Below the pieces are notes generated by a model, which did no database searches, had not been told where the DNA came from, and worked only from the letters and a program-made list of their open reading frames with translations. 64,000 nt of DNA from Picochlorum sp. SENEW3 (taxonomy: Eukaryota). Shown here piece by piece: positions 1 to 64,000 of the stretch. The position numbers were made by a program, and so were the translations under genes. The first letter of the stretch is position 1; every line of letters begins with the position of its first letter. The DNA lies in contig CP120457.1 of assembly GCA_034226945.1 (NCBI GenBank), forward strand, positions 62,001 through 126,000, in the 5' to 3' direction.

Positions 1-190
1 TATTCAGCAACCTTGGCAGATGATAGGCTGCAGTCAAATGCGGACACATCCGCTCTATCTTCCTATTCCAATCAGTTTTCTTTGATTTGATCTTTGGATA
101 AAACGTCTTCTTCATCGATGTCAGCGACACAGCTACGGATAGTGCCAAGCCACCGGCCCCTGCTATGACCACGTGTTTCAATGGTACCAT
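1..190 (-). CDS. 5' part of a probable alpha/beta-hydrolase (ABHD1/2/3 or YheT-like); runs off the window edge
   Basis: Hand translation from ATG at 190, open to position 1: MVPLKHVVIAGAGGLALSVAVSLTSMKKTFYPKIKSKKTDWNRKIERMCPHLTAAYHLPRLLN. Hydrophobic N-anchor and a CPxLxxxY..P.L.N pattern resembling ABHD N-termini. Not in the ORF track. Confidence 0.45.
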   Translation of the reverse strand, partial: MVPLKHVVIAGAGGLALSVAVSLTSMKKTFYPKIKSKKTDWNRKIERMCPHLTAAYHLPRLLN

Positions 191-234
191 TGACAATTCT
201 AATGTCTGGAATATTAAATACAAAATACAAATAT

Positions 235-3200
235 CTAATACCGAGGTGGGGCAGCATTATTTTCACTCAGGCTCATGGCAATTGCCAAGTCAAGGTCATC
301 GTCCACTGGAGTCATGGTGATGGGCTGACGAGTTTCTCTTTTAGAAGCTTCAATGGCTCTCCTGAATTCTGCATCATCCTCGCCTCTAGGCTGATTGTAT
401 CTATTCAATGCTGCTGCTTGGGCTGCTACGGGGTCTTGTGGAATGTCAACTGCCCCTGCAAATGGACGAGCACCAGCAACAGGGTAGCTTGTGCCATTTG
501 TGTACCCGTTGGTGTACCCATTTGTGTAGTGGCTGGAAAATCCATGGCCATTTCCATTTCCATTCATCTGTCCATTGTATTGGTAAGGGTACATTGCTCC
601 GTTCATGCTGTTGGGGGGAGGCTTTTTCTTTGTTCGGCAGCAACAGCACCAGAGGATGGAGAGCAGCAAAATGCCAACAACACAGCTTGCAACAATGATC
701 ACAATCAAGGCCCATGTGGGCAGTCCACTGCTGCTACCTTCAAGCTCAAACGTATATGGCGGGGAAGGTTCTCCTTCGTTCCCTGCGGCATCTACTCCTT
801 TTGCCCTGAAGGTGTATGTTCCTTGGGCAAGGCCAGCATATGTGCAAGAGGTTAGCGAGCAGTTTGCCCATTTTCCCAAGTCGCCCTTTCCGAGAACATT
901 TTCTTCAGGAGAATCAGATTTGATGGTGTGAGTCATCAGCGATTTCACTGCCGCATCCCCACTAGGGACATCGGCAGTGACTGGTGCTTGCTCAGCAACA
1001 GTGTCAGCATCCAAGGACAGATATCCTTGCCACAGAACGGGGGATCCTCCGTTTTCTATATCTGGATCTGTTATATTGAAGGTCACCGTGCCACCTGGAT
1101 TCACCTGGTCTTTTGAGGGCCCGGATGTGATGGTTGCAGTGGGCGGTACGGTATCCATCCATACACGAATGGGCTCTTGGTTTGAGACTCTGCCAGCATT
1201 GTCTGTTGCTGTGACTGAAATCTGCCATTCTCCCTCTTCCAAATCAAATGTCCACGGGGATTCACAAGGTTTCGGGGCCCACCGCTCACTATCTTCTTCT
1301 ATTTGTTGTCCGACAAGTTGGATGGGCACAACTTGGCATGTCACATTAGCAATGCCAGACCCCTGTGGTCCATCATCTACTGTGAATGTCACCGTCATTG
1401 TTGGCTCCCTCGTGCCTTGTGGATACTCCAAATTGACAACAGGCGCATCGAGATCCACAATGAAATCAAAGGTAGTGCTGTTGCCTCGGTTACCCACGGG
1501 GTCGGTTGCCGTGACCTCAAGAACATACCGACCTCCTGTCAAGTTCCTAAACTGCACTGGCCCCACACAAGGCGCCCAGTCCATACTATCATTGGTAGAG
1601 TCTATTCCAACTAATTTGCACTGAGTCTTTCCTGGTTCCGAGAGTTCAAATTGAAAAGTAGCAACAGAAGTGGAAAATATACTTGGGCTTCCCACAATAT
1701 TGACAGTGGGAGCAATTTCATCAACTGTGAAAGTCGAAAGTGCAGCACTCTCAACGGGTGCCCCAATGATGCGAGCAAAGAATGTATATTTCCCATCATC
1801 AATCAATCCATATTCCTGATATCCTGTGCAAGCTTCCCATTGCTGTGGGACGCCTGGATTCTCCAAGTCAGTGGGCCATCGAACCATCGAGCATTCCAAC
1901 TGCTGGCTCACTTCTTGAGTTCCAGCCACCAAGCTCACTGTTTTGAAGGAAACTTCAGATTTTGGGATCGTCATGAAAGGCCCGTCTTGAATATAAACAA
2001 CAGGATAGGTTGTGTCCGTTGGAATATTGATCGGGTTTTCCGACAGAGGACTGGTGTTACCAGCCTGATCGATGGCCTTGATAACAAAGTTCCACTGTCC
2101 TGGCAGCATCCAGCCTACTGTAACACCATCTGAGCAATTGAACCACTGGTTGAGAACGATTGGAGACGCAACAACTTCTCCTCCTGAGACCCGTCCTTGA
2201 CTGCCCGATAAATTTTCTCCCGTGAGCATGCATTGTGTGAAAACTTCAGTCAGATCTTCTGTACTGATTCGGAATTTTGCACTGCCCCTTGGGACTTCTG
2301 CTGGAGTGGTCTCTAGAATGGGTGGCGTTTTGTCCACAACAAAAATTCGATTCGCCACCGAGTTTTCGTTCACTGGTCGGACACTAAACGAATATTCTCC
2401 ATCATTAAGGCCTTGATATGACTGAGGCGAGGTGCAGGGGCCCCAAGGTTGATCTACCACAGATCCATCCTGCACGATCTCCAACTTGCACTCGAACGAT
2501 GCTCCGTTAGAAACCCCTGTTCCCAGGCCAAACTCAAAGGTGATAACATCTTCGTTTGTCAAAGGCGGTGGTCCGCTGAGAATGTTGGCAGATATGACTG
2601 GGCACTCAGCAGAGCCCTCGGATGGTGATATAATGGTACCTTCGAAATCGCCAATGACAGCTATGGCATACGGCTGTGGACCATAGTTTTGAGAGTATAT
2701 TCCCGCACCAAATACCTCAATCGATACTCTTCCAGCAGGAAGATACGAGAATCTGACCTGCTCCACATTGTTCACTGTATCAGGTTTGGTTGAGTCGTCA
2801 ATGTCCCCTCCATTCCCCAGAATCGGGATACCGTTGTAACCTTCGCTTCGAACAACCAAATCAATGTTATTCACAAGTGATTTCGGAGCGCTTGGATTTC
2901 CTGGTAAATCTGTCCATGCTACTGTGATGGACAGAGGCCCTCCTGTAGATCTGATGCAATACAAATGTTTATCCCCATCTGTTATATCCACAGAATCTAG
3001 TACCTGGAATCCCTTTGGATTGTATGGATTGTTTTCAACCTTCAAGGAGCCACCCAAATAAACACGTCCATAGCCTTGCCGGAACGATGGTGCTGGATCA
3101 ATGGGCAGTCCTGTATCTGCCTCATACCCTCCTATTTGTTTGGCCCCACCCATCATCACTGCTTTGACCAGCGCAGAAGTAGGCATAAAACCATTTTCTG

Positions 3201-5635
3201 CCACAGGAAATCCTCCTGGATAAAATCCATCCTTAAAGTATTGCTGGACCAAAACAGCATTTCCTGCAGCAACAGGTGTGGCCATTGAGGTGCCTGCAAA
3301 TATGGAGGTACTGCAGCTAGTGCCAGCTTTTGCTGATGCGACAATGCCTGGGGCAAGAACGTCTGGCTTAACTCGTCTGTCTGGCTGCACAGGTCCTTGT
3401 GACGAAAATTCAGCCAAATTCTCGTAGCCAATGTCACCCTTGGGGGACGGCCCAAATGAGATGGAGAGAGACTGCCCAGAGTTAATTTCGGCAATCAGAT
3501 TCTGTCCGATTCGTCTAGGAATAAATCCAGTAGGAATATTCACTGTTCCTCCAGATGTATCTGGTATGAAATACGCCCCTGCGACGTTGTCATAAATGAT
3601 GGCACCTGCTGCTCCCGCCAACTGGGCATTTTGAGCCTTTTCCACAAATTCACAAGTTCCTCGCTCAATCAGTGCAATCTTGCCGATGACATCGCCCGAA
3701 TTTTGAAAAGAAGAGCATCCATCCAATGGATTAGATATCACCAATGCATACTGAGAATTGGTCAACTCGTCAAATCCAGGGCTGAATGACGACAGTAGAA
3801 CTGGGAAACTGTACCCTGCAACCCCGTTAATTTGAATGCTCGCGGTATACGTAGTAAATACACCAATGTTTTGAGCCGTTGTTCCCGTGGTCTGAGTAGC
3901 TCCAACTGCCATGCAATTCTTGGCTGTTGCAGGCGAATTCACAGTTGATGTGCCACTGTTGCCATTGTATGTTGCCCGATCACCATCATTTCCAGCTGGG
4001 AACACGGGCAAAAAAGTGGGATTTTCCCAGCAGAAGGCATCGATTTGTAAAGCCTCATAATCATAATAAATGCTAGTAGAGCCCCACGAGTCAGAGTGAA
4101 CAGTTGCTCCCACATCTGTTGTATATTTAAAGTATTGGTTTGCCAAATCCCTCGGGGTCACAATGCGGTCCCCATCTCGAGCAGACGATAGATCTGCAAC
4201 GAAACATCATGTTATATATTAATGTGAATGCATAGATCAGAAATCAATATCAAGGCAACATACCTACAAACGCCAGCTTTGCATCTGGGGCCATGCCGAT
4301 ATTCTCGCCACTTGTCTCTGCAAGAGTATTCCCATATGGAATGCCTGCCAAAGTTCCACACGTATGAGTACCGTGACCGTTATCATCTCGGAAGTCAGCA
4401 AACGCTCTATATAGCCTAATTTTTCGATGCGTCGTCGAGGTGAACGTCAACACGTTGTCATCAGTGACAATGTTTGCTGACCAGTCTGTATCAGGGTCAG
4501 CAAAGAAACAATGCTGGTAATCTAATCCACTGTCTCCAATTCCCACGACCATATCCTTTCCAGTGATACCTGCACTCCATATTGGGTGGTATTCTGGGTC
4601 GGTGTTGATGATCCCGGACAGCGGTGCAGGACGACCCGACTGCGTAATTGTCGATGCTTGCCTATTCAACATTCTCACTCGTGGCATGGGCTCCACCCAG
4701 TGCACCGCATGGCGTTCAGCCAGCCAATCGATCGCATTTTGAATCTTCTTTCCTGGTACATAAACCGTCACAGCATGCTTTCCATTGTCCTGGATGTGTG
4801 CAACAGGGAATGCCTCTTCCAATGCATCCCTCCAGTCCTTCACAGCAGCAATCCCGCCATGATACCCTGTGGCTATCTTCTTCTCCCACCTATGGATTCG
4901 TCCGTTTTGAATGTCATGTCTGCCATGTTGGTGGTGATGTGGTCTCGGCTTCTGTTGCATCGGGAACAAAGCTCTCACACCGAACAGTGCCTCGCCGCCC
5001 TCCGAATACAGCACATCAATAGGAAGATGCTCATACCCCCTCATGGTGATGTTCTTCGCATGCACATTCGCCAACCTTTCCTCAACTGCTTGCATCACTC
5101 GTTTCCACTCCGGCGCAATCTTGTGCCCGGCTTGATATGGAACGGACCACTGGACATCCTCGTGTCCCAGTGCCCGCTCCAGTGCCTCGTGTGGACCCAC
5201 AACAAGCATGCTACCATTCCCGAAATACCCGGATACGTGGCATCCATGCCTCTCTATATGATCGATAAGCTGATCGCTGTGGCGATGGAACCCTACGAGA
5301 GCCTGTTTCGCATGCTGCAGCCAACCCCATTCCGTGGAACGCGTCTTGACCTTGTCCAGGCCCAAGCCTGTCGTACCGCGTTCGACTCTCAACATGGCCA
5401 GCCTCCTCCTCTCCCGTCCATTCAAGCTACTTCTATCATTAATTATCCCATTCGTAAAATAATTCGTTCTCTCTGATCCCTTGGGGACATAGACGGGTCC
5501 ACTTCGTAATTCCAACAGAACGGACTGGTCAAAGCCAAGGGCAGTTGCACCACCATCTATCAGGCCAAAGGACCCAACTATGCTACCAAGAGAAACAATG
5601 GGCAGTATAAATAAAAGTAATACCATGTGTCCCAT
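235..5635 (-). CDS. Large type I membrane subtilisin-like (S8, KP-43/TagC-like) serine protease with PA domain, repeated Ig-like stalk, TM helix and cytosolic tail
   Basis: ORFs 4250..5635 and 235..4161 join in frame via GT-AG intron 4194..4263 (LAFV/DLSSARDGDRIVTPR). Signal peptide; triad motifs GIGDSG, HGTHTCG, GTSMATP; oxyanion PAGN; PA motif IALIERGTCEFVEKAQNAQLAGA; repeated D-x-AGN...F-x-VD units; TM WALIVIIVASCVVGILLLSILW. Confidence 0.9.
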
Positions 5636-5966
5636 TGTTTCAATACCTCATGTGCTCAAACGTGTCGCTGTCAGTTCTGGGACGACCAAAGACTGAAAAA
5701 CATGTGGCCGTTGAATACATGAAATTGGACACGTTTTAAAGAGATAATGTAATGAAAAATGATATGTGAACCTCATGCCTTGGCGGGTTTGGATTCTTGA
5801 CTCAGCATTCATGAATTTGGGAGTCTGTTCGATCCAATCCAATCGTCGACGGTGCCAGATGCATGCATCGCAAATGCAGTCCTCCATGGCTGCATGCTGC
5901 TTGTTTCCATGCGAAGGAACAGCGTAATATTTATAGATGATAGAATAGGGTATAGTATCTGCGAGA

Positions 5967-6692
5967 GTGTCCACGATGGTGTCGATAGTGAGTAGGAGCG
6001 ACGATGAGGATGTTCCTTTGAGCAAGGTTGTTCCGAAACAGGGGAGCGATGCGGGGCAGGCTGCTGATACGAAACAAAATGATACAATAGTTCAGGCTGT
6101 TAATGGAACACGTGAGGAGGGTTCGAAGAAGAAGAAGAAGGAGAAGAAGAGGAAGGCTGAAGAGAGTGGAAAGGGAGTTGCTGCAGGCAAGAAGGCGGAG
6201 GGCGATGGCGCTCAGAAGAGAGTACGGAAGGTTTTCGATAAGCCAGGGCAAACTCGAGAGACGCCTCCGGAGGAGGATCCTCAGCGGCGATTTTACACCA
6301 GTCTCCTGGAGCAGAATCCAAAGAGTGAGATGGCACAGAAATGGTGTGTTATGAACGGCCTGTTGCCTGTTGAAGAAGCAAAGAAGTGGGTAGCAAAGCA
6401 TGGGAAGAAGACTTCAGGGAAGAGTAGTACGAGTGAGAAGAAGGCCTCTGCAGTGAAGAGGTCCTCTGATGGCAAATCTCCAGCAAACAAGAAGAAGAAG
6501 AAGAAGGAGAGCAGCGAGGTAGAGAAGAAGAAGGCAAAGAAGACTCAAAAGGCGCAATACAAAGAGGAGCCTATTAGAAGTGATAGTGATCAAGAAATTA
6601 TTCCCAAGAAGAAAAAGAGGACCCCGTTGCCAGAGGGGGCAGCAAGGCCAGTAGGGAGGGATGCAGTGAGATTTGATGATGAGGATGTCTGA
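5967..6692 (+). CDS. Lysine-rich uncharacterized, probably nuclear, protein
   Basis: 241 aa ORF with poly-K tracts and a compact core DPQRRFYTSLLEQNPKSEMAQKWCVMNGLL resembling a conserved plant/algal unknown family. Start may be the ATG near 5976. Confidence 0.7.
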   Translation: MSTMVSIVSRSDDEDVPLSKVVPKQGSDAGQAADTKQNDTIVQAVNGTREEGSKKKKKEKKRKAEESGKGVAAGKKAEGDGAQKRVRKVFDKPGQTRETPPEEDPQRRFYTSLLEQNPKSEMAQKWCVMNGLLPVEEAKKWVAKHGKKTSGKSSTSEKKASAVKRSSDGKSPANKKKKKKESSEVEKKKAKKTQKAQYKEEPIRSDSDQEIIPKKKKRTPLPEGAARPVGRDAVRFDDEDV

Positions 6693-6710
6693 CAATGGCA
6701 ATAAATAAAT

Positions 6711-9700
6711 TTATTTGGATATCTTAATATCTTCGAGCATGTCACATATCGCCCGAATAGATTCCCTGTTTGTTCCTGCTTGGGAAGCAACTCTGGCCTG
6801 GGTCCCGACGTTGGCATGGAGGTACTCTTTGAACAGGTCACCGTCAACAATGCCTTGGGAATACAAGGACAGCGATGGATCAAAGGGTTTCGCGCCTTGG
6901 AGACTTACCAAAGACTTTTGGTATCGTCTTCTGAAAGCTGATGGGTTGAGGCCAGCTCCATGAGGAATGACTGATGATATGGCTCTTGCTGACCTCGTGG
7001 CAAGGCCTGAAAAACTCGATGCCTCAGCTGCTGTAAGAGGGACAACCATGTGTATTCCTCCCAAGTCAGTGCAACACAAAACTCCCTGTTTAGATTTGCT
7101 CCTCTGATCTGAGAGGCGAATTCCCTCATTCTCACGAGTGCTCTCAAGCAGAGGGTGAGACACGGAGGTTCTTAGCATGCTTGAGACACCTTTCCCAACG
7201 TGCAGGGCACCCCAATTGTCTAACTTTTGCCCCTTCCAGCTCTTTGGGTCATTTGGAGAGTATGTAAAAGTCCACATGTTTCCTTCACCATCCGCCATCA
7301 CGATATGAAGGGACGATGCAGCGATAAGAAACTGGCATGCCTTTGTACAGGCTTGACCAAAATCTTTGGACAACATGTTTATCTGCTTGCCTTGATCCTT
7401 GTACCTCAAAAAGTGCACACTGTGCTGCGCATCTCCCAGGAGAATGAAGTTCTTCACAACATTCAATGAGGTTATCAGCGATGGTCCTTCGTAGAAAGCA
7501 GATCTTTGTAGCGTAAACAGAATATTGGCATCTGCCACCTCGACTCTTTTTGATTTAAGCATACATGTTTCAATCCTGTTACCCGTAGATAGCAGTAAGT
7601 ATCCTTCGACTGCTGTCACATTTGTAACAGGGCCTTTGAATTCTCTCGCGTACGTCATCCGACCTGCCCATGCGTTGTTCTCTTGTTTTGTCACTTCAAT
7701 AAGAATGACTCTACCACTGCATGGATAGTCCTCACCTGCAGCAAATGATGTTCCTACGGCAATCATTGGCACTGTCGCCCCAGATTCATGATCTTTCAAG
7801 TGCAGCGCCTGAATTGAAATTCCCTTCTCTCCTGGTAAAAGCGGGAAGCTCCACAGGACAGTCCATGTTGAAGGACTAATGATTCGAACCTCGTGCCTAT
7901 CCAAATGATTATCTTTAGCACCCTCTATTCCTGCCAGCGAATAAGAATATGCTGCATGTGGCTCGCTTTGTCCATCTTCTGGTAGGAATGGCGCGTGTGG
8001 AGATGGCAAAGACACTATCAAGGCCACAAGTTTTGCCTCTGGATAGTATGTGCAGTCCAAGGGGACAGATTTGATTCCCAGTTTCCTCTTTGGCCAAGAG
8101 GCATCCATCCTCTGTCTTGGAGGAAAATTTGCAATAAGCAGGGATCCATCACCCTGTACGGCTAAAAATCCATGTGGGCAATTTGCGTTGTTGAATGAGG
8201 TAAAACCGAGTACCACACTGGACAGAGGAGCAAGCCCATGGTGGGCATAGATGTTCCCTTTGCTAGCAATAAGCCACAAGGGCATGTTACCTGCAACAAA
8301 GAAGCCAGTAAAAGGGATATACTCACCAATTCGATCAAAGGTGTGGATATATCTAGACTGGTGCTCTTTAGACTTCTCCTCAGATCTTGATGCTACTGCA
8401 AGCTTGACCTTTTTCATTCTGATGTTGCCTGGGCCAGCAGGCATTGGACAAAAGAGGCTATAGCAAAACAAAGATCCACTTTCTGCCAACGCTATGAGAA
8501 TCGGACTGCTGAATCCATCGAATAATTTAAGTTTGATATCGACTAATCTATTGTTTACGACGCTGTCATCAGTTACGAAATTTGCCTCTCCTTGAGTGGG
8601 GATCACAACATCCACTCCAGAGGATAGTGAATTACTGCACCAAATAGCCTCTTTTTTGCCACTGTCAAGATGATCACAACTCCAAAGCATCGTGTCCCCG
8701 TTACTATAGGCTGCGCAAACGTATATACTGCCAGGTTTTGGCTGGTCCATTTGCACTGATAGCCATCCAGAGCTGTCGTGGTACAACGTGGCTGCCGTAA
8801 TCTTCACTGCCTTGCCATGAAACTTGGAAGGTATAGCACTCAAATAAACAACACGGCTCTCTTTTACCTCTAACACATGAGCTGATCCATCAGTCAGCAA
8901 GAGCAAAAGGATGTTTTCTGCAGCATCTGCACTCTTGATACTGCTGCCTTGCTGGAATTCGTCCAGCTGCATATCCGAAAGTTTTAAATCCTGAGACAAT
9001 CTACTTTTTTTTAAAAGACGCATTCCATTAGAATGTATCTGGTATTGGTTGCCTTCTCCCAAGGTGCCAGCCATCAGGGTCCCGACACTTTTTGAAAAGT
9101 CAGTGTCACTCAGTTCCTCCAAACTCCCACTTCCTGACAGGACTTTTGTCGTCTGGTTTTCAAATCCCAACAATACAACCGCGGTCTGTGTATCGGACTC
9201 TATTGCCCAAACACCTTTCAGCCCTGGCAAAGGGACTGTGGTGATTTTGTCAGGGGCCAGTCCATACTGCATAATGGCCAATGCCCCATTCTCAGCTGTA
9301 CCACAGCATGCCAAGAACTGTTGTCCCTCCTCCTGGCCATCTGATGGCACACTGATAATTTTTCGCATCGCTCCAAGACTAATGATACTGTCACAGACAC
9401 GTACATCTACTTCAGATGGGCTTTGCTGATTGTCAGTCATTGCATAAATGGACAACAGGTCTTCTTCCAAGTACTCTTCAAGAACATCCTCCTTCTCTTG
9501 AATGACCTGTTCATCAATCTTTTGCTTCTTCATTTTTGGAACACTTTCCTGATCACCTTCCCGTCTCGTGCATGCCAACAGAAGGCTATCACCTCCTCTG
9601 GATCCAACGAAAACTGCCCCACTGCCAATGTGAGTGATGCATGCAGGCTGAGGCCCAGCTGCAACCTTTTTCATGACCATTTTTCGTAGCCCACCGAGTT

Positions 9701-10969
9701 CCTTTGTAATCTCCAACATAATTATTTTACCATGTCGAAAGCTGATCAACGCAAAGGCATCCTCCAACCAAGCAATTGTGGCACACGAGCAGTCTATATT
9801 CCAATCCTTGTATTGGGCATCGCAGTAGGAAAAGGATGAGGAAGAGACCGTTGGTGCCAACTCTAGACCATACTTTTCTGCATATCGTTTGGCAGTATCT
9901 GAGGGGTTTTCTTTCTCTGGGTCAAATGCTAGAGGTGGAGCATTCTCAGGAGCAGGAACACCCTCTGTGTGCAGGATCACACCAGTTTTTTGACTCTGGT
10001 TTACATATAGCACAGAGGTTCCTGTGAAGACTAAAGCGCCACCATCTGGTGTGGCTGATAACTTGTACGCATCTGAGGGTATCTCCAAAACCTCCCATAT
10101 CTTTGGGTGTCTTTTGTCAGAGATGTTGATGGACAATGCTGTGAGGCAACAAGTGTCCTTTTTCTCCCGCAAATTACCTGCCCAGGATGGATTACCGTCA
10201 TGCAAGCACAGCAGAGTCGGTTCGCTCGTCCCATGAAGAAAGACGGCATCCCGAATATCCCGAACACCCACTTTCCCTAGATTGTCAATGTAGCTATTTC
10301 CCACGGAGGCAGTTGGAACTGATTGCTCCTGTCTCTCGCCAATTGACGAAGGGTCAGGATCCCCAAACAGTCCCATCTCATCACTTCCCAACGGTTCTAT
10401 TGCTGGAAGAATTGCCATTTGATGCCTGAACATAATAACTGCCGCACATCGCCCCTCTGGGTCAGTTGCACAGGATGGCGGGGATGGAAAACACACCCTT
10501 CCTGTTCTGAGGGATACATCGCTTTCAAAATAATGCAACGAACTTGGCTCCAAGTCCCACACAGCATCATTCCATCCAAGCACAGTCAATTTGGCATCCC
10601 GGAAGGTCAAAAGCAAAGCATCACGCCCTCCCTTGAGGGAACCCGAACGAGGCCTTTTCAAAACACTCAGAGACTCCACAACACCGAACAAGTTCCTCGT
10701 TCTCACCAGCTCCAATCTCGATTTTCCTTCCTCATCAGATCTAATCTTGTAAACATCTATATACGTGTGCCTCACAATCACCAGATTAGCAAATTCCTCG
10801 TCGCGGGGACTGTGAGTCAGGTATGCTGCCGCAGAGTGTGATACAGCAGTGGGCTCATGCACCTGTAATATTCATTAATCGTGTAAACTCATTTCCATGT
10901 TTGTAGTTATTGTAACAATCATCGTACCTCGAGAAGAATAGCAGCGTTCTTTTGTTTCGAAGTGTCCAT
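6711..10969 (-). CDS. CPSF160: Cleavage and polyadenylation specificity factor subunit 1
   Basis: 1383 aa ORF plus first exon 10928..10969 (intron 10863..10927). Motifs HEPTAV, RDALLLTFRDAKL, SLHYFE, GEDYPCSGR, KNFILLGD, GLNPSAFR. Confidence 0.93.
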
Positions 10970-11203
10970 GGCTATTTGTCAGCAAATTCCTACATGGATG
11001 GGTACATCTGCAGTTTCCAAGTCATGATTTAAACCCAATAAAAGAATTGGAAATGCCACATCACACATGCTTGTGTTGGATGCTTGTCTTGGCCCATGGG
11101 CCATGGGACAGCCTGGCATATAAATGTCAATTGAATTCCATTGCGTCTGAATCTGGCTTTTACAAGTATTTTTCACTATATATACGTATTTGAATACCTA
11201 AAT

Positions 11204-11746
11204 ATGTTCACTAGATTCACATCAGCCCTGACAAGAATACGCCAGACGGGCGTTCGTGCTCACCAGCAATTCGCCTCGATTCCTTCGAACAAGAGAGGCG
11301 TCTTTAGCCTTGGTCGGCAGCAGTATTCTTCAATGCGTATCATGGCATCTGAGGGGCAGATACAGAGCGAATTGATGGAGAGCATGCGGAATAAGATTCA
11401 GGTGGCTTTGGAAGCTGAGGACGTTCAGGTCACTGATATGCAGGGAGATGGGAGGCATGTGGAGATTATTGTTGTATCGAGTCAGTTTGAGGGGAAAAGT
11501 TCTGTCAATAGGCAGAGAATGGTGTACAAGGTACGCAGCGTATGGTGTGGCAAAGAATACTACCACGTTGCCCCATGTGGGAGGTCGTTCATGTTGGATG
11601 GGGGATGTCACACGGGGTTGTTCGAAAGGGATGTATACTGACATCATCTGTCTACCCTGTTGATGCAGGCTATCTGGGAGGAACTGCAAGACACTGTCCA
11701 TGCCGTGGATGCTATGGTGACAAAGACTCCTGAGGAGATGTCATGA
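11204..11746 (+). CDS. BolA-family protein (BOLA4-like, organelle-targeted)
   Basis: [32 protein letters not shown], intron 11531..11668, then [25 protein letters not shown]. Ser/Arg-rich transit-like N-terminus. Confidence 0.9.
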
Positions 11747-11783
11747 TGCCTAATGAATAATTACATGTATTTAATATACTCAG

Positions 11784-12412
11784 TTATGCCTTGACGGCGA
11801 ACTTTCTCATTGGGAAGGCTCTCTCCTTTTTAATCTGCTTCAAGGTCTTGGCATTTGCCTGATGCTTGGTCAATCTACGTCTGATGGCACGAGTCTTCTT
11901 GGTTCTTAAATCAACTGGCACATATTTCTTCCCCGCGAATTCTTCCTTCAAAGCAGCTTTCTGGTTCTGGTTAATGACAGTAAGCACGCGAGCGATAGAC
12001 TTGCGCACAACCTTGATCTTGGAGAGCTTGTTTGGGGCTCCACCGGTGACCTTGGCGACCCTGAGAGCGGCCAACTCTTGTTTGAGTTCCTTAAGCTGCA
12101 TCAAGAATCATTTAATCAATATAGTGTCTAATTGGAAAGCACATAACAAGCACTGAAACGCAATCATGCCATCCCAAACGAATTCGACTGAAATGGCGGT
12201 GCTGTCGTGAAACATACCTGACTGAGGAGCTCCTCCTTGCCCTTTGGCCTCAATTCGTGTGCCTTTACTTTAACTGCAACGTCAAATACGGGAAACGAGT
12301 GTGAGTCTGGCGCGTTCGAAGATGAATACCAGGCGCATCGGCTTCCACCGCCGACCGACGGCCAAAGCCCAACTACACCATTTGCATCCACAAGGCATGT
12401 AGACGTACCCAT
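11784..12412 (-). CDS. RPL35: 60S ribosomal protein L35 (uL29), three exons
   Basis: KVKAHELR...EELLSQ / [41 protein letters not shown]...[25 protein letters not shown] first exon at 12412. Confidence 0.95.
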
Positions 12413-12623
12413 TGTATACTAAATAATATATTTTTACTTGAAATATGATGCGATGAGGAGAAGCACCGCTGGTTTGATCCAGCCAGGTGGAGGCGCCAGA
12501 GAGTGTTTGCTTAATCTACGTTTTAAGGAACCTTTTAGGTTGATTTCGTATGCCTTCGCGATTCACGTTTCTTTCGATCAATCAGAGAGCGTACGTTTAT
12601 ATATATATGATTCTGAGAAAAGC

Positions 12624-13250
12624 ATGAGAGCAATGGATCGCGGTGTGGCGCCAACTGCGTTCTCGCTGCGAACGACACCCAGCCTGGTCACGAGAGCACC
12701 GTTGCGATGGTCGGTTGCAAGGGGCTTCATAGGGCCTCGCACGCTGCGATTGCCAGAAAAGTACGCAAAGGAACCTAGCATGGAGATGAGAGCTGTATCA
12801 CCCACGGCAGTGTTTGATGTGGCAACAGTTGCTGTTATGCCTCTGTATGCCATGATGGTGTGGTTCCCCCAAAGAGCGTGCACCAGAAATGTCATGGCAT
12901 CCAAGGTATTTTTCATCATCTCTTCCATCATATACGTGGCTTTATTGGCTCACTACGGGGTGATCGATCTGATTAGGACTGTGCTTCAGCAGGAGGGCAT
13001 GGCTCGTTCTGCCAGCTGGTGCCTCTCGTCCATGGCAGATTTGTTGAAAGATACCAGGATCACAGCCATCACCTGGGTGCATCTGCTTCTCTTGGATCTT
13101 TTCCAGGCTCGATGGGTGTATCTTGATGCACTGCAGAGGAATATTGTATCTTCCCCTTCCATTGTGCTCTGCTTCATGGTGGGGCCCATTGGCCTCTTGG
13201 CCCATGGACTTATGCGCAAGATCACGCCATCGACCGTGCAGACTGTATAA
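12624..13250 (+). CDS. ABA4: ABA4/DUF4281 family plastid membrane protein (neoxanthin biosynthesis)
   Basis: Transit-like N-terminus; WVHLLLLDLFQARWVYLD and SIVLCFMVGPIGLLAH motifs. Start uncertain. Confidence 0.8.
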   Translation: MRAMDRGVAPTAFSLRTTPSLVTRAPLRWSVARGFIGPRTLRLPEKYAKEPSMEMRAVSPTAVFDVATVAVMPLYAMMVWFPQRACTRNVMASKVFFIISSIIYVALLAHYGVIDLIRTVLQQEGMARSASWCLSSMADLLKDTRITAITWVHLLLLDLFQARWVYLDALQRNIVSSPSIVLCFMVGPIGLLAHGLMRKITPSTVQTV

Positions 13251-13315
13251 AAAATGAATATGTATATATAATTTGAATGTAATAATAACCCAGGGGTATA
13301 GAAAAACCCGCGAGA

Positions 13316-14042
13316 ATGGGGGAGGACGCAGTTGAATTGAAACACATTTCATGGAAGGACGAGGGTTGGATTGCACGGGCGGGTGTACTAACGACACTAA
13401 ATGCATTAGACTATTTTTCAAATTCCCCATTCTTTATGGGGTCTGCTCGGAGGGATGATCTGATCGCATCACGTAGGACACAGAGATTGTGAGTGTCTAT
13501 ACTTGTATGCCTGTCAATGTCATGGTGGTGATGATATTCGATTGATTCGCAGGGAAACCTCAGATGGAAGTATACAGTACGTCCTGCAGGATGCGCAGCC
13601 TCCCCATCTGTTTGTCATACGGCAGGAGACAAAGACTGATGCAGGGTATAACATGCCAGTTGCTGCATACTATATACTGGATGGAACAGTGTACCAGTCT
13701 CCTTCACTGTATGACGTCTTTTACAGCAGATTTGTACGCTATGATTTTGAAAAAATTCGACATGAATGTGAAGATTGAACCGACTATGTGTGCATGCTGC
13801 AGAAACGATGTGCGTTTAAAATCAAAGAGACCATGGCATTCCTGGCAGAGGATCTCAACCCAATCAGTGGGGCATCAAAGCAGGACGTCAACATGTATGA
13901 TCGATTGTTGTCCCTTGAAGCTCGACAGCAAGAGGAGTTTTCGTCAAATACGGAAACATACATTCGATCAGACCACATCATTTCGGCCATCTTGTCGAGC
14001 GAGTATCAGCTCCCGACCATACGGGATGACATGGCTGATTGA
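13316..14042 (+). CDS. MED6: Mediator complex subunit 6 (spliced)
   Basis: Hand-read exon 1 MGEDAVELKHISWKDEGW...ALDYFSNSPFF; middle exon QYVLQDAQPPHLFVIR...AYYILDGTVYQSPSLYDVFYSR; last exon ends 14042. Confidence 0.85.
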
Positions 14043-14074
14043 ATGGCATTAATTTATCATAAATTAGCGTAAAA

Positions 14075-14540
14075 ATGACTGAAACACGACAAGATATACA
14101 CTCATTAGGAGGCGTGCAGGAGGGATCGGGTGAAGAAGAAGCCCGTGTCGCACCTGTGCCCCAGGCTTTGAATAGGAACCTTCGCTGCTGTGTGCCTTGT
14201 CGACTAGTGAAGACTTTAGAACAATTCTTTGAGCAAGGATGCGAAAATTGCCAATTTTTAGACATGGAAGGGGACAGGGAGAGAATTGAGGATTGCACGA
14301 CGACCGAATTCCACGTGCGTGTCTTGCGAATTGCATTGAGAACAATATGGATATGATTGATAGCAATTGAAAGTGCAGGGTATGGCGGCCGTTGTTGATC
14401 CAAACGATAGCTGGGCTTCCAAATGGTTGCACCACAGAAAGCATGTGCCAGGGTGCTATGCATTGTCGGTAGAATCCTCCCTACCGCCTCATATCTTGGA
14501 AATATTGGAGAATCATGGCATTAAATTACGTATAGATTGA
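14075..14540 (+). CDS. SPT4: Transcription elongation factor SPT4
   Basis: LRCCVPCRLVKTLEQFFEQGCENC...CTTTEFH, intron ~14315..14379, then GMAAVVDPNDSWASKWL...VPGCYALSV. Confidence 0.93.
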
Positions 14541-14552
14541 TTGATTTCACTG

Positions 14553-15290
14553 TTACGGCAAAACTTTCTTGGACAATATGAAATATCCCTCTTCTGTTTC
14601 CTCTGTACCAAATGTTGTTCTTCCCTGTGCATCAATTTCTGCCTGAATGGGGCTGGAAGGGTCTGTAGTGTATTCTAGATTCCGATAGAAGTTTATAGCG
14701 TTTGTGTTTGAGCAAAAAACAGTTAGCATGATGCGTGTCAACTTGCGATCCTTGGCTATGGCTTGAACATGCTGCATGAGCCAGGTTCCCAACCCACACC
14801 CTTGAGATGATGTGCAGACTTGGAGTTCATACATGTACAGTATGGGTAGTCCTTCTTCTACTTCGAAACGTATGTGGGCAAATGCGACTGGTGTCTCGTT
14901 CTTTTTCATATCAAAGACAACCAAGAACCTTGCATCCTGATGCCCAAACTCATCTCGTTTACCTGTGTCATCCCAACCCCATCCTGGGCATGCTTCGTAC
15001 ATCGACTTCATGTTTGTTCTTGTCAGATCAAGCATCCATGCCAAGAGAGTCGTCTTCCCCGCAAGTGGAACGCCAGCGTCTTGTAGACTCTCCTCTGGGA
15101 CGGATGTCTCCACCACCTGCGTTGATGTATAATACCTCACGACAAAAAATGACTTGTTTGGAATCGAAAGTCGATCGGATATTCTTGTGTCGTCGTCGCA
15201 GGGACTAAGGCTCAGACAGGACGAGTTCAGGGCATTTTGAACTGTTTGAAATGCTCCACGTCGCGGCCGTTTCCTCCCTGTCTTCTTCAT
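14553..15290 (-). CDS. NAA40: N-alpha-acetyltransferase 40 (NatD)-like GNAT
   Basis: LTRTNMKSMYE...WGWDD, AFAHIRF, LYMYELQV...QGCGLG, MLTVF...NAINFYRNLEY..D.SSP. Confidence 0.85.
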   Translation of the reverse strand: MKKTGRKRPRRGAFQTVQNALNSSCLSLSPCDDDTRISDRLSIPNKSFFVVRYYTSTQVVETSVPEESLQDAGVPLAGKTTLLAWMLDLTRTNMKSMYEACPGWGWDDTGKRDEFGHQDARFLVVFDMKKNETPVAFAHIRFEVEEGLPILYMYELQVCTSSQGCGLGTWLMQHVQAIAKDRKLTRIMLTVFCSNTNAINFYRNLEYTTDPSSPIQAEIDAQGRTTFGTEETEEGYFILSKKVLP

Positions 15291-15553
15291 GAGTTCATTA
15301 TAATCAATCAATAGTAATTCACTATTGACAGGGTGTGTTCAATTGAGGAGAGAATGAAAAAGCTCACCATCATTGTCATGGCAATGGACTTGTATCACAG
15401 GTCAGAGACACAGATACAGTGCAACAATGTCTTTTGCAACCCTATAAGACTCAATGTTAAACAATAGTAGTGTCGTATAGTATTGAAAATAATATGCTGA
15501 CGAATGCACAAGGACTTCTCTCTCTAATACAGGTAAAAAATATTGCTCGGGTT

Positions 15554-16823
15554 CTACTTTTTGGATGCCTGCTTAAGCGTCTCCAGCAATATGCTCAGCT
15601 TGTCAGGGGTGGGTTCGGAGGACTGTGCACCGTTTTGTGGCAGAACATCTTGCCTAGAATCACCACCGTGACTTGGGATGTGAGGAGTAAGACCCTGTGG
15701 CATGGCAGCCTGCTGAGGGGGCATGACTTGGGTTGGATTCATGGGAGAAAAGTTCTGCATCATTGCCAGTTGTGGATTTATCTGTGATCCCATCGCAAGA
15801 GGGTCTATTGGAGGACTTGTAATAGCACCCGGCATGTTCAGTTGCTGCATTTGTGGACCCATTGCACTGGTCTGCAATACAGGGACCTGTCTCTGTTGCA
15901 GCAGTCTGCTCATTGCATGCTGAAGTATCTCCGGCGGGAGGCTATGCCTACTAGGAGATTCTTGGGATTTTAGTCGAGAGCGATTGCGGGATAGTTCCTG
16001 CAGTGCCTGCTGCAACTCCATCAGGGCAACCAGTGACCTCACCTTGACCACAGCCGCGTCAGGTGTCTCGTGCAAACCATCCACCCGCATCGCTTCAAGC
16101 ACATTCTGTAGTGCACTATTGATCAGTTCATATGCAGTTTTCCGCGAGGGAACAGGTGTTCCTTGCTCATGGTTGCTCCTTGAAGGCACTTGATCCTGCT
16201 GGACGATCCTCCCTCCCTCAGCCTCACTCTTTCGTCTGCGACTGTTATGTCTTGCGAGCCTCTTTCTGCACGATCTCTTGTCACCATCAAACTCTGATAA
16301 CAATTGAAACCTCCCACACTGCTGACAGAATCGAATACTTTGCCCTTCAACAAGCAAAAAGTTGGCCTCCATATGGTAGGGACAGATCTTGTACCTCTTG
16401 TAGTACTCTTTCATGTTGTCGATGGGCCGAACGCACCCAGGCACTGCAAAATCAATGTAAAAGTATATGTATAGTGTATGAAGACGTCGATGCTTTCCAC
16501 AGTGCTTGAGAAACAGCACATGGCAGTACTATAGCCAATACAGCAGGGCATGAGGACACCACCTCACCCAAACACCCACCTTGACATGAATTTTTTCCTA
16601 CAGGCGAATCTTTGAAAAAACTTCGTCCCCTACCTCGCCTGTAGCGTGGACCAGGCGCCGTATTCTGACAGACATACGCGTCCAAAGCGTTGGAGAACCC
16701 TGGCACCTCCGGAAACGTTATATGCGTCGGTTGGTTACCATTCACCTCACGAATACCATTTGAATCACTGCTTTGTGTCCGACTATCGTCGCTTTCAGAG
16801 CTAGAGCTGCTGTCTGAGGACAT
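15554..16823 (-). CDS. SBP-box (SQUAMOSA promoter-binding) transcription factor
   Basis: Spliced CQ/VPGC...YYKRYKICPYH...RFCQQCGRFQLLSEFDGDKRSCRKRLARHNSRRRK SBP zinc finger; Gln/Pro-rich C-terminus. Intron roughly 16444..16579. Confidence 0.9.
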
Positions 16824-17576
16824 CTCACTACTTCGATCGTGCCCGCCACTGTTGCCTTTGTTCGCAGGTTTCCTCTAGCGGCACATACAAATTATATATG
16901 TATTAATCATACAAAAATGAATTCAAAGATCTGTGCATACTGTCCTTCAGAGGCCGATGACTTGTCACTCCAGATGCGATTCTCGAATCGACCATGGAAA
17001 TGACCTCTCGTAATGAATCGCCCTTCGCATGCGCACATCGCACACCCTGGACAGGACACGTGCCCGTCCATCCGACACACAAGGGCACCAACCTCAGTCA
17101 AATCTCATACTCCTGATAATCACGCTGCGATACTCACAAACATCGAGTGTGAGTAGACACTGATGGGACTAGTATCAAGAAACTGGAATGCTTCATACGC
17201 ATCTGTATCTGTCCTAATTCTCTCTCTGCTGGAGGTGGATATCCATCGCCGTACGCGTGTGGGGCGGTGGCATGCTACCGTCAAAGGTGGTGCTTGATGG
17301 TAGCCTTGTATTGGGTCGATTGTCCCATCAGCTGGGCGTCCCACGCCATGCACGGCATGGTGCAAGTGAGTTTACAATCCCTATTCGAGTATCCACCGTT
17401 CTAATTCTCACTTTTGAATTTGCTTTTGATATTTGTATCAGACTTTGATCCTTAGAAAGCATCGATTCTCTCTTTTCTGGGTTTCTCGTCTGACTCCACA
17501 TTGTACGTACAAATTTGCTACAGTCGACTAGATAATTGGCGTGAGAGTTGGGCAGAATTGAAGAATACCGAAAAGA

Positions 17577-18416
17577 ATGTGTCAGAAAGGGAACAAAGAC
17601 GGGAATGCGTGCAGAGCAGCGGCAGCAGGGCGAAGACGGGAATGTCGCGGTGGGGACACCGCACCCAGGAGAGAAGGCTATCGGGAAACCGATGAGGAAT
17701 GTGTCGTTCGATCGACTGTGTCTTGGGATCAGAAGGCATTAGAGAAGAGACTTCAGGTGAGATTAGAGTCAAAAGATATCGAAAGCGGTGAAGATACGAT
17801 GGATGATGCGGATGAAGATACAATGCGGGATGAAGACATGTGTTGGATTTGTCACGATGGGCATTGTGTCACCATGCCGCTGGAGAGGACATGTCGGTGT
17901 CCATGGATGAAGGTTCATAGGCAGTGTTTGGCACGATGGCAGCTACAGCAAGCTGGTAAATCGGAGGAGAGGCGGTGTCGCTTTTGCAAGGACACATTGC
18001 CGGATTGGAGAGATGTGCATGCAGGGTTACCCAGAGCCCAGCCCATCATGACTGTTGTCCATGAAGGGGTGACCCATCAGGTCGTTGTTGAGCCTGGTGA
18101 GGAGGGCCAGAGGAAATTTCAGGATGATATCCGCCGAATTTTCGGTTTGGAAGGGCACGAAACAATTCAGCTGACGTTTGGGTGCCGGATTCCAGATAGC
18201 AGGCAAGAAGTGGTGCTTGAGGGATGGGAGTCATATGATGCGGCGGTGCACTGCGCCTCTTTATCAGCAGGTCAACGTCAAAAGAGGATCCACAGTGTAT
18301 CTCCAGAGAAACGAGTTGTGTCTAGGAGAATGTCAGGTGGGTCGGGTGTACTGAGGCGACTGTTTTCAAAGAATTTTCCCAGCAATGAGGAGAGCAGCAG
18401 GGCCATGACGCCATGA
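17577..18416 (+). CDS. RINGv (C4HC3, MARCH-type) zinc-finger protein without TM segments
   Basis: CWICHD...CRCPWMKVHRQCLARWQ...CRFCKDTLPDW. Confidence 0.8.
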   Translation: MCQKGNKDGNACRAAAAGRRRECRGGDTAPRREGYRETDEECVVRSTVSWDQKALEKRLQVRLESKDIESGEDTMDDADEDTMRDEDMCWICHDGHCVTMPLERTCRCPWMKVHRQCLARWQLQQAGKSEERRCRFCKDTLPDWRDVHAGLPRAQPIMTVVHEGVTHQVVVEPGEEGQRKFQDDIRRIFGLEGHETIQLTFGCRIPDSRQEVVLEGWESYDAAVHCASLSAGQRQKRIHSVSPEKRVVSRRMSGGSGVLRRLFSKNFPSNEESSRAMTP

Positions 18417-18610
18417 TCTGCAGGTCTTTTGATTTATGGCGTAGTGCCCTTACACTCGGTTGTATATAAATGTAATTGTGTATAGTTGTCATCATTGAAT
18501 TATTGGAAGAAGATTCAATCAATTGATCAATGCTGAATGGGTTAAAAAATGTAATACATCATGCATGTGACAAGCTATGTGACTGTATTGTTTGCTTTTG
18601 TTTCCCCGTA

Positions 18611-19219
18611 TCACACGTCAGGGATGTTCTCCTCTGCTTGTGTCCGAGGCCTTTTGAAGACCTTTGGTTTCTCCTCGCCATTGACTCCCACATGAAAAAC
18701 TTGGCGAGATTGATGGCTGCATTCACGTCTCGTTGCCAGAAAACACGCTCACATCCATTTTTCATACAACGGCGTACTTTCCAGCGCTTGTGAAGCCCCA
18801 CTGCTGGGGGGGCCCTCCAATTTGGCAGGGCAGGCACAGCAGTACTGGCTACTTCGGAACTCGCCAATCTTGATGAAACAGCACCTCTGCCGGAGCAGGT
18901 CCTTGAGGGCCCGAAAGCAGATCCTCTGTTTTCCGTGTTTCCCCGAGTTGATCGAGGCGTCCCCAAACACAACGACGGTCTTGCTCTGAGTCTCCCTGTC
19001 CTTTGTCCCCCAGCAGATCCGTTCAACCATGGAGTCCAACATTTGTTGCGTCCTTGTGTACACAGAGAACTTTTGTCTCCGGAAACAGTTCTGGCAATAA
19101 AATCCATACACTGTGTTCAGGTGGCTATTAGTCTTTTTGCAGAATGCCAGCACATCCCTTGCTATTCCCTCAAACCCACCAGATCTACAATAGGAAATCT
19201 GATGTGCTGACGTCAGCAC
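18611..19219 (-). pseudogene. Fanzor (eukaryotic TnpB-like) RNA-guided nuclease remnant, 5'-truncated, two frameshifts
   Basis: Frame 1: FRRQKFSVY..QQMLD...VVVFGDA...IKIGEFRSSQYCCAC (RuvC-II Glu plus CxxC). Shift at G7 run ~18806-18812 gives RWKVRRCMKNGC...WQRDVNAAINL (second Cys pair, RuvC-III Asp). Shift near 18683 gives NGEEKPKVFKRP...DV* ending 18611. No RuvC-I found upstream (in-frame stops). Confidence 0.8.
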
Positions 19220-19633
19220 CTATCTCGATATTAGAGGAGTTTCCTCGTCACAAGGCAATTACTATCAAACACTCATCTATGCTATATCCGAAATGTCGGC
19301 ACGCGACATGATGCACGGGCATGACAACGGCGACAATCGAGTAGGTTCGAAACCCCTTCTGCAGTCTTCGCAGGACGCTGCAAAGCATCGAATGTTGCGA
19401 GGGGAGGAGGAACACAGGGTTTATGGAGCAACTGGAGTTGGAGTTCATTACGACATTGGAGGGCTCAAGGATTTTGGGCCAGTGGACACGGAACGTGAGA
19501 GTCGCTGCTCTCTTGACCGGCAGTCAACATAGTGCCTATGTTCCACCCTTTTTTCTCTTTTCTCTATTTTTTAGATCTTGACATGTAATTATGAATGAAA
19601 AAAACCTGTAGTGTAGGCAAATAGAAAAATCAA

Positions 19634-21856
19634 TTACAGTTCATCGTCTTTTGTCGAATCCATTTTTGGTGATCCACTGTTATCTGACAGTATTGAGTCT
19701 GATTCACTTTCTGGAGTTGCTGGTTGGCGCTTCCTTCTTCTAGTCACCATCACCACGACTGCTGCAATAATGGCAATTGCTGCCACACCTCCGACTGCAA
19801 TACCAACTATAGCTCCTGTCGAAAGGCCAGAGCCCCCGTCAGATGATGCAGTATCTGATGTACTTTCAGTGGCTGCTTGTGGTGTGGTCAGTCTCTCTGA
19901 TCCTCCGGATGCACCGTTTTCAGCAGGATCAGGAATTGAATTTGTATCAACATCCATGGTCACTCCATCCTCTATCACTCGTATTACTGGTGGACTGATC
20001 TCCTGGATCTGGAATGCTTTGAGTTCCTTTGTGTTGAAATCTGATTCCATTGAGAGGTCTCGTGTGTAATTGGCAAATGCTCCCAAAGGACTTGGGTTTG
20101 TTACTGTCAGCTCCACTTCCACCTGTGGCTCTGCTTGCAGGAGCATCCTTCGGAGGCCTGCAGCAGAATTCAGAGATGTGATGTTCACCACACGTATATC
20201 TGCTGCTGTCATATCAATCGCTCTTGCCACCGTTGCTTTGAAAGGTTCCAAGAGATCCGTTTGTAACTCTGTTTTTGTACGTCCTTGAAGCATCAGATTG
20301 ATTCGAAGCCCTGTGGATGGGGGGTCGGGGTCGTCGACTCCTGCAGAGGGGCCCAGAATAACAGGTCTAGCCTCATTGACCACATCCGGGCAATTGTCCT
20401 GGTATGGAGGGATCCTCAAAGTCACTCCTGGGCTTAAGATATCCCCAGGAACATCCGTATTTGCTCCTCTCAAGTCTTCAAGTTTGATTTGATATGAATT
20501 CGCAATGGATTCCCAAGTGTCACCTGGAATAATGTTGTGCAAGGTACATTCAAACTTTTCTGTTGTACCCTCTGTGTCACTAGGTGCCTGGGTCACTTGA
20601 TCTGGCCCTGTGACAGGTTTGATCGCATCCCCAATGCAATCATCACCCCACGGAGGAATACGAACTTTCTCTCCGACGGTTAACACAGAACCGTCTCCAA
20701 TTTCTGGATTGACATCAAGGAATTCGTCTGTAAGGACGGCAAACTTGGTTGCCACCAAGTATGATGTGTCAGAAGGCTGGACAGTATACTGTTGACATCT
20801 CACATCTCCCATAGGAGCAGTAAGGTCCACCGGATTGCATTTTAGCCATTCTCCCATCTTGGATGCAGGTACAGGATCTTTCATCCACTCAATCAGCTGT
20901 CGAGTTGTGATTGCCCACACATCCGGCTGGGCCATGGCATAGTCCATAAATTGATTCAGAGCTTCTGTATTCTTGTCAGTAAACCAAGGGGCGTGGAGGA
21001 AAATACCGAAAGGAGCTCTGTTGTTCAGATAATTCATGTCAAAGTTCTCCTTGAATATGGAGAAGACATCTCCTTCAGGATCCATGGAAAACAAATGGTC
21101 TCCCGCCGCATTTTGAAGCTCCCACAAGGGAACCTCCCAGACCCCAGGATATCTTTCAGAAGTTCTGTTGCATTGTCCATCTGGGTAATTCCAGTTGCAG
21201 TCAATTGGTATCCCGTAGTCCATTGTGAATGGCCACACCCGCTCACCTGGGACAGTCTGTACCTCACTATCAGGAGAAAACACACTGATCATCGACGAGT
21301 CGTATAACATTCCTTCTTTCTGAATTTGGCTTCTTGTTTGGGGATTGTGAAGTAAGTATGGGTTGCGATACCCAACCAGGTCCTCAAGAGGTATACCACA
21401 CTCCTCATTGAGCCATTTCCTGACGCCGAACATTTCTTGATCTAGAGCTTTTTCTCCACCTGGGTAATTCGGAACCAATCTGAAATGGTTTACGGTATGC
21501 AAAGCAAATTCTGAGTTCTCGTCCCGGGAGCTTTTCACTGTGGCACAATCTGATCCTTGCTGAAGTGTGTACCACGTCGCAGGAACATTACAACCATTTG
21601 GATTTGTATGCTTATCAATCACACTCCTCACAACTTTGTTGGAGAATGGATTCACCGCATCATCATGCGTGATGAGAATAAACTGCGGAGTATCCTTTGG
21701 GGCTAACCCACCTGGCGCAGAATTGGATGCACACATGCAATCAGGGGCTTTGCAATTCGCCTCATTGCAATCATACCATTCTGGCATTCCATTTGAAGTG
21801 TCAAGACCACTGATGAGCAGCAAAGCGCACAGCGTCAAGAGTCTTCTAGCCGACAT
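19634..21856 (-). CDS. Membrane-anchored polysaccharide (chitin-type, CE4) deacetylase with two LysM domains
   Basis: Signal peptide; ITHDDAV, HTVNH, GYRNPYL, YDSS and FLHAPW CE4 motifs; LysM repeats YTVQPSDT...VRIP and HNIIPGDT...LRIP; TM GAIVGIAVGGVAAIAIIAAVVVMV followed by RRRKR. Confidence 0.88.
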   Translation of the reverse strand: MSARRLLTLCALLLISGLDTSNGMPEWYDCNEANCKAPDCMCASNSAPGGLAPKDTPQFILITHDDAVNPFSNKVVRSVIDKHTNPNGCNVPATWYTLQQGSDCATVKSSRDENSEFALHTVNHFRLVPNYPGGEKALDQEMFGVRKWLNEECGIPLEDLVGYRNPYLLHNPQTRSQIQKEGMLYDSSMISVFSPDSEVQTVPGERVWPFTMDYGIPIDCNWNYPDGQCNRTSERYPGVWEVPLWELQNAAGDHLFSMDPEGDVFSIFKENFDMNYLNNRAPFGIFLHAPWFTDKNTEALNQFMDYAMAQPDVWAITTRQLIEWMKDPVPASKMGEWLKCNPVDLTAPMGDVRCQQYTVQPSDTSYLVATKFAVLTDEFLDVNPEIGDGSVLTVGEKVRIPPWGDDCIGDAIKPVTGPDQVTQAPSDTEGTTEKFECTLHNIIPGDTWESIANSYQIKLEDLRGANTDVPGDILSPGVTLRIPPYQDNCPDVVNEARPVILGPSAGVDDPDPPSTGLRINLMLQGRTKTELQTDLLEPFKATVARAIDMTAADIRVVNITSLNSAAGLRRMLLQAEPQVEVELTVTNPSPLGAFANYTRDLSMESDFNTKELKAFQIQEISPPVIRVIEDGVTMDVDTNSIPDPAENGASGGSERLTTPQAATESTSDTASSDGGSGLSTGAIVGIAVGGVAAIAIIAAVVVMVTRRRKRQPATPESESDSILSDNSGSPKMDSTKDDEL

Positions 21857-22530
21857 GTCTACGACAAAAGAGAATCACGAATAACAAGAGCAAGAAAGAA
21901 AGATTGCTTCTTTTTCAAAATAATGCAAGTATACACCTGAACAGATATCTGATGCTCGCAATCAATAGAAGATCGAGGGACAACTGCTCTCCGGGTTAGG
22001 GACTGCACCGACGCAAATATATACGCAGATTAGCGCTGCAGATCACATCATGCATCATGCGCATACAGTTTAGTCGAAAAGACAAAGTATATGTAGGAAA
22101 TGATACCCAAGTCGCCCCAGGTCTTCATGACCACGTTTTCCTCGAGAACCCGGTTCACACCAAACCCTCTGGCCCCATTCAAATCCATGGCTCGAACATC
22201 CCGTGCAGCGACTTACCTGGAATGAAAATGCATTAAAAACTTTATCTTTGATTCCAATGCATGTCAGCCATTCGTGCGCACGAATTCCATCGACGCCGCG
22301 TCGACGAATGTGGCGCCGATTTGATTAGGTCGGCGGTGAAGTACGGTCCAATGTCTCTTTTGAAGGGGAAGTTGTTTAAGCGATGATGAATACGTCCCGG
22401 AGCGGGACGCGATGCCGGGAAAAGCCCGGCCCCTGCCCGCAATTGTTGTAGGGTCTGTGTGTCAGAAAGCTTTACCAGAAAAATCTCACACGATGATTTG
22501 GGATTGTTTACAGGTAGATGGATGGGCGGC

Positions 22531-23588
22531 TCAGTTCAATTGCAAACCAAACCTGCTTCCTCCTGGTGCACTCTGTCCTCTAGCCATGCTGCTTCCGAGG
22601 GCAAAGTATTTGGAGGACTGGAGAGCGTCTTTATCATGCTCGGAAAAACCAGTACCCCCTGCGCAAAGCTCAATGATGTCCTCATCTTGCACTGGGATTC
22701 CGTCGTATTGTCCATCTGGCTTGATCATTCTCTTCCAGGTGTCCCATAGCACCACGTCTCCTGTGGGTTTCAGAACAACTAATCGGGAAGCGTTAGTAAA
22801 CGAGTCTCCTGATATTGGATCTTCAAATTCATGCACACCTCCTCCTTTAGATCTTTTGAACTTTAATCGTATCAAATCCTTCATTTTCAGTGGTTTTCCT
22901 GAAGCTGGACATCTTGTGTGCACGTCTAGCTTTTCAACGCTGTGCTCTACTTCTGGCCCTTGGCCAGGAACCCAAAAGGCCTTCATATTCTTTGATCTCT
23001 CCTCGTTTTCCTTGATGGTTTTCGCGCTTGACACAGTCTGTTTCCCCCCCATGATTGCTTTCGCTCCTTGAACAGCCACATGCTGGATCTTGTCCACAGT
23101 AACCTGGCTGGATCCTCCGTGATTCCTCCGATCGAATGCCAATACAGACACTTCTCTATCTATTGCAGCTTGCTCCATCTCCTTTTCTTTCAGCTTTTCC
23201 TGATGCCTCTCCCATGCAGCCAACTTTTTTTTGTTTGCCTTCTTCTGTGCCAACAGGTTCTCCAAAATAGCCTCTCGGCTGAAAATGTACCCATCTGGAC
23301 AGCAAACGGGATCGACGGCTGGCCTCAAAGTCAGCCGACAGTCATAATAATTGCCCACAGAATCCTACACAAACAGATACCAATCAGATGTGGAGCAAGG
23401 CCAACATTCTTTCTTAGTCGTTCCAGTCGGGGCATCCTCGCATCCACGCGAAAATGATGGTTTTAGACGCTAAAACACACCTTTCCCAATCTCTCATTCG
23501 CAGTGCCATATCCTAGTTGTTTTCGCTCGTGATATGTCAGTGTTTCCTTCCCAGTGGCTCCTGCATTCTTGCTTTTCTTCCTACCCAT
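22531..23588 (-). CDS. NOSIP: Nitric oxide synthase-interacting protein / CSU1-like U-box-type E3
   Basis: Exon 1 MGRKKSKNAG...TYHERKQLGYGTANERLGK, intron 23365..23480, then DSVGNYYDCRLTL...DGYIFSREAILENLLAQK, CPASGKPLKMKDL, GGTGFS. Confidence 0.9.
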
Positions 23589-24165
23589 GGGACTCTCTCG
23601 CGAGTTTAACTAGTTCATCCAATTACAAGCACATATTCATGAAAATTTAATGATATAATGGCTGCACTTTTGATTAATTCATGAGAGCATATGCATGTGT
23701 TGTTTAGAACTTTTCAAAAATAGATCATTTAAAATTTGCAGCTTTCCAGCCCAAGGTACTTCATTCATATATACGAATGAAATTTACATCCATTTATATG
23801 GACAGGAGGTAAAGTAATACACCATTCCACGGAAAAACGCGTGTTCATGGGAAACTCGACCCCCCAGTACAGTCGTGGCACAGTCCTCAGGTAGGGTATC
23901 TTGGACTCTGCAGCCTCATTCGCAGATCTATCATGCAACATATCTTTGTTTAATATGTCGTGTAGGGCGATAGCCGCAGGCTGTCTTGTTCTTGGGTCAA
24001 AGGCAACGATGGTGTTGAAGTCTGGAGGAGGAGCAGCAAAAGGCTTGAGCCTTCTTCTCGGCGGAGGTGCAGCCGCAGCAGCCGCATATCAGAGTAAAAC
24101 CAATCAACAGCAGCAGCAAGAGCAATAAGATTATCGTAGCGATGCATCATATAATAATAATAAAA

Positions 24166-25959
24166 TTATTCACTACTATGTGCTCGGTCATCAAAAAATT
24201 CCAGTTCGCTTTCATGGTTTGTTAAGAAGGATTTGAATTCTCCAAAGCTCAATACACCGTCTCCATCAATATCCGCTTCGCGGATAGCGGCATCAACAAG
24301 GTCCTCTACATCGCATCCCTCGTCACCACACAAGAGCCGTTCGACATCCTCCACTCCCAGCGAGTCATCATTATCTATGTCCGCAGCCTCAAAGACTTCT
24401 GCAAGAAGGTGTTCCCACTCACTTGTGTCTCTAACAGATTTCCATTCTGTCATTGCTGCACACCAATCTGCAGGATCCACAGCGTCGTCTTCATCAAACG
24501 TCATTTGCAACAACAATTGCTCTGCCTCCTGGTGTGACAGGTCAAACTCCTCCCCCTGCAATGTATTTCTCAAATCCATTCGCGTTATGCGGCCATCAGG
24601 TAACCCAGTCACTCCTAAATTCTTCATTCCATCGGATAGCGCAGTGGAAAGAGGTGATTGAGTCGCCACATGTGCCATCTTTCTTAATGCCCTCTGCTTC
24701 AAGAGACCATATGTGCCAAACCTCTGAAGCCTCTGCACGAACGTCTTCTGCCGCACGACTTTCTCGTCACCTCCATTTAATTTCGTGATCCATTCATGTT
24801 GCAATGCTTGGGCCGCTGTGGGCCTGTTTTCTGGATTTCTCTGAAGCATTTGCTGCACCAAATCCTTGGCATCACTCGGCAAATGCTGCCATGTCTCATC
24901 GGAGAAATCCAATTCAGAGTATAAAATAGCACGGAAAATATCTTTATTGGCACATGCCCCTCCCTTCATGAACTCCTCAGCGACTTCGCCTCCCTCTTCT
25001 CCAGAGAATGGGAGGGCTCCGGTCAAAATCAAATAGGCCACTACCCCAACGCTCCACATATCTGCCTCTAATCCGTAATCACACCTCAGCACCTCGGGAG
25101 CAACGTACATTGGGGTCCCCGCTCTCATATCCACCTTTTCCCCCGGTTCGCAGAACACAGACACCCCAAAATCAATGGCCTTGAGTGGGGCCTTCTTGTG
25201 ATCCTTTGTCGCAAATAAAAAGTTATCAGGCTTCACATCCCGTATCATCACCCCTTGTGAATGACAAAGAGCAACCACACGAAGAATATCTCTCACCAAA
25301 CGACGCATTTCTTCTTCCGTGTACAACTCAGTCTCTGAGCACATGATGGCATCCCAGAGAGTTCCTCCCTCACACAACTCCATCACAATATCCACCTTGC
25401 CTTCGTCCTCGTACACCTCATAAACATACGCAATATTCAAACTTCTTCCAAGATGGTTCCCTATATCCACCTCATTTCGAACCCTTCTGACATAATATCG
25501 ATCCAAAGTCCCAGTAGGTCCAAAACGCTTTGGCATCCTCTTCACAGCAAACTGCTGCTGGGACCCTATTTCGATCACCCTGTACACTTTGCCAAATGTC
25601 CCCGACCCAATGGACTCCCCCAACTCATACTTCTTCTCGAACCCTGAGAGGTACCCAAAATGCTTGGCGGGTTCGTCGTTAGTGTGATATAGATTCTTGT
25701 GGCCCTTGAAACTACGCAGCTGTGTGGGTACGTGTCTTGACTTATAGTGACCATATTTACGAAATGAACCCTCTGTAGTCCCTCGAATTCCATGCATTCC
25801 CCGCGTGGAAGGGTAAGGGTTGGGGCAATTCCTGTGATCAAGAATCTCACGAACTGTGGAAACCCATGGCCGTGATGCCACGTTGTATGCCATTATGGTC
25901 GTTTTAGTACACAAAGAATACGTACATAGACCAACGGACTGGGTCCACGGAGATTTCAT
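24166..25959 (-). CDS. Calcium-dependent protein kinase (kinase domain plus EF hands)
   Basis: GSGTFGKV, VMELCEGG, RDVKPDNFL, IDFG, GTPMYVAPE, junction QRLQRFG, EF hands DIDNDDSLGVED and DIDGDGVLSFGE. Start may be the Met near 25893. Confidence 0.92.
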   Translation of the reverse strand: MKSPWTQSVGLCTYSLCTKTTIMAYNVASRPWVSTVREILDHRNCPNPYPSTRGMHGIRGTTEGSFRKYGHYKSRHVPTQLRSFKGHKNLYHTNDEPAKHFGYLSGFEKKYELGESIGSGTFGKVYRVIEIGSQQQFAVKRMPKRFGPTGTLDRYYVRRVRNEVDIGNHLGRSLNIAYVYEVYEDEGKVDIVMELCEGGTLWDAIMCSETELYTEEEMRRLVRDILRVVALCHSQGVMIRDVKPDNFLFATKDHKKAPLKAIDFGVSVFCEPGEKVDMRAGTPMYVAPEVLRCDYGLEADMWSVGVVAYLILTGALPFSGEEGGEVAEEFMKGGACANKDIFRAILYSELDFSDETWQHLPSDAKDLVQQMLQRNPENRPTAAQALQHEWITKLNGGDEKVVRQKTFVQRLQRFGTYGLLKQRALRKMAHVATQSPLSTALSDGMKNLGVTGLPDGRITRMDLRNTLQGEEFDLSHQEAEQLLLQMTFDEDDAVDPADWCAAMTEWKSVRDTSEWEHLLAEVFEAADIDNDDSLGVEDVERLLCGDEGCDVEDLVDAAIREADIDGDGVLSFGEFKSFLTNHESELEFFDDRAHSSE

Positions 25960-26075
25960 GCTGGGGGGGGACCGGTCGTTAGAACATGCTAATTTAGGAA
26001 CTTAAGGAATTTTGTTTCCCACATGGTGCGATGCGTGACAGGACTATTCAGCTTATTTTTGACACAAAGAATACA

Positions 26076-27987
26076 ATGGTCGGGTCCCAGCATCATCCAT
26101 CCCAACGAGGTCTTCGAGAGATTGTCCATTTCTACGTCACACGGTTGCTTGACACCGGAGAACTGCTTCATTCGCCTCATGATTCGAAGCAGCATATGAA
26201 GGTTTTAATAGTTGATGATGATACAATTAGATATGTATCCACAGTGATGAGTCAGCGGGAGATTTTGGACTTGGGAGTGTATTTGACTGAAAAGGTTGAC
26301 AAGACTGGGTCTTCCCTTTCCTCTGACAGCATGAGTGTGGAAGGGATCCCATATCCTCATATGATTGCTGTCTACTTTGTGAGACCTACCAAGTCCAATA
26401 TCGCGATGATACGGAGGGAGTTGCGGGAGCCTCGGTTTGGAAAGTATTTATTATGTACGTGCAAAGTCATCCGTCTCCATGATCTGGCATCCATTGTCGC
26501 TACCTGGTTGTGCGTGTGTAGATTTTAGTAATATTGTATCCGATATGAGACTGCAAGATATAGCGGAAGGGGATATTCACGGCGCTGTCGTTGAAGTGAG
26601 GGAGGCTTTTGGAGATTTTGTGGCATTGGATCCTCATCATTTTTATATTCCCATCACACAAACGTACATGGCCTTGGCGCCGATGAATTTGGACTTTGGA
26701 GCATCTTCCGATATGGTTGATAGGATAACAGAGGGCATTGCGTCGGTGATGCTGTCGTATCGGCAGAGATTCATGATACGATTTCAGGCTGCCAGCGAGG
26801 TGGCTGGCAGAGTAGCATCATCACTGCACCAGCTGACGCAGCAGGATCAGCGAGAGTTATTCGATTTTGGGTCTCGAGATGGTCAATATCCGATATTGTT
26901 ATTATTAGACAGAAAACAGGATCCTGTGACCCCGCTGCTGAGTCAATGGACATACCAAGCAATGATTCACCAGGTGTTGGGTATTAGGGACAACATTGTG
27001 CAGCTGCCACCAGATGCCTTGGCGACCCCTCGGCATGATGGTGCCTCGACGGATGAGTTCGTGGTGTCCTCGGCACACGATGGCTTTTTTAAAAAGAATA
27101 TGTACGCCAATTTTGGAGATGTAGGCATGGCCATCAAGAATCTGGTTGATCAGGTGAGCTCGGACCATAAGACTGCAAAAGGTTTTGATTCAATAAATGA
27201 CATAGCAGAGTTTGTCGAGCATCTTCCGGAGACGACGCAGCAGCAAGGAATGACAGCAAAACATGTATCTATTATGAGTGCATTGTCGCGCGAAGTAGAG
27301 GAACGCAGCCTCATGACTGTCTCTGGAGTCGAGCAGGACGTTAGTTGTCAGGCATCCAGTCCTGTGGGACACTACGAGGCAGTCTCGCTCCTATTACGGA
27401 ATCCATCCATTGCACCATCTGATAAAGCGAAACTTGTGCTTTTATACGCACTTCGGTATGACGAGGAAGCTCCTCAGCAAACATCGTCGCTGTTTGGTGC
27501 CATGGAAGGAATCTGTGATGGCATGTTGCTCGACACGATGCGATACATCAGAAAGACCTGGTCCACTCAGGGCAAAACCTTGGACCTCTTTTCTGACAAA
27601 ACCCTCTCCTCACGATTCGCCAGTCTCGCAAAGCAACATCTAAAAGGAGTAGAAAACGTGTACACGCAACACAAGCCAGCCTTCATGTCTGTTCTAGAAA
27701 AGGCAGCCAAAGGACGCCTGCCAACGTCAGAGTACCCATTTGTGAAAGAGACTGAGGCAGCAAAAGCACAGACAAAAGGCAGCAGACTCATCATCGCCTT
27801 TATTATCGGCGGTTCAACGTATGAGGAAGCCAAATCTGTATGGGAAATGAACTCGGGTTCCTCGGAACATTCTGTGCCAGGAGTCCATGTAATCCTTGGG
27901 AGCACAGGCGTTCAAAGCAGTGACAGTTTCATGCAGGATCTCTCCGAAGTTCGTCGACTAGAAATGTACAAAACATCCAGAAGATAG
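26076..27987 (+). CDS. VPS45: Sec1/Munc18 family protein VPS45
   Basis: MKVLIVD...SQREIL, YFVRPT..N, intron ~26456..26521, LLDRKQDPVTPLLSQWTYQAMIH, NVYTQHKP, FIIGGSTYEEA. Confidence 0.92.
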
Positions 27988-28183
27988 TTTTAAAATCTAT
28001 TTATTAGACTGTAATCGACATTTGCGATTGTTGTACAGAAACCAAGACAGCTTTTGAAGGGATGGGACATATTCGAGACTGTATACACACGAGATGAGCA
28101 TCTGATTCGCATGACACGGCATTGCTTGTATCTTTTAAAATGAATGTATCATAGCCATAACAATCAGGCCAGAGGAGAGCATC

Positions 28184-29359
28184 ATGCAGGAGAAGAATGT
28201 CATGATGGAAGAAACTCCTGTATTTGTCCGGGTACGACTCTGGATGCACTGGATGTGGTGGTATTCAACCAGAAATAGTTATACGAGTGATATGGTGTGT
28301 GCAGGAGCTTGCTGCAGGGGGCTTTGCTGGGGCCGTTGCCAAGTCTGTGGTGGCACCTTTGGAACGCTGTAAAATCTTGTATCAAGTACGTTTTTTTTCT
28401 TCAAAATAATGGTCGCATGGTGTTTTGAGGTGGTGATGCTACACATGTAATTGCAGACGGGAAAGTTACATCACACGGGTATGCTGCCCACGATGCGATC
28501 CATTGTCAAGGGCGAAGGTGTTCGTGGCTTGTTCAAGGGGAATGGTGCATCAGTCCTTCGAATCGTGCCGTATTCGGCAATTCACTTTGGGTTGTACGAA
28601 TACTATCGGCGATATTTCGTTCGAATAGCATATGGAGAGGATGTGCCGATACACATCTCGCCCATTGTTGATCTGTGTGCAGGGTCAAGTTCAGGGGCAA
28701 CTGCAGTTCTCCTGACATACCCGTTGGACTTTGTGCGAACGCGTCTTGCGTACATATCGGAGAGTGGTAGCATCCCTACAGAAGGATATCGTCATAAAAA
28801 CAATTATGGAGGTACCAAGGGTTTGAAATTTAGTTCGGGTCGCGAGACGATTAGAACTGTGCTACAGAGTACGCTGAAGCGGGAAGGTCTCCGTGGTCTG
28901 TACCATGGGATTGGGCCTTCCATGTATGGTATTCTGCCCTATGCTGGACTTAAATTCTTCGTGTATCAGCACTTAAAACAGCTGTATTGGCAATATGGGG
29001 ATCCGCGTGATCTGAACGAGATGGATCCCCATGATGCAAAGCGTCAAAGACTCTCTGTGCCCCTCATGCTCTGCTTTGGGGGCGTGGCTGGTCTGGTTGC
29101 TCAGACAGCGACGTATCCTATAGATGTGGTTAGACGGCGGATGCAGGTTGAAGGTCTCAAGGTTATGGAGTTCGGAAAGCAGGAAATTTTACCCCGCTCA
29201 ACACCAGCAGCACTGATGAGGATAGCGCAACTGGAAGGGTGGGGATCGCTCTTCTCTGGATTGTCAATTAATTACATGAAAGTTATTCCCTCGACTGCAA
29301 TTGGGTTTAGTTTGTACGATTTCTTAAAGTCCCAGTTGAATTTATCGTCCAATTTATAG
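28184..29359 (+). CDS. Mitochondrial carrier family protein, CoA-carrier-like (three exons)
   Basis: ELAAGGFAGAVAKSVVAPLERCKILYQ, FKGNGASVLRIVPYSAIHF, TYPLDFVRTRL, YPIDVVRRRMQ signatures. Confidence 0.88.
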
Positions 29360-29369
29360 TAGTATCATT

Positions 29370-30444
29370 TTAAAATGTCATGTTGTGCACTTCATCTCTG
29401 ATGTCATCAAACAATGCAGAGGAGAGGTATCGTTCCCCAAAGGATGGAATGATGACCACAATATTCTTTCCTTTGTTTTCGGGCCTCTTAGCCACCTTCA
29501 AGGCAGCGGTCACGGCGGCACCAGAGGAAATGCCTACAAATACGCCCTCCTCGGTCGCAAGACGCCTTGCCATCTTCATGGCATCCTCGCTACTTACAGT
29601 GACGGCTTCATCAACAATTTTCGTGTCCAAATTCTTTGGAATAAAGCCTGCACCGATTCCTTGGATTTTATGTGGTCCAGGTCGACCCCCACTGATGACC
29701 GGACTCTCCTCAGGCTCAACAGCAATCACCTGGCAGTCTGGGTTCTTTTCCTTCAAAAATTTACCTGTGCCAGACAAGGTCCCCCCGGTACCAACACCAC
29801 CAACAAGGATATCGACATCTCCGTCCATTCCCTTCCAAATCTCTGGACCAGTCGTTTCGTAATGCACCTGTGGGTTGGCTGGATTCTCAAACTGCTGAAG
29901 AATGTATGAGTTTGGTGTCTTGGCCGCAATTTCTGTTGCTGTGTCAATTGCAGCCTTCATTCCCTTGGCAGGATCTGTCACAACCAATTCCGCCCCAAAA
30001 GCACGCAAAAGAATTCTCCTCTCCATGGACATGCTTGCTGGCATCGTCAATATCAGCTTGTAGCCCTTTGCTGCTGCAATGAAGGCCAAAGCAATACCTG
30101 TGTTTCCAGAAGTGGGCTCCACCAACGTCGTCTTCCCGGGTTCGATTTTCCCCTCCTTCTCCGCAGCTTCAATCATTGCCAAGCCAATGCGATCCTTTAC
30201 ACTGGAACATGGCTCCATGGACTCCAATTTAGCAATGATATTTGCCCCTCGCCCCTCCTTATCCACCTTGAGTTTCAACAAAGGCGTATTCCCTGAACAA
30301 AGCAGACGTGTGTAATCGCCAAACATCCAAATTTATTTTACTCCTGGGCAGTGTCTACATAGAACAAAGAGTGATAAACGTACCGATAAGGTCGGAAATG
30401 TTTTCGGCTACGGCAGTCCGAGGCTTGCTACTGGAAGAACCCAT
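29370..30444 (-). CDS. Cysteine synthase, O-acetylserine(thiol)lyase
   Basis: Exon 1 [21 protein letters not shown], intron 30293..30383, then NTPL...SSVKDRI (PLP Lys), [32 protein letters not shown]. Confidence 0.95.
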
Positions 30445-30748
30445 ATCGTATTACGCTTCTTTCTCTCTCAGATGATCTACTCGTTGCAATTGTATTATTG
30501 TAATTTGAAAATACCATGTCTCTGCCACCTTCTGATGCCTGAGTGCCTATGAAAGTGTCCAAATCTGTCGTATTCGGATGAACACGCCATTGGACCGGAC
30601 GTGTCGGTATTTCCATTTCCATCCTGGCCGTGAGATGGTTCGCCACGCTTGTTATTTCCTCTCAGCGCTGAATCGCTAGCGATACATTGGAATTAAAAAA
30701 TAGAATGTACATTGTAAATGCCATGCCGTCACCGTAGATGCCGGATTC

Positions 30749-31990
30749 ATGAACCTTGTAATATTCAAACTTTGGTATTTGTTATACTTTGCTGCGAATA
30801 GTTGTTTGAATCCGTTTCTAAATGTGATATTTCGGCGTTATGGCATGCAAGAGCAAGTAATTGGTGGAATTGCTCTGCTGAGGCCTCTCATCGGCCTTCC
30901 GGGAGGCATCATTTTCTCAGCAGTGGCAGACAAGTACAGGAAGCATGCTGTGCTGCTGCTGCTCTGTCTGGCTGTGTCCACGCTCATGCGATCCATGTTG
31001 TACTACTATTCAAGCATGGTGAGTCATATAATAGTTTTAGTGTTGATCTCTGGTGCGACGAGTGCTCCATGTACCACTATTATGGATTCCGCATGCTCAG
31101 CGGCCTGTTCAGTGGAGGGTGAAGCATATGCTAGGCAGCGTATGTTCGGTGCGATTGGCTGGGGAACGTTTAGTTTTGTATCTGGATCGTGTATTGATAT
31201 GTTTGGAATCGCGGCGGCGTTTATTTTGCACGGGGTGTTGATGGTTGGAACTGCTGGGCCAACATACAAGGTGGACTTTGGGCCATTAGAAGGAAAGCTA
31301 CACGCGCACAGGGAGCACGCGGCGCAGCCGAGTTTTTCCGAAAAGATTTATATTTTATGGAGCAATATCGATGCACGAGTGTTCTTCTTTATGACGTTGA
31401 TCATGGGGACTGCTGTTGGAACTATTGAAGGGTTTTTGTTTTTGTACATTGAAGATTTGGGAGGGAGTTCGGCCCTCATGGGGCTCACGCTGACCGTCAC
31501 TTGCGTGTCTGAGACAATTGTATTTTACTTCTCAAGCCATATCATCAATTTTCTAGGGATATCAAGATCGATTCATGTTTGTTTTTTGGCATTCTTTGTG
31601 CGGCTCACAGCATATGTATCTATGATGTATTGGCCTAGTGTTTGGTTTGTGCTGCCAGTTGAACTGCTGCATGGACTTACATTTGGATTGACCTGGTCCG
31701 TTGGGACAAAGAAAAGTCAGCTGTTGTCTCCTCCTGGACTGGAGGCAACAACCCAGAGTGTCTTCCAGGGATGCATGTTTGGCTTGGGATATGGGCTGGG
31801 GGGTCTTCTGGGGGGTTCCGTTTACAGTCACATTGGGGCTACAGCAACATTTGTCGTAGAGCTATGTATTTTATCTTTGGGTTGGATAGGGTCAGCATGG
31901 GCTGAGTATATGTTGCTGCAACCTGCTGCACCATTGAAACCAAAGTACTCTGGACCAGATCTGCATCATATTGAATTGGCAACATCCTAG
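30749..31990 (+). CDS. Major facilitator superfamily transporter (MFSD6-like)
   Basis: About 12 hydrophobic segments; YARQRMFGAIGWG, FLFLYIEDLGGS, VELLHGLTF. Confidence 0.85.
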   Translation: MNLVIFKLWYLLYFAANSCLNPFLNVIFRRYGMQEQVIGGIALLRPLIGLPGGIIFSAVADKYRKHAVLLLLCLAVSTLMRSMLYYYSSMVSHIIVLVLISGATSAPCTTIMDSACSAACSVEGEAYARQRMFGAIGWGTFSFVSGSCIDMFGIAAAFILHGVLMVGTAGPTYKVDFGPLEGKLHAHREHAAQPSFSEKIYILWSNIDARVFFFMTLIMGTAVGTIEGFLFLYIEDLGGSSALMGLTLTVTCVSETIVFYFSSHIINFLGISRSIHVCFLAFFVRLTAYVSMMYWPSVWFVLPVELLHGLTFGLTWSVGTKKSQLLSPPGLEATTQSVFQGCMFGLGYGLGGLLGGSVYSHIGATATFVVELCILSLGWIGSAWAEYMLLQPAAPLKPKYSGPDLHHIELATS

Positions 31991-32288
31991 GGTACGTCAT
32001 CTGAAAATAATTGTTATTTGTCTACCGACTCGGTGGTGATTTGGCAATAGAGTGTCTGCACAGCATTATGGCAATGCAGACTATGGATCCTGGATGGACA
32101 TGGGCATGAATGCACCATTCAGTGCCATTCCATGGAGCCAGCACAATTCATTCTATGTGTTATTTGCCTATAATAATATTAACATTGAACAATGCGCCGG
32201 GTTTTGCTGATCTGAGTATCAATCAGTGGATAGTTACATGCATTGAACATTCAATCAATTTCATTGTGCAGGTACATGTTTTTTGATT

Positions 32289-32972
32289 TCATTGATTCTT
32301 TTCTCTGATATTCTCTAGAATCTCCTGAATGAGTATAGAGTTTCTCAGGTGTCTGGGTGGGAACACGTTTCCCTGCATCTCATGGAAGATCTCCAGATTA
32401 TCCACGAGCTTGTGCACAATGTTGCAATCTTCACAACGGACAAACACAGACCCGTTCGTCCACGCGTGAGGATTCACGGGCCTATTTTCATTTCTATGGG
32501 AACATATATTGCATGTAAAAGAGACTCTGGCGGTTCGCCGGGGATGCCGAGTCATCTGGCCTTCCTCCTCCTCCTCATTCTGCTGCCCTTGTGGAACAAT
32601 AGCAAGCCCCACATTGTCTGATCCACCACCATGCTGAGAAATACCAGGAACCAAAACAGACAATGCCTCCTGTGTCCTCCCTCTCACAGTAGACAATGCT
32701 GTATCCTCCCTTGTCTGTTGTTGGACAACAACGTCGGTTGGTCCGTTTGCCAGAGTTAAACCCTCCCCACCAATTTTGGGTCGCTCAATCACGAATTGGT
32801 CACCGTAGATAATTTGGACACTTTTCTTATTTCGATGCGAATTCAACCACCAATATTCCCCACCCGGCAGCCTCAGTGGATAGTCTCCACTGTCGGGTCG
32901 AGTTGCCCAAGCCTTGCTCTTCGCTGTCGAGGGGCCAAACTTGGTTTTACAGATATATTGCATTGAATTCAT
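32289..32972 (-). CDS. DNL-type zinc-finger protein (HEP/Zim17-like)
   Basis: FTCNIC...NPHAWTNGSVFVRCEDCNIVHKLVDNL. Confidence 0.85.
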   Translation of the reverse strand: MNSMQYICKTKFGPSTAKSKAWATRPDSGDYPLRLPGGEYWWLNSHRNKKSVQIIYGDQFVIERPKIGGEGLTLANGPTDVVVQQQTREDTALSTVRGRTQEALSVLVPGISQHGGGSDNVGLAIVPQGQQNEEEEEGQMTRHPRRTARVSFTCNICSHRNENRPVNPHAWTNGSVFVRCEDCNIVHKLVDNLEIFHEMQGNVFPPRHLRNSILIQEILENIREKNQ

Positions 32973-32985
32973 TTTAATAATTTAA

Positions 32986-34312
32986 TTACTGAATAAGACC
33001 TTTACTTTTAGCCATAGTCAAGGCTTTGTCAGCGAGTCTTAGGGCTTCTTCGACATGGTTGTTTGACGACTTCGACTGGGTCACATGGAATACGACGAGG
33101 TCCTCGACATGATCAATCTCAGCTGGTAATCGTCCCTCTCCAATCATGGTTGCTACTATATCTTGAGTTCTATCCCTTGATATGTGGAGTAGGTCCGCCA
33201 ATGATGCTACGGTAATGTTACTGTACAGTTTGGAGCATGCCTCCAGGTTGTGTTGGATCACTGCCATGTCCAGCGCTGTTGATCCGTCTGCAGTCTCGGT
33301 GTCCACGTGATTCTTTGAAAGACTCTTGGAGAATGCTTCCACATCCTCAGAGGATAATAGCCTCTCCAGAAAAACCTTTTCCAGTATGGAATACAAAGGT
33401 GTCAGAGCACTCCTCTCATCCTTGTACAGTGTGGACAGGAGGCGTGATCTCTGTGGGCCTGCTGCCGCCAATATGGCGCATTTAATGGATAATTCAAGCG
33501 CTTGAAGTCTCTCTTGCGAGTCAATCGTAGATTCAAACGTACTCAAGTCATAATATCGTGCGGATGCCTCTGTGAATTTCCTCTTGGTGTCCAGAATCCT
33601 AGCGTAGCAGGACTGGTACTGAAAAATCAGTGACTGGTCATTCGTTGTCGTCAAAAGAGAAGAAGCCTTCTTGATATACATATCAGCCAAGGTGATATTA
33701 CCATCCTCCAAGTACAAGGCGGCTATCTTGACATACTTGCCCAACTTGTATCCAGAGTCAACCACTCGCATACCAGACTCAAGGTCAATCCTGGCAAGGG
33801 TGTTTGCTGCCTCGCTCCACTCCTCTTGCTGTTGAAATAGTTCAGACAGATATTCGCACATTTTCATCAGCGGCTCCTCATAGCTCACGGCACGAGGTTG
33901 AATCCGTTCAATCACACTGCAACAACACACTAGTAGTACATAGTACATGCTTCAAATTCCGGGTCATGACTGATACCGTACAATTGAGAGAGAACCTGTT
34001 GCAATTCTTTAGGTAGAGAAGGCATGCATTCTGATAAATTTGTGATCAGAGCTCTGCTCATGACCAAAGGTACAGACTCTGACAGCACTGCAAATACACA
34101 TAGAACCAGTTGGAGCAACGTATGACCCAATATCTTGCATCCCCAATAAGGTAATACTCACCGTGGTCTACATAGGATTTACAGGATTCGATATCCTCAT
34201 TCTGAATTGCTCGCAGAATAAACTCTTGATATTTTGACTGGCGTTTCGTTGCATCTTCTACGCCACTAATGTCCTCGAGAGCCTGATGAGATTGGTGATC
34301 TGAATCCATCAT
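32986..34312 (-). CDS. CSN4: COP9 signalosome subunit 4 (spliced)
   Basis: LSESVPLVMSR, QPRAVSYEE, ARILDTKRKF, LAAAGPQRSRLLSTLYKDER, HNLEACSKLYSNI (PCI domain). Confidence 0.92.
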
Positions 34313-34521
34313 ATATACGCATTACTGAATCGAGTTTTGAAAACAGCCTTTGAGCAGACTGCTTCCTTCCCTTGTGTGTTGCTGAATATTTATTTAATGT
34401 TCCATTTACGACATACACTCCCATTGGTTTTGATTCAACACAGAGATGCAGTCCTTTCATTGTAAAAATTTTCTCATCTTTTCTATTGATATGACGGTTG
34501 GTTGATACGTGGCAGCGCAAC

Positions 34522-35649
34522 ATGCCACCCCGGCAGAGAAGGAACGTTCCTGCTACTGGTGGTGGCAACAAGAAAAACGACAGGGTCCCTGTTGCAGCAG
34601 CCTCTGGCTTGACGCCATATCTTCTGATTTACTTGGGGACTGGTGTGGTCATTAGTTTATGGAGTCAGCGCATCACAAACCTACGGTTCTTCTCCTTTGA
34701 AGCTCATGTGCTGCCATGGGTCAAGTTCACATCGTCTCTGTGCACTGGTGTTTTGATGGGCCGAGGTGTTGGTCTGTTTCGCCATGACCGCGTTACCAGG
34801 AGGCAGCGGACTCTTATGGTGATCATGGGGCTGTTGGAAACGACGGCGTACGTCTTCTTCTGTCTGGGCTTTGGGTTCTGTGGAGCTGGCACCACAGCGG
34901 TCATACTACCTGCTCTTGGTCAGATTCTGACAGCAGCATCTACAAGGTTTTTGCTATCAAAGCGCCTCCCCATGATGAAATACGCAGCGGTACTGTGTGT
35001 TACTGTTGGAATTTTAAGCAAAGCATGGGATGTTGATATGCTGGGGGGTGGTGCTGAGTGTCTGCAAGGGATGCTTTGTCTTGTTGTGGCAGCAACATGC
35101 TACAGCCTTCTAGGAGTCTCATACGAGGCTTTAGTGAGTACAAAAGGTGCCCCTGTGCCATCACATTCTCATATTATGCTACATTCGAGCATTATCGGAA
35201 CAGTGCTGAGCAGCGCATATGAGGTGATCTACGTGTTTCCTCGCTGGAATGAGTTGATACAACAGCCATTGGAGTCCAGCGGTGTGCCAGCAAGCCATGC
35301 AATCCTGATGGTTGCCGTGTTCGGAGCCATGTATAATGTCCATACATTCGCCCAAGGTCTCGTATTTCAATCCGACGGAGCGCTTGGAGTGGGACTTGCC
35401 AATGCTGTACGGGGATCAATCATCAACGTTGCAGCATCGCTCCTGTTCTGTCCATCACATGCCCATCGTATCCACGATTGCCTATCGGTCACATCTCTTC
35501 TCTCTGGACTCATGGCTACCACTGGAGGTGTCATGTGGACTCTATCTGGATCTGTCCAGCATTATAAAGAAGCCAAGAACCATAGTAATAATACTAAGGA
35601 GAATCAGAAGAGTCAAGACTTGGTTGACAAGAAAGAGAAAAAACAATGA
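34522..35649 (+). CDS. Multi-pass membrane protein, probable drug/metabolite transporter superfamily
   Basis: About 9-10 hydrophobic helices, QILTA...FLLSKRL pattern, C-terminal dilysine-rich KKEKKQ. Confidence 0.6.
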   Translation: MPPRQRRNVPATGGGNKKNDRVPVAAASGLTPYLLIYLGTGVVISLWSQRITNLRFFSFEAHVLPWVKFTSSLCTGVLMGRGVGLFRHDRVTRRQRTLMVIMGLLETTAYVFFCLGFGFCGAGTTAVILPALGQILTAASTRFLLSKRLPMMKYAAVLCVTVGILSKAWDVDMLGGGAECLQGMLCLVVAATCYSLLGVSYEALVSTKGAPVPSHSHIMLHSSIIGTVLSSAYEVIYVFPRWNELIQQPLESSGVPASHAILMVAVFGAMYNVHTFAQGLVFQSDGALGVGLANAVRGSIINVAASLLFCPSHAHRIHDCLSVTSLLSGLMATTGGVMWTLSGSVQHYKEAKNHSNNTKENQKSQDLVDKKEKKQ

Positions 35650-35659
35650 ATATTTATTA

Positions 35660-36481
35660 TTACAATTTATTCGGGTGCAACTGCGCCATGACACGACTCG
35701 TAAACCTTTCAACGAATCTACCATATTCTACAGGATGCTCTGCATAATGCCGACAGTGCCCACTCACAGCCCATGACACACTGTCGACCGCATGTCCTCT
35801 GTTCAGCTTGCCTACAATCAGCCCATACAACTTCTCAGCATCACATAACGGATCATCCTCGCTATATAGATAACATATCGGACAAGAATCCAAGTCTTCC
35901 ATCATCTTCCAATACCTAGCCCCGCGCTTCCCATCCAAAAGGCGAGCAATCACCCCCAAACACTGTTGCCCCATTCTGGCACTCCATCGACGAATCCCAG
36001 GCACAGGAAACACCTCTTCAATCACTCGACTCGCCACCTGCGGTGTCATATACCCTGGAGCACTATCAAATAGTATACCGACAATGTTCGACCTCAAAAA
36101 CCCATAGTTCTCAGGGTACCGTTCCATCAGCTCAAACAACTGCTCCACCACAAACCCCCCTCCATTGGAAAATGCACACACAAGAACGGGTACCCTCCCC
36201 TCTGGTCCGCCCACGGCCTCTTCCAACTCCTTGATAACCATATCCTTCACCCATCTAGTCCTAGGCCACGCCACAGGGGAAAAAATATACTCCACAGGCA
36301 AACTCTTGCTCAGACACACCACATCACATCCAGCGCTGGCGTTGTCTTTCCTCTCCCCTTTCCCAGCATGTCGAATAATGCATTGACGAATCAAATCTTC
36401 ATACTTTTTCAAATGCTTTGGGTGTGATCCAGCCCATCCACACAACACAACGACACATTTGTCGTCTCGCAAGACCACCAT
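35660..36481 (-). CDS. DUF829/TMEM53-like alpha/beta-hydrolase fold protein
   Basis: GWAGS.PKHLKKY, FSNGG, ILFDSAPG, YLYSEDD, SGHCRHY..HP.EY. Confidence 0.85.
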   Translation of the reverse strand: MVVLRDDKCVVVLCGWAGSHPKHLKKYEDLIRQCIIRHAGKGERKDNASAGCDVVCLSKSLPVEYIFSPVAWPRTRWVKDMVIKELEEAVGGPEGRVPVLVCAFSNGGGFVVEQLFELMERYPENYGFLRSNIVGILFDSAPGYMTPQVASRVIEEVFPVPGIRRWSARMGQQCLGVIARLLDGKRGARYWKMMEDLDSCPICYLYSEDDPLCDAEKLYGLIVGKLNRGHAVDSVSWAVSGHCRHYAEHPVEYGRFVERFTSRVMAQLHPNKL

Positions 36482-36888
36482 GGTGTTTGGGAATGACCGA
36501 TTGCGATACGGGAAGAAACGATTCTACATCTCTTCAAATTAAAAAGTTCATGCACATGTGCGGAACCATGCAGATCCAACTGAATCAAAAGTAGATTGCA
36601 TGGTGCATGAAGTCTTCATGACGGTCCATGTGTCCCTTTGCACCACAGTGCTGATGGGACCATGGCATCTTCAGGTTCCCTAGAAGCGCGATATGTCGCA
36701 GTATCATCCGCATATTCACAATTACTGCTATTATTGTTCATATAAGATACTTTTCATCGAGTATACTGTGTCAATGGAGAGACAGGCAGTGGCAAAACGT
36801 ATAGCGCAGTTGAAGGGCAGGGCCGTTGCGGTTGGGTTGGGTTGGACGAATATTCACTAGCCTAGGGTGGTACTTTGTATACGAAAGT

Positions 36889-38835
36889 ATGTTTTTTAGA
36901 GGAGGTGGAGAAGGGAGGTCGCTCGAGGAAGGGATACACCGCGGTGACCACGCTGCATATGTGCCAGATCACTCCACCATGGACTCTGGGTGGGCACCCC
37001 AACCCAGAGCCCTCTCTATTCGAAGGCTGGCGACAAATCTCCCGACCAGAAGAAAAAGGAGGGGATCGAAGGATCACGAGGTGGAAAATCAGAGTATGCC
37101 GAAGAGCAAATGGCAGCTGGTCCCATGGACTGCGGTTGTTGGAGTAATCATGATGATCATCGGTCTGCTGATGTTTGTGATAAGCGGTAGTTTTGGGCAT
37201 CACTATTCTCGTATGATATTTAATGGGCTGCAGTCGTCGTTTTCGTCGAAGAAATTGTTCAGTGCTTTATTCATTGCCGCTCAGGTTGTGTCTGGAGTTT
37301 TTGTTATTCTGTCCATAGTTTCCATCTACGTACTCTTCAAGCAGGAGATGAAGATGGAGTGGAGGAGGTTGGGGATGGTAAAAGGGTCGGATAATATGCA
37401 TGAAATTCCTGGCCTTCGAGGGTGGACATCCAAGAGGATGTTGCAATTCATCATAGGGTTATCTTTTGTTTTCACCTTGGCGGCTTCCTGGTTCCTGGTT
37501 ACGATTGTCGGTGCATCAACGTTGGTTATCGTGTATAACGAGTTGGAGGTCTCAACATCTCCGTATAACATAACAGAGTCATATCCCGACGCGGCATTGG
37601 ATGCTGGTGTGATAGAGAGAGAGGTTGATGCACTCATTGTTGAGTTTCAGAATACGCTGAATGCTTCTCAGTTCAATCTCGAGGAGGTAGAGAGGATCTT
37701 GTGCCCAGCAATATCATGCGTTGATTTTTCTTCTATATCATATGTTGCGACAGACGAATGTGTTTGTGATCCAGCGACCTTGGAGTCGGTGAGCAATTGG
37801 GCACATGAGGCCAAATCATGTTATATTGCAGCACTAGTTGCTGCATGCTTGATGTTTCTGTCCGCATCAGCCCTTGGATTACGATGCATGATTGCTGGAG
37901 CAACAATACGGGTGAGGTTGCAGCATTGGGAGTATATGCAACCTGTTTTAGTCGCATCAGAAGGCCGACCAATTGATCAGCGCCATGAGAGGACACGGAG
38001 TCAGTCGAGTGATCTCGGAGGCCTTCGGCCTCAAAAGCCCAAGTTTGTTCAGACGCCCGAAGGAGTTTTTGTAGGCGACGGTGGACTGGATGTTGAGAAG
38101 ATGCATGTGGATTTTGAACGCTTGTTCCCTACAACCGAGCAAGAGGATATCATTGAGCACATGCCTATTGAGAAGGGCAGGGCCAGGGCGTACATTGATG
38201 ATGGTGTTGATTATGACATTGAGCGTGGATTGGATGATGATGAGGATACTGTTGGGAGTGATCCTGTTGTCGAGTATGAATCCAGACATTCGGGCTATAG
38301 TAAGATGCAAAGTAGTACGATGAGTGCGTCTGTGTCCATGAATAACATAGGGGACATTGTGTCTGAAGGTACATCTTCATCCATTGCCCGAGTTCCTGGA
38401 CAAGTTGACTTTCAATTTGATCATCATATACAAGAGGACTCACTCAAAGGTGACGGTTCTAGAAATAATGTGCGGCTTTTGAATATGGAAAAAAGTGTGA
38501 TGGACGGAACAACGAAGAGAGAGGCATCGTTGTACCAAAGCAGGCGCGGTGATGTGATGAATGACATGGTGGTGTCCAAGGCACTGTTCACGTCCAAGGA
38601 GGATATGGCAAAGAAGAAGAACAACACGAGGCGAACAATCGTACATGCATATGAATCCAATGCGTCTCCGCTGAAGACGATAGTGCACAGTTGGAAAAAT
38701 TCTGTGACCTCAATACAAGGGTTGACAGAGGAAATAGATGACACGTCTGATGGAACCAATAGCACAGGAAAGTCCAATCATTACAACCCTTTCCTTCGTT
38801 GGGAGAAGGGCGGCTCAGATAGTTCCGAAGATTGA
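36889..38835 (+). CDS. Uncharacterized four-TM protein with a Cys-rich loop and long disordered C-tail
   Basis: Long ORF; four hydrophobic segments; loop CPAISCVDF...ECVC. First ATG at ~36889. Confidence 0.6.
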   Translation: MFFRGGGEGRSLEEGIHRGDHAAYVPDHSTMDSGWAPQPRALSIRRLATNLPTRRKRRGSKDHEVENQSMPKSKWQLVPWTAVVGVIMMIIGLLMFVISGSFGHHYSRMIFNGLQSSFSSKKLFSALFIAAQVVSGVFVILSIVSIYVLFKQEMKMEWRRLGMVKGSDNMHEIPGLRGWTSKRMLQFIIGLSFVFTLAASWFLVTIVGASTLVIVYNELEVSTSPYNITESYPDAALDAGVIEREVDALIVEFQNTLNASQFNLEEVERILCPAISCVDFSSISYVATDECVCDPATLESVSNWAHEAKSCYIAALVAACLMFLSASALGLRCMIAGATIRVRLQHWEYMQPVLVASEGRPIDQRHERTRSQSSDLGGLRPQKPKFVQTPEGVFVGDGGLDVEKMHVDFERLFPTTEQEDIIEHMPIEKGRARAYIDDGVDYDIERGLDDDEDTVGSDPVVEYESRHSGYSKMQSSTMSASVSMNNIGDIVSEGTSSSIARVPGQVDFQFDHHIQEDSLKGDGSRNNVRLLNMEKSVMDGTTKREASLYQSRRGDVMNDMVVSKALFTSKEDMAKKKNNTRRTIVHAYESNASPLKTIVHSWKNSVTSIQGLTEEIDDTSDGTNSTGKSNHYNPFLRWEKGGSDSSED

Positions 38836-38890
38836 CTCTTTTTGTATTATGATACTATTGCTGAAAGAGAAATAAATACAGTAAAAATTA

Positions 38891-41236
38891 TCACAATTCG
38901 TCATGATTCATTTCCTCCTCAAAATCTGCTCCTGCATCCTCCTCGTCTGCATACTCATCATCTTCTTCCTCCTCCTCCTCCTCTGCATATTCTGTTTCCA
39001 AAACCTCTGATGCTTCCACACCCGCATCTTCGTACTTCTCATCATCACTATGTCCGCTGTCATCAGGGTCCACCAGGGCACCATCATCCTGTAAACTCGA
39101 ATTAACTGCAAGTTGGTCTGATTCACAGAGATCAGGTATATACACCTCTATTGTATACAAGCATCTCGTCCCTTCATCAGTCGTCATGTGAAGGTGTGAA
39201 TCTGGAGAGCACATGAAATATACAACGGATTTTCTATGAGATGGTCTGCCAGCATCGAATGCTTCATCATATTCATCTTCAACTGTGCACTCATTCCCAT
39301 CAGTGTATTCTTGTACAACGGCAGGTATCTCCCTTGATTCATATAATGCAGATTTTCGTTGTACAATGTCCCACTGAGGAGCAGATTTCAAATCTCCAAG
39401 GCTAATGACCCATTGTGGCTTGCCTTGTGGGGCCTCAACATGGTACTGTTGGATCGAGATCCCATAACACAACTGATAATTCCAGTATCCTTGGAACGAA
39501 TAAATGCACCTATCATTCAGAACCTCCCACAGTAAAGTTTGTGGGTCTTTAGAATCTGGGTCGAGATGCGGTGGCTTCACCAGGTCGGGGTAGCTTTTTG
39601 AGTCTGATGGCAATGCAACAACTGCCTTTGCATGTGCTGACACCATACTGATTTCAGTTCCTCTGCTGGATTCCTCCTCCTTGTTTGACAAAGCAGAGGG
39701 TGTGAACATTTTGATACTTATTGGACCAATAACACGCTGTATTTGCTCGGAGACACTGGCGAGAGAACTCGAATGATTCTTCAGAGTAGCTCCGAGAGAC
39801 TCTTTGAGATTCACATCATCTGATACAACAGCATGGGGGCATCCTTGTATCATATTCGAGGTCAATATCTCCATATATGCATCCTCTAACATCTGAGCAT
39901 TCTTTGATGATAAATCAATAGGCAGCGCCTCCAACTCGGTCTTCTCGCACACCCCACAAGACAGCCTGCATTGTCCGGTTTTTGCTGTGCCCACCATGTA
40001 TTTTGGGTTGGCACTACATTCTCCTTTCCTGGCCCAATAGTCGCATAACGGGTGATAATTGACGCACACTCTGTTTAGTCTAGGGGGTATATTTCTATCA
40101 TGATCATGATCATCATCTGCTGCAAAGTCTGAATCGGAGCCCATTCCGCTAAAATCAATGGCACGGGCCGCCACCCTGGCATATGATCTTTGTGCTCCCA
40201 GTAGCGCATTGCGCCAATTCTCGTTCCGCAAAACCTGAGAACACGATGCTTTAATCGTATCGACCTCCATTTGAAGTAAATGCTGCGAATGTCGCGTCAA
40301 CATCACCAAATAATATTCCTGCTCCTGCTCTGATTTCTTGAGAGTCCCCTGAGGATTTGAGAATTCTCGTTTCAAGGAGTTTTTCAAAGCTCTGGGTTCT
40401 ACGTGCACAACGTCAGCAATTTTCTCCACGTGCGCATCCAAAGACTCATTCAAAGTCAATATTGTACTAATCTGGTGAAGAGTATCTTCGTCAAGCCCAT
40501 CCAACAGCCCTCCAAACGAATCACTCAGAGAGGAACTCTCCCGAACAATCACAATCTGCATGAGCGTATTATCCTTCAGAACCGCCACAGGGACCTCTAC
40601 TTTGCACACATCTGCCCCAATATCCATCAGCTCTTTGTCGGTGATTTCTCTACCGCTCAGGAGCGTCCAATTCCCTAAAATTGGCCAAAGAATGGTGTTC
40701 AATGCTTGCTGCACATCACAATCAACCAAATCCGACACGAGCTTCCCATCATTCAAAATCGTATCCAACACAAGTCCTATATCCTGATTCTGACCCACAA
40801 CACCCATCCGAATATCGACCACAGGGTTGCTCTCCGTCACCTCGTGGTCTTTTTCTTTTCCAGCAGCAGCATCCTCAGGGGATCTTCCATCCCTCAACAG
40901 AAACTCCACCACATCATCATACCCCCCTCCCAGCATCGTACTCTCAAATGACCCACCCTCAAGAGACTGTACATAATCTACAAGGTACTGAGAACGCCCG
41001 TCTCCGGTCTCTTGCTGTGACGCACTCTCTTGAAAAGGTTTGGAAAACAGCATTGCTCTATAAGGAAACTCGAGAGTATATTCCGACCAACGGCTCTTTG
41101 TCCACAACAACTCATCATAAAATCTCCCTTTCTCTCCTCGAACTGGCTGAAAGACGCACAGCAAGAGGACGTGTAACCACAGCACTGCAGTCAAGCTCAT
41201 CCTCCTCTCCTCTCTCGAGAAGCGAGTCATCACCAT
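38891..41236 (-). CDS. ER luminal OS-9-like lectin (MRH/PRKCSH domain) with ShK domain and HDEL
   Basis: Signal peptide; ShK CVNYHPLCDYWARKGECSANPKYM...CRLSCGVC; MRH CIYSFQGYWNYQLCYG..IQQYH, YTDGNEC, RCLYTIEVYIPDLC; acidic tail; terminal HDEL. Confidence 0.85.
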   Translation of the reverse strand: MVMTRFSREERRMSLTAVLWLHVLLLCVFQPVRGEKGRFYDELLWTKSRWSEYTLEFPYRAMLFSKPFQESASQQETGDGRSQYLVDYVQSLEGGSFESTMLGGGYDDVVEFLLRDGRSPEDAAAGKEKDHEVTESNPVVDIRMGVVGQNQDIGLVLDTILNDGKLVSDLVDCDVQQALNTILWPILGNWTLLSGREITDKELMDIGADVCKVEVPVAVLKDNTLMQIVIVRESSSLSDSFGGLLDGLDEDTLHQISTILTLNESLDAHVEKIADVVHVEPRALKNSLKREFSNPQGTLKKSEQEQEYYLVMLTRHSQHLLQMEVDTIKASCSQVLRNENWRNALLGAQRSYARVAARAIDFSGMGSDSDFAADDDHDHDRNIPPRLNRVCVNYHPLCDYWARKGECSANPKYMVGTAKTGQCRLSCGVCEKTELEALPIDLSSKNAQMLEDAYMEILTSNMIQGCPHAVVSDDVNLKESLGATLKNHSSSLASVSEQIQRVIGPISIKMFTPSALSNKEEESSRGTEISMVSAHAKAVVALPSDSKSYPDLVKPPHLDPDSKDPQTLLWEVLNDRCIYSFQGYWNYQLCYGISIQQYHVEAPQGKPQWVISLGDLKSAPQWDIVQRKSALYESREIPAVVQEYTDGNECTVEDEYDEAFDAGRPSHRKSVVYFMCSPDSHLHMTTDEGTRCLYTIEVYIPDLCESDQLAVNSSLQDDGALVDPDDSGHSDDEKYEDAGVEASEVLETEYAEEEEEEEDDEYADEEDAGADFEEEMNHDEL

Positions 41237-41491
41237 CCTCTGCTATTACAATATCAAAAAGTAAATCCTCAAACCATGTGAGGAATGAATCCATCCATCC
41301 TAGTGTCATATCAGCATGCTCGATTTTTTCAATAGTCCGTACTTAAACATATAAAAATTGTGTCATCATCAGACACTCATTTTCGATGTACCTACTCGTA
41401 TTCTTTAAAACAAAATCGATTCCATAAAAAAAAGGAAAGGAAAGGAAAACGACGTCGCATTAGCGAGACTCCGCCTGCTTTGGGTGGTTGA

Positions 41492-42250
41492 ATGAAGCAC
41501 TCGTTTTCTTCAAAACATAGAAAAATGTTACAACCTCAGAATCCAGTGAACGGAAGGCTCAGAGACGTACCATTCTTGGTTTTAGTAGTACTTGTTTTGG
41601 TTTTATCCATTGCGTTGCTGTATAGTGGGAGTCAGGCAGGTCAAGGTGAAGGGAAGCAGCCTTCTTCCCAAGGTGACGCCCGGGTGCGAGTGGATTTCTA
41701 TGGGGAATCGCTTTGCCCTGACTGTAGACATATGGTATTAGATGTACTCAAGCCTATGATGGAGGATGGGTTTGGGGATGTGATGGACCTGAGGTACATT
41801 GCGTATGGAAAGGTGCAAAAGTCTGTAGGAGGAGAGCTGCACTGCCAGCATGGGGAATTGGAATGCTTGTATAATAGATACATCAATTGTGCGCAAGAGG
41901 AAGGCGATCTATCGAAATGGATGGGTTATGTAGAATGTTTGGCACAGGACCTGGGCAAGCTTCGAAAGGGTACTGGGGTGAATGAATGCGCATCATCTCA
42001 TGGGCTGTCGGCAGATGCCCTACAAAAGTGTGCAGAGGGCGACAAGGGGGCTGCGTTGGAGGCTAATGCTGGAAAGGAAACGACATCTTTGAATCCAAAG
42101 TTGAATTTTGTCCCGTGGATTGTGGTGAATGGGGCCCCTATTGGTGCAGACTTTGAAAATCTGGATAGATATGTGTGTGTGGCATTAGAGTCAGAGGATG
42201 CCAGACCCAACGCATGTAGCTCATTGCCGAGGGGACTTGGGCATCAGTAA
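41492..42250 (+). CDS. GILT-like thiol reductase
   Basis: Signal anchor; FYGESLCPDC; CQHGELECLYN; FVPWIVVNG. Confidence 0.9.
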   Translation: MKHSFSSKHRKMLQPQNPVNGRLRDVPFLVLVVLVLVLSIALLYSGSQAGQGEGKQPSSQGDARVRVDFYGESLCPDCRHMVLDVLKPMMEDGFGDVMDLRYIAYGKVQKSVGGELHCQHGELECLYNRYINCAQEEGDLSKWMGYVECLAQDLGKLRKGTGVNECASSHGLSADALQKCAEGDKGAALEANAGKETTSLNPKLNFVPWIVVNGAPIGADFENLDRYVCVALESEDARPNACSSLPRGLGHQ

Positions 42251-42287
42251 TATGCTGTTATCTAGTAAAGAATATAGATAGTTTTTA

Positions 42288-43253
42288 TTATAGAGAGGGG
42301 TTTTGTCCGAGGGATATCTCCATCTCGTCCGCATCATACGAAGATGCATGTGTCTCATCAAAGATGGCCATGTACTCATTGCATTGCTGTATGCTTTTGA
42401 AGAGAAACGCGACCGCCACACATGTGCCCAGGAAAGCTCCAGCTATAATATCACTTTCATGGTGTTTATGATCCATCACGCGAGATACTGCCACTCCCCA
42501 TGCCCAGCCAATCTGACACAGGATCCAGAGAAACACAAGTTGTCTTCCACATCGGTAGATGAGAGACCTCTTCCTGTGCTGTCCCCATCGGCATACCAAG
42601 ATCCATGCACAATAGCCACTCACAAATATACCTAGACCAAAGGCGGTACTCGCATGACCCGACGGAAAGCTCTTCATCCCGTCATTCATCTTGCTCTCTG
42701 ACAAATCAGATGTGCAGGCAGGATTGTCCTCAGCACTCAGACCAAACCCAGATATACTGACAGGGTTGTCAATCTCTGGTTGACACCGACTAAGCCAATC
42801 TGGTCTATACCGACCAACCAAATTCTTGGTGACCTCTGTGATTAACCCAGTCACCACGCCAGCACCCACAAAGTCTAGGAAGAATATTATACACACCCCA
42901 ATCGCTTGTGTGACCCCAGAACTCTTCAGCCTGGCCAAAGAGTACTCCAGGATAAAGAAACTTAGTAATAAAGAGAACAGGGGTACCAAAATGGCGACAT
43001 AATACGGAATCGTACTGTCGACTTGGTATGAGAAGCTAATTGTTGCATCGTAAGTCACGAAAGAGGCTGTGCTAGGGTTTACAGTGATTCCGACAATAAT
43101 CAGAACAATAATCTCAGCTACCAAGACTATTATAGAGTATATATCCTGTACATTGTCTCAGCATTCAAACACATTAGTATTATTGAAGGAAGAAAGAACG
43201 CGGTTCAAGTCAACGCGTACCAGAGATTCTTTAAGAACAGAATACGACAACAT
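42288..43253 (-). CDS. Lipid phosphate phosphatase (PAP2 family)
   Basis: KNLVGRYRPD, SFPSGH, SRVMDHKHHESD motifs. First exon 43221..43253 (MLSYSVLKESL) splices in frame via intron 43146..43220. Confidence 0.88.
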
Positions 43254-46200
43254 CACTCTTTACAGGTATACTTTTTAAATATAGTTTCAATCGCTCGCAG
43301 CTCAGAGTATACTTCATTCGTATCAGGTCGATCTTCTTTCCTCTGGGACCAACATGCCTTCATCAGGTTGATGTACAGTTCCAAGGCTCCGGAGGAACTA
43401 AAGTTTTCACTATCACGCTCATCACCAGGCAAGGATGTTGGGATTTTGGGTCGATTGCCACCGTTGATCAGATTGTAGCACATTTCTATGGTCTGGGTTC
43501 GGAATGGAGGCTGGAAGGTCAGGAGTTCAAACAGCAGCATTCCGAATCCATACACATCGCTTGCTGGTGAAAACTCCACATCGGTCGAGTCTTGAAGAAT
43601 TTCTGGTGCCAACCATCGTGGGTTGGTGGGAGCTGCCAGGTATGGCTGGGATGTGGAGTCTCTGGCGGCCCTGGTGAAGCCGAAATCTCCCACATATGCA
43701 GTCCATCTTTCATCAACAAAGCAGTTGGCTGCCTTCAAATCTCTGTGTATGACTGGCACGTCTTGATTGTGCATACACATCATGCCTTTGTTAATGTCTT
43801 TGGCAAGCTTGATCCTCCTAGACCAGCACAATTGTTTTGCTGCATCCCTGTTTCTTGAGGCTTTCTGCAGGATGGTGACCAAGGATCCACGGTCGTAAAA
43901 TGCAGAAACAATTGCTGGTCCTTCATCCAATTCAGTGTATCCTCTAACACTCTGAATGTTATCATGTCGCAGGCGACTCATGACCACGAGTTCGTCGATG
44001 AAGGCTTGTCTGCTCTGATCAAACTTTTCTGGTGAGGGATTATTCCTCACGCTGTTTTGCCTATTCTCCTGTTTCAAAATTTTAACTGCTACTCTATTCC
44101 CATGGAGCATACCCAAGAAAACGATACCAAACGATCCTTCTCCTAATTTGTGATTTTTATAAATCGTAAGGTGTTTGGGTTGAATGTACAGCGATCCGTG
44201 CTCTGCGTCAGATGATGACCTGGTAGGGCGCTGCTCAATGGGGGGCTGCTGTATGGGTTCTTTTCTACGTGCACTGCCCTGAGAATTGAGAATCCGTTGT
44301 TGGGTTGTCTGATCCAGTGCAATCTGGCCGAATGGACTGACGATATCTCCATTAGTTGGTGCACGGACGGCGCGAATTTTTCTAGAACCTGCTTCAACCA
44401 CATTTGAGTGCTCACGCAGAGGAGGATCTGGAGCTTGCGTTTGGACTGGGGATGTCATCAACGACATGGAGTCCGACTCCTCATCTAATTCCACAAAACT
44501 CTGTTGAGATTCAATATCTGATCCATGGTCCATGTCTATCAGATCAGGAGCATTGAGGCTGGTGGGATAGACCAATCGATTCCCACTGGCCTCAGCCACC
44601 TGCTCTGGGGTCTCACCCAGATTGTTCAATTCAGACAGACTCGCCCCATGTTGGAGAAGAAGGGTGACAATGGCTCTGCTATTTGTTGGAGAACCCCAGA
44701 GTGCAACTAAATGAAGCGGAGTATTTCCTCCGTATCTTTGCCTCTCATTCGGATCTGCACCAGCTTCGAGCAGAGCCTTGACAGCATCATATTGAAGTTC
44801 GCACACAGCCTCATGAAGGGGTGAATTGCCCTTCTCATTCACTACAGAGGTTGATAAGTAGCACTCGTCCAAAATCAACTTGACAATATCCACCCATCCT
44901 TCACGAGAGGCGATATGAAGGGGGGTGTCTCCATCTGATGTCGTGTCATAGACCAAGTTGAGGTCATGATTGAGCAAGATGCGGACACATTGCAGTTTAC
45001 CTGCTTTGCACGCAATGTGGATACATTGTTCCCCCACATCATTCACCTCCCCTACCGGAACATAACCTTGGATTAACCACTTGAGAATATCCGCATGACC
45101 ACCTCGAGCAGCCACGTGGACAGCACTCAATCCAGCAAAATCTTTGACATGGGCAACATCAACACCTGCCTGCTGAATCTGCTGGACTGCTTCCTGGACA
45201 CCCAACAAACTCCCACTCTCTACAGCCCTGAACAACAAGCATTCTGTTATCAAGTTGAAAATTGATCTGTCGTATTGTCGCGCAATTGAGAGCGGGGTTC
45301 GCTGGCGATCGTCTAGAGCAAGTGGGTTTCCACCACATTCCAAAAGATGCCTCATCACCATTTGGTTGGAACCTGAGGCTGCCCAGTGCAGAGGTGTTTT
45401 ACCCCTATCATCTTTTGCATTTGCATTTGATCCCCGTAGAAGCAATATATATATCAAATGCTCGTGCGATTTGATTGCTGCATGATGCAATGCTGTCAAG
45501 CCGCCAGAATCTCTCGAGGTCAACACTGTCACCTCTGGTCGCAATGACATATTATACTCTGCCTGAATCATTTTATAGATAACCTCCTCCCTTCCATATC
45601 TGGCAGCCAAATGAACTGGTGCGAAACCTGCCGAATTCTTGGTCTCCACAGCAACACGGTAGGCATCAGGGGATGACTGCAACAGACATTCAACAATTGC
45701 ATCATGCCCTCCTGCTGCGGCAAGATGCAATGGGGTATCCCCACCATCATTCTGTTGACACGACACATCTTCAATGTCAAATGCAGATGAATCGATCAAG
45801 CTTTTGATCACAGAAAGATGCCCCTTTCGTGCAGCAAGGTGAGCTGGAGAGTCTCCATAGGCATCCAAACAGGACAAAGACTTTTCCGAGCTGTACCGCA
45901 GCGCCAACTCCACCGAATCCTCTATTCCAGAATGTGCAGCAGATAAAAGCATGGCATCACCCAGATACTTGGCCACCTTTGCATTCCCAGAATGAGAGGC
46001 AGTCTGCGCCGCAGTCTCACCAGACGTGTTCTGTACCATGGCAGTTTCAGGAGACATCGCTACAAGCTTGCGCACAATATCCAAATCCTCATCACTGCAC
46101 CGTGCAGCTGTATGTATCGGAAGATCTCCAAACCCGTCAGCATATTGCAGGCTATCCTTGTGCGTTTCAAGTATCTTGTCAACATACTCCCACATGCTAT

Positions 46201-46807
46201 TCTGTATCATCACATTCAGCGGCGTGCACTGATGAGCCCCAAGGAGCGATAAATCAATCCCATCAAAATCTAGTAACCTGTCCAAAATTCGTCCGCGCTC
46301 CCGAGTCGGCTCAGATGCAAATAATATGACAGCAAGGTGAATAGGAGCATCCCCTTCCAGATCCTTAATATTCACATTGACACTCTTCACATTCAATAAA
46401 CTGGCACAGCAATCATAAGATCCAGAACGAACAGCCAAATGAAGGGCGGTAAAGCCCCTCCCATCCACTGCATTGATGAACTGACAGCGTCTCTCAACCA
46501 ACCCAGTAATCAATTGCTCCATAATCACCAATAATCCATTCTCAGCCGCAACATGCAACGGCGTTTTCCCTTCTTCATCCACGACCTCCAGCGATATCTC
46601 AGTCGCAATCAATCGATCCAGTTCGATGTATGCGTCATTCGGATGATCAATACCCATTCGAACAGCCCGGTGCACTTCCAGCCCATCCCCCACCTGTCCC
46701 ACATCCCCAAACAATTGGCTATTCCCCTCATACTCGGATATAAAAATATTTTCACCCTGATCTCCTACTGTTTGAGAAGGTTTTGAACTACAGAATATAC
46801 ATATCAC
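43253..46807 (-). CDS. Ankyrin-repeat tyrosine-kinase-like protein kinase (5' exon not resolved)
   Basis: Many G-x-T-P-L-H-x-A repeats; kinase LGEGSFG, VAVK, HRDLKAAN, DFG, TNPRWLAPE, SDVYGFG. Probable acceptor near 46788 and true start further upstream (~46.9 kb). Confidence 0.88.
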   Translation of the reverse strand: MICIFCSSKPSQTVGDQGENIFISEYEGNSQLFGDVGQVGDGLEVHRAVRMGIDHPNDAYIELDRLIATEISLEVVDEEGKTPLHVAAENGLLVIMEQLITGLVERRCQFINAVDGRGFTALHLAVRSGSYDCCASLLNVKSVNVNIKDLEGDAPIHLAVILFASEPTRERGRILDRLLDFDGIDLSLLGAHQCTPLNVMIQNSMWEYVDKILETHKDSLQYADGFGDLPIHTAARCSDEDLDIVRKLVAMSPETAMVQNTSGETAAQTASHSGNAKVAKYLGDAMLLSAAHSGIEDSVELALRYSSEKSLSCLDAYGDSPAHLAARKGHLSVIKSLIDSSAFDIEDVSCQQNDGGDTPLHLAAAGGHDAIVECLLQSSPDAYRVAVETKNSAGFAPVHLAARYGREEVIYKMIQAEYNMSLRPEVTVLTSRDSGGLTALHHAAIKSHEHLIYILLLRGSNANAKDDRGKTPLHWAASGSNQMVMRHLLECGGNPLALDDRQRTPLSIARQYDRSIFNLITECLLFRAVESGSLLGVQEAVQQIQQAGVDVAHVKDFAGLSAVHVAARGGHADILKWLIQGYVPVGEVNDVGEQCIHIACKAGKLQCVRILLNHDLNLVYDTTSDGDTPLHIASREGWVDIVKLILDECYLSTSVVNEKGNSPLHEAVCELQYDAVKALLEAGADPNERQRYGGNTPLHLVALWGSPTNSRAIVTLLLQHGASLSELNNLGETPEQVAEASGNRLVYPTSLNAPDLIDMDHGSDIESQQSFVELDEESDSMSLMTSPVQTQAPDPPLREHSNVVEAGSRKIRAVRAPTNGDIVSPFGQIALDQTTQQRILNSQGSARRKEPIQQPPIEQRPTRSSSDAEHGSLYIQPKHLTIYKNHKLGEGSFGIVFLGMLHGNRVAVKILKQENRQNSVRNNPSPEKFDQSRQAFIDELVVMSRLRHDNIQSVRGYTELDEGPAIVSAFYDRGSLVTILQKASRNRDAAKQLCWSRRIKLAKDINKGMMCMHNQDVPVIHRDLKAANCFVDERWTAYVGDFGFTRAARDSTSQPYLAAPTNPRWLAPEILQDSTDVEFSPASDVYGFGMLLFELLTFQPPFRTQTIEMCYNLINGGNRPKIPTSLPGDERDSENFSSSGALELYINLMKACWSQRKEDRPDTNEVYSELRAIETIFKKYTCKE

Positions 46808-47485
46808 TCAAGTATCAGCACATTCAGAAAAGCACGAAGAAGGCTCCCTTGACCCACCTGAAACAACCCATTCCTATTTCATACCAGACACCCTAAACCT
46901 CACTATAATTTTCATACAATAGACCATGGTGCCATCGTTTGCTACTTGCAGCCGCGTACTCTTGTGACAGACACGTATGGAGTTCAAAGAATCACGTTGC
47001 ACGAGACAATCAACGGGCAAGAGCTATTCAATATCCATAGTCGCATCTCTCATGAGATGCAATTTTTGAAAGAATACGTCATGCCCGCATGTATCCGGCA
47101 TTGGCTTTCCAACCAATAAAAAAGAAAAGGACCAATGTAGTTTTCAAAGGATCTCCGGTCAAAGGCATGGCACGATGGGGTATGTATCATTTGTACCATC
47201 GCACTCGTCCGTTGACCGTGACAGTCCATCAACAATACGAATCTACAGCCTGTGGTTGCGCTCGATGCTTCCTAGACAGCCTACTGACTGATGGCACCCA
47301 GAAATGGAAGCGCAACCATAGGGCACGTATGCAGCCGTTTACAATAGAAAGAATTAATTGCTTCGTGCAGGAGCACCATCTGCGTATTATTAGAATCGTG
47401 AGCAGAGTCGTACGTAGGGTGTAGCCGCGATCTTTCCGCTCCCGATCGTTCTCATCTGCAGGGTTACGTGTCACTAGAAGCAACA

Positions 47486-48550
47486 ATGGCCCCAAAGAAA
47501 GCACTCATCACTGGTATCACTGGTCAGGATGGTGCGTACCTGAGTGAATTTTTGCTGAACAAGGGGTACGAGGTGTATGGTATCAAGAGGCGTTCTTCTA
47601 GCTTCAACACGTCTCGTATCGACTCCATCTACGAGGATTTTCACGGGGAAAACGTGAAGTTGAAGCTCTATTATGGGGATCTGACGGATACTGGGAGTCT
47701 CGTTCAGATTATAGGGAAGATCCAGCCAGACGAGATTTACAACTTGGGTGCCCAGAGTCATGTGGGGGTGTCCTTCCAGTGCCCAGAGTATACTGCTGAT
47801 GTCGATGCTCTTGGGGTGTTGAGAGTGTTGGAGGCCATCAGAATTTTGGGTATGGAGAAGAAGTGCAAGTTTTATCAGGCTTCCACCTCTGAGCTGTTTG
47901 GAAAGGTGCAGGAGATTCCCCAAAAGGTGACCACACCTTTCTATCCACGTTCGCCATATGCGGCAGCAAAGCTGTTCGGGTACTGGATCACCGTCAACTA
48001 TAGAGAGTCGTACGGTATGTTTGCCTGCAATGGTATCCTGTTCAACCACGAGTCCCCTCTGAGAGGTGAGACATTTGTGACAAGGAAGATCACACGAGGT
48101 CTGGCAAGGATCAAGGCTGGTTTGGATGATGCACTGTACTTGGGAAATCTCGATGCGAAGAGAGATTGGGGGCATGCGAAGGATTACGTCGAGATGCAGT
48201 GGCTGATGCTCCAGCAGGATGAACCAAAGGATTATGTGATTGCAACTGGAGAGCAGCACAGTGTTCGTGAATTTGTCAACCTTTCCTGCGAGGAGCTCGG
48301 CATCAAAATCCGCTGGGAAGGCTCCGGTGTGGATGAGAAGGGAATTAATGAGGAGACTGGAAAAGCCATTGTCAAGGTCGATCCAAGATACTTCCGCCCA
48401 GCAGAAGTCGATACTTTGCTTGGTGACCCAACAGAGGCCCAAGCTCTCTTGGGATGGACTCCCAAGATTTCTTTCGAACAGCTGGTAAAGGATATGGTGC
48501 AAAGTGACCTCGAGGCAGCCATGGCTGAGAAGAAGAACAAGCAGAAGTAA
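47486..48550 (+). CDS. GMD: GDP-mannose 4,6-dehydratase
   Basis: [63 protein letters not shown]. Confidence 0.96.
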
Positions 48551-49037
48551 AGTGACCCAACGTATTATAATTTGTTCATATGAATCCGGTACATATATAT
48601 TGCGTCCTTCAACAACAACATATCAATAGGAAATCTCTGTCTATAAATTCAAATCGTATATTCCTACTGTAAATATCATATATACATATCATTGAGATGG
48701 AATTGATCGATGCCGCACTATATATACGTATTGGTTGCCATTGCAAGCAGCTGAGAGAATATTCTTCTCATGAGAGGAAGATTTCCATCCTCAGGGTGAT
48801 TATTTTTATCATGATATCCCACTGCGCTGGTTATTGATCTACCGTATAGCATTTCTATAGTTGCTATTCATTTTCTAATAATAATAAGAAGATAGTTGCC
48901 AGGATATCCAGAGAGAAGTTGTGACTGTGTGCATTCGTCTTCAAAAACAAATTACATGACTCCTGTTGACGAGAATGCGCAGTAGAAGCCACGTTCTATA
49001 TGTTGTAGTTTTTATGTAAGTTATAGAGACTATTAGG

Positions 49038-50503
49038 ATGGCTGTGGGAGGTATTATGGATGCACTGTTCCGTCCTGGGTTGAAAGGGAAGACTAGGAAA
49101 CCCTGGAGCAGCGGTCGAAAGAGTTCTTCGAAATCATCAAAGGATGGCGAGGTGTTTGATGTGAAACCTCCAGTGTTGAAGCAAGTGCAGCAGGTTCGTA
49201 AATGGCTGTCCCTTACTCCTGATGGTGATGCGTCGTCGTTGGAGTTGAGTAAAATAAAGGTGACACAGCAGCTTGGGATTCCTCTGCGGGATTTGCGTAT
49301 TTTGGATCCTTTGCTGGCGACGAGTTATCCTTCTGCTTTGCTTGCTCGAGAGAAGGCTATTGTTGTGAATTTGGAGTTTATAAAGATGATTGTTGGAATG
49401 AATACATGTTATGTGACCAACTTGGATGATCCCAATGCGGCAGATTTTGTTGAGCATTTGCAGCATCGATTAAAGTATGGTCCAACGAATACGGGGGAAG
49501 AACAGCATCCTCATCAAAAGGATGAAATAGTTGATGGGAAGAAAAAGGGGAAATGGATGGATGAGAAGAATGCTAAAACTCTTGGTAATCAGTCAAAGAG
49601 TTACAACATACTTCCTCCTGTAAATCCGCTGCCAGAGTTGCCATTTGAATTGCGGGTGCTTGAAACGGCGTTAGATTATATATCAAAGTATTTAGAGCAG
49701 CAAGTTTCTGATTTGGAAGCGTCAGGGCACCCTGCATTGGACGCCTTGACACAGAAGATTAGCACATCCAATCTAGAGAGGGTTCGGCGTATTAAGAATC
49801 GAATGGTTCGATTGAACACGAGGATCGAGACGGTGCGTTTGATTTGAAATACACACAACTATAATGGGGAATACTAAAGATGTATCATGGTCACATGCAG
49901 TTGAAAGAAGTGTTGGAAAAGACATTGGATGATGATGCCGACATGAAGGATTTCAACCTGTCGGCACTGGAAGAGGAGCGTGTGGAAAATTTACACAGAC
50001 AAGCTCTGCGGATGTCATCGGGGACTCCTTTTGATGCTCCAATCACCCTATCATCGAACTTTGGTGGATTGGAGAGGGCTTCGATACGCATGGACAAGTC
50101 TGTGGCAACCTCAGCGTCTTCTGACACATCATTGGATGATGATGAGGATGTCGAGGTGGTTGAACAGTTGCTCGAGAGTTATTTCATGCGTTTGGATAAT
50201 ACATGGAACCGGTTACAAAATCTGACGGAATACATTGACGATACGGAGGATTTTATCAATATTGAGTTGGATTCACATAGGAATCAATTGATTCGACTTG
50301 ATATTGTCCTGACATGCTTTACAGCTTGTATGGGACTGATCACAGCTGTGACGGCTTTGTTTGCTATGAATCTGGAGATGGCACCAGGACAGGAAGGAGC
50401 CCCATATTGGTGGTTTGTTGTCATTTCCATCAGTGCCAGTATGGGGGCCATTGGCCTTTTCAGTTCGGTGATGGTATATTGCAAGATTAAGCGGCTTTTG
50501 TGA
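49038..50503 (+). CDS. MRS2: MRS2/CorA-family magnesium transporter (one intron)
   Basis: RDLRILDP, REKAIVVNLE, LPFELRVLE, intron ~49832..49900, EYIDDTEDFINIELDSHRNQLI, two C-terminal TMs with FAMNL. Confidence 0.9.
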
Positions 50504-50651
50504 GATGTCCTTGATATTTTTGCACTAACTTTAAATATAGTATGTAATTGTGGTGGTAAAGTCCGAAAAACTCGTCGTTTCGAATGGAGCAGTCTGTAAC
50601 TGACGACGGTGTCTCTCTGCGTAGAAAAGCAATAGCAATAGAGTATGCGGC

Positions 50652-51578
50652 ATGACGCTATTCAAGACAATATCTTTAAAGATTGACAGTTATTATATTC
50701 GCATAGGCGTGGCATTGGTCGCTGCATTTTTGCTGGGTCTGTGGTCGTGCCGACTGGGTAGTGTGCAAGCAAACGACCTGTTGGTGTTCAGACATCCAGC
50801 CCGTGGAGGCACGTGTGGTAGAGAACCATTAGTTCTGGTGTACAATAGAATCCCCAAAGCAGGTTCGACGACATTTATGGCCTTGGCGAAAGACTTGGCC
50901 GATACAAATGGGTTCAGAATGGTGACACCAGAGCCATACTATGACCATTCTAAAATTCGACGTGCCATCTTTGATGCGATCGTATCGGATACAAAGACAC
51001 TCGTGGTGAATCATTTTTACTTTCCAGAGATCGTGTATGGGGATCAAATTGCGTATATGAATATTATGAGGGATCCAGTCAACCGGAGTGTGAGCGACTT
51101 TTATTACCTCCGGTACAGTTCTCGGCGTGGGAACCATGCCGTAAAATATCGCGAGACCCATGGGGATTTGAGCCTAGATGAGTGCTTATTTAAGAAGAAT
51201 AATGAGTTTGCTGGAATATGCGAGCCTGATGTCAATCTGCAGAGCAATTTCTTTTGTGGAAGGGAAGGTCACCCTTGCCACGATCAACCCAGCATGCTGG
51301 AGTCTTTCGGATTGAGGAATATGCGAGACCATTTCAGCGTAGGAGTGGAAGAACGATATAAAGAAACACTGGAAATGTTAGAAAAGACATTCCCCTCCTT
51401 TTTCAAGGGTCTGAGTGCGATGTACAGCGATATCGAGAATGGATCATTGAATTCAAACTCCCACCCTGAGCCTTCATCGAGGGCACAGAAACGTCTTACA
51501 CGTCTCAACAAGGTTGATTATTCCCTGTACCGACAGGCCAATAGATTACTGGATGAATACATTCGAACGTGTTTATAA
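50652..51578 (+). CDS. Golgi type II sulfotransferase, heparan-sulfate 2-O-sulfotransferase-like
   Basis: N-terminal TM; 5'-PSB YNRIPKAGSTT; 3'-PB IMRDPVNRSVSDFYY; LEKTFPSFF; DYSLY. Confidence 0.85.
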   Translation: MTLFKTISLKIDSYYIRIGVALVAAFLLGLWSCRLGSVQANDLLVFRHPARGGTCGREPLVLVYNRIPKAGSTTFMALAKDLADTNGFRMVTPEPYYDHSKIRRAIFDAIVSDTKTLVVNHFYFPEIVYGDQIAYMNIMRDPVNRSVSDFYYLRYSSRRGNHAVKYRETHGDLSLDECLFKKNNEFAGICEPDVNLQSNFFCGREGHPCHDQPSMLESFGLRNMRDHFSVGVEERYKETLEMLEKTFPSFFKGLSAMYSDIENGSLNSNSHPEPSSRAQKRLTRLNKVDYSLYRQANRLLDEYIRTCL

Positions 51579-51589
51579 CATATAAGTGA

Positions 51590-53878
51590 TCATGCGATGT
51601 ATTTGTATGTCTGAGTCTTTGAGGAATCCCTTTCTATATACTCTCGGTCAATCAACCCCTCAATACTCTTCTTAATAACCTTCACATCTGGGTGGAACGC
51701 TCGTTGAAGCTGTGTGATGACCTCTCCCATGAGATCGCTATGCGACAGTGTTTTTCTGCTCTTCATTATTCTGACAATGGCAGCATCCACAGCATGCTTC
51801 CTATCCTTGTCTACTTCTTCATGGACTTTGCGGCGATCATCAACAGGAGGGAGAGGCACGCGAATTCTCCTGGCCCTGTCCACGAACTTGTTATTGATGG
51901 AAAACGAATCTGTCGTCAGGATTTTCTTCTCTGGTGTTGATTTCAGCAAGAGCTTGTATTTGCCAAGGCACAGCGAATGAAGAGACCTGGACAAATCCTC
52001 TTGTGGGATTTTCATGGTGTCCATCAATTGCTGAAACGAGAGGGTGTCTTGAGACAATGTATCAAAAGACAGCAGTACCGCCGCCTGAACTGGGCTCAAT
52101 ATTAATTCATAGGATTTTCCAAACGTGGCCTTGAGGTGAACAGAGCCAAGGCCCAGCTGCCAGGTTAATCTGCGGGATTTGGCAGTCTCCTCGTGGAATT
52201 TGGAAAAGTATTCCAAGGATTCGACCATCTTTTCAGGGAGTTCCATTTCCAGAACTTTGTACGAAGGCCAGTACCCAGTGGTCAGGACTGTCACATTCAT
52301 GTCAACTGGCAGAGATGTATTCTTCCTGTCCAGCCAACTTCTAAAGTCTAGCTCCTTTTCCCTTGCAATCTGAAGATCTTGCACCATGCCTTCCATCTTG
52401 GACGTGTATTGCTGTCCACATTGCTGCTTCAACCTCGTCAGCATACCCTTCTCTGCGTCCTCACCGCATGACGTTGAATACAAAAGCCTCCTTGCCAACT
52501 TCTTGCGGTAAAATTCTGCAAACATGTCTCTATCAGAGATGTATGCCAAAAACTTGACAACCTTGTCCAATGTCCCATCCATATCATCTTCAGCCAGTTT
52601 TGAGGCTCCGCCTTTCCTCAGAATAGCGTCTGCGAATAGCGCCATGAGTTCAGGAACAGATCTACCAGACACCGTCTTGTTGAAAAATGATTCAAATGCC
52701 TCCCTCAAGGCTTTATGAAATAGCGGAGCGGAATCAAGACTCCCATTCACAATGCCCGTAAAAGTGTCATGCAGAGATATCGCCTTTTTAATAAACGTGT
52801 GATCAGCAGCATCCTTGCTGCTCTTCTGAGCATTCGCAGTATCCAATTGTCTAATCAGATCAGAGCCCTTTTCCTCAATATAGGCTTTGAACACTTTTGC
52901 CATGGGCTCCAAGCCCTCAGGAAGGCGCGAAAATAATTTAAACATCCTATTTATATCCTCGGTTCTTTCATCAGATAACAGAACAAACAGCCCCGAATCT
53001 GGCTTTTCCAGGAGCCTCATCTCATACTCCTGCAATAATGTTGCGTCTGCTTCCCTCAATAAATTAGATTTCCCTTCTACATGCAAATACTTATCCACCC
53101 GAGCCTCCTCTTCTAACAATCGAGCCTCCGCCTTTCTCAGATAATCAGGAGTCGTGTCTTCCGCAATCCATGCCATGGCACACTTTCTATAATACTTTTG
53201 TGTAGACTGCAACATGTACACCTCGAAATCATTTTCATATGCCTCCATACTTCCCATACCAACCTCTTGGAATATAGCTAGCGTATCACGAAGTAAATCC
53301 GTATCTACAATCTCCCCTTCCCTGTCCTTTTCCATCTGTGCCAACACAGCATCTCTAGCTTTACCCTTGACCTCTTCATACACAGTGCTTTTGAATGCGT
53401 CCACTCCGACAGCTTGAAGATCCACTAGATTATACCGAACTACATAATATCTATCCAGATAGTTGAAAATCTTTTTCATCCACCTGACCATAAAGCTGTG
53501 ATTCTTCCAGCAATGAACAAACTTGCGCAAGAAAAACTCATCGTGCGTATCCTTCAACGCAGGCAGCACAGACGCGTGAATGTAATCATCAAATATCTGT
53601 TGATACCTCACATATAGGTTCTTCGAGTGATCATTGGGAGTTTTCTGCGTGCACATATTGTACACAATCGTGTACAGACTCATGTTGACTGTTGCACTTT
53701 CTGGCTTCTCCTTGACCCCTCCAGGGAAAAGCTTAAATTCCTCTACGCCAGCCTACAATATCAACCATATGAACATGTCACCTACTGCATTGGTATATTA
53801 GGTATACTATATATCACATACATTGATCTCGCTCCAACCCTGCTCAAAGTCGATGGTTTTCCGAGTATCCACGACCAT
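51590..53878 (-). CDS. CUL1: Cullin-1
   Basis: Exon 1 MVVDTRKTIDFEQGW; YNMCTQK, FNYLDRYY, DMFAEFYRKKLARRL, neddylation site DAAIVRIMKSRK, LIDREYIER. Confidence 0.93.
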
Positions 53879-54147
53879 CTGGACAGTTTTCGTATTCTAT
53901 GCCCTGGCGCCTCTTCCAACCTTTCAAAAGGTGAATTACCTACTAAAACTACGTTTGATAAAATACTATGCGTAAATTCTTTATAGAATTGGGCGGGTGA
54001 GCCCGAGGCAACCATATCTCGGTTCGAACGTTCTTCCTTGTAATAAACATTTAAAAACACTCCTTGATACGGACAGTACAGGGGCCATGGCTATTTGAGT
54101 CCATCAGAGATCGCCGTATCCCAATATATGTATACAGAATTGTAACC

Positions 54148-55242
54148 ATGGATGGGTGGATTGTGGCATCAGCGGTGCTGCTGCTGATGGGCAACAGTGC
54201 TCTAGGAGCAGAGACACAGGGTGATGCCTCTGCTCGGGCGGATGCAGGTGGGAGTGAGCATAAAGCCACAAACAAGACGTCTCTTGGGGATGGAGAACCG
54301 GAATTGACCGAAGAACAAGTGCAGCGTTCGGTGCTGATCTTTTACATTGTTCTTGTAGTCATGATTGCAGCGCAGAGTGGGCTGGTGAGGTGGAGAAGGG
54401 CGCATAAAAGATCATATGAGCTCGTGACATTGATAGGATTGTGGTTGGTGCCGGCCATTATTAGCCTTCACCTCATGTTCTGGAGGTTTTTGATTGTGTG
54501 GAGTGGGTATTCTGGGGTTACTGGAATGTACCTGTATAAATGCGTATATACGGACCTATGGGATACCAATGTTCCAAAGAATATATATAGATGGTTCTTG
54601 GGAGTGTTCCGAGTGAGTGTGGGCGTGGGACTGACTGGATATATCATGCTCTTGGTGGACATCTTGTCTGGAGGGCTCTTGTTTGCCCCTCTGGTAGAGT
54701 CTGGGTTTTCTCTTCTTCTGATCTGGTATGGGTTGTATTTCGGTATCCTCACAAGGGATTGTGCAGAGGTTGTTAGTGATAGAATGGTGGGTTCATTTAG
54801 TAAGCATCTCAGGGCGAGGGCATCAGTGAACACGGTGCGGGACTGTGCCTTGTGTGGTCAGGAGCTGCGAGATACCATGACGCATATTGCGGATGGTATG
54901 AGTGATTCAAAAGAATCGAATAAAGATGCGAGCAGCGTTCAGTTGAATTGTAAACATATATTCCATCCCGAGTGCATCAAAGGGTGGTTGATTGTTGGAA
55001 AGAAGGATTCATGTCCAGCATGTAATGAAAAGGTTGATCTGCGGAGATTGTACGCGGACAAGCCTTGGGAGACTCGAAATCTGTCATGGATACAAATGCT
55101 CGATATGGTTAGATATCTGATCGTGTGGCAGCCCACCATCATGACGGCGTTGCATTTTGTCTTTCATGTATTGCACATGGATGAAGATGTAAGTCCTCCT
55201 GATGCAAACGCCCATGTCAATGCAAATGCAACCGATTCATAG
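54148..55242 (+). CDS. RNF121/RNF175-like membrane RING E3 ligase
   Basis: SYELVTLIGLWLVP, WYGLYFGILTRDCAE, CALC...LNCKHIFHPECIKGWLIVGKKDSCPACNEKVDL. Confidence 0.9.
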   Translation: MDGWIVASAVLLLMGNSALGAETQGDASARADAGGSEHKATNKTSLGDGEPELTEEQVQRSVLIFYIVLVVMIAAQSGLVRWRRAHKRSYELVTLIGLWLVPAIISLHLMFWRFLIVWSGYSGVTGMYLYKCVYTDLWDTNVPKNIYRWFLGVFRVSVGVGLTGYIMLLVDILSGGLLFAPLVESGFSLLLIWYGLYFGILTRDCAEVVSDRMVGSFSKHLRARASVNTVRDCALCGQELRDTMTHIADGMSDSKESNKDASSVQLNCKHIFHPECIKGWLIVGKKDSCPACNEKVDLRRLYADKPWETRNLSWIQMLDMVRYLIVWQPTIMTALHFVFHVLHMDEDVSPPDANAHVNANATDS

Positions 55243-55277
55243 CACTATTTATTATTACATTCTTTATGTACATATTT

Positions 55278-56366
55278 CTATTGGCGATGGAGCTTGGTCC
55301 CAATCAACAGAAGATGAATCAGAACAATATAGGCAATCGCAGCAACAGCCCACAAGCGAGGCTTGCCAACATTATACAGTACCTTTCTTTTGCCTAATAC
55401 GTATGGCACAACCGTATCTTCCAATACACGGACAATCTTTGTCGGTGACTGTTTCTTCAGTTTCGCATACGACAGTCTCAAGTGATGCCCAATCCCAGGC
55501 AATGGTGGCTTTTGTGCACCCCCTGTTTCAAAATAGTGCACGAGCGGAGCAACACCCTTTTCACTCACCCTTCCTTCTTCCAACATCTCTATCGCTTCGG
55601 AACAATCCTTGTCTTGTGTCGTCTGTTCAGCCTGCGCTGCAGGCGAGGATGGTACATGCATGATGTTTTTCTTCCGTTCCTCAATCTCCCTCATCCTTCT
55701 CAGTAATGGAGAGGCATTGCCCATATCTAACACTACATTTTCGTCTTTTGTATTCCTTTGTGAATCCACATGCTTTTTTCGAGGAGAAGGAGACGCCATA
55801 ATCGTGAAATCCTCCTCCAACCTTGCATCATCATCATCATCAAAAGACAATGCCTTGCCCCCCATCTCTGGCGAAAACATTTCCTTCATAATGGCGTCAA
55901 ACATACCATCCAAATGCTTGTTCATACTCTTCACCGCAGAGACATCCAATACCTGCGGTGAACCCTCACCCAGAGAAGAAAGGCCTCTTGTGCCACCATG
56001 CACTGGAGTACTCTCCACATCCAGAGGCAAGACATCACCAACTCCGTCCCCCTCAATAGTCATATCATCGTCATCTTCATCGTCCATTTGTCGCAAGAAC
56101 GCAATGCGCGTCTCTCTATCCATGACAGGACCGCGTTTGGTCGTCACTGCCTTGTTGACCACTGAGTCATCGCGCCTCTTCCCCGATTCTGGGCGTATAA
56201 ACCCACCCAAAATACTTCCGTATGATTCTTTTGTACTCATATCCTCCCCAGCCTCCGATTCTCTGCTTCTATAAAGTCCTGTATGCTGCTGACCCTCGCC
56301 CAACCAATGGCGCACCCCAATGGAAACGGATCCACCAAATGTCGTCTGCTGTCGATACGACATCAA
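55278..56366 (-). CDS. Uncharacterized low-complexity protein with C-terminal TM (tail-anchored-like)
   Basis: 362 aa ATG-started ORF; C-terminal LWAVAAIAYIVLIHLLLIG. Confidence 0.6.
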   Translation of the reverse strand: MMSYRQQTTFGGSVSIGVRHWLGEGQQHTGLYRSRESEAGEDMSTKESYGSILGGFIRPESGKRRDDSVVNKAVTTKRGPVMDRETRIAFLRQMDDEDDDDMTIEGDGVGDVLPLDVESTPVHGGTRGLSSLGEGSPQVLDVSAVKSMNKHLDGMFDAIMKEMFSPEMGGKALSFDDDDDARLEEDFTIMASPSPRKKHVDSQRNTKDENVVLDMGNASPLLRRMREIEERKKNIMHVPSSPAAQAEQTTQDKDCSEAIEMLEEGRVSEKGVAPLVHYFETGGAQKPPLPGIGHHLRLSYAKLKKQSPTKIVRVLEDTVVPYVLGKRKVLYNVGKPRLWAVAAIAYIVLIHLLLIGTKLHRQ

Positions 56367-56812
56367 CTATGAGTTGTATTTTAAAATATATAGTTCATGC
56401 AGTGGTGATTAACACTCCGACAGGATGAACCAACGCATGCCGAGTCGGTTGGAACCAACCAACCAACCGTCACCGTCATCGTGATGAATGATTCCTATCC
56501 AAGACTATGCTTGACCGAGTTGATTCCCGTATGAGCCATTGTCCGGATCTGGGCCTCGGGTGAAGCTTGTGTATACGCACAAATACATTGGTTCATGTTT
56601 AAATACCATAACATACTAGAATTGTGACTTGATCAATCTCGAGGTATGGGTTTCATGGCTGCATTGTATTGGGTCTTTGGGAGTGACGTAGACGATGGTC
56701 GTGCATCTCTCTTGTGTCTCACATGTTTCTGAAATGTGATCACTAAGTGTTATGTATCTATATATGCAGACACTGTCTCTCATTGCGACGGAAACGAACA
56801 GAGTTGTTGGGC

Positions 56813-57724
56813 ATGACTGGCGTTGTTTCGGTGGGGAGGTTGTCGAGTCACCGAGGTGGACCAAGGCACCTTGATTTGCATCCATTTGGTACCAAGACGA
56901 GCATGATATATTCCAGTTCTGAGTATCGAGGCTGTCGACAGAAGGCACGGGCCTTGTCTGGTGGGGGCGAGGAGGAGGAGGACCATGTCTTCTACTACTA
57001 TGGGGATGAGATGGGGTATGATGTGGATGCTGTTACTGCGGATTGGAGGGAGTATCGGGCAGGGATGGTTGCGAAGGAGCACCGCCATGCTGGGACAAAG
57101 GAATGGGCAGGGTTGGGCCGGGAGGGTGTTCAACAGACCAGTCGTCGGTGGTCGCATCAGATCTCTCATCCCGAGAAGGGATGCTTATTGGTAGCTCGTC
57201 GACCTGATTTGGGGATGTTTTCATACTCTGTCATATTGATTACGGAGCACGACGACGAGATTGGGTCCAGTGGCCTGGTGCTGAACATGCCCACACCTCT
57301 GCACATTGCAAATCTGGGCTTGGAGGTGCATATTGCCGAGTCTCTTGGGCAGTGCCCATTGTATATAGGTGGTCCGGTGACTCGTAATTTGCTCCATGTG
57401 CTGCATGGAAATGAGTCTGTAGAGGGATCCATGGAGATTATCAAAGGCGTGTATGCTGGAGGTGTTGAAAGCGCTGCTGAGCTGGTGCTTCAAGGGGCTG
57501 TGGATCCATCAGAATTTCGCCTGCTGGCAGGATATAGTGGCTGGGAGCCTTATCAATTAGCGACAGAGATACAGAATGGGGCATGGCATGTGATATCAGC
57601 CTCGTCCGAGGTGATCAACGGATGCATCAAGGGAGACTACACAGGTTTTGGACAATTTTCCATGAATGATACAAAAGTTGACTGTTGGAAAGCCATTTTA
57701 CACGAGACTGGTATTCCATTTTAA
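56813..57724 (+). CDS. DUF179 (AlgH/YqgE) family protein
   Basis: DWREYRA, GCLLVA, GSSGLVLN.P, LYIGGPV, GYSGW...QL..EI..G.W. Confidence 0.88.
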   Translation: MTGVVSVGRLSSHRGGPRHLDLHPFGTKTSMIYSSSEYRGCRQKARALSGGGEEEEDHVFYYYGDEMGYDVDAVTADWREYRAGMVAKEHRHAGTKEWAGLGREGVQQTSRRWSHQISHPEKGCLLVARRPDLGMFSYSVILITEHDDEIGSSGLVLNMPTPLHIANLGLEVHIAESLGQCPLYIGGPVTRNLLHVLHGNESVEGSMEIIKGVYAGGVESAAELVLQGAVDPSEFRLLAGYSGWEPYQLATEIQNGAWHVISASSEVINGCIKGDYTGFGQFSMNDTKVDCWKAILHETGIPF

Positions 57725-57765
57725 GTTTTCCCACATATAGAAAAAATGAATGACCATGTAAATGC

Positions 57766-58309
57766 TTACCAGTACTCCTGCTTGCGGCCCTGGATTCCAA
57801 TCTGAGCGAGAGTCAGGGTGACAAAGAGTCCAAGGTGCCATGTGACCATGTACAACCAGAACTTGTCATCGAGGGCTGGTCCCTGTGGGAAGTTTGCTAA
57901 GTTGGCTCCAATGGACTCTGTGAAGAGGCCGAAGAGGGACTTTCCTCCAAAGGCAGACACCCCAATGTTGGATGGGATGAACCATCCAGCAGATCCAATC
58001 ATCAATGCAAGGGGCTCCTTCTTAAGCCATTCATATCCCTCGTTGGCGGCAGCACGGACGACAACCTGTCTGGAAGAGGCTCTGCTTCTGCTCAAAGGTG
58101 TTGTCCTCAATCCTGCACATCAATACACACATCATGATGAGCATTGAACATGCTTTAGTCTTAGAATATTCTCTTTGGACCATCATCCATTCGCACAGAG
58201 AGCCATCAAAGGAGGATTGTCCACGATTGGATGTCGATGGGTCAATCCATCAGCCTTTCACGGCGTACGTACCAGATACCAAAGATGGGCGGGCGATAGT
58301 GGTCTGCAT
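57766..58309 (-). CDS. PSAO: Photosystem I subunit O
   Basis: Exon 1 MQTTIARPSLVS from 58309; mature part GWFIPSNI...SLFGLF..SIG.NLA.FP.GPALDDKFWLYMVTWHLGLF...QIG.QGRKQEYW. Confidence 0.93.
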
Positions 58310-58541
58310 GTTGATTGCTATTTGTGCAGCGATGAATACTTGAGTATTAAAGTACAACAATGATGAGAGCGATGTCGGGATCCTAAGATCTATCCTGCAA
58401 AGATTGCGATCGGAATTCATCCATATCCCATTGACGGGATCTTTTCATGGGAAGAAGGATTTCTTCCAAGAAAGCAAGGACATTGCAGCATACACGTCAG
58501 CACAATGTGTCTTTTGTATGCTTGATGAAATAATTCGATCA

Positions 58542-59069
58542 ATGGTTGTGAACAAGGTTGCCGTAGATATCCTTGAACCCAATGGCAGGGAGCGGTTTTC
58601 TGCCTGCGGGGAACTGGTGTTGCCAGGGGAGGATGGGGCGGTATTTGACCCATCGTCGTCGATGGATTGTGATCTAGATCTCTCTCAAGGGACTCCTAGA
58701 TTTTATATAATGCGGCTGAGGGACAGAGAGAAACAGTTTGATAGGATTACGTACCATGAAAAGGTGACCCAGTGCCTGGCCCTGTCATCACCCAGCACGC
58801 TGTCTGGATGGTACTTGGCAGTGGCTCCTCCAACATATACGCAGGGGGATGAGACGGTGGTGTATCCAGATTTAGAAAAGGATGTGGTTGTGTATCGCAT
58901 TCCTCATGGCGTGATTGTCAAGTTGCACAAAGGGACATGGCATGCAGGGCCTTTGTGGGATCCTAAAGAGGCCAGTGTGGCCGAGTTTATGAACTTGGAG
59001 CTGAGCGATACGAATGTGGTTGATCATCATACGCATATATATGGAGATGGAGGGGCTATGGTGGATTAA
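58542..59069 (+). CDS. Ureidoglycolate lyase/hydrolase-like cupin (AllA-related plant/cyanobacterial family)
   Basis: LDLSQGTPRFYIM, ITYHEKVTQCL, KLHKGTWHAGP, FMNLELSDTNVVDH. Confidence 0.8.
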   Translation: MVVNKVAVDILEPNGRERFSACGELVLPGEDGAVFDPSSSMDCDLDLSQGTPRFYIMRLRDREKQFDRITYHEKVTQCLALSSPSTLSGWYLAVAPPTYTQGDETVVYPDLEKDVVVYRIPHGVIVKLHKGTWHAGPLWDPKEASVAEFMNLELSDTNVVDHHTHIYGDGGAMVD

Positions 59070-59092
59070 ATCAGTGTCTACTGTATTCGCTA

Positions 59093-60469
59093 CTATAACT
59101 CTGTGTGTTGTTCAACAGACCCGGCCAGGTTTGCCAGGGTGTATGCTAGGACCTCAACACCCTGGCGTATGTAACGAGGAGCTGTAAACTCATCAGGTCT
59201 GTGACTCTTTCCTTCTTCTGAGGGAATAAATATCATTCCCATATCGCTTATCTGCGCCATGAAGAGGGAGTCGTGGTATGCGCGGCTGATCATGCGTTTC
59301 GAAGAGAGATTGAAATGGGATGCAGCAGCCTCAATCGTCTCCACGATATGGCTCTTGGATATTGCGGGCGGATCAAGGTTGAGGGTTTTGAATTCATAGT
59401 CAACCCCACGTCTCGACGCGATTCTTTCGGCAGCTTCTTTGAGCTGGTCAATCACCTTTGATCGTCTGACTGGGTCTGGGTCCCTCAGATCAATCTCCAG
59501 TTCTGCTACCCTGGGCACGCTGTTGATGGCGCCGGGCGATATCTGCCATTTCCCTACAGTCCCAACAATATCGATAGATCCAGTCGATACGACTGACTTT
59601 TCTACTTCAAGGGCCAATTCTGCCGCAGCAAGACTGGCATCATGCCTGTCTGGCATGAGAAGGGCGCCAGCATGTCCTCCTCCTCCCTTGAAGCTGACAT
59701 AGAAAGCAGAAGGAGCAGCAATGGCAGTCACAACACCAATATCCGTATTAGATGCTTCCAATTCCGGCCCTTGCTCTATATGCAACTCGACAAAAGATGC
59801 AACAGAATATGAGGAGACATTCTTGATGATATCCTCCTCTGATTGAATTCCATCAATACCAGCTTCCCGAGCTGCCTGTATAAATGTCTTACCTTCATTG
59901 TCTTGTAGCTGCGACAATTGATCAGCTCCTAGAGCCCCCGCCATGGCCCTACTAGAGATACAACTCAAGCCAAACCGAGTAGGCTCCTCAGAAGTGAACA
60001 TGATCACTTGTATAGGCCTGCTGGGAACAAATCCCGACGCTTTCAGTGCCCGTACTGCTTCAATACCTCCCAAAACGCCAACAGTACCATCATACGCTCC
60101 CGCCAATGGAATAGCATCGCAGTGACTTCCAGTCATCACAGAGCCAACAGAGCTCCCACTCCCAGCAGGTACCCACGTTCCTACAATGCTCCCCATGGCA
60201 TCCACATGCACCTCCAAACCAACATCCTCCATCAACGATATGATGTATTTCCTCGCAAGGACATCCTTCTCCGTAAATAAAACACGAGTCACAGCGGGAT
60301 GTGGGTCGTCAGAAACCCTAGCAAGTTGAGTAATTTGACCCACCAACCTCCGCTCATCCACCCGAATATCCCCCACTAGACCATTACAGAGTCCATGAAT
60401 AATGCATAGATTGAACACGGCCGCTACTAAAAAGACTCCGGAACAGTATCGAAAAGATCCCTGAAGCAT
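59093..60469 (-). CDS. UAH: Ureidoglycolate amidohydrolase (M20 family), ER-type
   Basis: Signal peptide; GSHCDAIP, FTSEEPTRFG, FVELHIEQGP, GGHAGA, AINSVP, SRAYHDSLFMA, SHRPDE; C-terminal HTEL. Confidence 0.87.
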   Translation of the reverse strand: MLQGSFRYCSGVFLVAAVFNLCIIHGLCNGLVGDIRVDERRLVGQITQLARVSDDPHPAVTRVLFTEKDVLARKYIISLMEDVGLEVHVDAMGSIVGTWVPAGSGSSVGSVMTGSHCDAIPLAGAYDGTVGVLGGIEAVRALKASGFVPSRPIQVIMFTSEEPTRFGLSCISSRAMAGALGADQLSQLQDNEGKTFIQAAREAGIDGIQSEEDIIKNVSSYSVASFVELHIEQGPELEASNTDIGVVTAIAAPSAFYVSFKGGGGHAGALLMPDRHDASLAAAELALEVEKSVVSTGSIDIVGTVGKWQISPGAINSVPRVAELEIDLRDPDPVRRSKVIDQLKEAAERIASRRGVDYEFKTLNLDPPAISKSHIVETIEAAASHFNLSSKRMISRAYHDSLFMAQISDMGMIFIPSEEGKSHRPDEFTAPRYIRQGVEVLAYTLANLAGSVEQHTEL

Positions 60470-60562
60470 GGAGCTGTTTTCAGTTCAATTGCAGTTCAAC
60501 GCTCATTCCTTGTTCTATGAAAAAACCCTCGTCTACTTGAAAAAATATTACACTTGAGAAGG

Positions 60563-61672
60563 TTATATAATCACGCAAGAGCATCCATCGGTATCATTGT
60601 GTTTCCTGCCCTCGTCCTGGCCCTGATGATGATCTGGGTTGGTGGATGTCACTGGCATATGGGACGAAAGCTCCGTCATCGAATAACTAGAGATTGATAT
60701 GGTATCCTGTGCTTGGCACTGTGTGGATACGGCATCGATGTCACTGGTGGACTTGTGTGTATCTGGTGCACTCCTTTTAGATTGAACATCATGCTGACTC
60801 TCGCTTCTGTCTGCAGACACACTCGTGATGGTGTCATGAATAGACTGAAGAGTAAAGTCCACATGGGCTGCGCAGCTTTCATCCTTTGAAAACAAGTAAT
60901 GATGGCCACCGTCGAACATGTCTACGTGGCACTGTCCAGATGTACTGCACGGGGCCCAGGCATCCAACATGTCTCGTGTGTATCGGACATCGCTGTAACC
61001 TCCAGAGACAAAAATTGGGCAGGAGACGGTCTCATCAGGATCTGGCGAGAAGGTTTCTGAAATTGTAAAATCAGCCTTGAGCACGGGATACATGAATTTT
61101 CGTATCGATGGATGCTCCAATTCTTTATTTTTTCCATATCGCTGTTCCATGACCTCCCAAAACTCAGCCTCTCCAAGGAGATGCATGGCTGTGGTATCAA
61201 TATCATTCTCAACGCCACTCAGTCTTGGAGAGCGAATAGCAGATACAATTAAACATGCTATGCAGTGCCCACGCCGCCTTTCTAGCTCCCGCACAGTTTC
61301 GAATGCAATCCACCCCCCAAGAGAGTGCCCAAGAATGACAACCGGTGATCCATCATCCTCACCCAAGTAGGTGTGTATCAGTGCGTCCACAACGCCATCC
61401 ACGACTTCATCCATGTGTTCCAAGAGAGTCTCTTTCCTTCTCATCCCTCGACCGGGCAATTCCACTGGGAGAATCCTGAAGCCATCGCACCAGTCTGGAC
61501 ACATGGACTGCAGCTGCTCTGACAAGCAGTCAATCCACGGGTTGTACACCGTGGCCCCTGTCCCAGCAGGTGGAAACAATACCAGTGTGACTATAGTACC
61601 TCCATTCCTGGTACCAGGAAATGAAAGATCTCTTGGCCTGAATATCCAGGGTGATGTCCCTTGGGAATTCAT
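60563..61672 (-). CDS. Type II thioesterase (GrsT/OLAH-like) with disordered tail
   Basis: FPPAGTGA..Y..W, VELPGRG.R, GHSLG nucleophile, LKADF, GGHHY. Confidence 0.87.
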   Translation of the reverse strand: MNSQGTSPWIFRPRDLSFPGTRNGGTIVTLVLFPPAGTGATVYNPWIDCLSEQLQSMCPDWCDGFRILPVELPGRGMRRKETLLEHMDEVVDGVVDALIHTYLGEDDGSPVVILGHSLGGWIAFETVRELERRRGHCIACLIVSAIRSPRLSGVENDIDTTAMHLLGEAEFWEVMEQRYGKNKELEHPSIRKFMYPVLKADFTISETFSPDPDETVSCPIFVSGGYSDVRYTRDMLDAWAPCSTSGQCHVDMFDGGHHYLFSKDESCAAHVDFTLQSIHDTITSVSADRSESQHDVQSKRSAPDTHKSTSDIDAVSTQCQAQDTISISSYSMTELSSHMPVTSTNPDHHQGQDEGRKHNDTDGCSCVII

Positions 61673-61788
61673 CGCACTGGTTTGGGTCGATCGAACAATG
61701 TGTATCGAATCAACCCAAAATGATGTTCTTTAAAATGTAAATAATTGTCTCTTTCATGACACGTAGAGCATTAATAATGCGAATGTAT

Positions 61789-63198
61789 TCATCGGTTCTT
61801 CTTCTTCTTCTTGTCTGCATCTGAACTGGCACGAGCATTGGCAAGCTGCTCGATGACATTCTTAAAAAAGACAAAGACCATGACAAAGACCACCACTTGC
61901 CATGGTCTATCAACGAGTAGCTGCCTCAGAGAATCAATGAGGACGCGTGGCCGTATATTCAATACATGGTGAAGGTTTCCAGAGGTGTGTCTGGACTCTG
62001 TCGCTCTGTGGATGACGTCCGATTGGAAACTTTGAATGGATCTGTTAATCTTCTCTCTGATTGCATGCATCACGACCGTGGCAGATATATTCACCCCAGG
62101 TATCGTAATGCTCTGAATTGAAGCTTCGAGGTATTCCAAAATACTTTCACGTGTGCTTTTTCTAAACAATGCTACAAAAAATGCTGTTTGACCGGCGACT
62201 TTGACCACACCCTTGCCCAGCAGGGTGGCTCCAAAGAATTCCCAGAATGGCATGAGAAAGTGACCGCAACAAATGCCACATAAATCAAATGCTGCATTGG
62301 GATACGCTGCTAATATGAATATTCCCCAAAACCCCCTCTTTTCTATAAAGTCAAGCATCCAGTGCTTGATCTTGCTGATGGTCATCTGAAAGAGGGCAAC
62401 CATTTTGGAATACCATGATGCTGCCTTGCTATATCGTATCGATGATGAATGTTCCAACTTTGCAATTTCCTCTGCTTCGATGTTTTTTCTCCCAGCTTTT
62501 GCAGCCTGGTAGCTGAGCAAGTAAGGCGGTATTTCTCCAATTGCGGTACCAATACCCCACAGAATCCCAGCAGGGAGTGAGTGCAAAAACACCTGCCAAA
62601 AGCCCACCATATCGCTCGGGTCCCCTTTCGATACAGTAGGAACGCATTGAAATGCATCGCTTCTCCACCACATATCTGATCGGATATCAAAATCCAGATT
62701 ACCACATCGCTCTGATGCCAAACAAATCTTGAGGATGTGAGGAAACAGAAACAGGAGGCCAGAATGCATTCCTGAGCCAAACCCTATCGAGGATAGTATC
62801 CCCAGTCCCATCCACCACACCACAAACTCGCTTGAGAATTCAATCTGCTCGATCGTGTCCTCTTGCACTCCCGCTATTTTCAGAAAAACGTACAGAAGAA
62901 GGACGGGGAGTACCACAAACAGTGTGGCAGGATGCGCTACCGTCCATCTCACGAACAACCATATACTGTCCAAAGCACTCAAATAAAAATACTTCAATGT
63001 CAATAGAGGAGACCCAAAGAGTGTCAATCGAGTGCGTTCTTTGGTCAATCGATTCCCCAACTGCTACACAGTCCCAAGGGCATATTGTCAGCGAATAACA
63101 TCTCTCATCGGATTAGATACACATATGTATATTTTCTTTCATAATCAGCATACCTTGGTGTCCACCCGAAGACTGTCTTGGAGTGTGTCGCTCTCCAT
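61789..63198 (-). CDS. VMP1: Vacuole membrane protein 1 (VMP1/KMS1)
   Basis: Short exon 1 MESDTLQDSLRVDTK from 63198; GLGILSSIGFGSGMHSGLLFLFPHI, WGIGTAIGEIPPY, PNAAFDLCGICCGHFLMPFWEFFGATLLGK. Confidence 0.92.
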
Positions 63199-63284
63199 TG
63201 TGGGAATTCCGTTGCAATGACTTATTCAATCATGTCAGTCTTTAGAATACGTGTTACATTCAATAATGGTAAAGAAGTATTTTT

Positions 63285-64000
63285 TTAATCTTCTTCTTCG
63301 CTGCTGTCGTCATCCGTCTCAGCCTCTTCCAACCACTGGACGATTGGCTGGGCGGCATCTCTGATGGCCTTGGCATCTTCTGGAGAGACACCAAGCACGG
63401 CTCCGGCGTTGGCCTTGTGATGCCATCCGATGATGATTTCCTCATCGATAATATCCTCTTCGAACAAGTACTTGAGAATGAATGGGATCTCTTTCATTCT
63501 ATCCTTGAAAGAGGCTGCCATGAGGGCCTCGAATGCCATCAGTTGCGCCAGCTGGCTTGCTGAATCACTGGCAAATTCATGCAAGACGGGGGACTTTTTC
63601 TGAACAAGTTGGAGCAACGCCTCTTGTTTGGAGTCTGAGAAGAGGGATGAATACAGAACTGACACTTTGGCAGGCATGTTGCCAGGAAGCCCGGCATATG
63701 CCTCCCTGATGGCATTCATATCAGTGGGGGATGCACTGAGAGCAGTATTCAACACTGTGACTGGATCGTTCAACGCCAAACGCCTTGCTTCTTCTTCTAA
63801 TCGTGCCTTTTCTTCCTCTGCTTTTCTCTTCTCCTCTCTCTTCTTTGCAGCAGCACGATCAGCCTCCAAGTTGCCCTGCGTCACCATCTTGGCAGTGGCA
63901 GAAGAGAGCTGCTCCTGAGCCCTCTTCTTCATGGCTTCGTCACTGGTATCAGTCATCCAGACAACATCTTCCTCGTCCTCCTCCTCATCGTCATCGTCCC
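63285..64000 (-). CDS. EIF5: Eukaryotic translation initiation factor 5, C-terminal part (W2 domain); 5' end outside the window
   Basis: Acidic run then WMTDTSDEAMKKRAQEQLS; ILKYLFEEDIIDEEIIIGW; AQPIVQWLEEAE acidic/aromatic boxes. Confidence 0.88.
   Translation of the reverse strand, partial: DDDDEEEDEEDVVWMTDTSDEAMKKRAQEQLSSATAKMVTQGNLEADRAAAKKREEKRKAEEEKARLEEEARRLALNDPVTVLNTALSASPTDMNAIREAYAGLPGNMPAKVSVLYSSLFSDSKQEALLQLVQKKSPVLHEFASDSASQLAQLMAFEALMAASFKDRMKEIPFILKYLFEEDIIDEEIIIGWHHKANAGAVLGVSPEDAKAIRDAAQPIVQWLEEAETDDDSSEEED

Follow-up and report, generated by a model that had tools for sequence, protein, structure and literature searches.

Between two convergent host genes in the window (the whole stretch of 64 kb that was analysed) lies a gap of 1.2 kb, and a first-pass annotation made from the letters had reported in this gap a decayed remnant of a Fanzor/TnpB nuclease, spread over several minus-strand reading frames. 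This raised the question of what the sequence descends from, how much of the gene is left, and whether the remaining part could still do anything. Fanzor1 is an RNA-guided DNA cutter that is carried by mobile elements. The analyses described below indicate that the locus is, with high probability, a relic: a dead, 5′-truncated copy of a mobile element that carried Fanzor1, situated in the nuclear genome of Picochlorum.

The window is gene-dense eukaryotic DNA of even GC content (0.44-0.49; 0.46-0.49 in the flanks of the relic). It also encodes SBP-box, calcium-dependent kinase, RING-variant and LysM genes, and it is a RING-variant gene and a LysM/deacetylase gene that enclose the relic. The LysM/deacetylase ORF showed 98% identity over 99% of its length to a protein of Picochlorum sp. 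BPE23, indicating that the host is a Picochlorum green alga. The minus-strand ORF at 15554-16528 encodes an SBP-box (SQUAMOSA promoter-binding) transcription factor (PF03110, E 1.4e-29); such factors are typical of the green lineage.

A family profile was built from 18 members, with the window left out, and was scored against the 1544 six-frame ORFs of at least 25 aa in the window. Two of these ORFs matched (E 1.4e-48 at profile positions 571-683, and E 1.3e-16 at positions 689-731), and none of the remaining ones was under E 2. When full-length relatives were compared with the window by tblastn, E values were 1e-35 to 4e-40 over the relatives' residues ~741-927; the alignments ran from 19207/19156 down to ~18614-18623, and those of close relatives started at 19156-19162. 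The minus strand from 18611 to 19168 aligned with the last ~190 of the ~950 residues of the family's proteins. For the first ~740-750 residues of the relatives, RuvC-I included, neither tblastn nor the profile found anything in the whole 64 kb, in agreement with the earlier statement that RuvC-I and the N-terminal lobes are missing. When 1.84 billion representatives were searched by HMMER with the main-frame piece of 156 residues, 63 proteins were matched at E ≤1e-3, 12 at 1e-10 and 3 at 1e-30. Proteins of 948, 963, 957 and 1003 residues were among these matches, and they were matched close to their C-termini. The three pieces of the relic were also searched singly. Against Pfam, the middle piece gave PF07282 (Cas12f1-like TNB) at E 0.11 and the others gave nothing relevant; against PDB sequences (phmmer), the first piece gave 0 matches and the second gave 3 at chance level. 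Single pieces were thus below significance, and the match became clear solely by way of the family. Self-BLAST of 18417-19633 against the window revealed no second copy, and neither did the profile search. The alignments indicate that the homology of the relic is real and far beyond chance. A weak tblastn match at 11200-11544 (E 0.043) was dropped, as it was absent from the profile search.

The same profile was used to identify the family. Among PDB chains it matched SpuFz1 (8gkh, E 3.5e-27), PpFz1 (9cf0, E 6.6e-25) and GtFz1 (9cer, E 1.7e-21), and the matched stretches extended into the N-terminal parts of these three proteins. A TnpB chain (8bf8) was matched at E 1.9e-3, and TnpB, LaTranC and Cas12f chains gave E 1e-3 to 6e-2. 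The link from the window to Fanzor1 goes through this family profile, and the fold evidence is the model of a relative, P0071, an uninterrupted metagenome protein of 413 aa that is 66% identical to the main-frame piece of the window. The AlphaFold model of P0071, made from a 35-row alignment, had pLDDT 82.6 and pTM 0.72. In a Foldseek search of the PDB with this model, ranks 1-7 were all Fanzor1 chains (SpuFz, PpFz and GtFz; E 4.9e-10 to 1.7e-6), with TM 0.52-0.53 at the best E of 4.9e-10; Fanzor2 appeared at rank 12 (E 8.1e-4) and TnpB at rank 21 (E 2.8e-3). The earlier reading of a decayed Fanzor/TnpB remnant was borne out by significant matches of both kinds, profile and structural, to SpuFz1, PpFz1 and GtFz1, and is narrowed by them to Fanzor1.

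The motifs of the relic pointed in the same direction. According to the consulted parts of PMC10530073, the catalytic site of Fanzors is rearranged: an inert residue (Gly or Pro) occupies the canonical RuvC-II position, and an alternative Glu follows ~45 residues further on. This rearrangement was present in segment 1 of the relic: the canonical RuvC-II position, in VVVFGDA at 18956-18976, is a Gly, and the alternative catalytic Glu, in IGEFRSS, lies at 18860-18862, 34 residues after that Gly. A four-Cys zinc ribbon and the RuvC-III Asp in RDxNAAxN were also found, split over two frames. The first Cys pair (CxxC; 18839-18841 and 18830-18832) is in the main frame; the second pair (CxxxxC; 18766-18768 and 18751-18753) and RDVNAAINL, with its Asp at 18727-18729, are in the shifted frame. 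In the family alignment, columns G811, E845, C852, C855, C879, C884, R891 and D892 were invariant in all 18 members. The visible catalytic residues (alternative RuvC-II Glu and RuvC-III Asp) and the four Cys are intact, as the first-pass annotation had claimed. A TnpB identity was not indicated: the middle piece scored 13.2 bits with PF07282, whose cut-off is 26.3, and the canonical Glu site is occupied by Gly. PF07282 exceeded its own cut-off in 4 of the 13 relatives scanned. Judged by these sequence matches and by the modelled fold of P0071, the relic is a piece of a Fanzor1 gene.

Features of the relic and its surroundings (positions in the window)
Feature	Position	Strand	Basis or remark
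RING-variant (RINGv) gene	ends 18416	+	neighbour of relic
Whole relic: last ~186 codons of a Fanzor1 gene and ~58 nt of 3′ flank	18552..19168	-	tblastn, contigs
C-terminal tail, main frame, ..VNGEEKPKVFKRP...PDV, stop at 18611-18613	18611..18685	-	tblastn with P0071
Second frameshift: one base missing relative to other copies, return to main frame	18685..18686		contigs
Out-of-frame segment (frame of 19116)	18686..18805	-	profile search, E 1.3e-16
First frameshift: one surplus base, compared with intact relatives, in the G7 run (coding strand: C7)	18806..18812		comparison with P0071 and P0054
In-frame segment 1 (frame of 19219)	18813..19168	-	profile search, E 1.4e-48
Spacer of 465 nt between LysM/deacetylase stop and the break of the relic	19169-19633		outside Fanzor homology
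LysM/deacetylase gene, 746-residue ORF	ends 19634	-	neighbour of relic

On the minus strand, 18749-19219 translates as ...FRRQKF...VVVFGDA...IGEFRSSQYCCAC, the frame of 18559-19116 as ...WKVRRCMKNGCERVFWQRDVNAAINL..., and 18611-18748 as ...NGEEKPKVFKRP...PDV, followed by a stop. All peptides and motifs that had been quoted from the letters were therefore present on that strand. They had been assigned to three frames; the displacement was correct, but the number of frames is two, because 18748 directly continues 18749 and only ~18686-18805 is shifted. The start at 19219 had to be moved, since homology begins at ~19168 (the tblastn alignments of close relatives and the divergence of contigs at 19168 both bear on this). 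The 3′ limit of ~18552 is our reading of the loose ends of contigs; contigs of other copies align to 18573. The C-terminal tail alone was not significant against the family profile (E 7). It is colinear with the ends of P0071 and of a second relative, P0074, with a common ...PDV stop, and P0071 aligned to its last residue.

Several features of a complete Fanzor1 gene were absent from the window copy. The RuvC-I Asp (D671, in a DPG motif) was found in 18 of 18 relatives; it lies upstream of the break and is consequently missing here, as are the N-terminal REC/WED parts. The reading frame is interrupted by two single-base indels and by a main-frame TGA at 18749-18751. The 120 nt between the indels (~18686-18805) are out of frame, and they contain the second Cys pair and RDVNAAINL. 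With no REC/WED, no RuvC-I Asp and two indels, the relic cannot make a nuclease. What remains is the final fifth of the gene, which comprises the back portion of the split RuvC domain (alternative RuvC-II Glu, zinc ribbon and RuvC-III) and the C-terminal tail, together with a little of the 3′ flank. The 185-codon open frame at 18559-19116 on the minus strand, with an ATG at 19107, is mostly the wrong frame of the relic. A metagenome ORF, P0054, which is near-identical to this frame, was called 'hypothetical protein'. Neither the 18559-19116 ORF nor ORFs of the P0054 type are genes; they are artefacts to which the relic gives rise in annotation.

To compare the locus with other copies, we used contigs (Logan) of four public sequencing runs. 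Such contigs are evidence of presence and hold no read-level counts, and their depths were not used as copy numbers. All four runs contained, besides contigs identical to the window, contigs 85-95% alike over ~18573-19168, indicating that the sequence is a small repeat family. The genome had been described as otherwise repeat-free; further copies of the relic in the same run data contradict this description. At 19168 the contigs of all four runs diverged from the window. When the consensus of their loose ends beyond 19168 was reverse-complemented and translated by hand, it gave those residues of P0001, a metagenome fragment, that directly precede the part matching the window. One continuing contig, from the likely source run, was 1097 nt long and extended 950 nt past the break. 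Other copies thus run on past 19168, and the window copy is 5′-truncated at ~19168. X5 and X9 also contained a form with an internal deletion of 294 nt (18759 to 19054). No empty site, in the form of a contig joining across the relic, was seen in the contigs of the four runs. X5 had no cover at 19218-19472.

The window copy differed from a ~95% copy by 21 substitutions, which were distributed over codon positions as 5/8/8; 9 were synonymous and 12 non-synonymous. There was no strong excess at third positions, and the synonymous share was slightly above that of pure drift, a pattern that is not plainly neutral. Part of this divergence may predate inactivation and stem from live master copies. 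The window copy would have arisen from a longer element that was inserted incompletely or lost part of its length afterwards, in a manner comparable to the 5′-truncated Fanzor1 copies of Chlamydomonas, and would now be drifting neutrally.

A dead copy is one way to account for the two indels; the other is that one or both of them are errors of sequencing or assembly. The locus would then be clean and open, and would still be a truncated, non-nuclease C-terminal fragment. The first shift lies in a homopolymer of seven bases, and the second indel offsets the first. In X1, the likely source run, unitigs end on either side of the G7 run, and the sole contig that bridges G7 among those listed is 93 nt long and carries six extra G; the clean contigs listed for X1 end at 18790 and resume at 18841, with none across G7. 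The length of the homopolymer at 18806-18812 may be unstable or difficult to sequence. Against errors, a contig of X5, which comes from a different study, covered 18300-18723 with one other letter and no gap and repeated the missing base at 18685. The variant contigs of X5, X9 and X14 had one base fewer at 18805 and a T inserted behind 18685, and were in frame at both sites. The one-base deletion at 18805 was found in 0 of a depth of 87 in X1, and was absent from ~20 of 90.7 in X5. Moreover, in P0002, a metagenome relative with 76-79% identity, translation crosses the shifted stretch as in the window and ends at the same stop. P0054 had 84% overall identity to the shifted-frame ORF and was near-identical outside a stretch of 19 residues; it was without the shift in the G run, had another shift ~60 nt upstream, and had the same state as the window at 18685. 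Lesions thus differ between copies, which fits decaying pseudogenes. We consider the error explanation unlikely. From the contigs and the related sequences, both indels are probably real; the exact length of the G run is less secure.

The other alternatives concern the function and origin of the fragment. The host might use the relic, either as part of a long 3′ UTR of the LysM/deacetylase gene or to produce a small RNA out of what was once the guide-RNA region. Green algae use TGTAA as their poly(A) signal. The relic is located downstream of the LysM gene on the same strand, no TGTAA occurs on the minus strand from the LysM stop to 18454, and a related fragment is contained in an ORF of the Picochlorum oklahomense transcriptome. 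However, RNA structure at 18500-18700 gave no signal (z = +0.45; 130 of 200 shuffles folded at least as well), a search of Rfam returned no match at E up to 1, and the indels and truncation vary among copies. Host use is likewise unlikely. Another possibility is that the fragment arrived with the insertion of a giant virus and not with a cellular transposon; the first-pass annotation had offered a viral insertion as one source. According to the available sections of PMC3627910, Fanzors also occur in large dsDNA viruses of algae, and viruses have been put forward as their vehicles. In the same sections, IS607-type elements of giant viruses are tied to Fanzor2, whereas our matches were to Fanzor1. 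Scans of IMG/VR viral contigs, with the window piece and with an alignment of four proteins, found no relatives, and the relic is flanked by ordinary algal genes of even GC content. A viral arrival is thus quite improbable, and that part of the annotation was not upheld. Lastly, Fanzor-like motifs could have come together by chance, since single pieces are under the thresholds of Pfam and PDB sequence searches. The two E values obtained with the window-free profile (1.4e-48 and 1.3e-16), together with the colinearity with P0071 through the shared stop, rule out such a resemblance for practical purposes; its probability is negligible. The dead, truncated copy of a Fanzor1 element is the reading that we retain, and most likely the relic does nothing.

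The carrier element was searched for around the relic. No terminal or inverted repeats and no target-site duplication were found, merely short chance-like matches. No transposase is adjacent, as had been noted from the letters; the neighbours are the RINGv and LysM/deacetylase genes. The 5′ end of the element is lost from the window copy, and the ends of the carrier are therefore not definable here. The suggestion that intact sister copies with an omegaRNA may exist elsewhere held in one respect: more complete copies were present in contigs of the runs, as a 617-aa model in Picochlorum renovo and as metagenomic proteins of 947-1003 aa. No sign of an omegaRNA was seen in the structure and Rfam results given above.

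Relatives were examined for their hosts and for their position in a tree. P0071 clustered at 90% identity with two gene models of Picochlorum renovo, NNA_004002.t1 (P0075, 250 aa) and NNA_004002.t2 (P0074, 617 aa). P0074 is uninterrupted, and in this 617-codon model all three catalytic residues are present. In a poly(A) transcriptome of Picochlorum oklahomense, an ORF of 167-182 residues contained ~45 residues of the region at 67-70% identity, followed by unrelated sequence. This ORF is the basis for our conclusion that such relics can be transcribed. The tree was computed from the shared ~118 columns of 26 rows, with a length filter of 40 residues by which 0 rows were lost. It grouped the window with the Picochlorum oklahomense fragment, the Picochlorum renovo models and the metagenome fragments P0001 and P0002 (support 92/92), and this group was sister to intact metagenome proteins of 948-1003 residues (99/96). 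The intact relatives (947-1003 aa) are metagenomic and formed clusters, one with 5 and one with 9 near-identical proteins, encoded on different contigs. The presence of near-identical intact variants on different contigs suggests recent activity. A scan of metagenome contigs with a 10-row alignment gave 63 pattern matches, of which 0 were confirmed; since the JGI-sourced relatives contain the motif that was searched, the collection evidently lacks their contigs.

The family of the relic shares its order of motifs with SpuFz1, PpFz1 and GtFz1: Gly at the old RuvC-II position, alternative Glu, CxxC...CxxxxC, RDxNAAxN and a ..RP..F-like tail. In contrast to these proteins, the window copy consists of the last ~190 residues only and bears two indels. 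The P0071 model had 13-17% sequence identity to their chains in Foldseek, and the intact relatives exceed in length those parts of the solved Fanzor1 chains that were matched. TnpB (ISDra2, 8bf8/8h1j) and Fanzor2 (mimivirus, 9b0l) belong to the same superfamily and have the zinc ribbon and RuvC-III, but their matches were much weaker. P0074, P0075 and P0071 belong to the same subfamily and clade and have the same C-terminal end and stop as the relic. Unlike the relic, they are uninterrupted and extend past the RuvC-I DPG motif; yet they have about two thirds of the length of the ~950-aa relatives. The CRe-1/2/3 elements of Chlamydomonas reinhardtii (CrFNuc, Fanzor1c), likened to the relic here by description, are also green-algal Fanzor1 elements, with carriers of Helitron2 type. 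Like them, the relic is 5′-truncated with its 3′ end kept, and the internally deleted form (294 nt) occurs in other contigs. In the portion of PMC3627910 consulted, the Fanzor1 families of C. reinhardtii are described as 'frequently 5′-truncated', with 3′ ends intact, and green-algal Fanzor1 elements were described in 2013 from Chlamydomonas, Volvox and Chlorella vulgaris. Klebsormidium and Chlamydomonas Fanzor1 have been studied biochemically, as stated in the available text of PMC10530073.

The relic is genuine yet unremarkable; elements of this type are familiar, and the family has been known from green algae since 2013. In itself the relic is of little importance, since the dead end of such a gene most likely has no activity. 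Its presence documents the arrival of Fanzor1 elements in Picochlorum, and it points to a Picochlorum-specific subfamily whose longer copies are possibly worth study as compact-genome algal RNA-guided nucleases. In the literature, as far as it was accessible, no report tying Fanzor to Picochlorum was found; the supplementary tables of the 2023 Fanzor surveys may list such loci. More tentatively, Picochlorum might possess a Fanzor1 subfamily of its own, not described to date, of which live members may persist somewhere in the genus or in its relatives. The 617-codon Picochlorum renovo model with all three catalytic residues and the near-identical variants of 947-1003 aa are the grounds for this suggestion, which we regard as possible but on balance doubtful. 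If the subfamily is alive, the relic would be the trace of a functional RNA-guided nuclease system in algae that grow fast, tolerate high salt and have compact genomes, and sister copies would show the guide RNA and the carrier transposon.

The spacer between the LysM/deacetylase stop and the break was also inspected. It gave no tblastn or profile match to Fanzor relatives and is not repeated elsewhere in the window, and the minus-strand ORF at 19248-19523 within it matched no Pfam family. In the plus-strand ORF at 19203-19532, 18 residues at 19449-19502 (GVHYDIGGLKDFGPVD) weakly matched NHase_beta_N (PF21006, the N-terminal motif of the nitrile hydratase beta subunit; E 0.017, 15.6 bits, cut-off 21.5). 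No more NHase-like sequence was found downstream of this stretch, and the match is probably due to chance. In so compact a genome, the 465 nt of the spacer are a considerable length for intergenic or UTR sequence.
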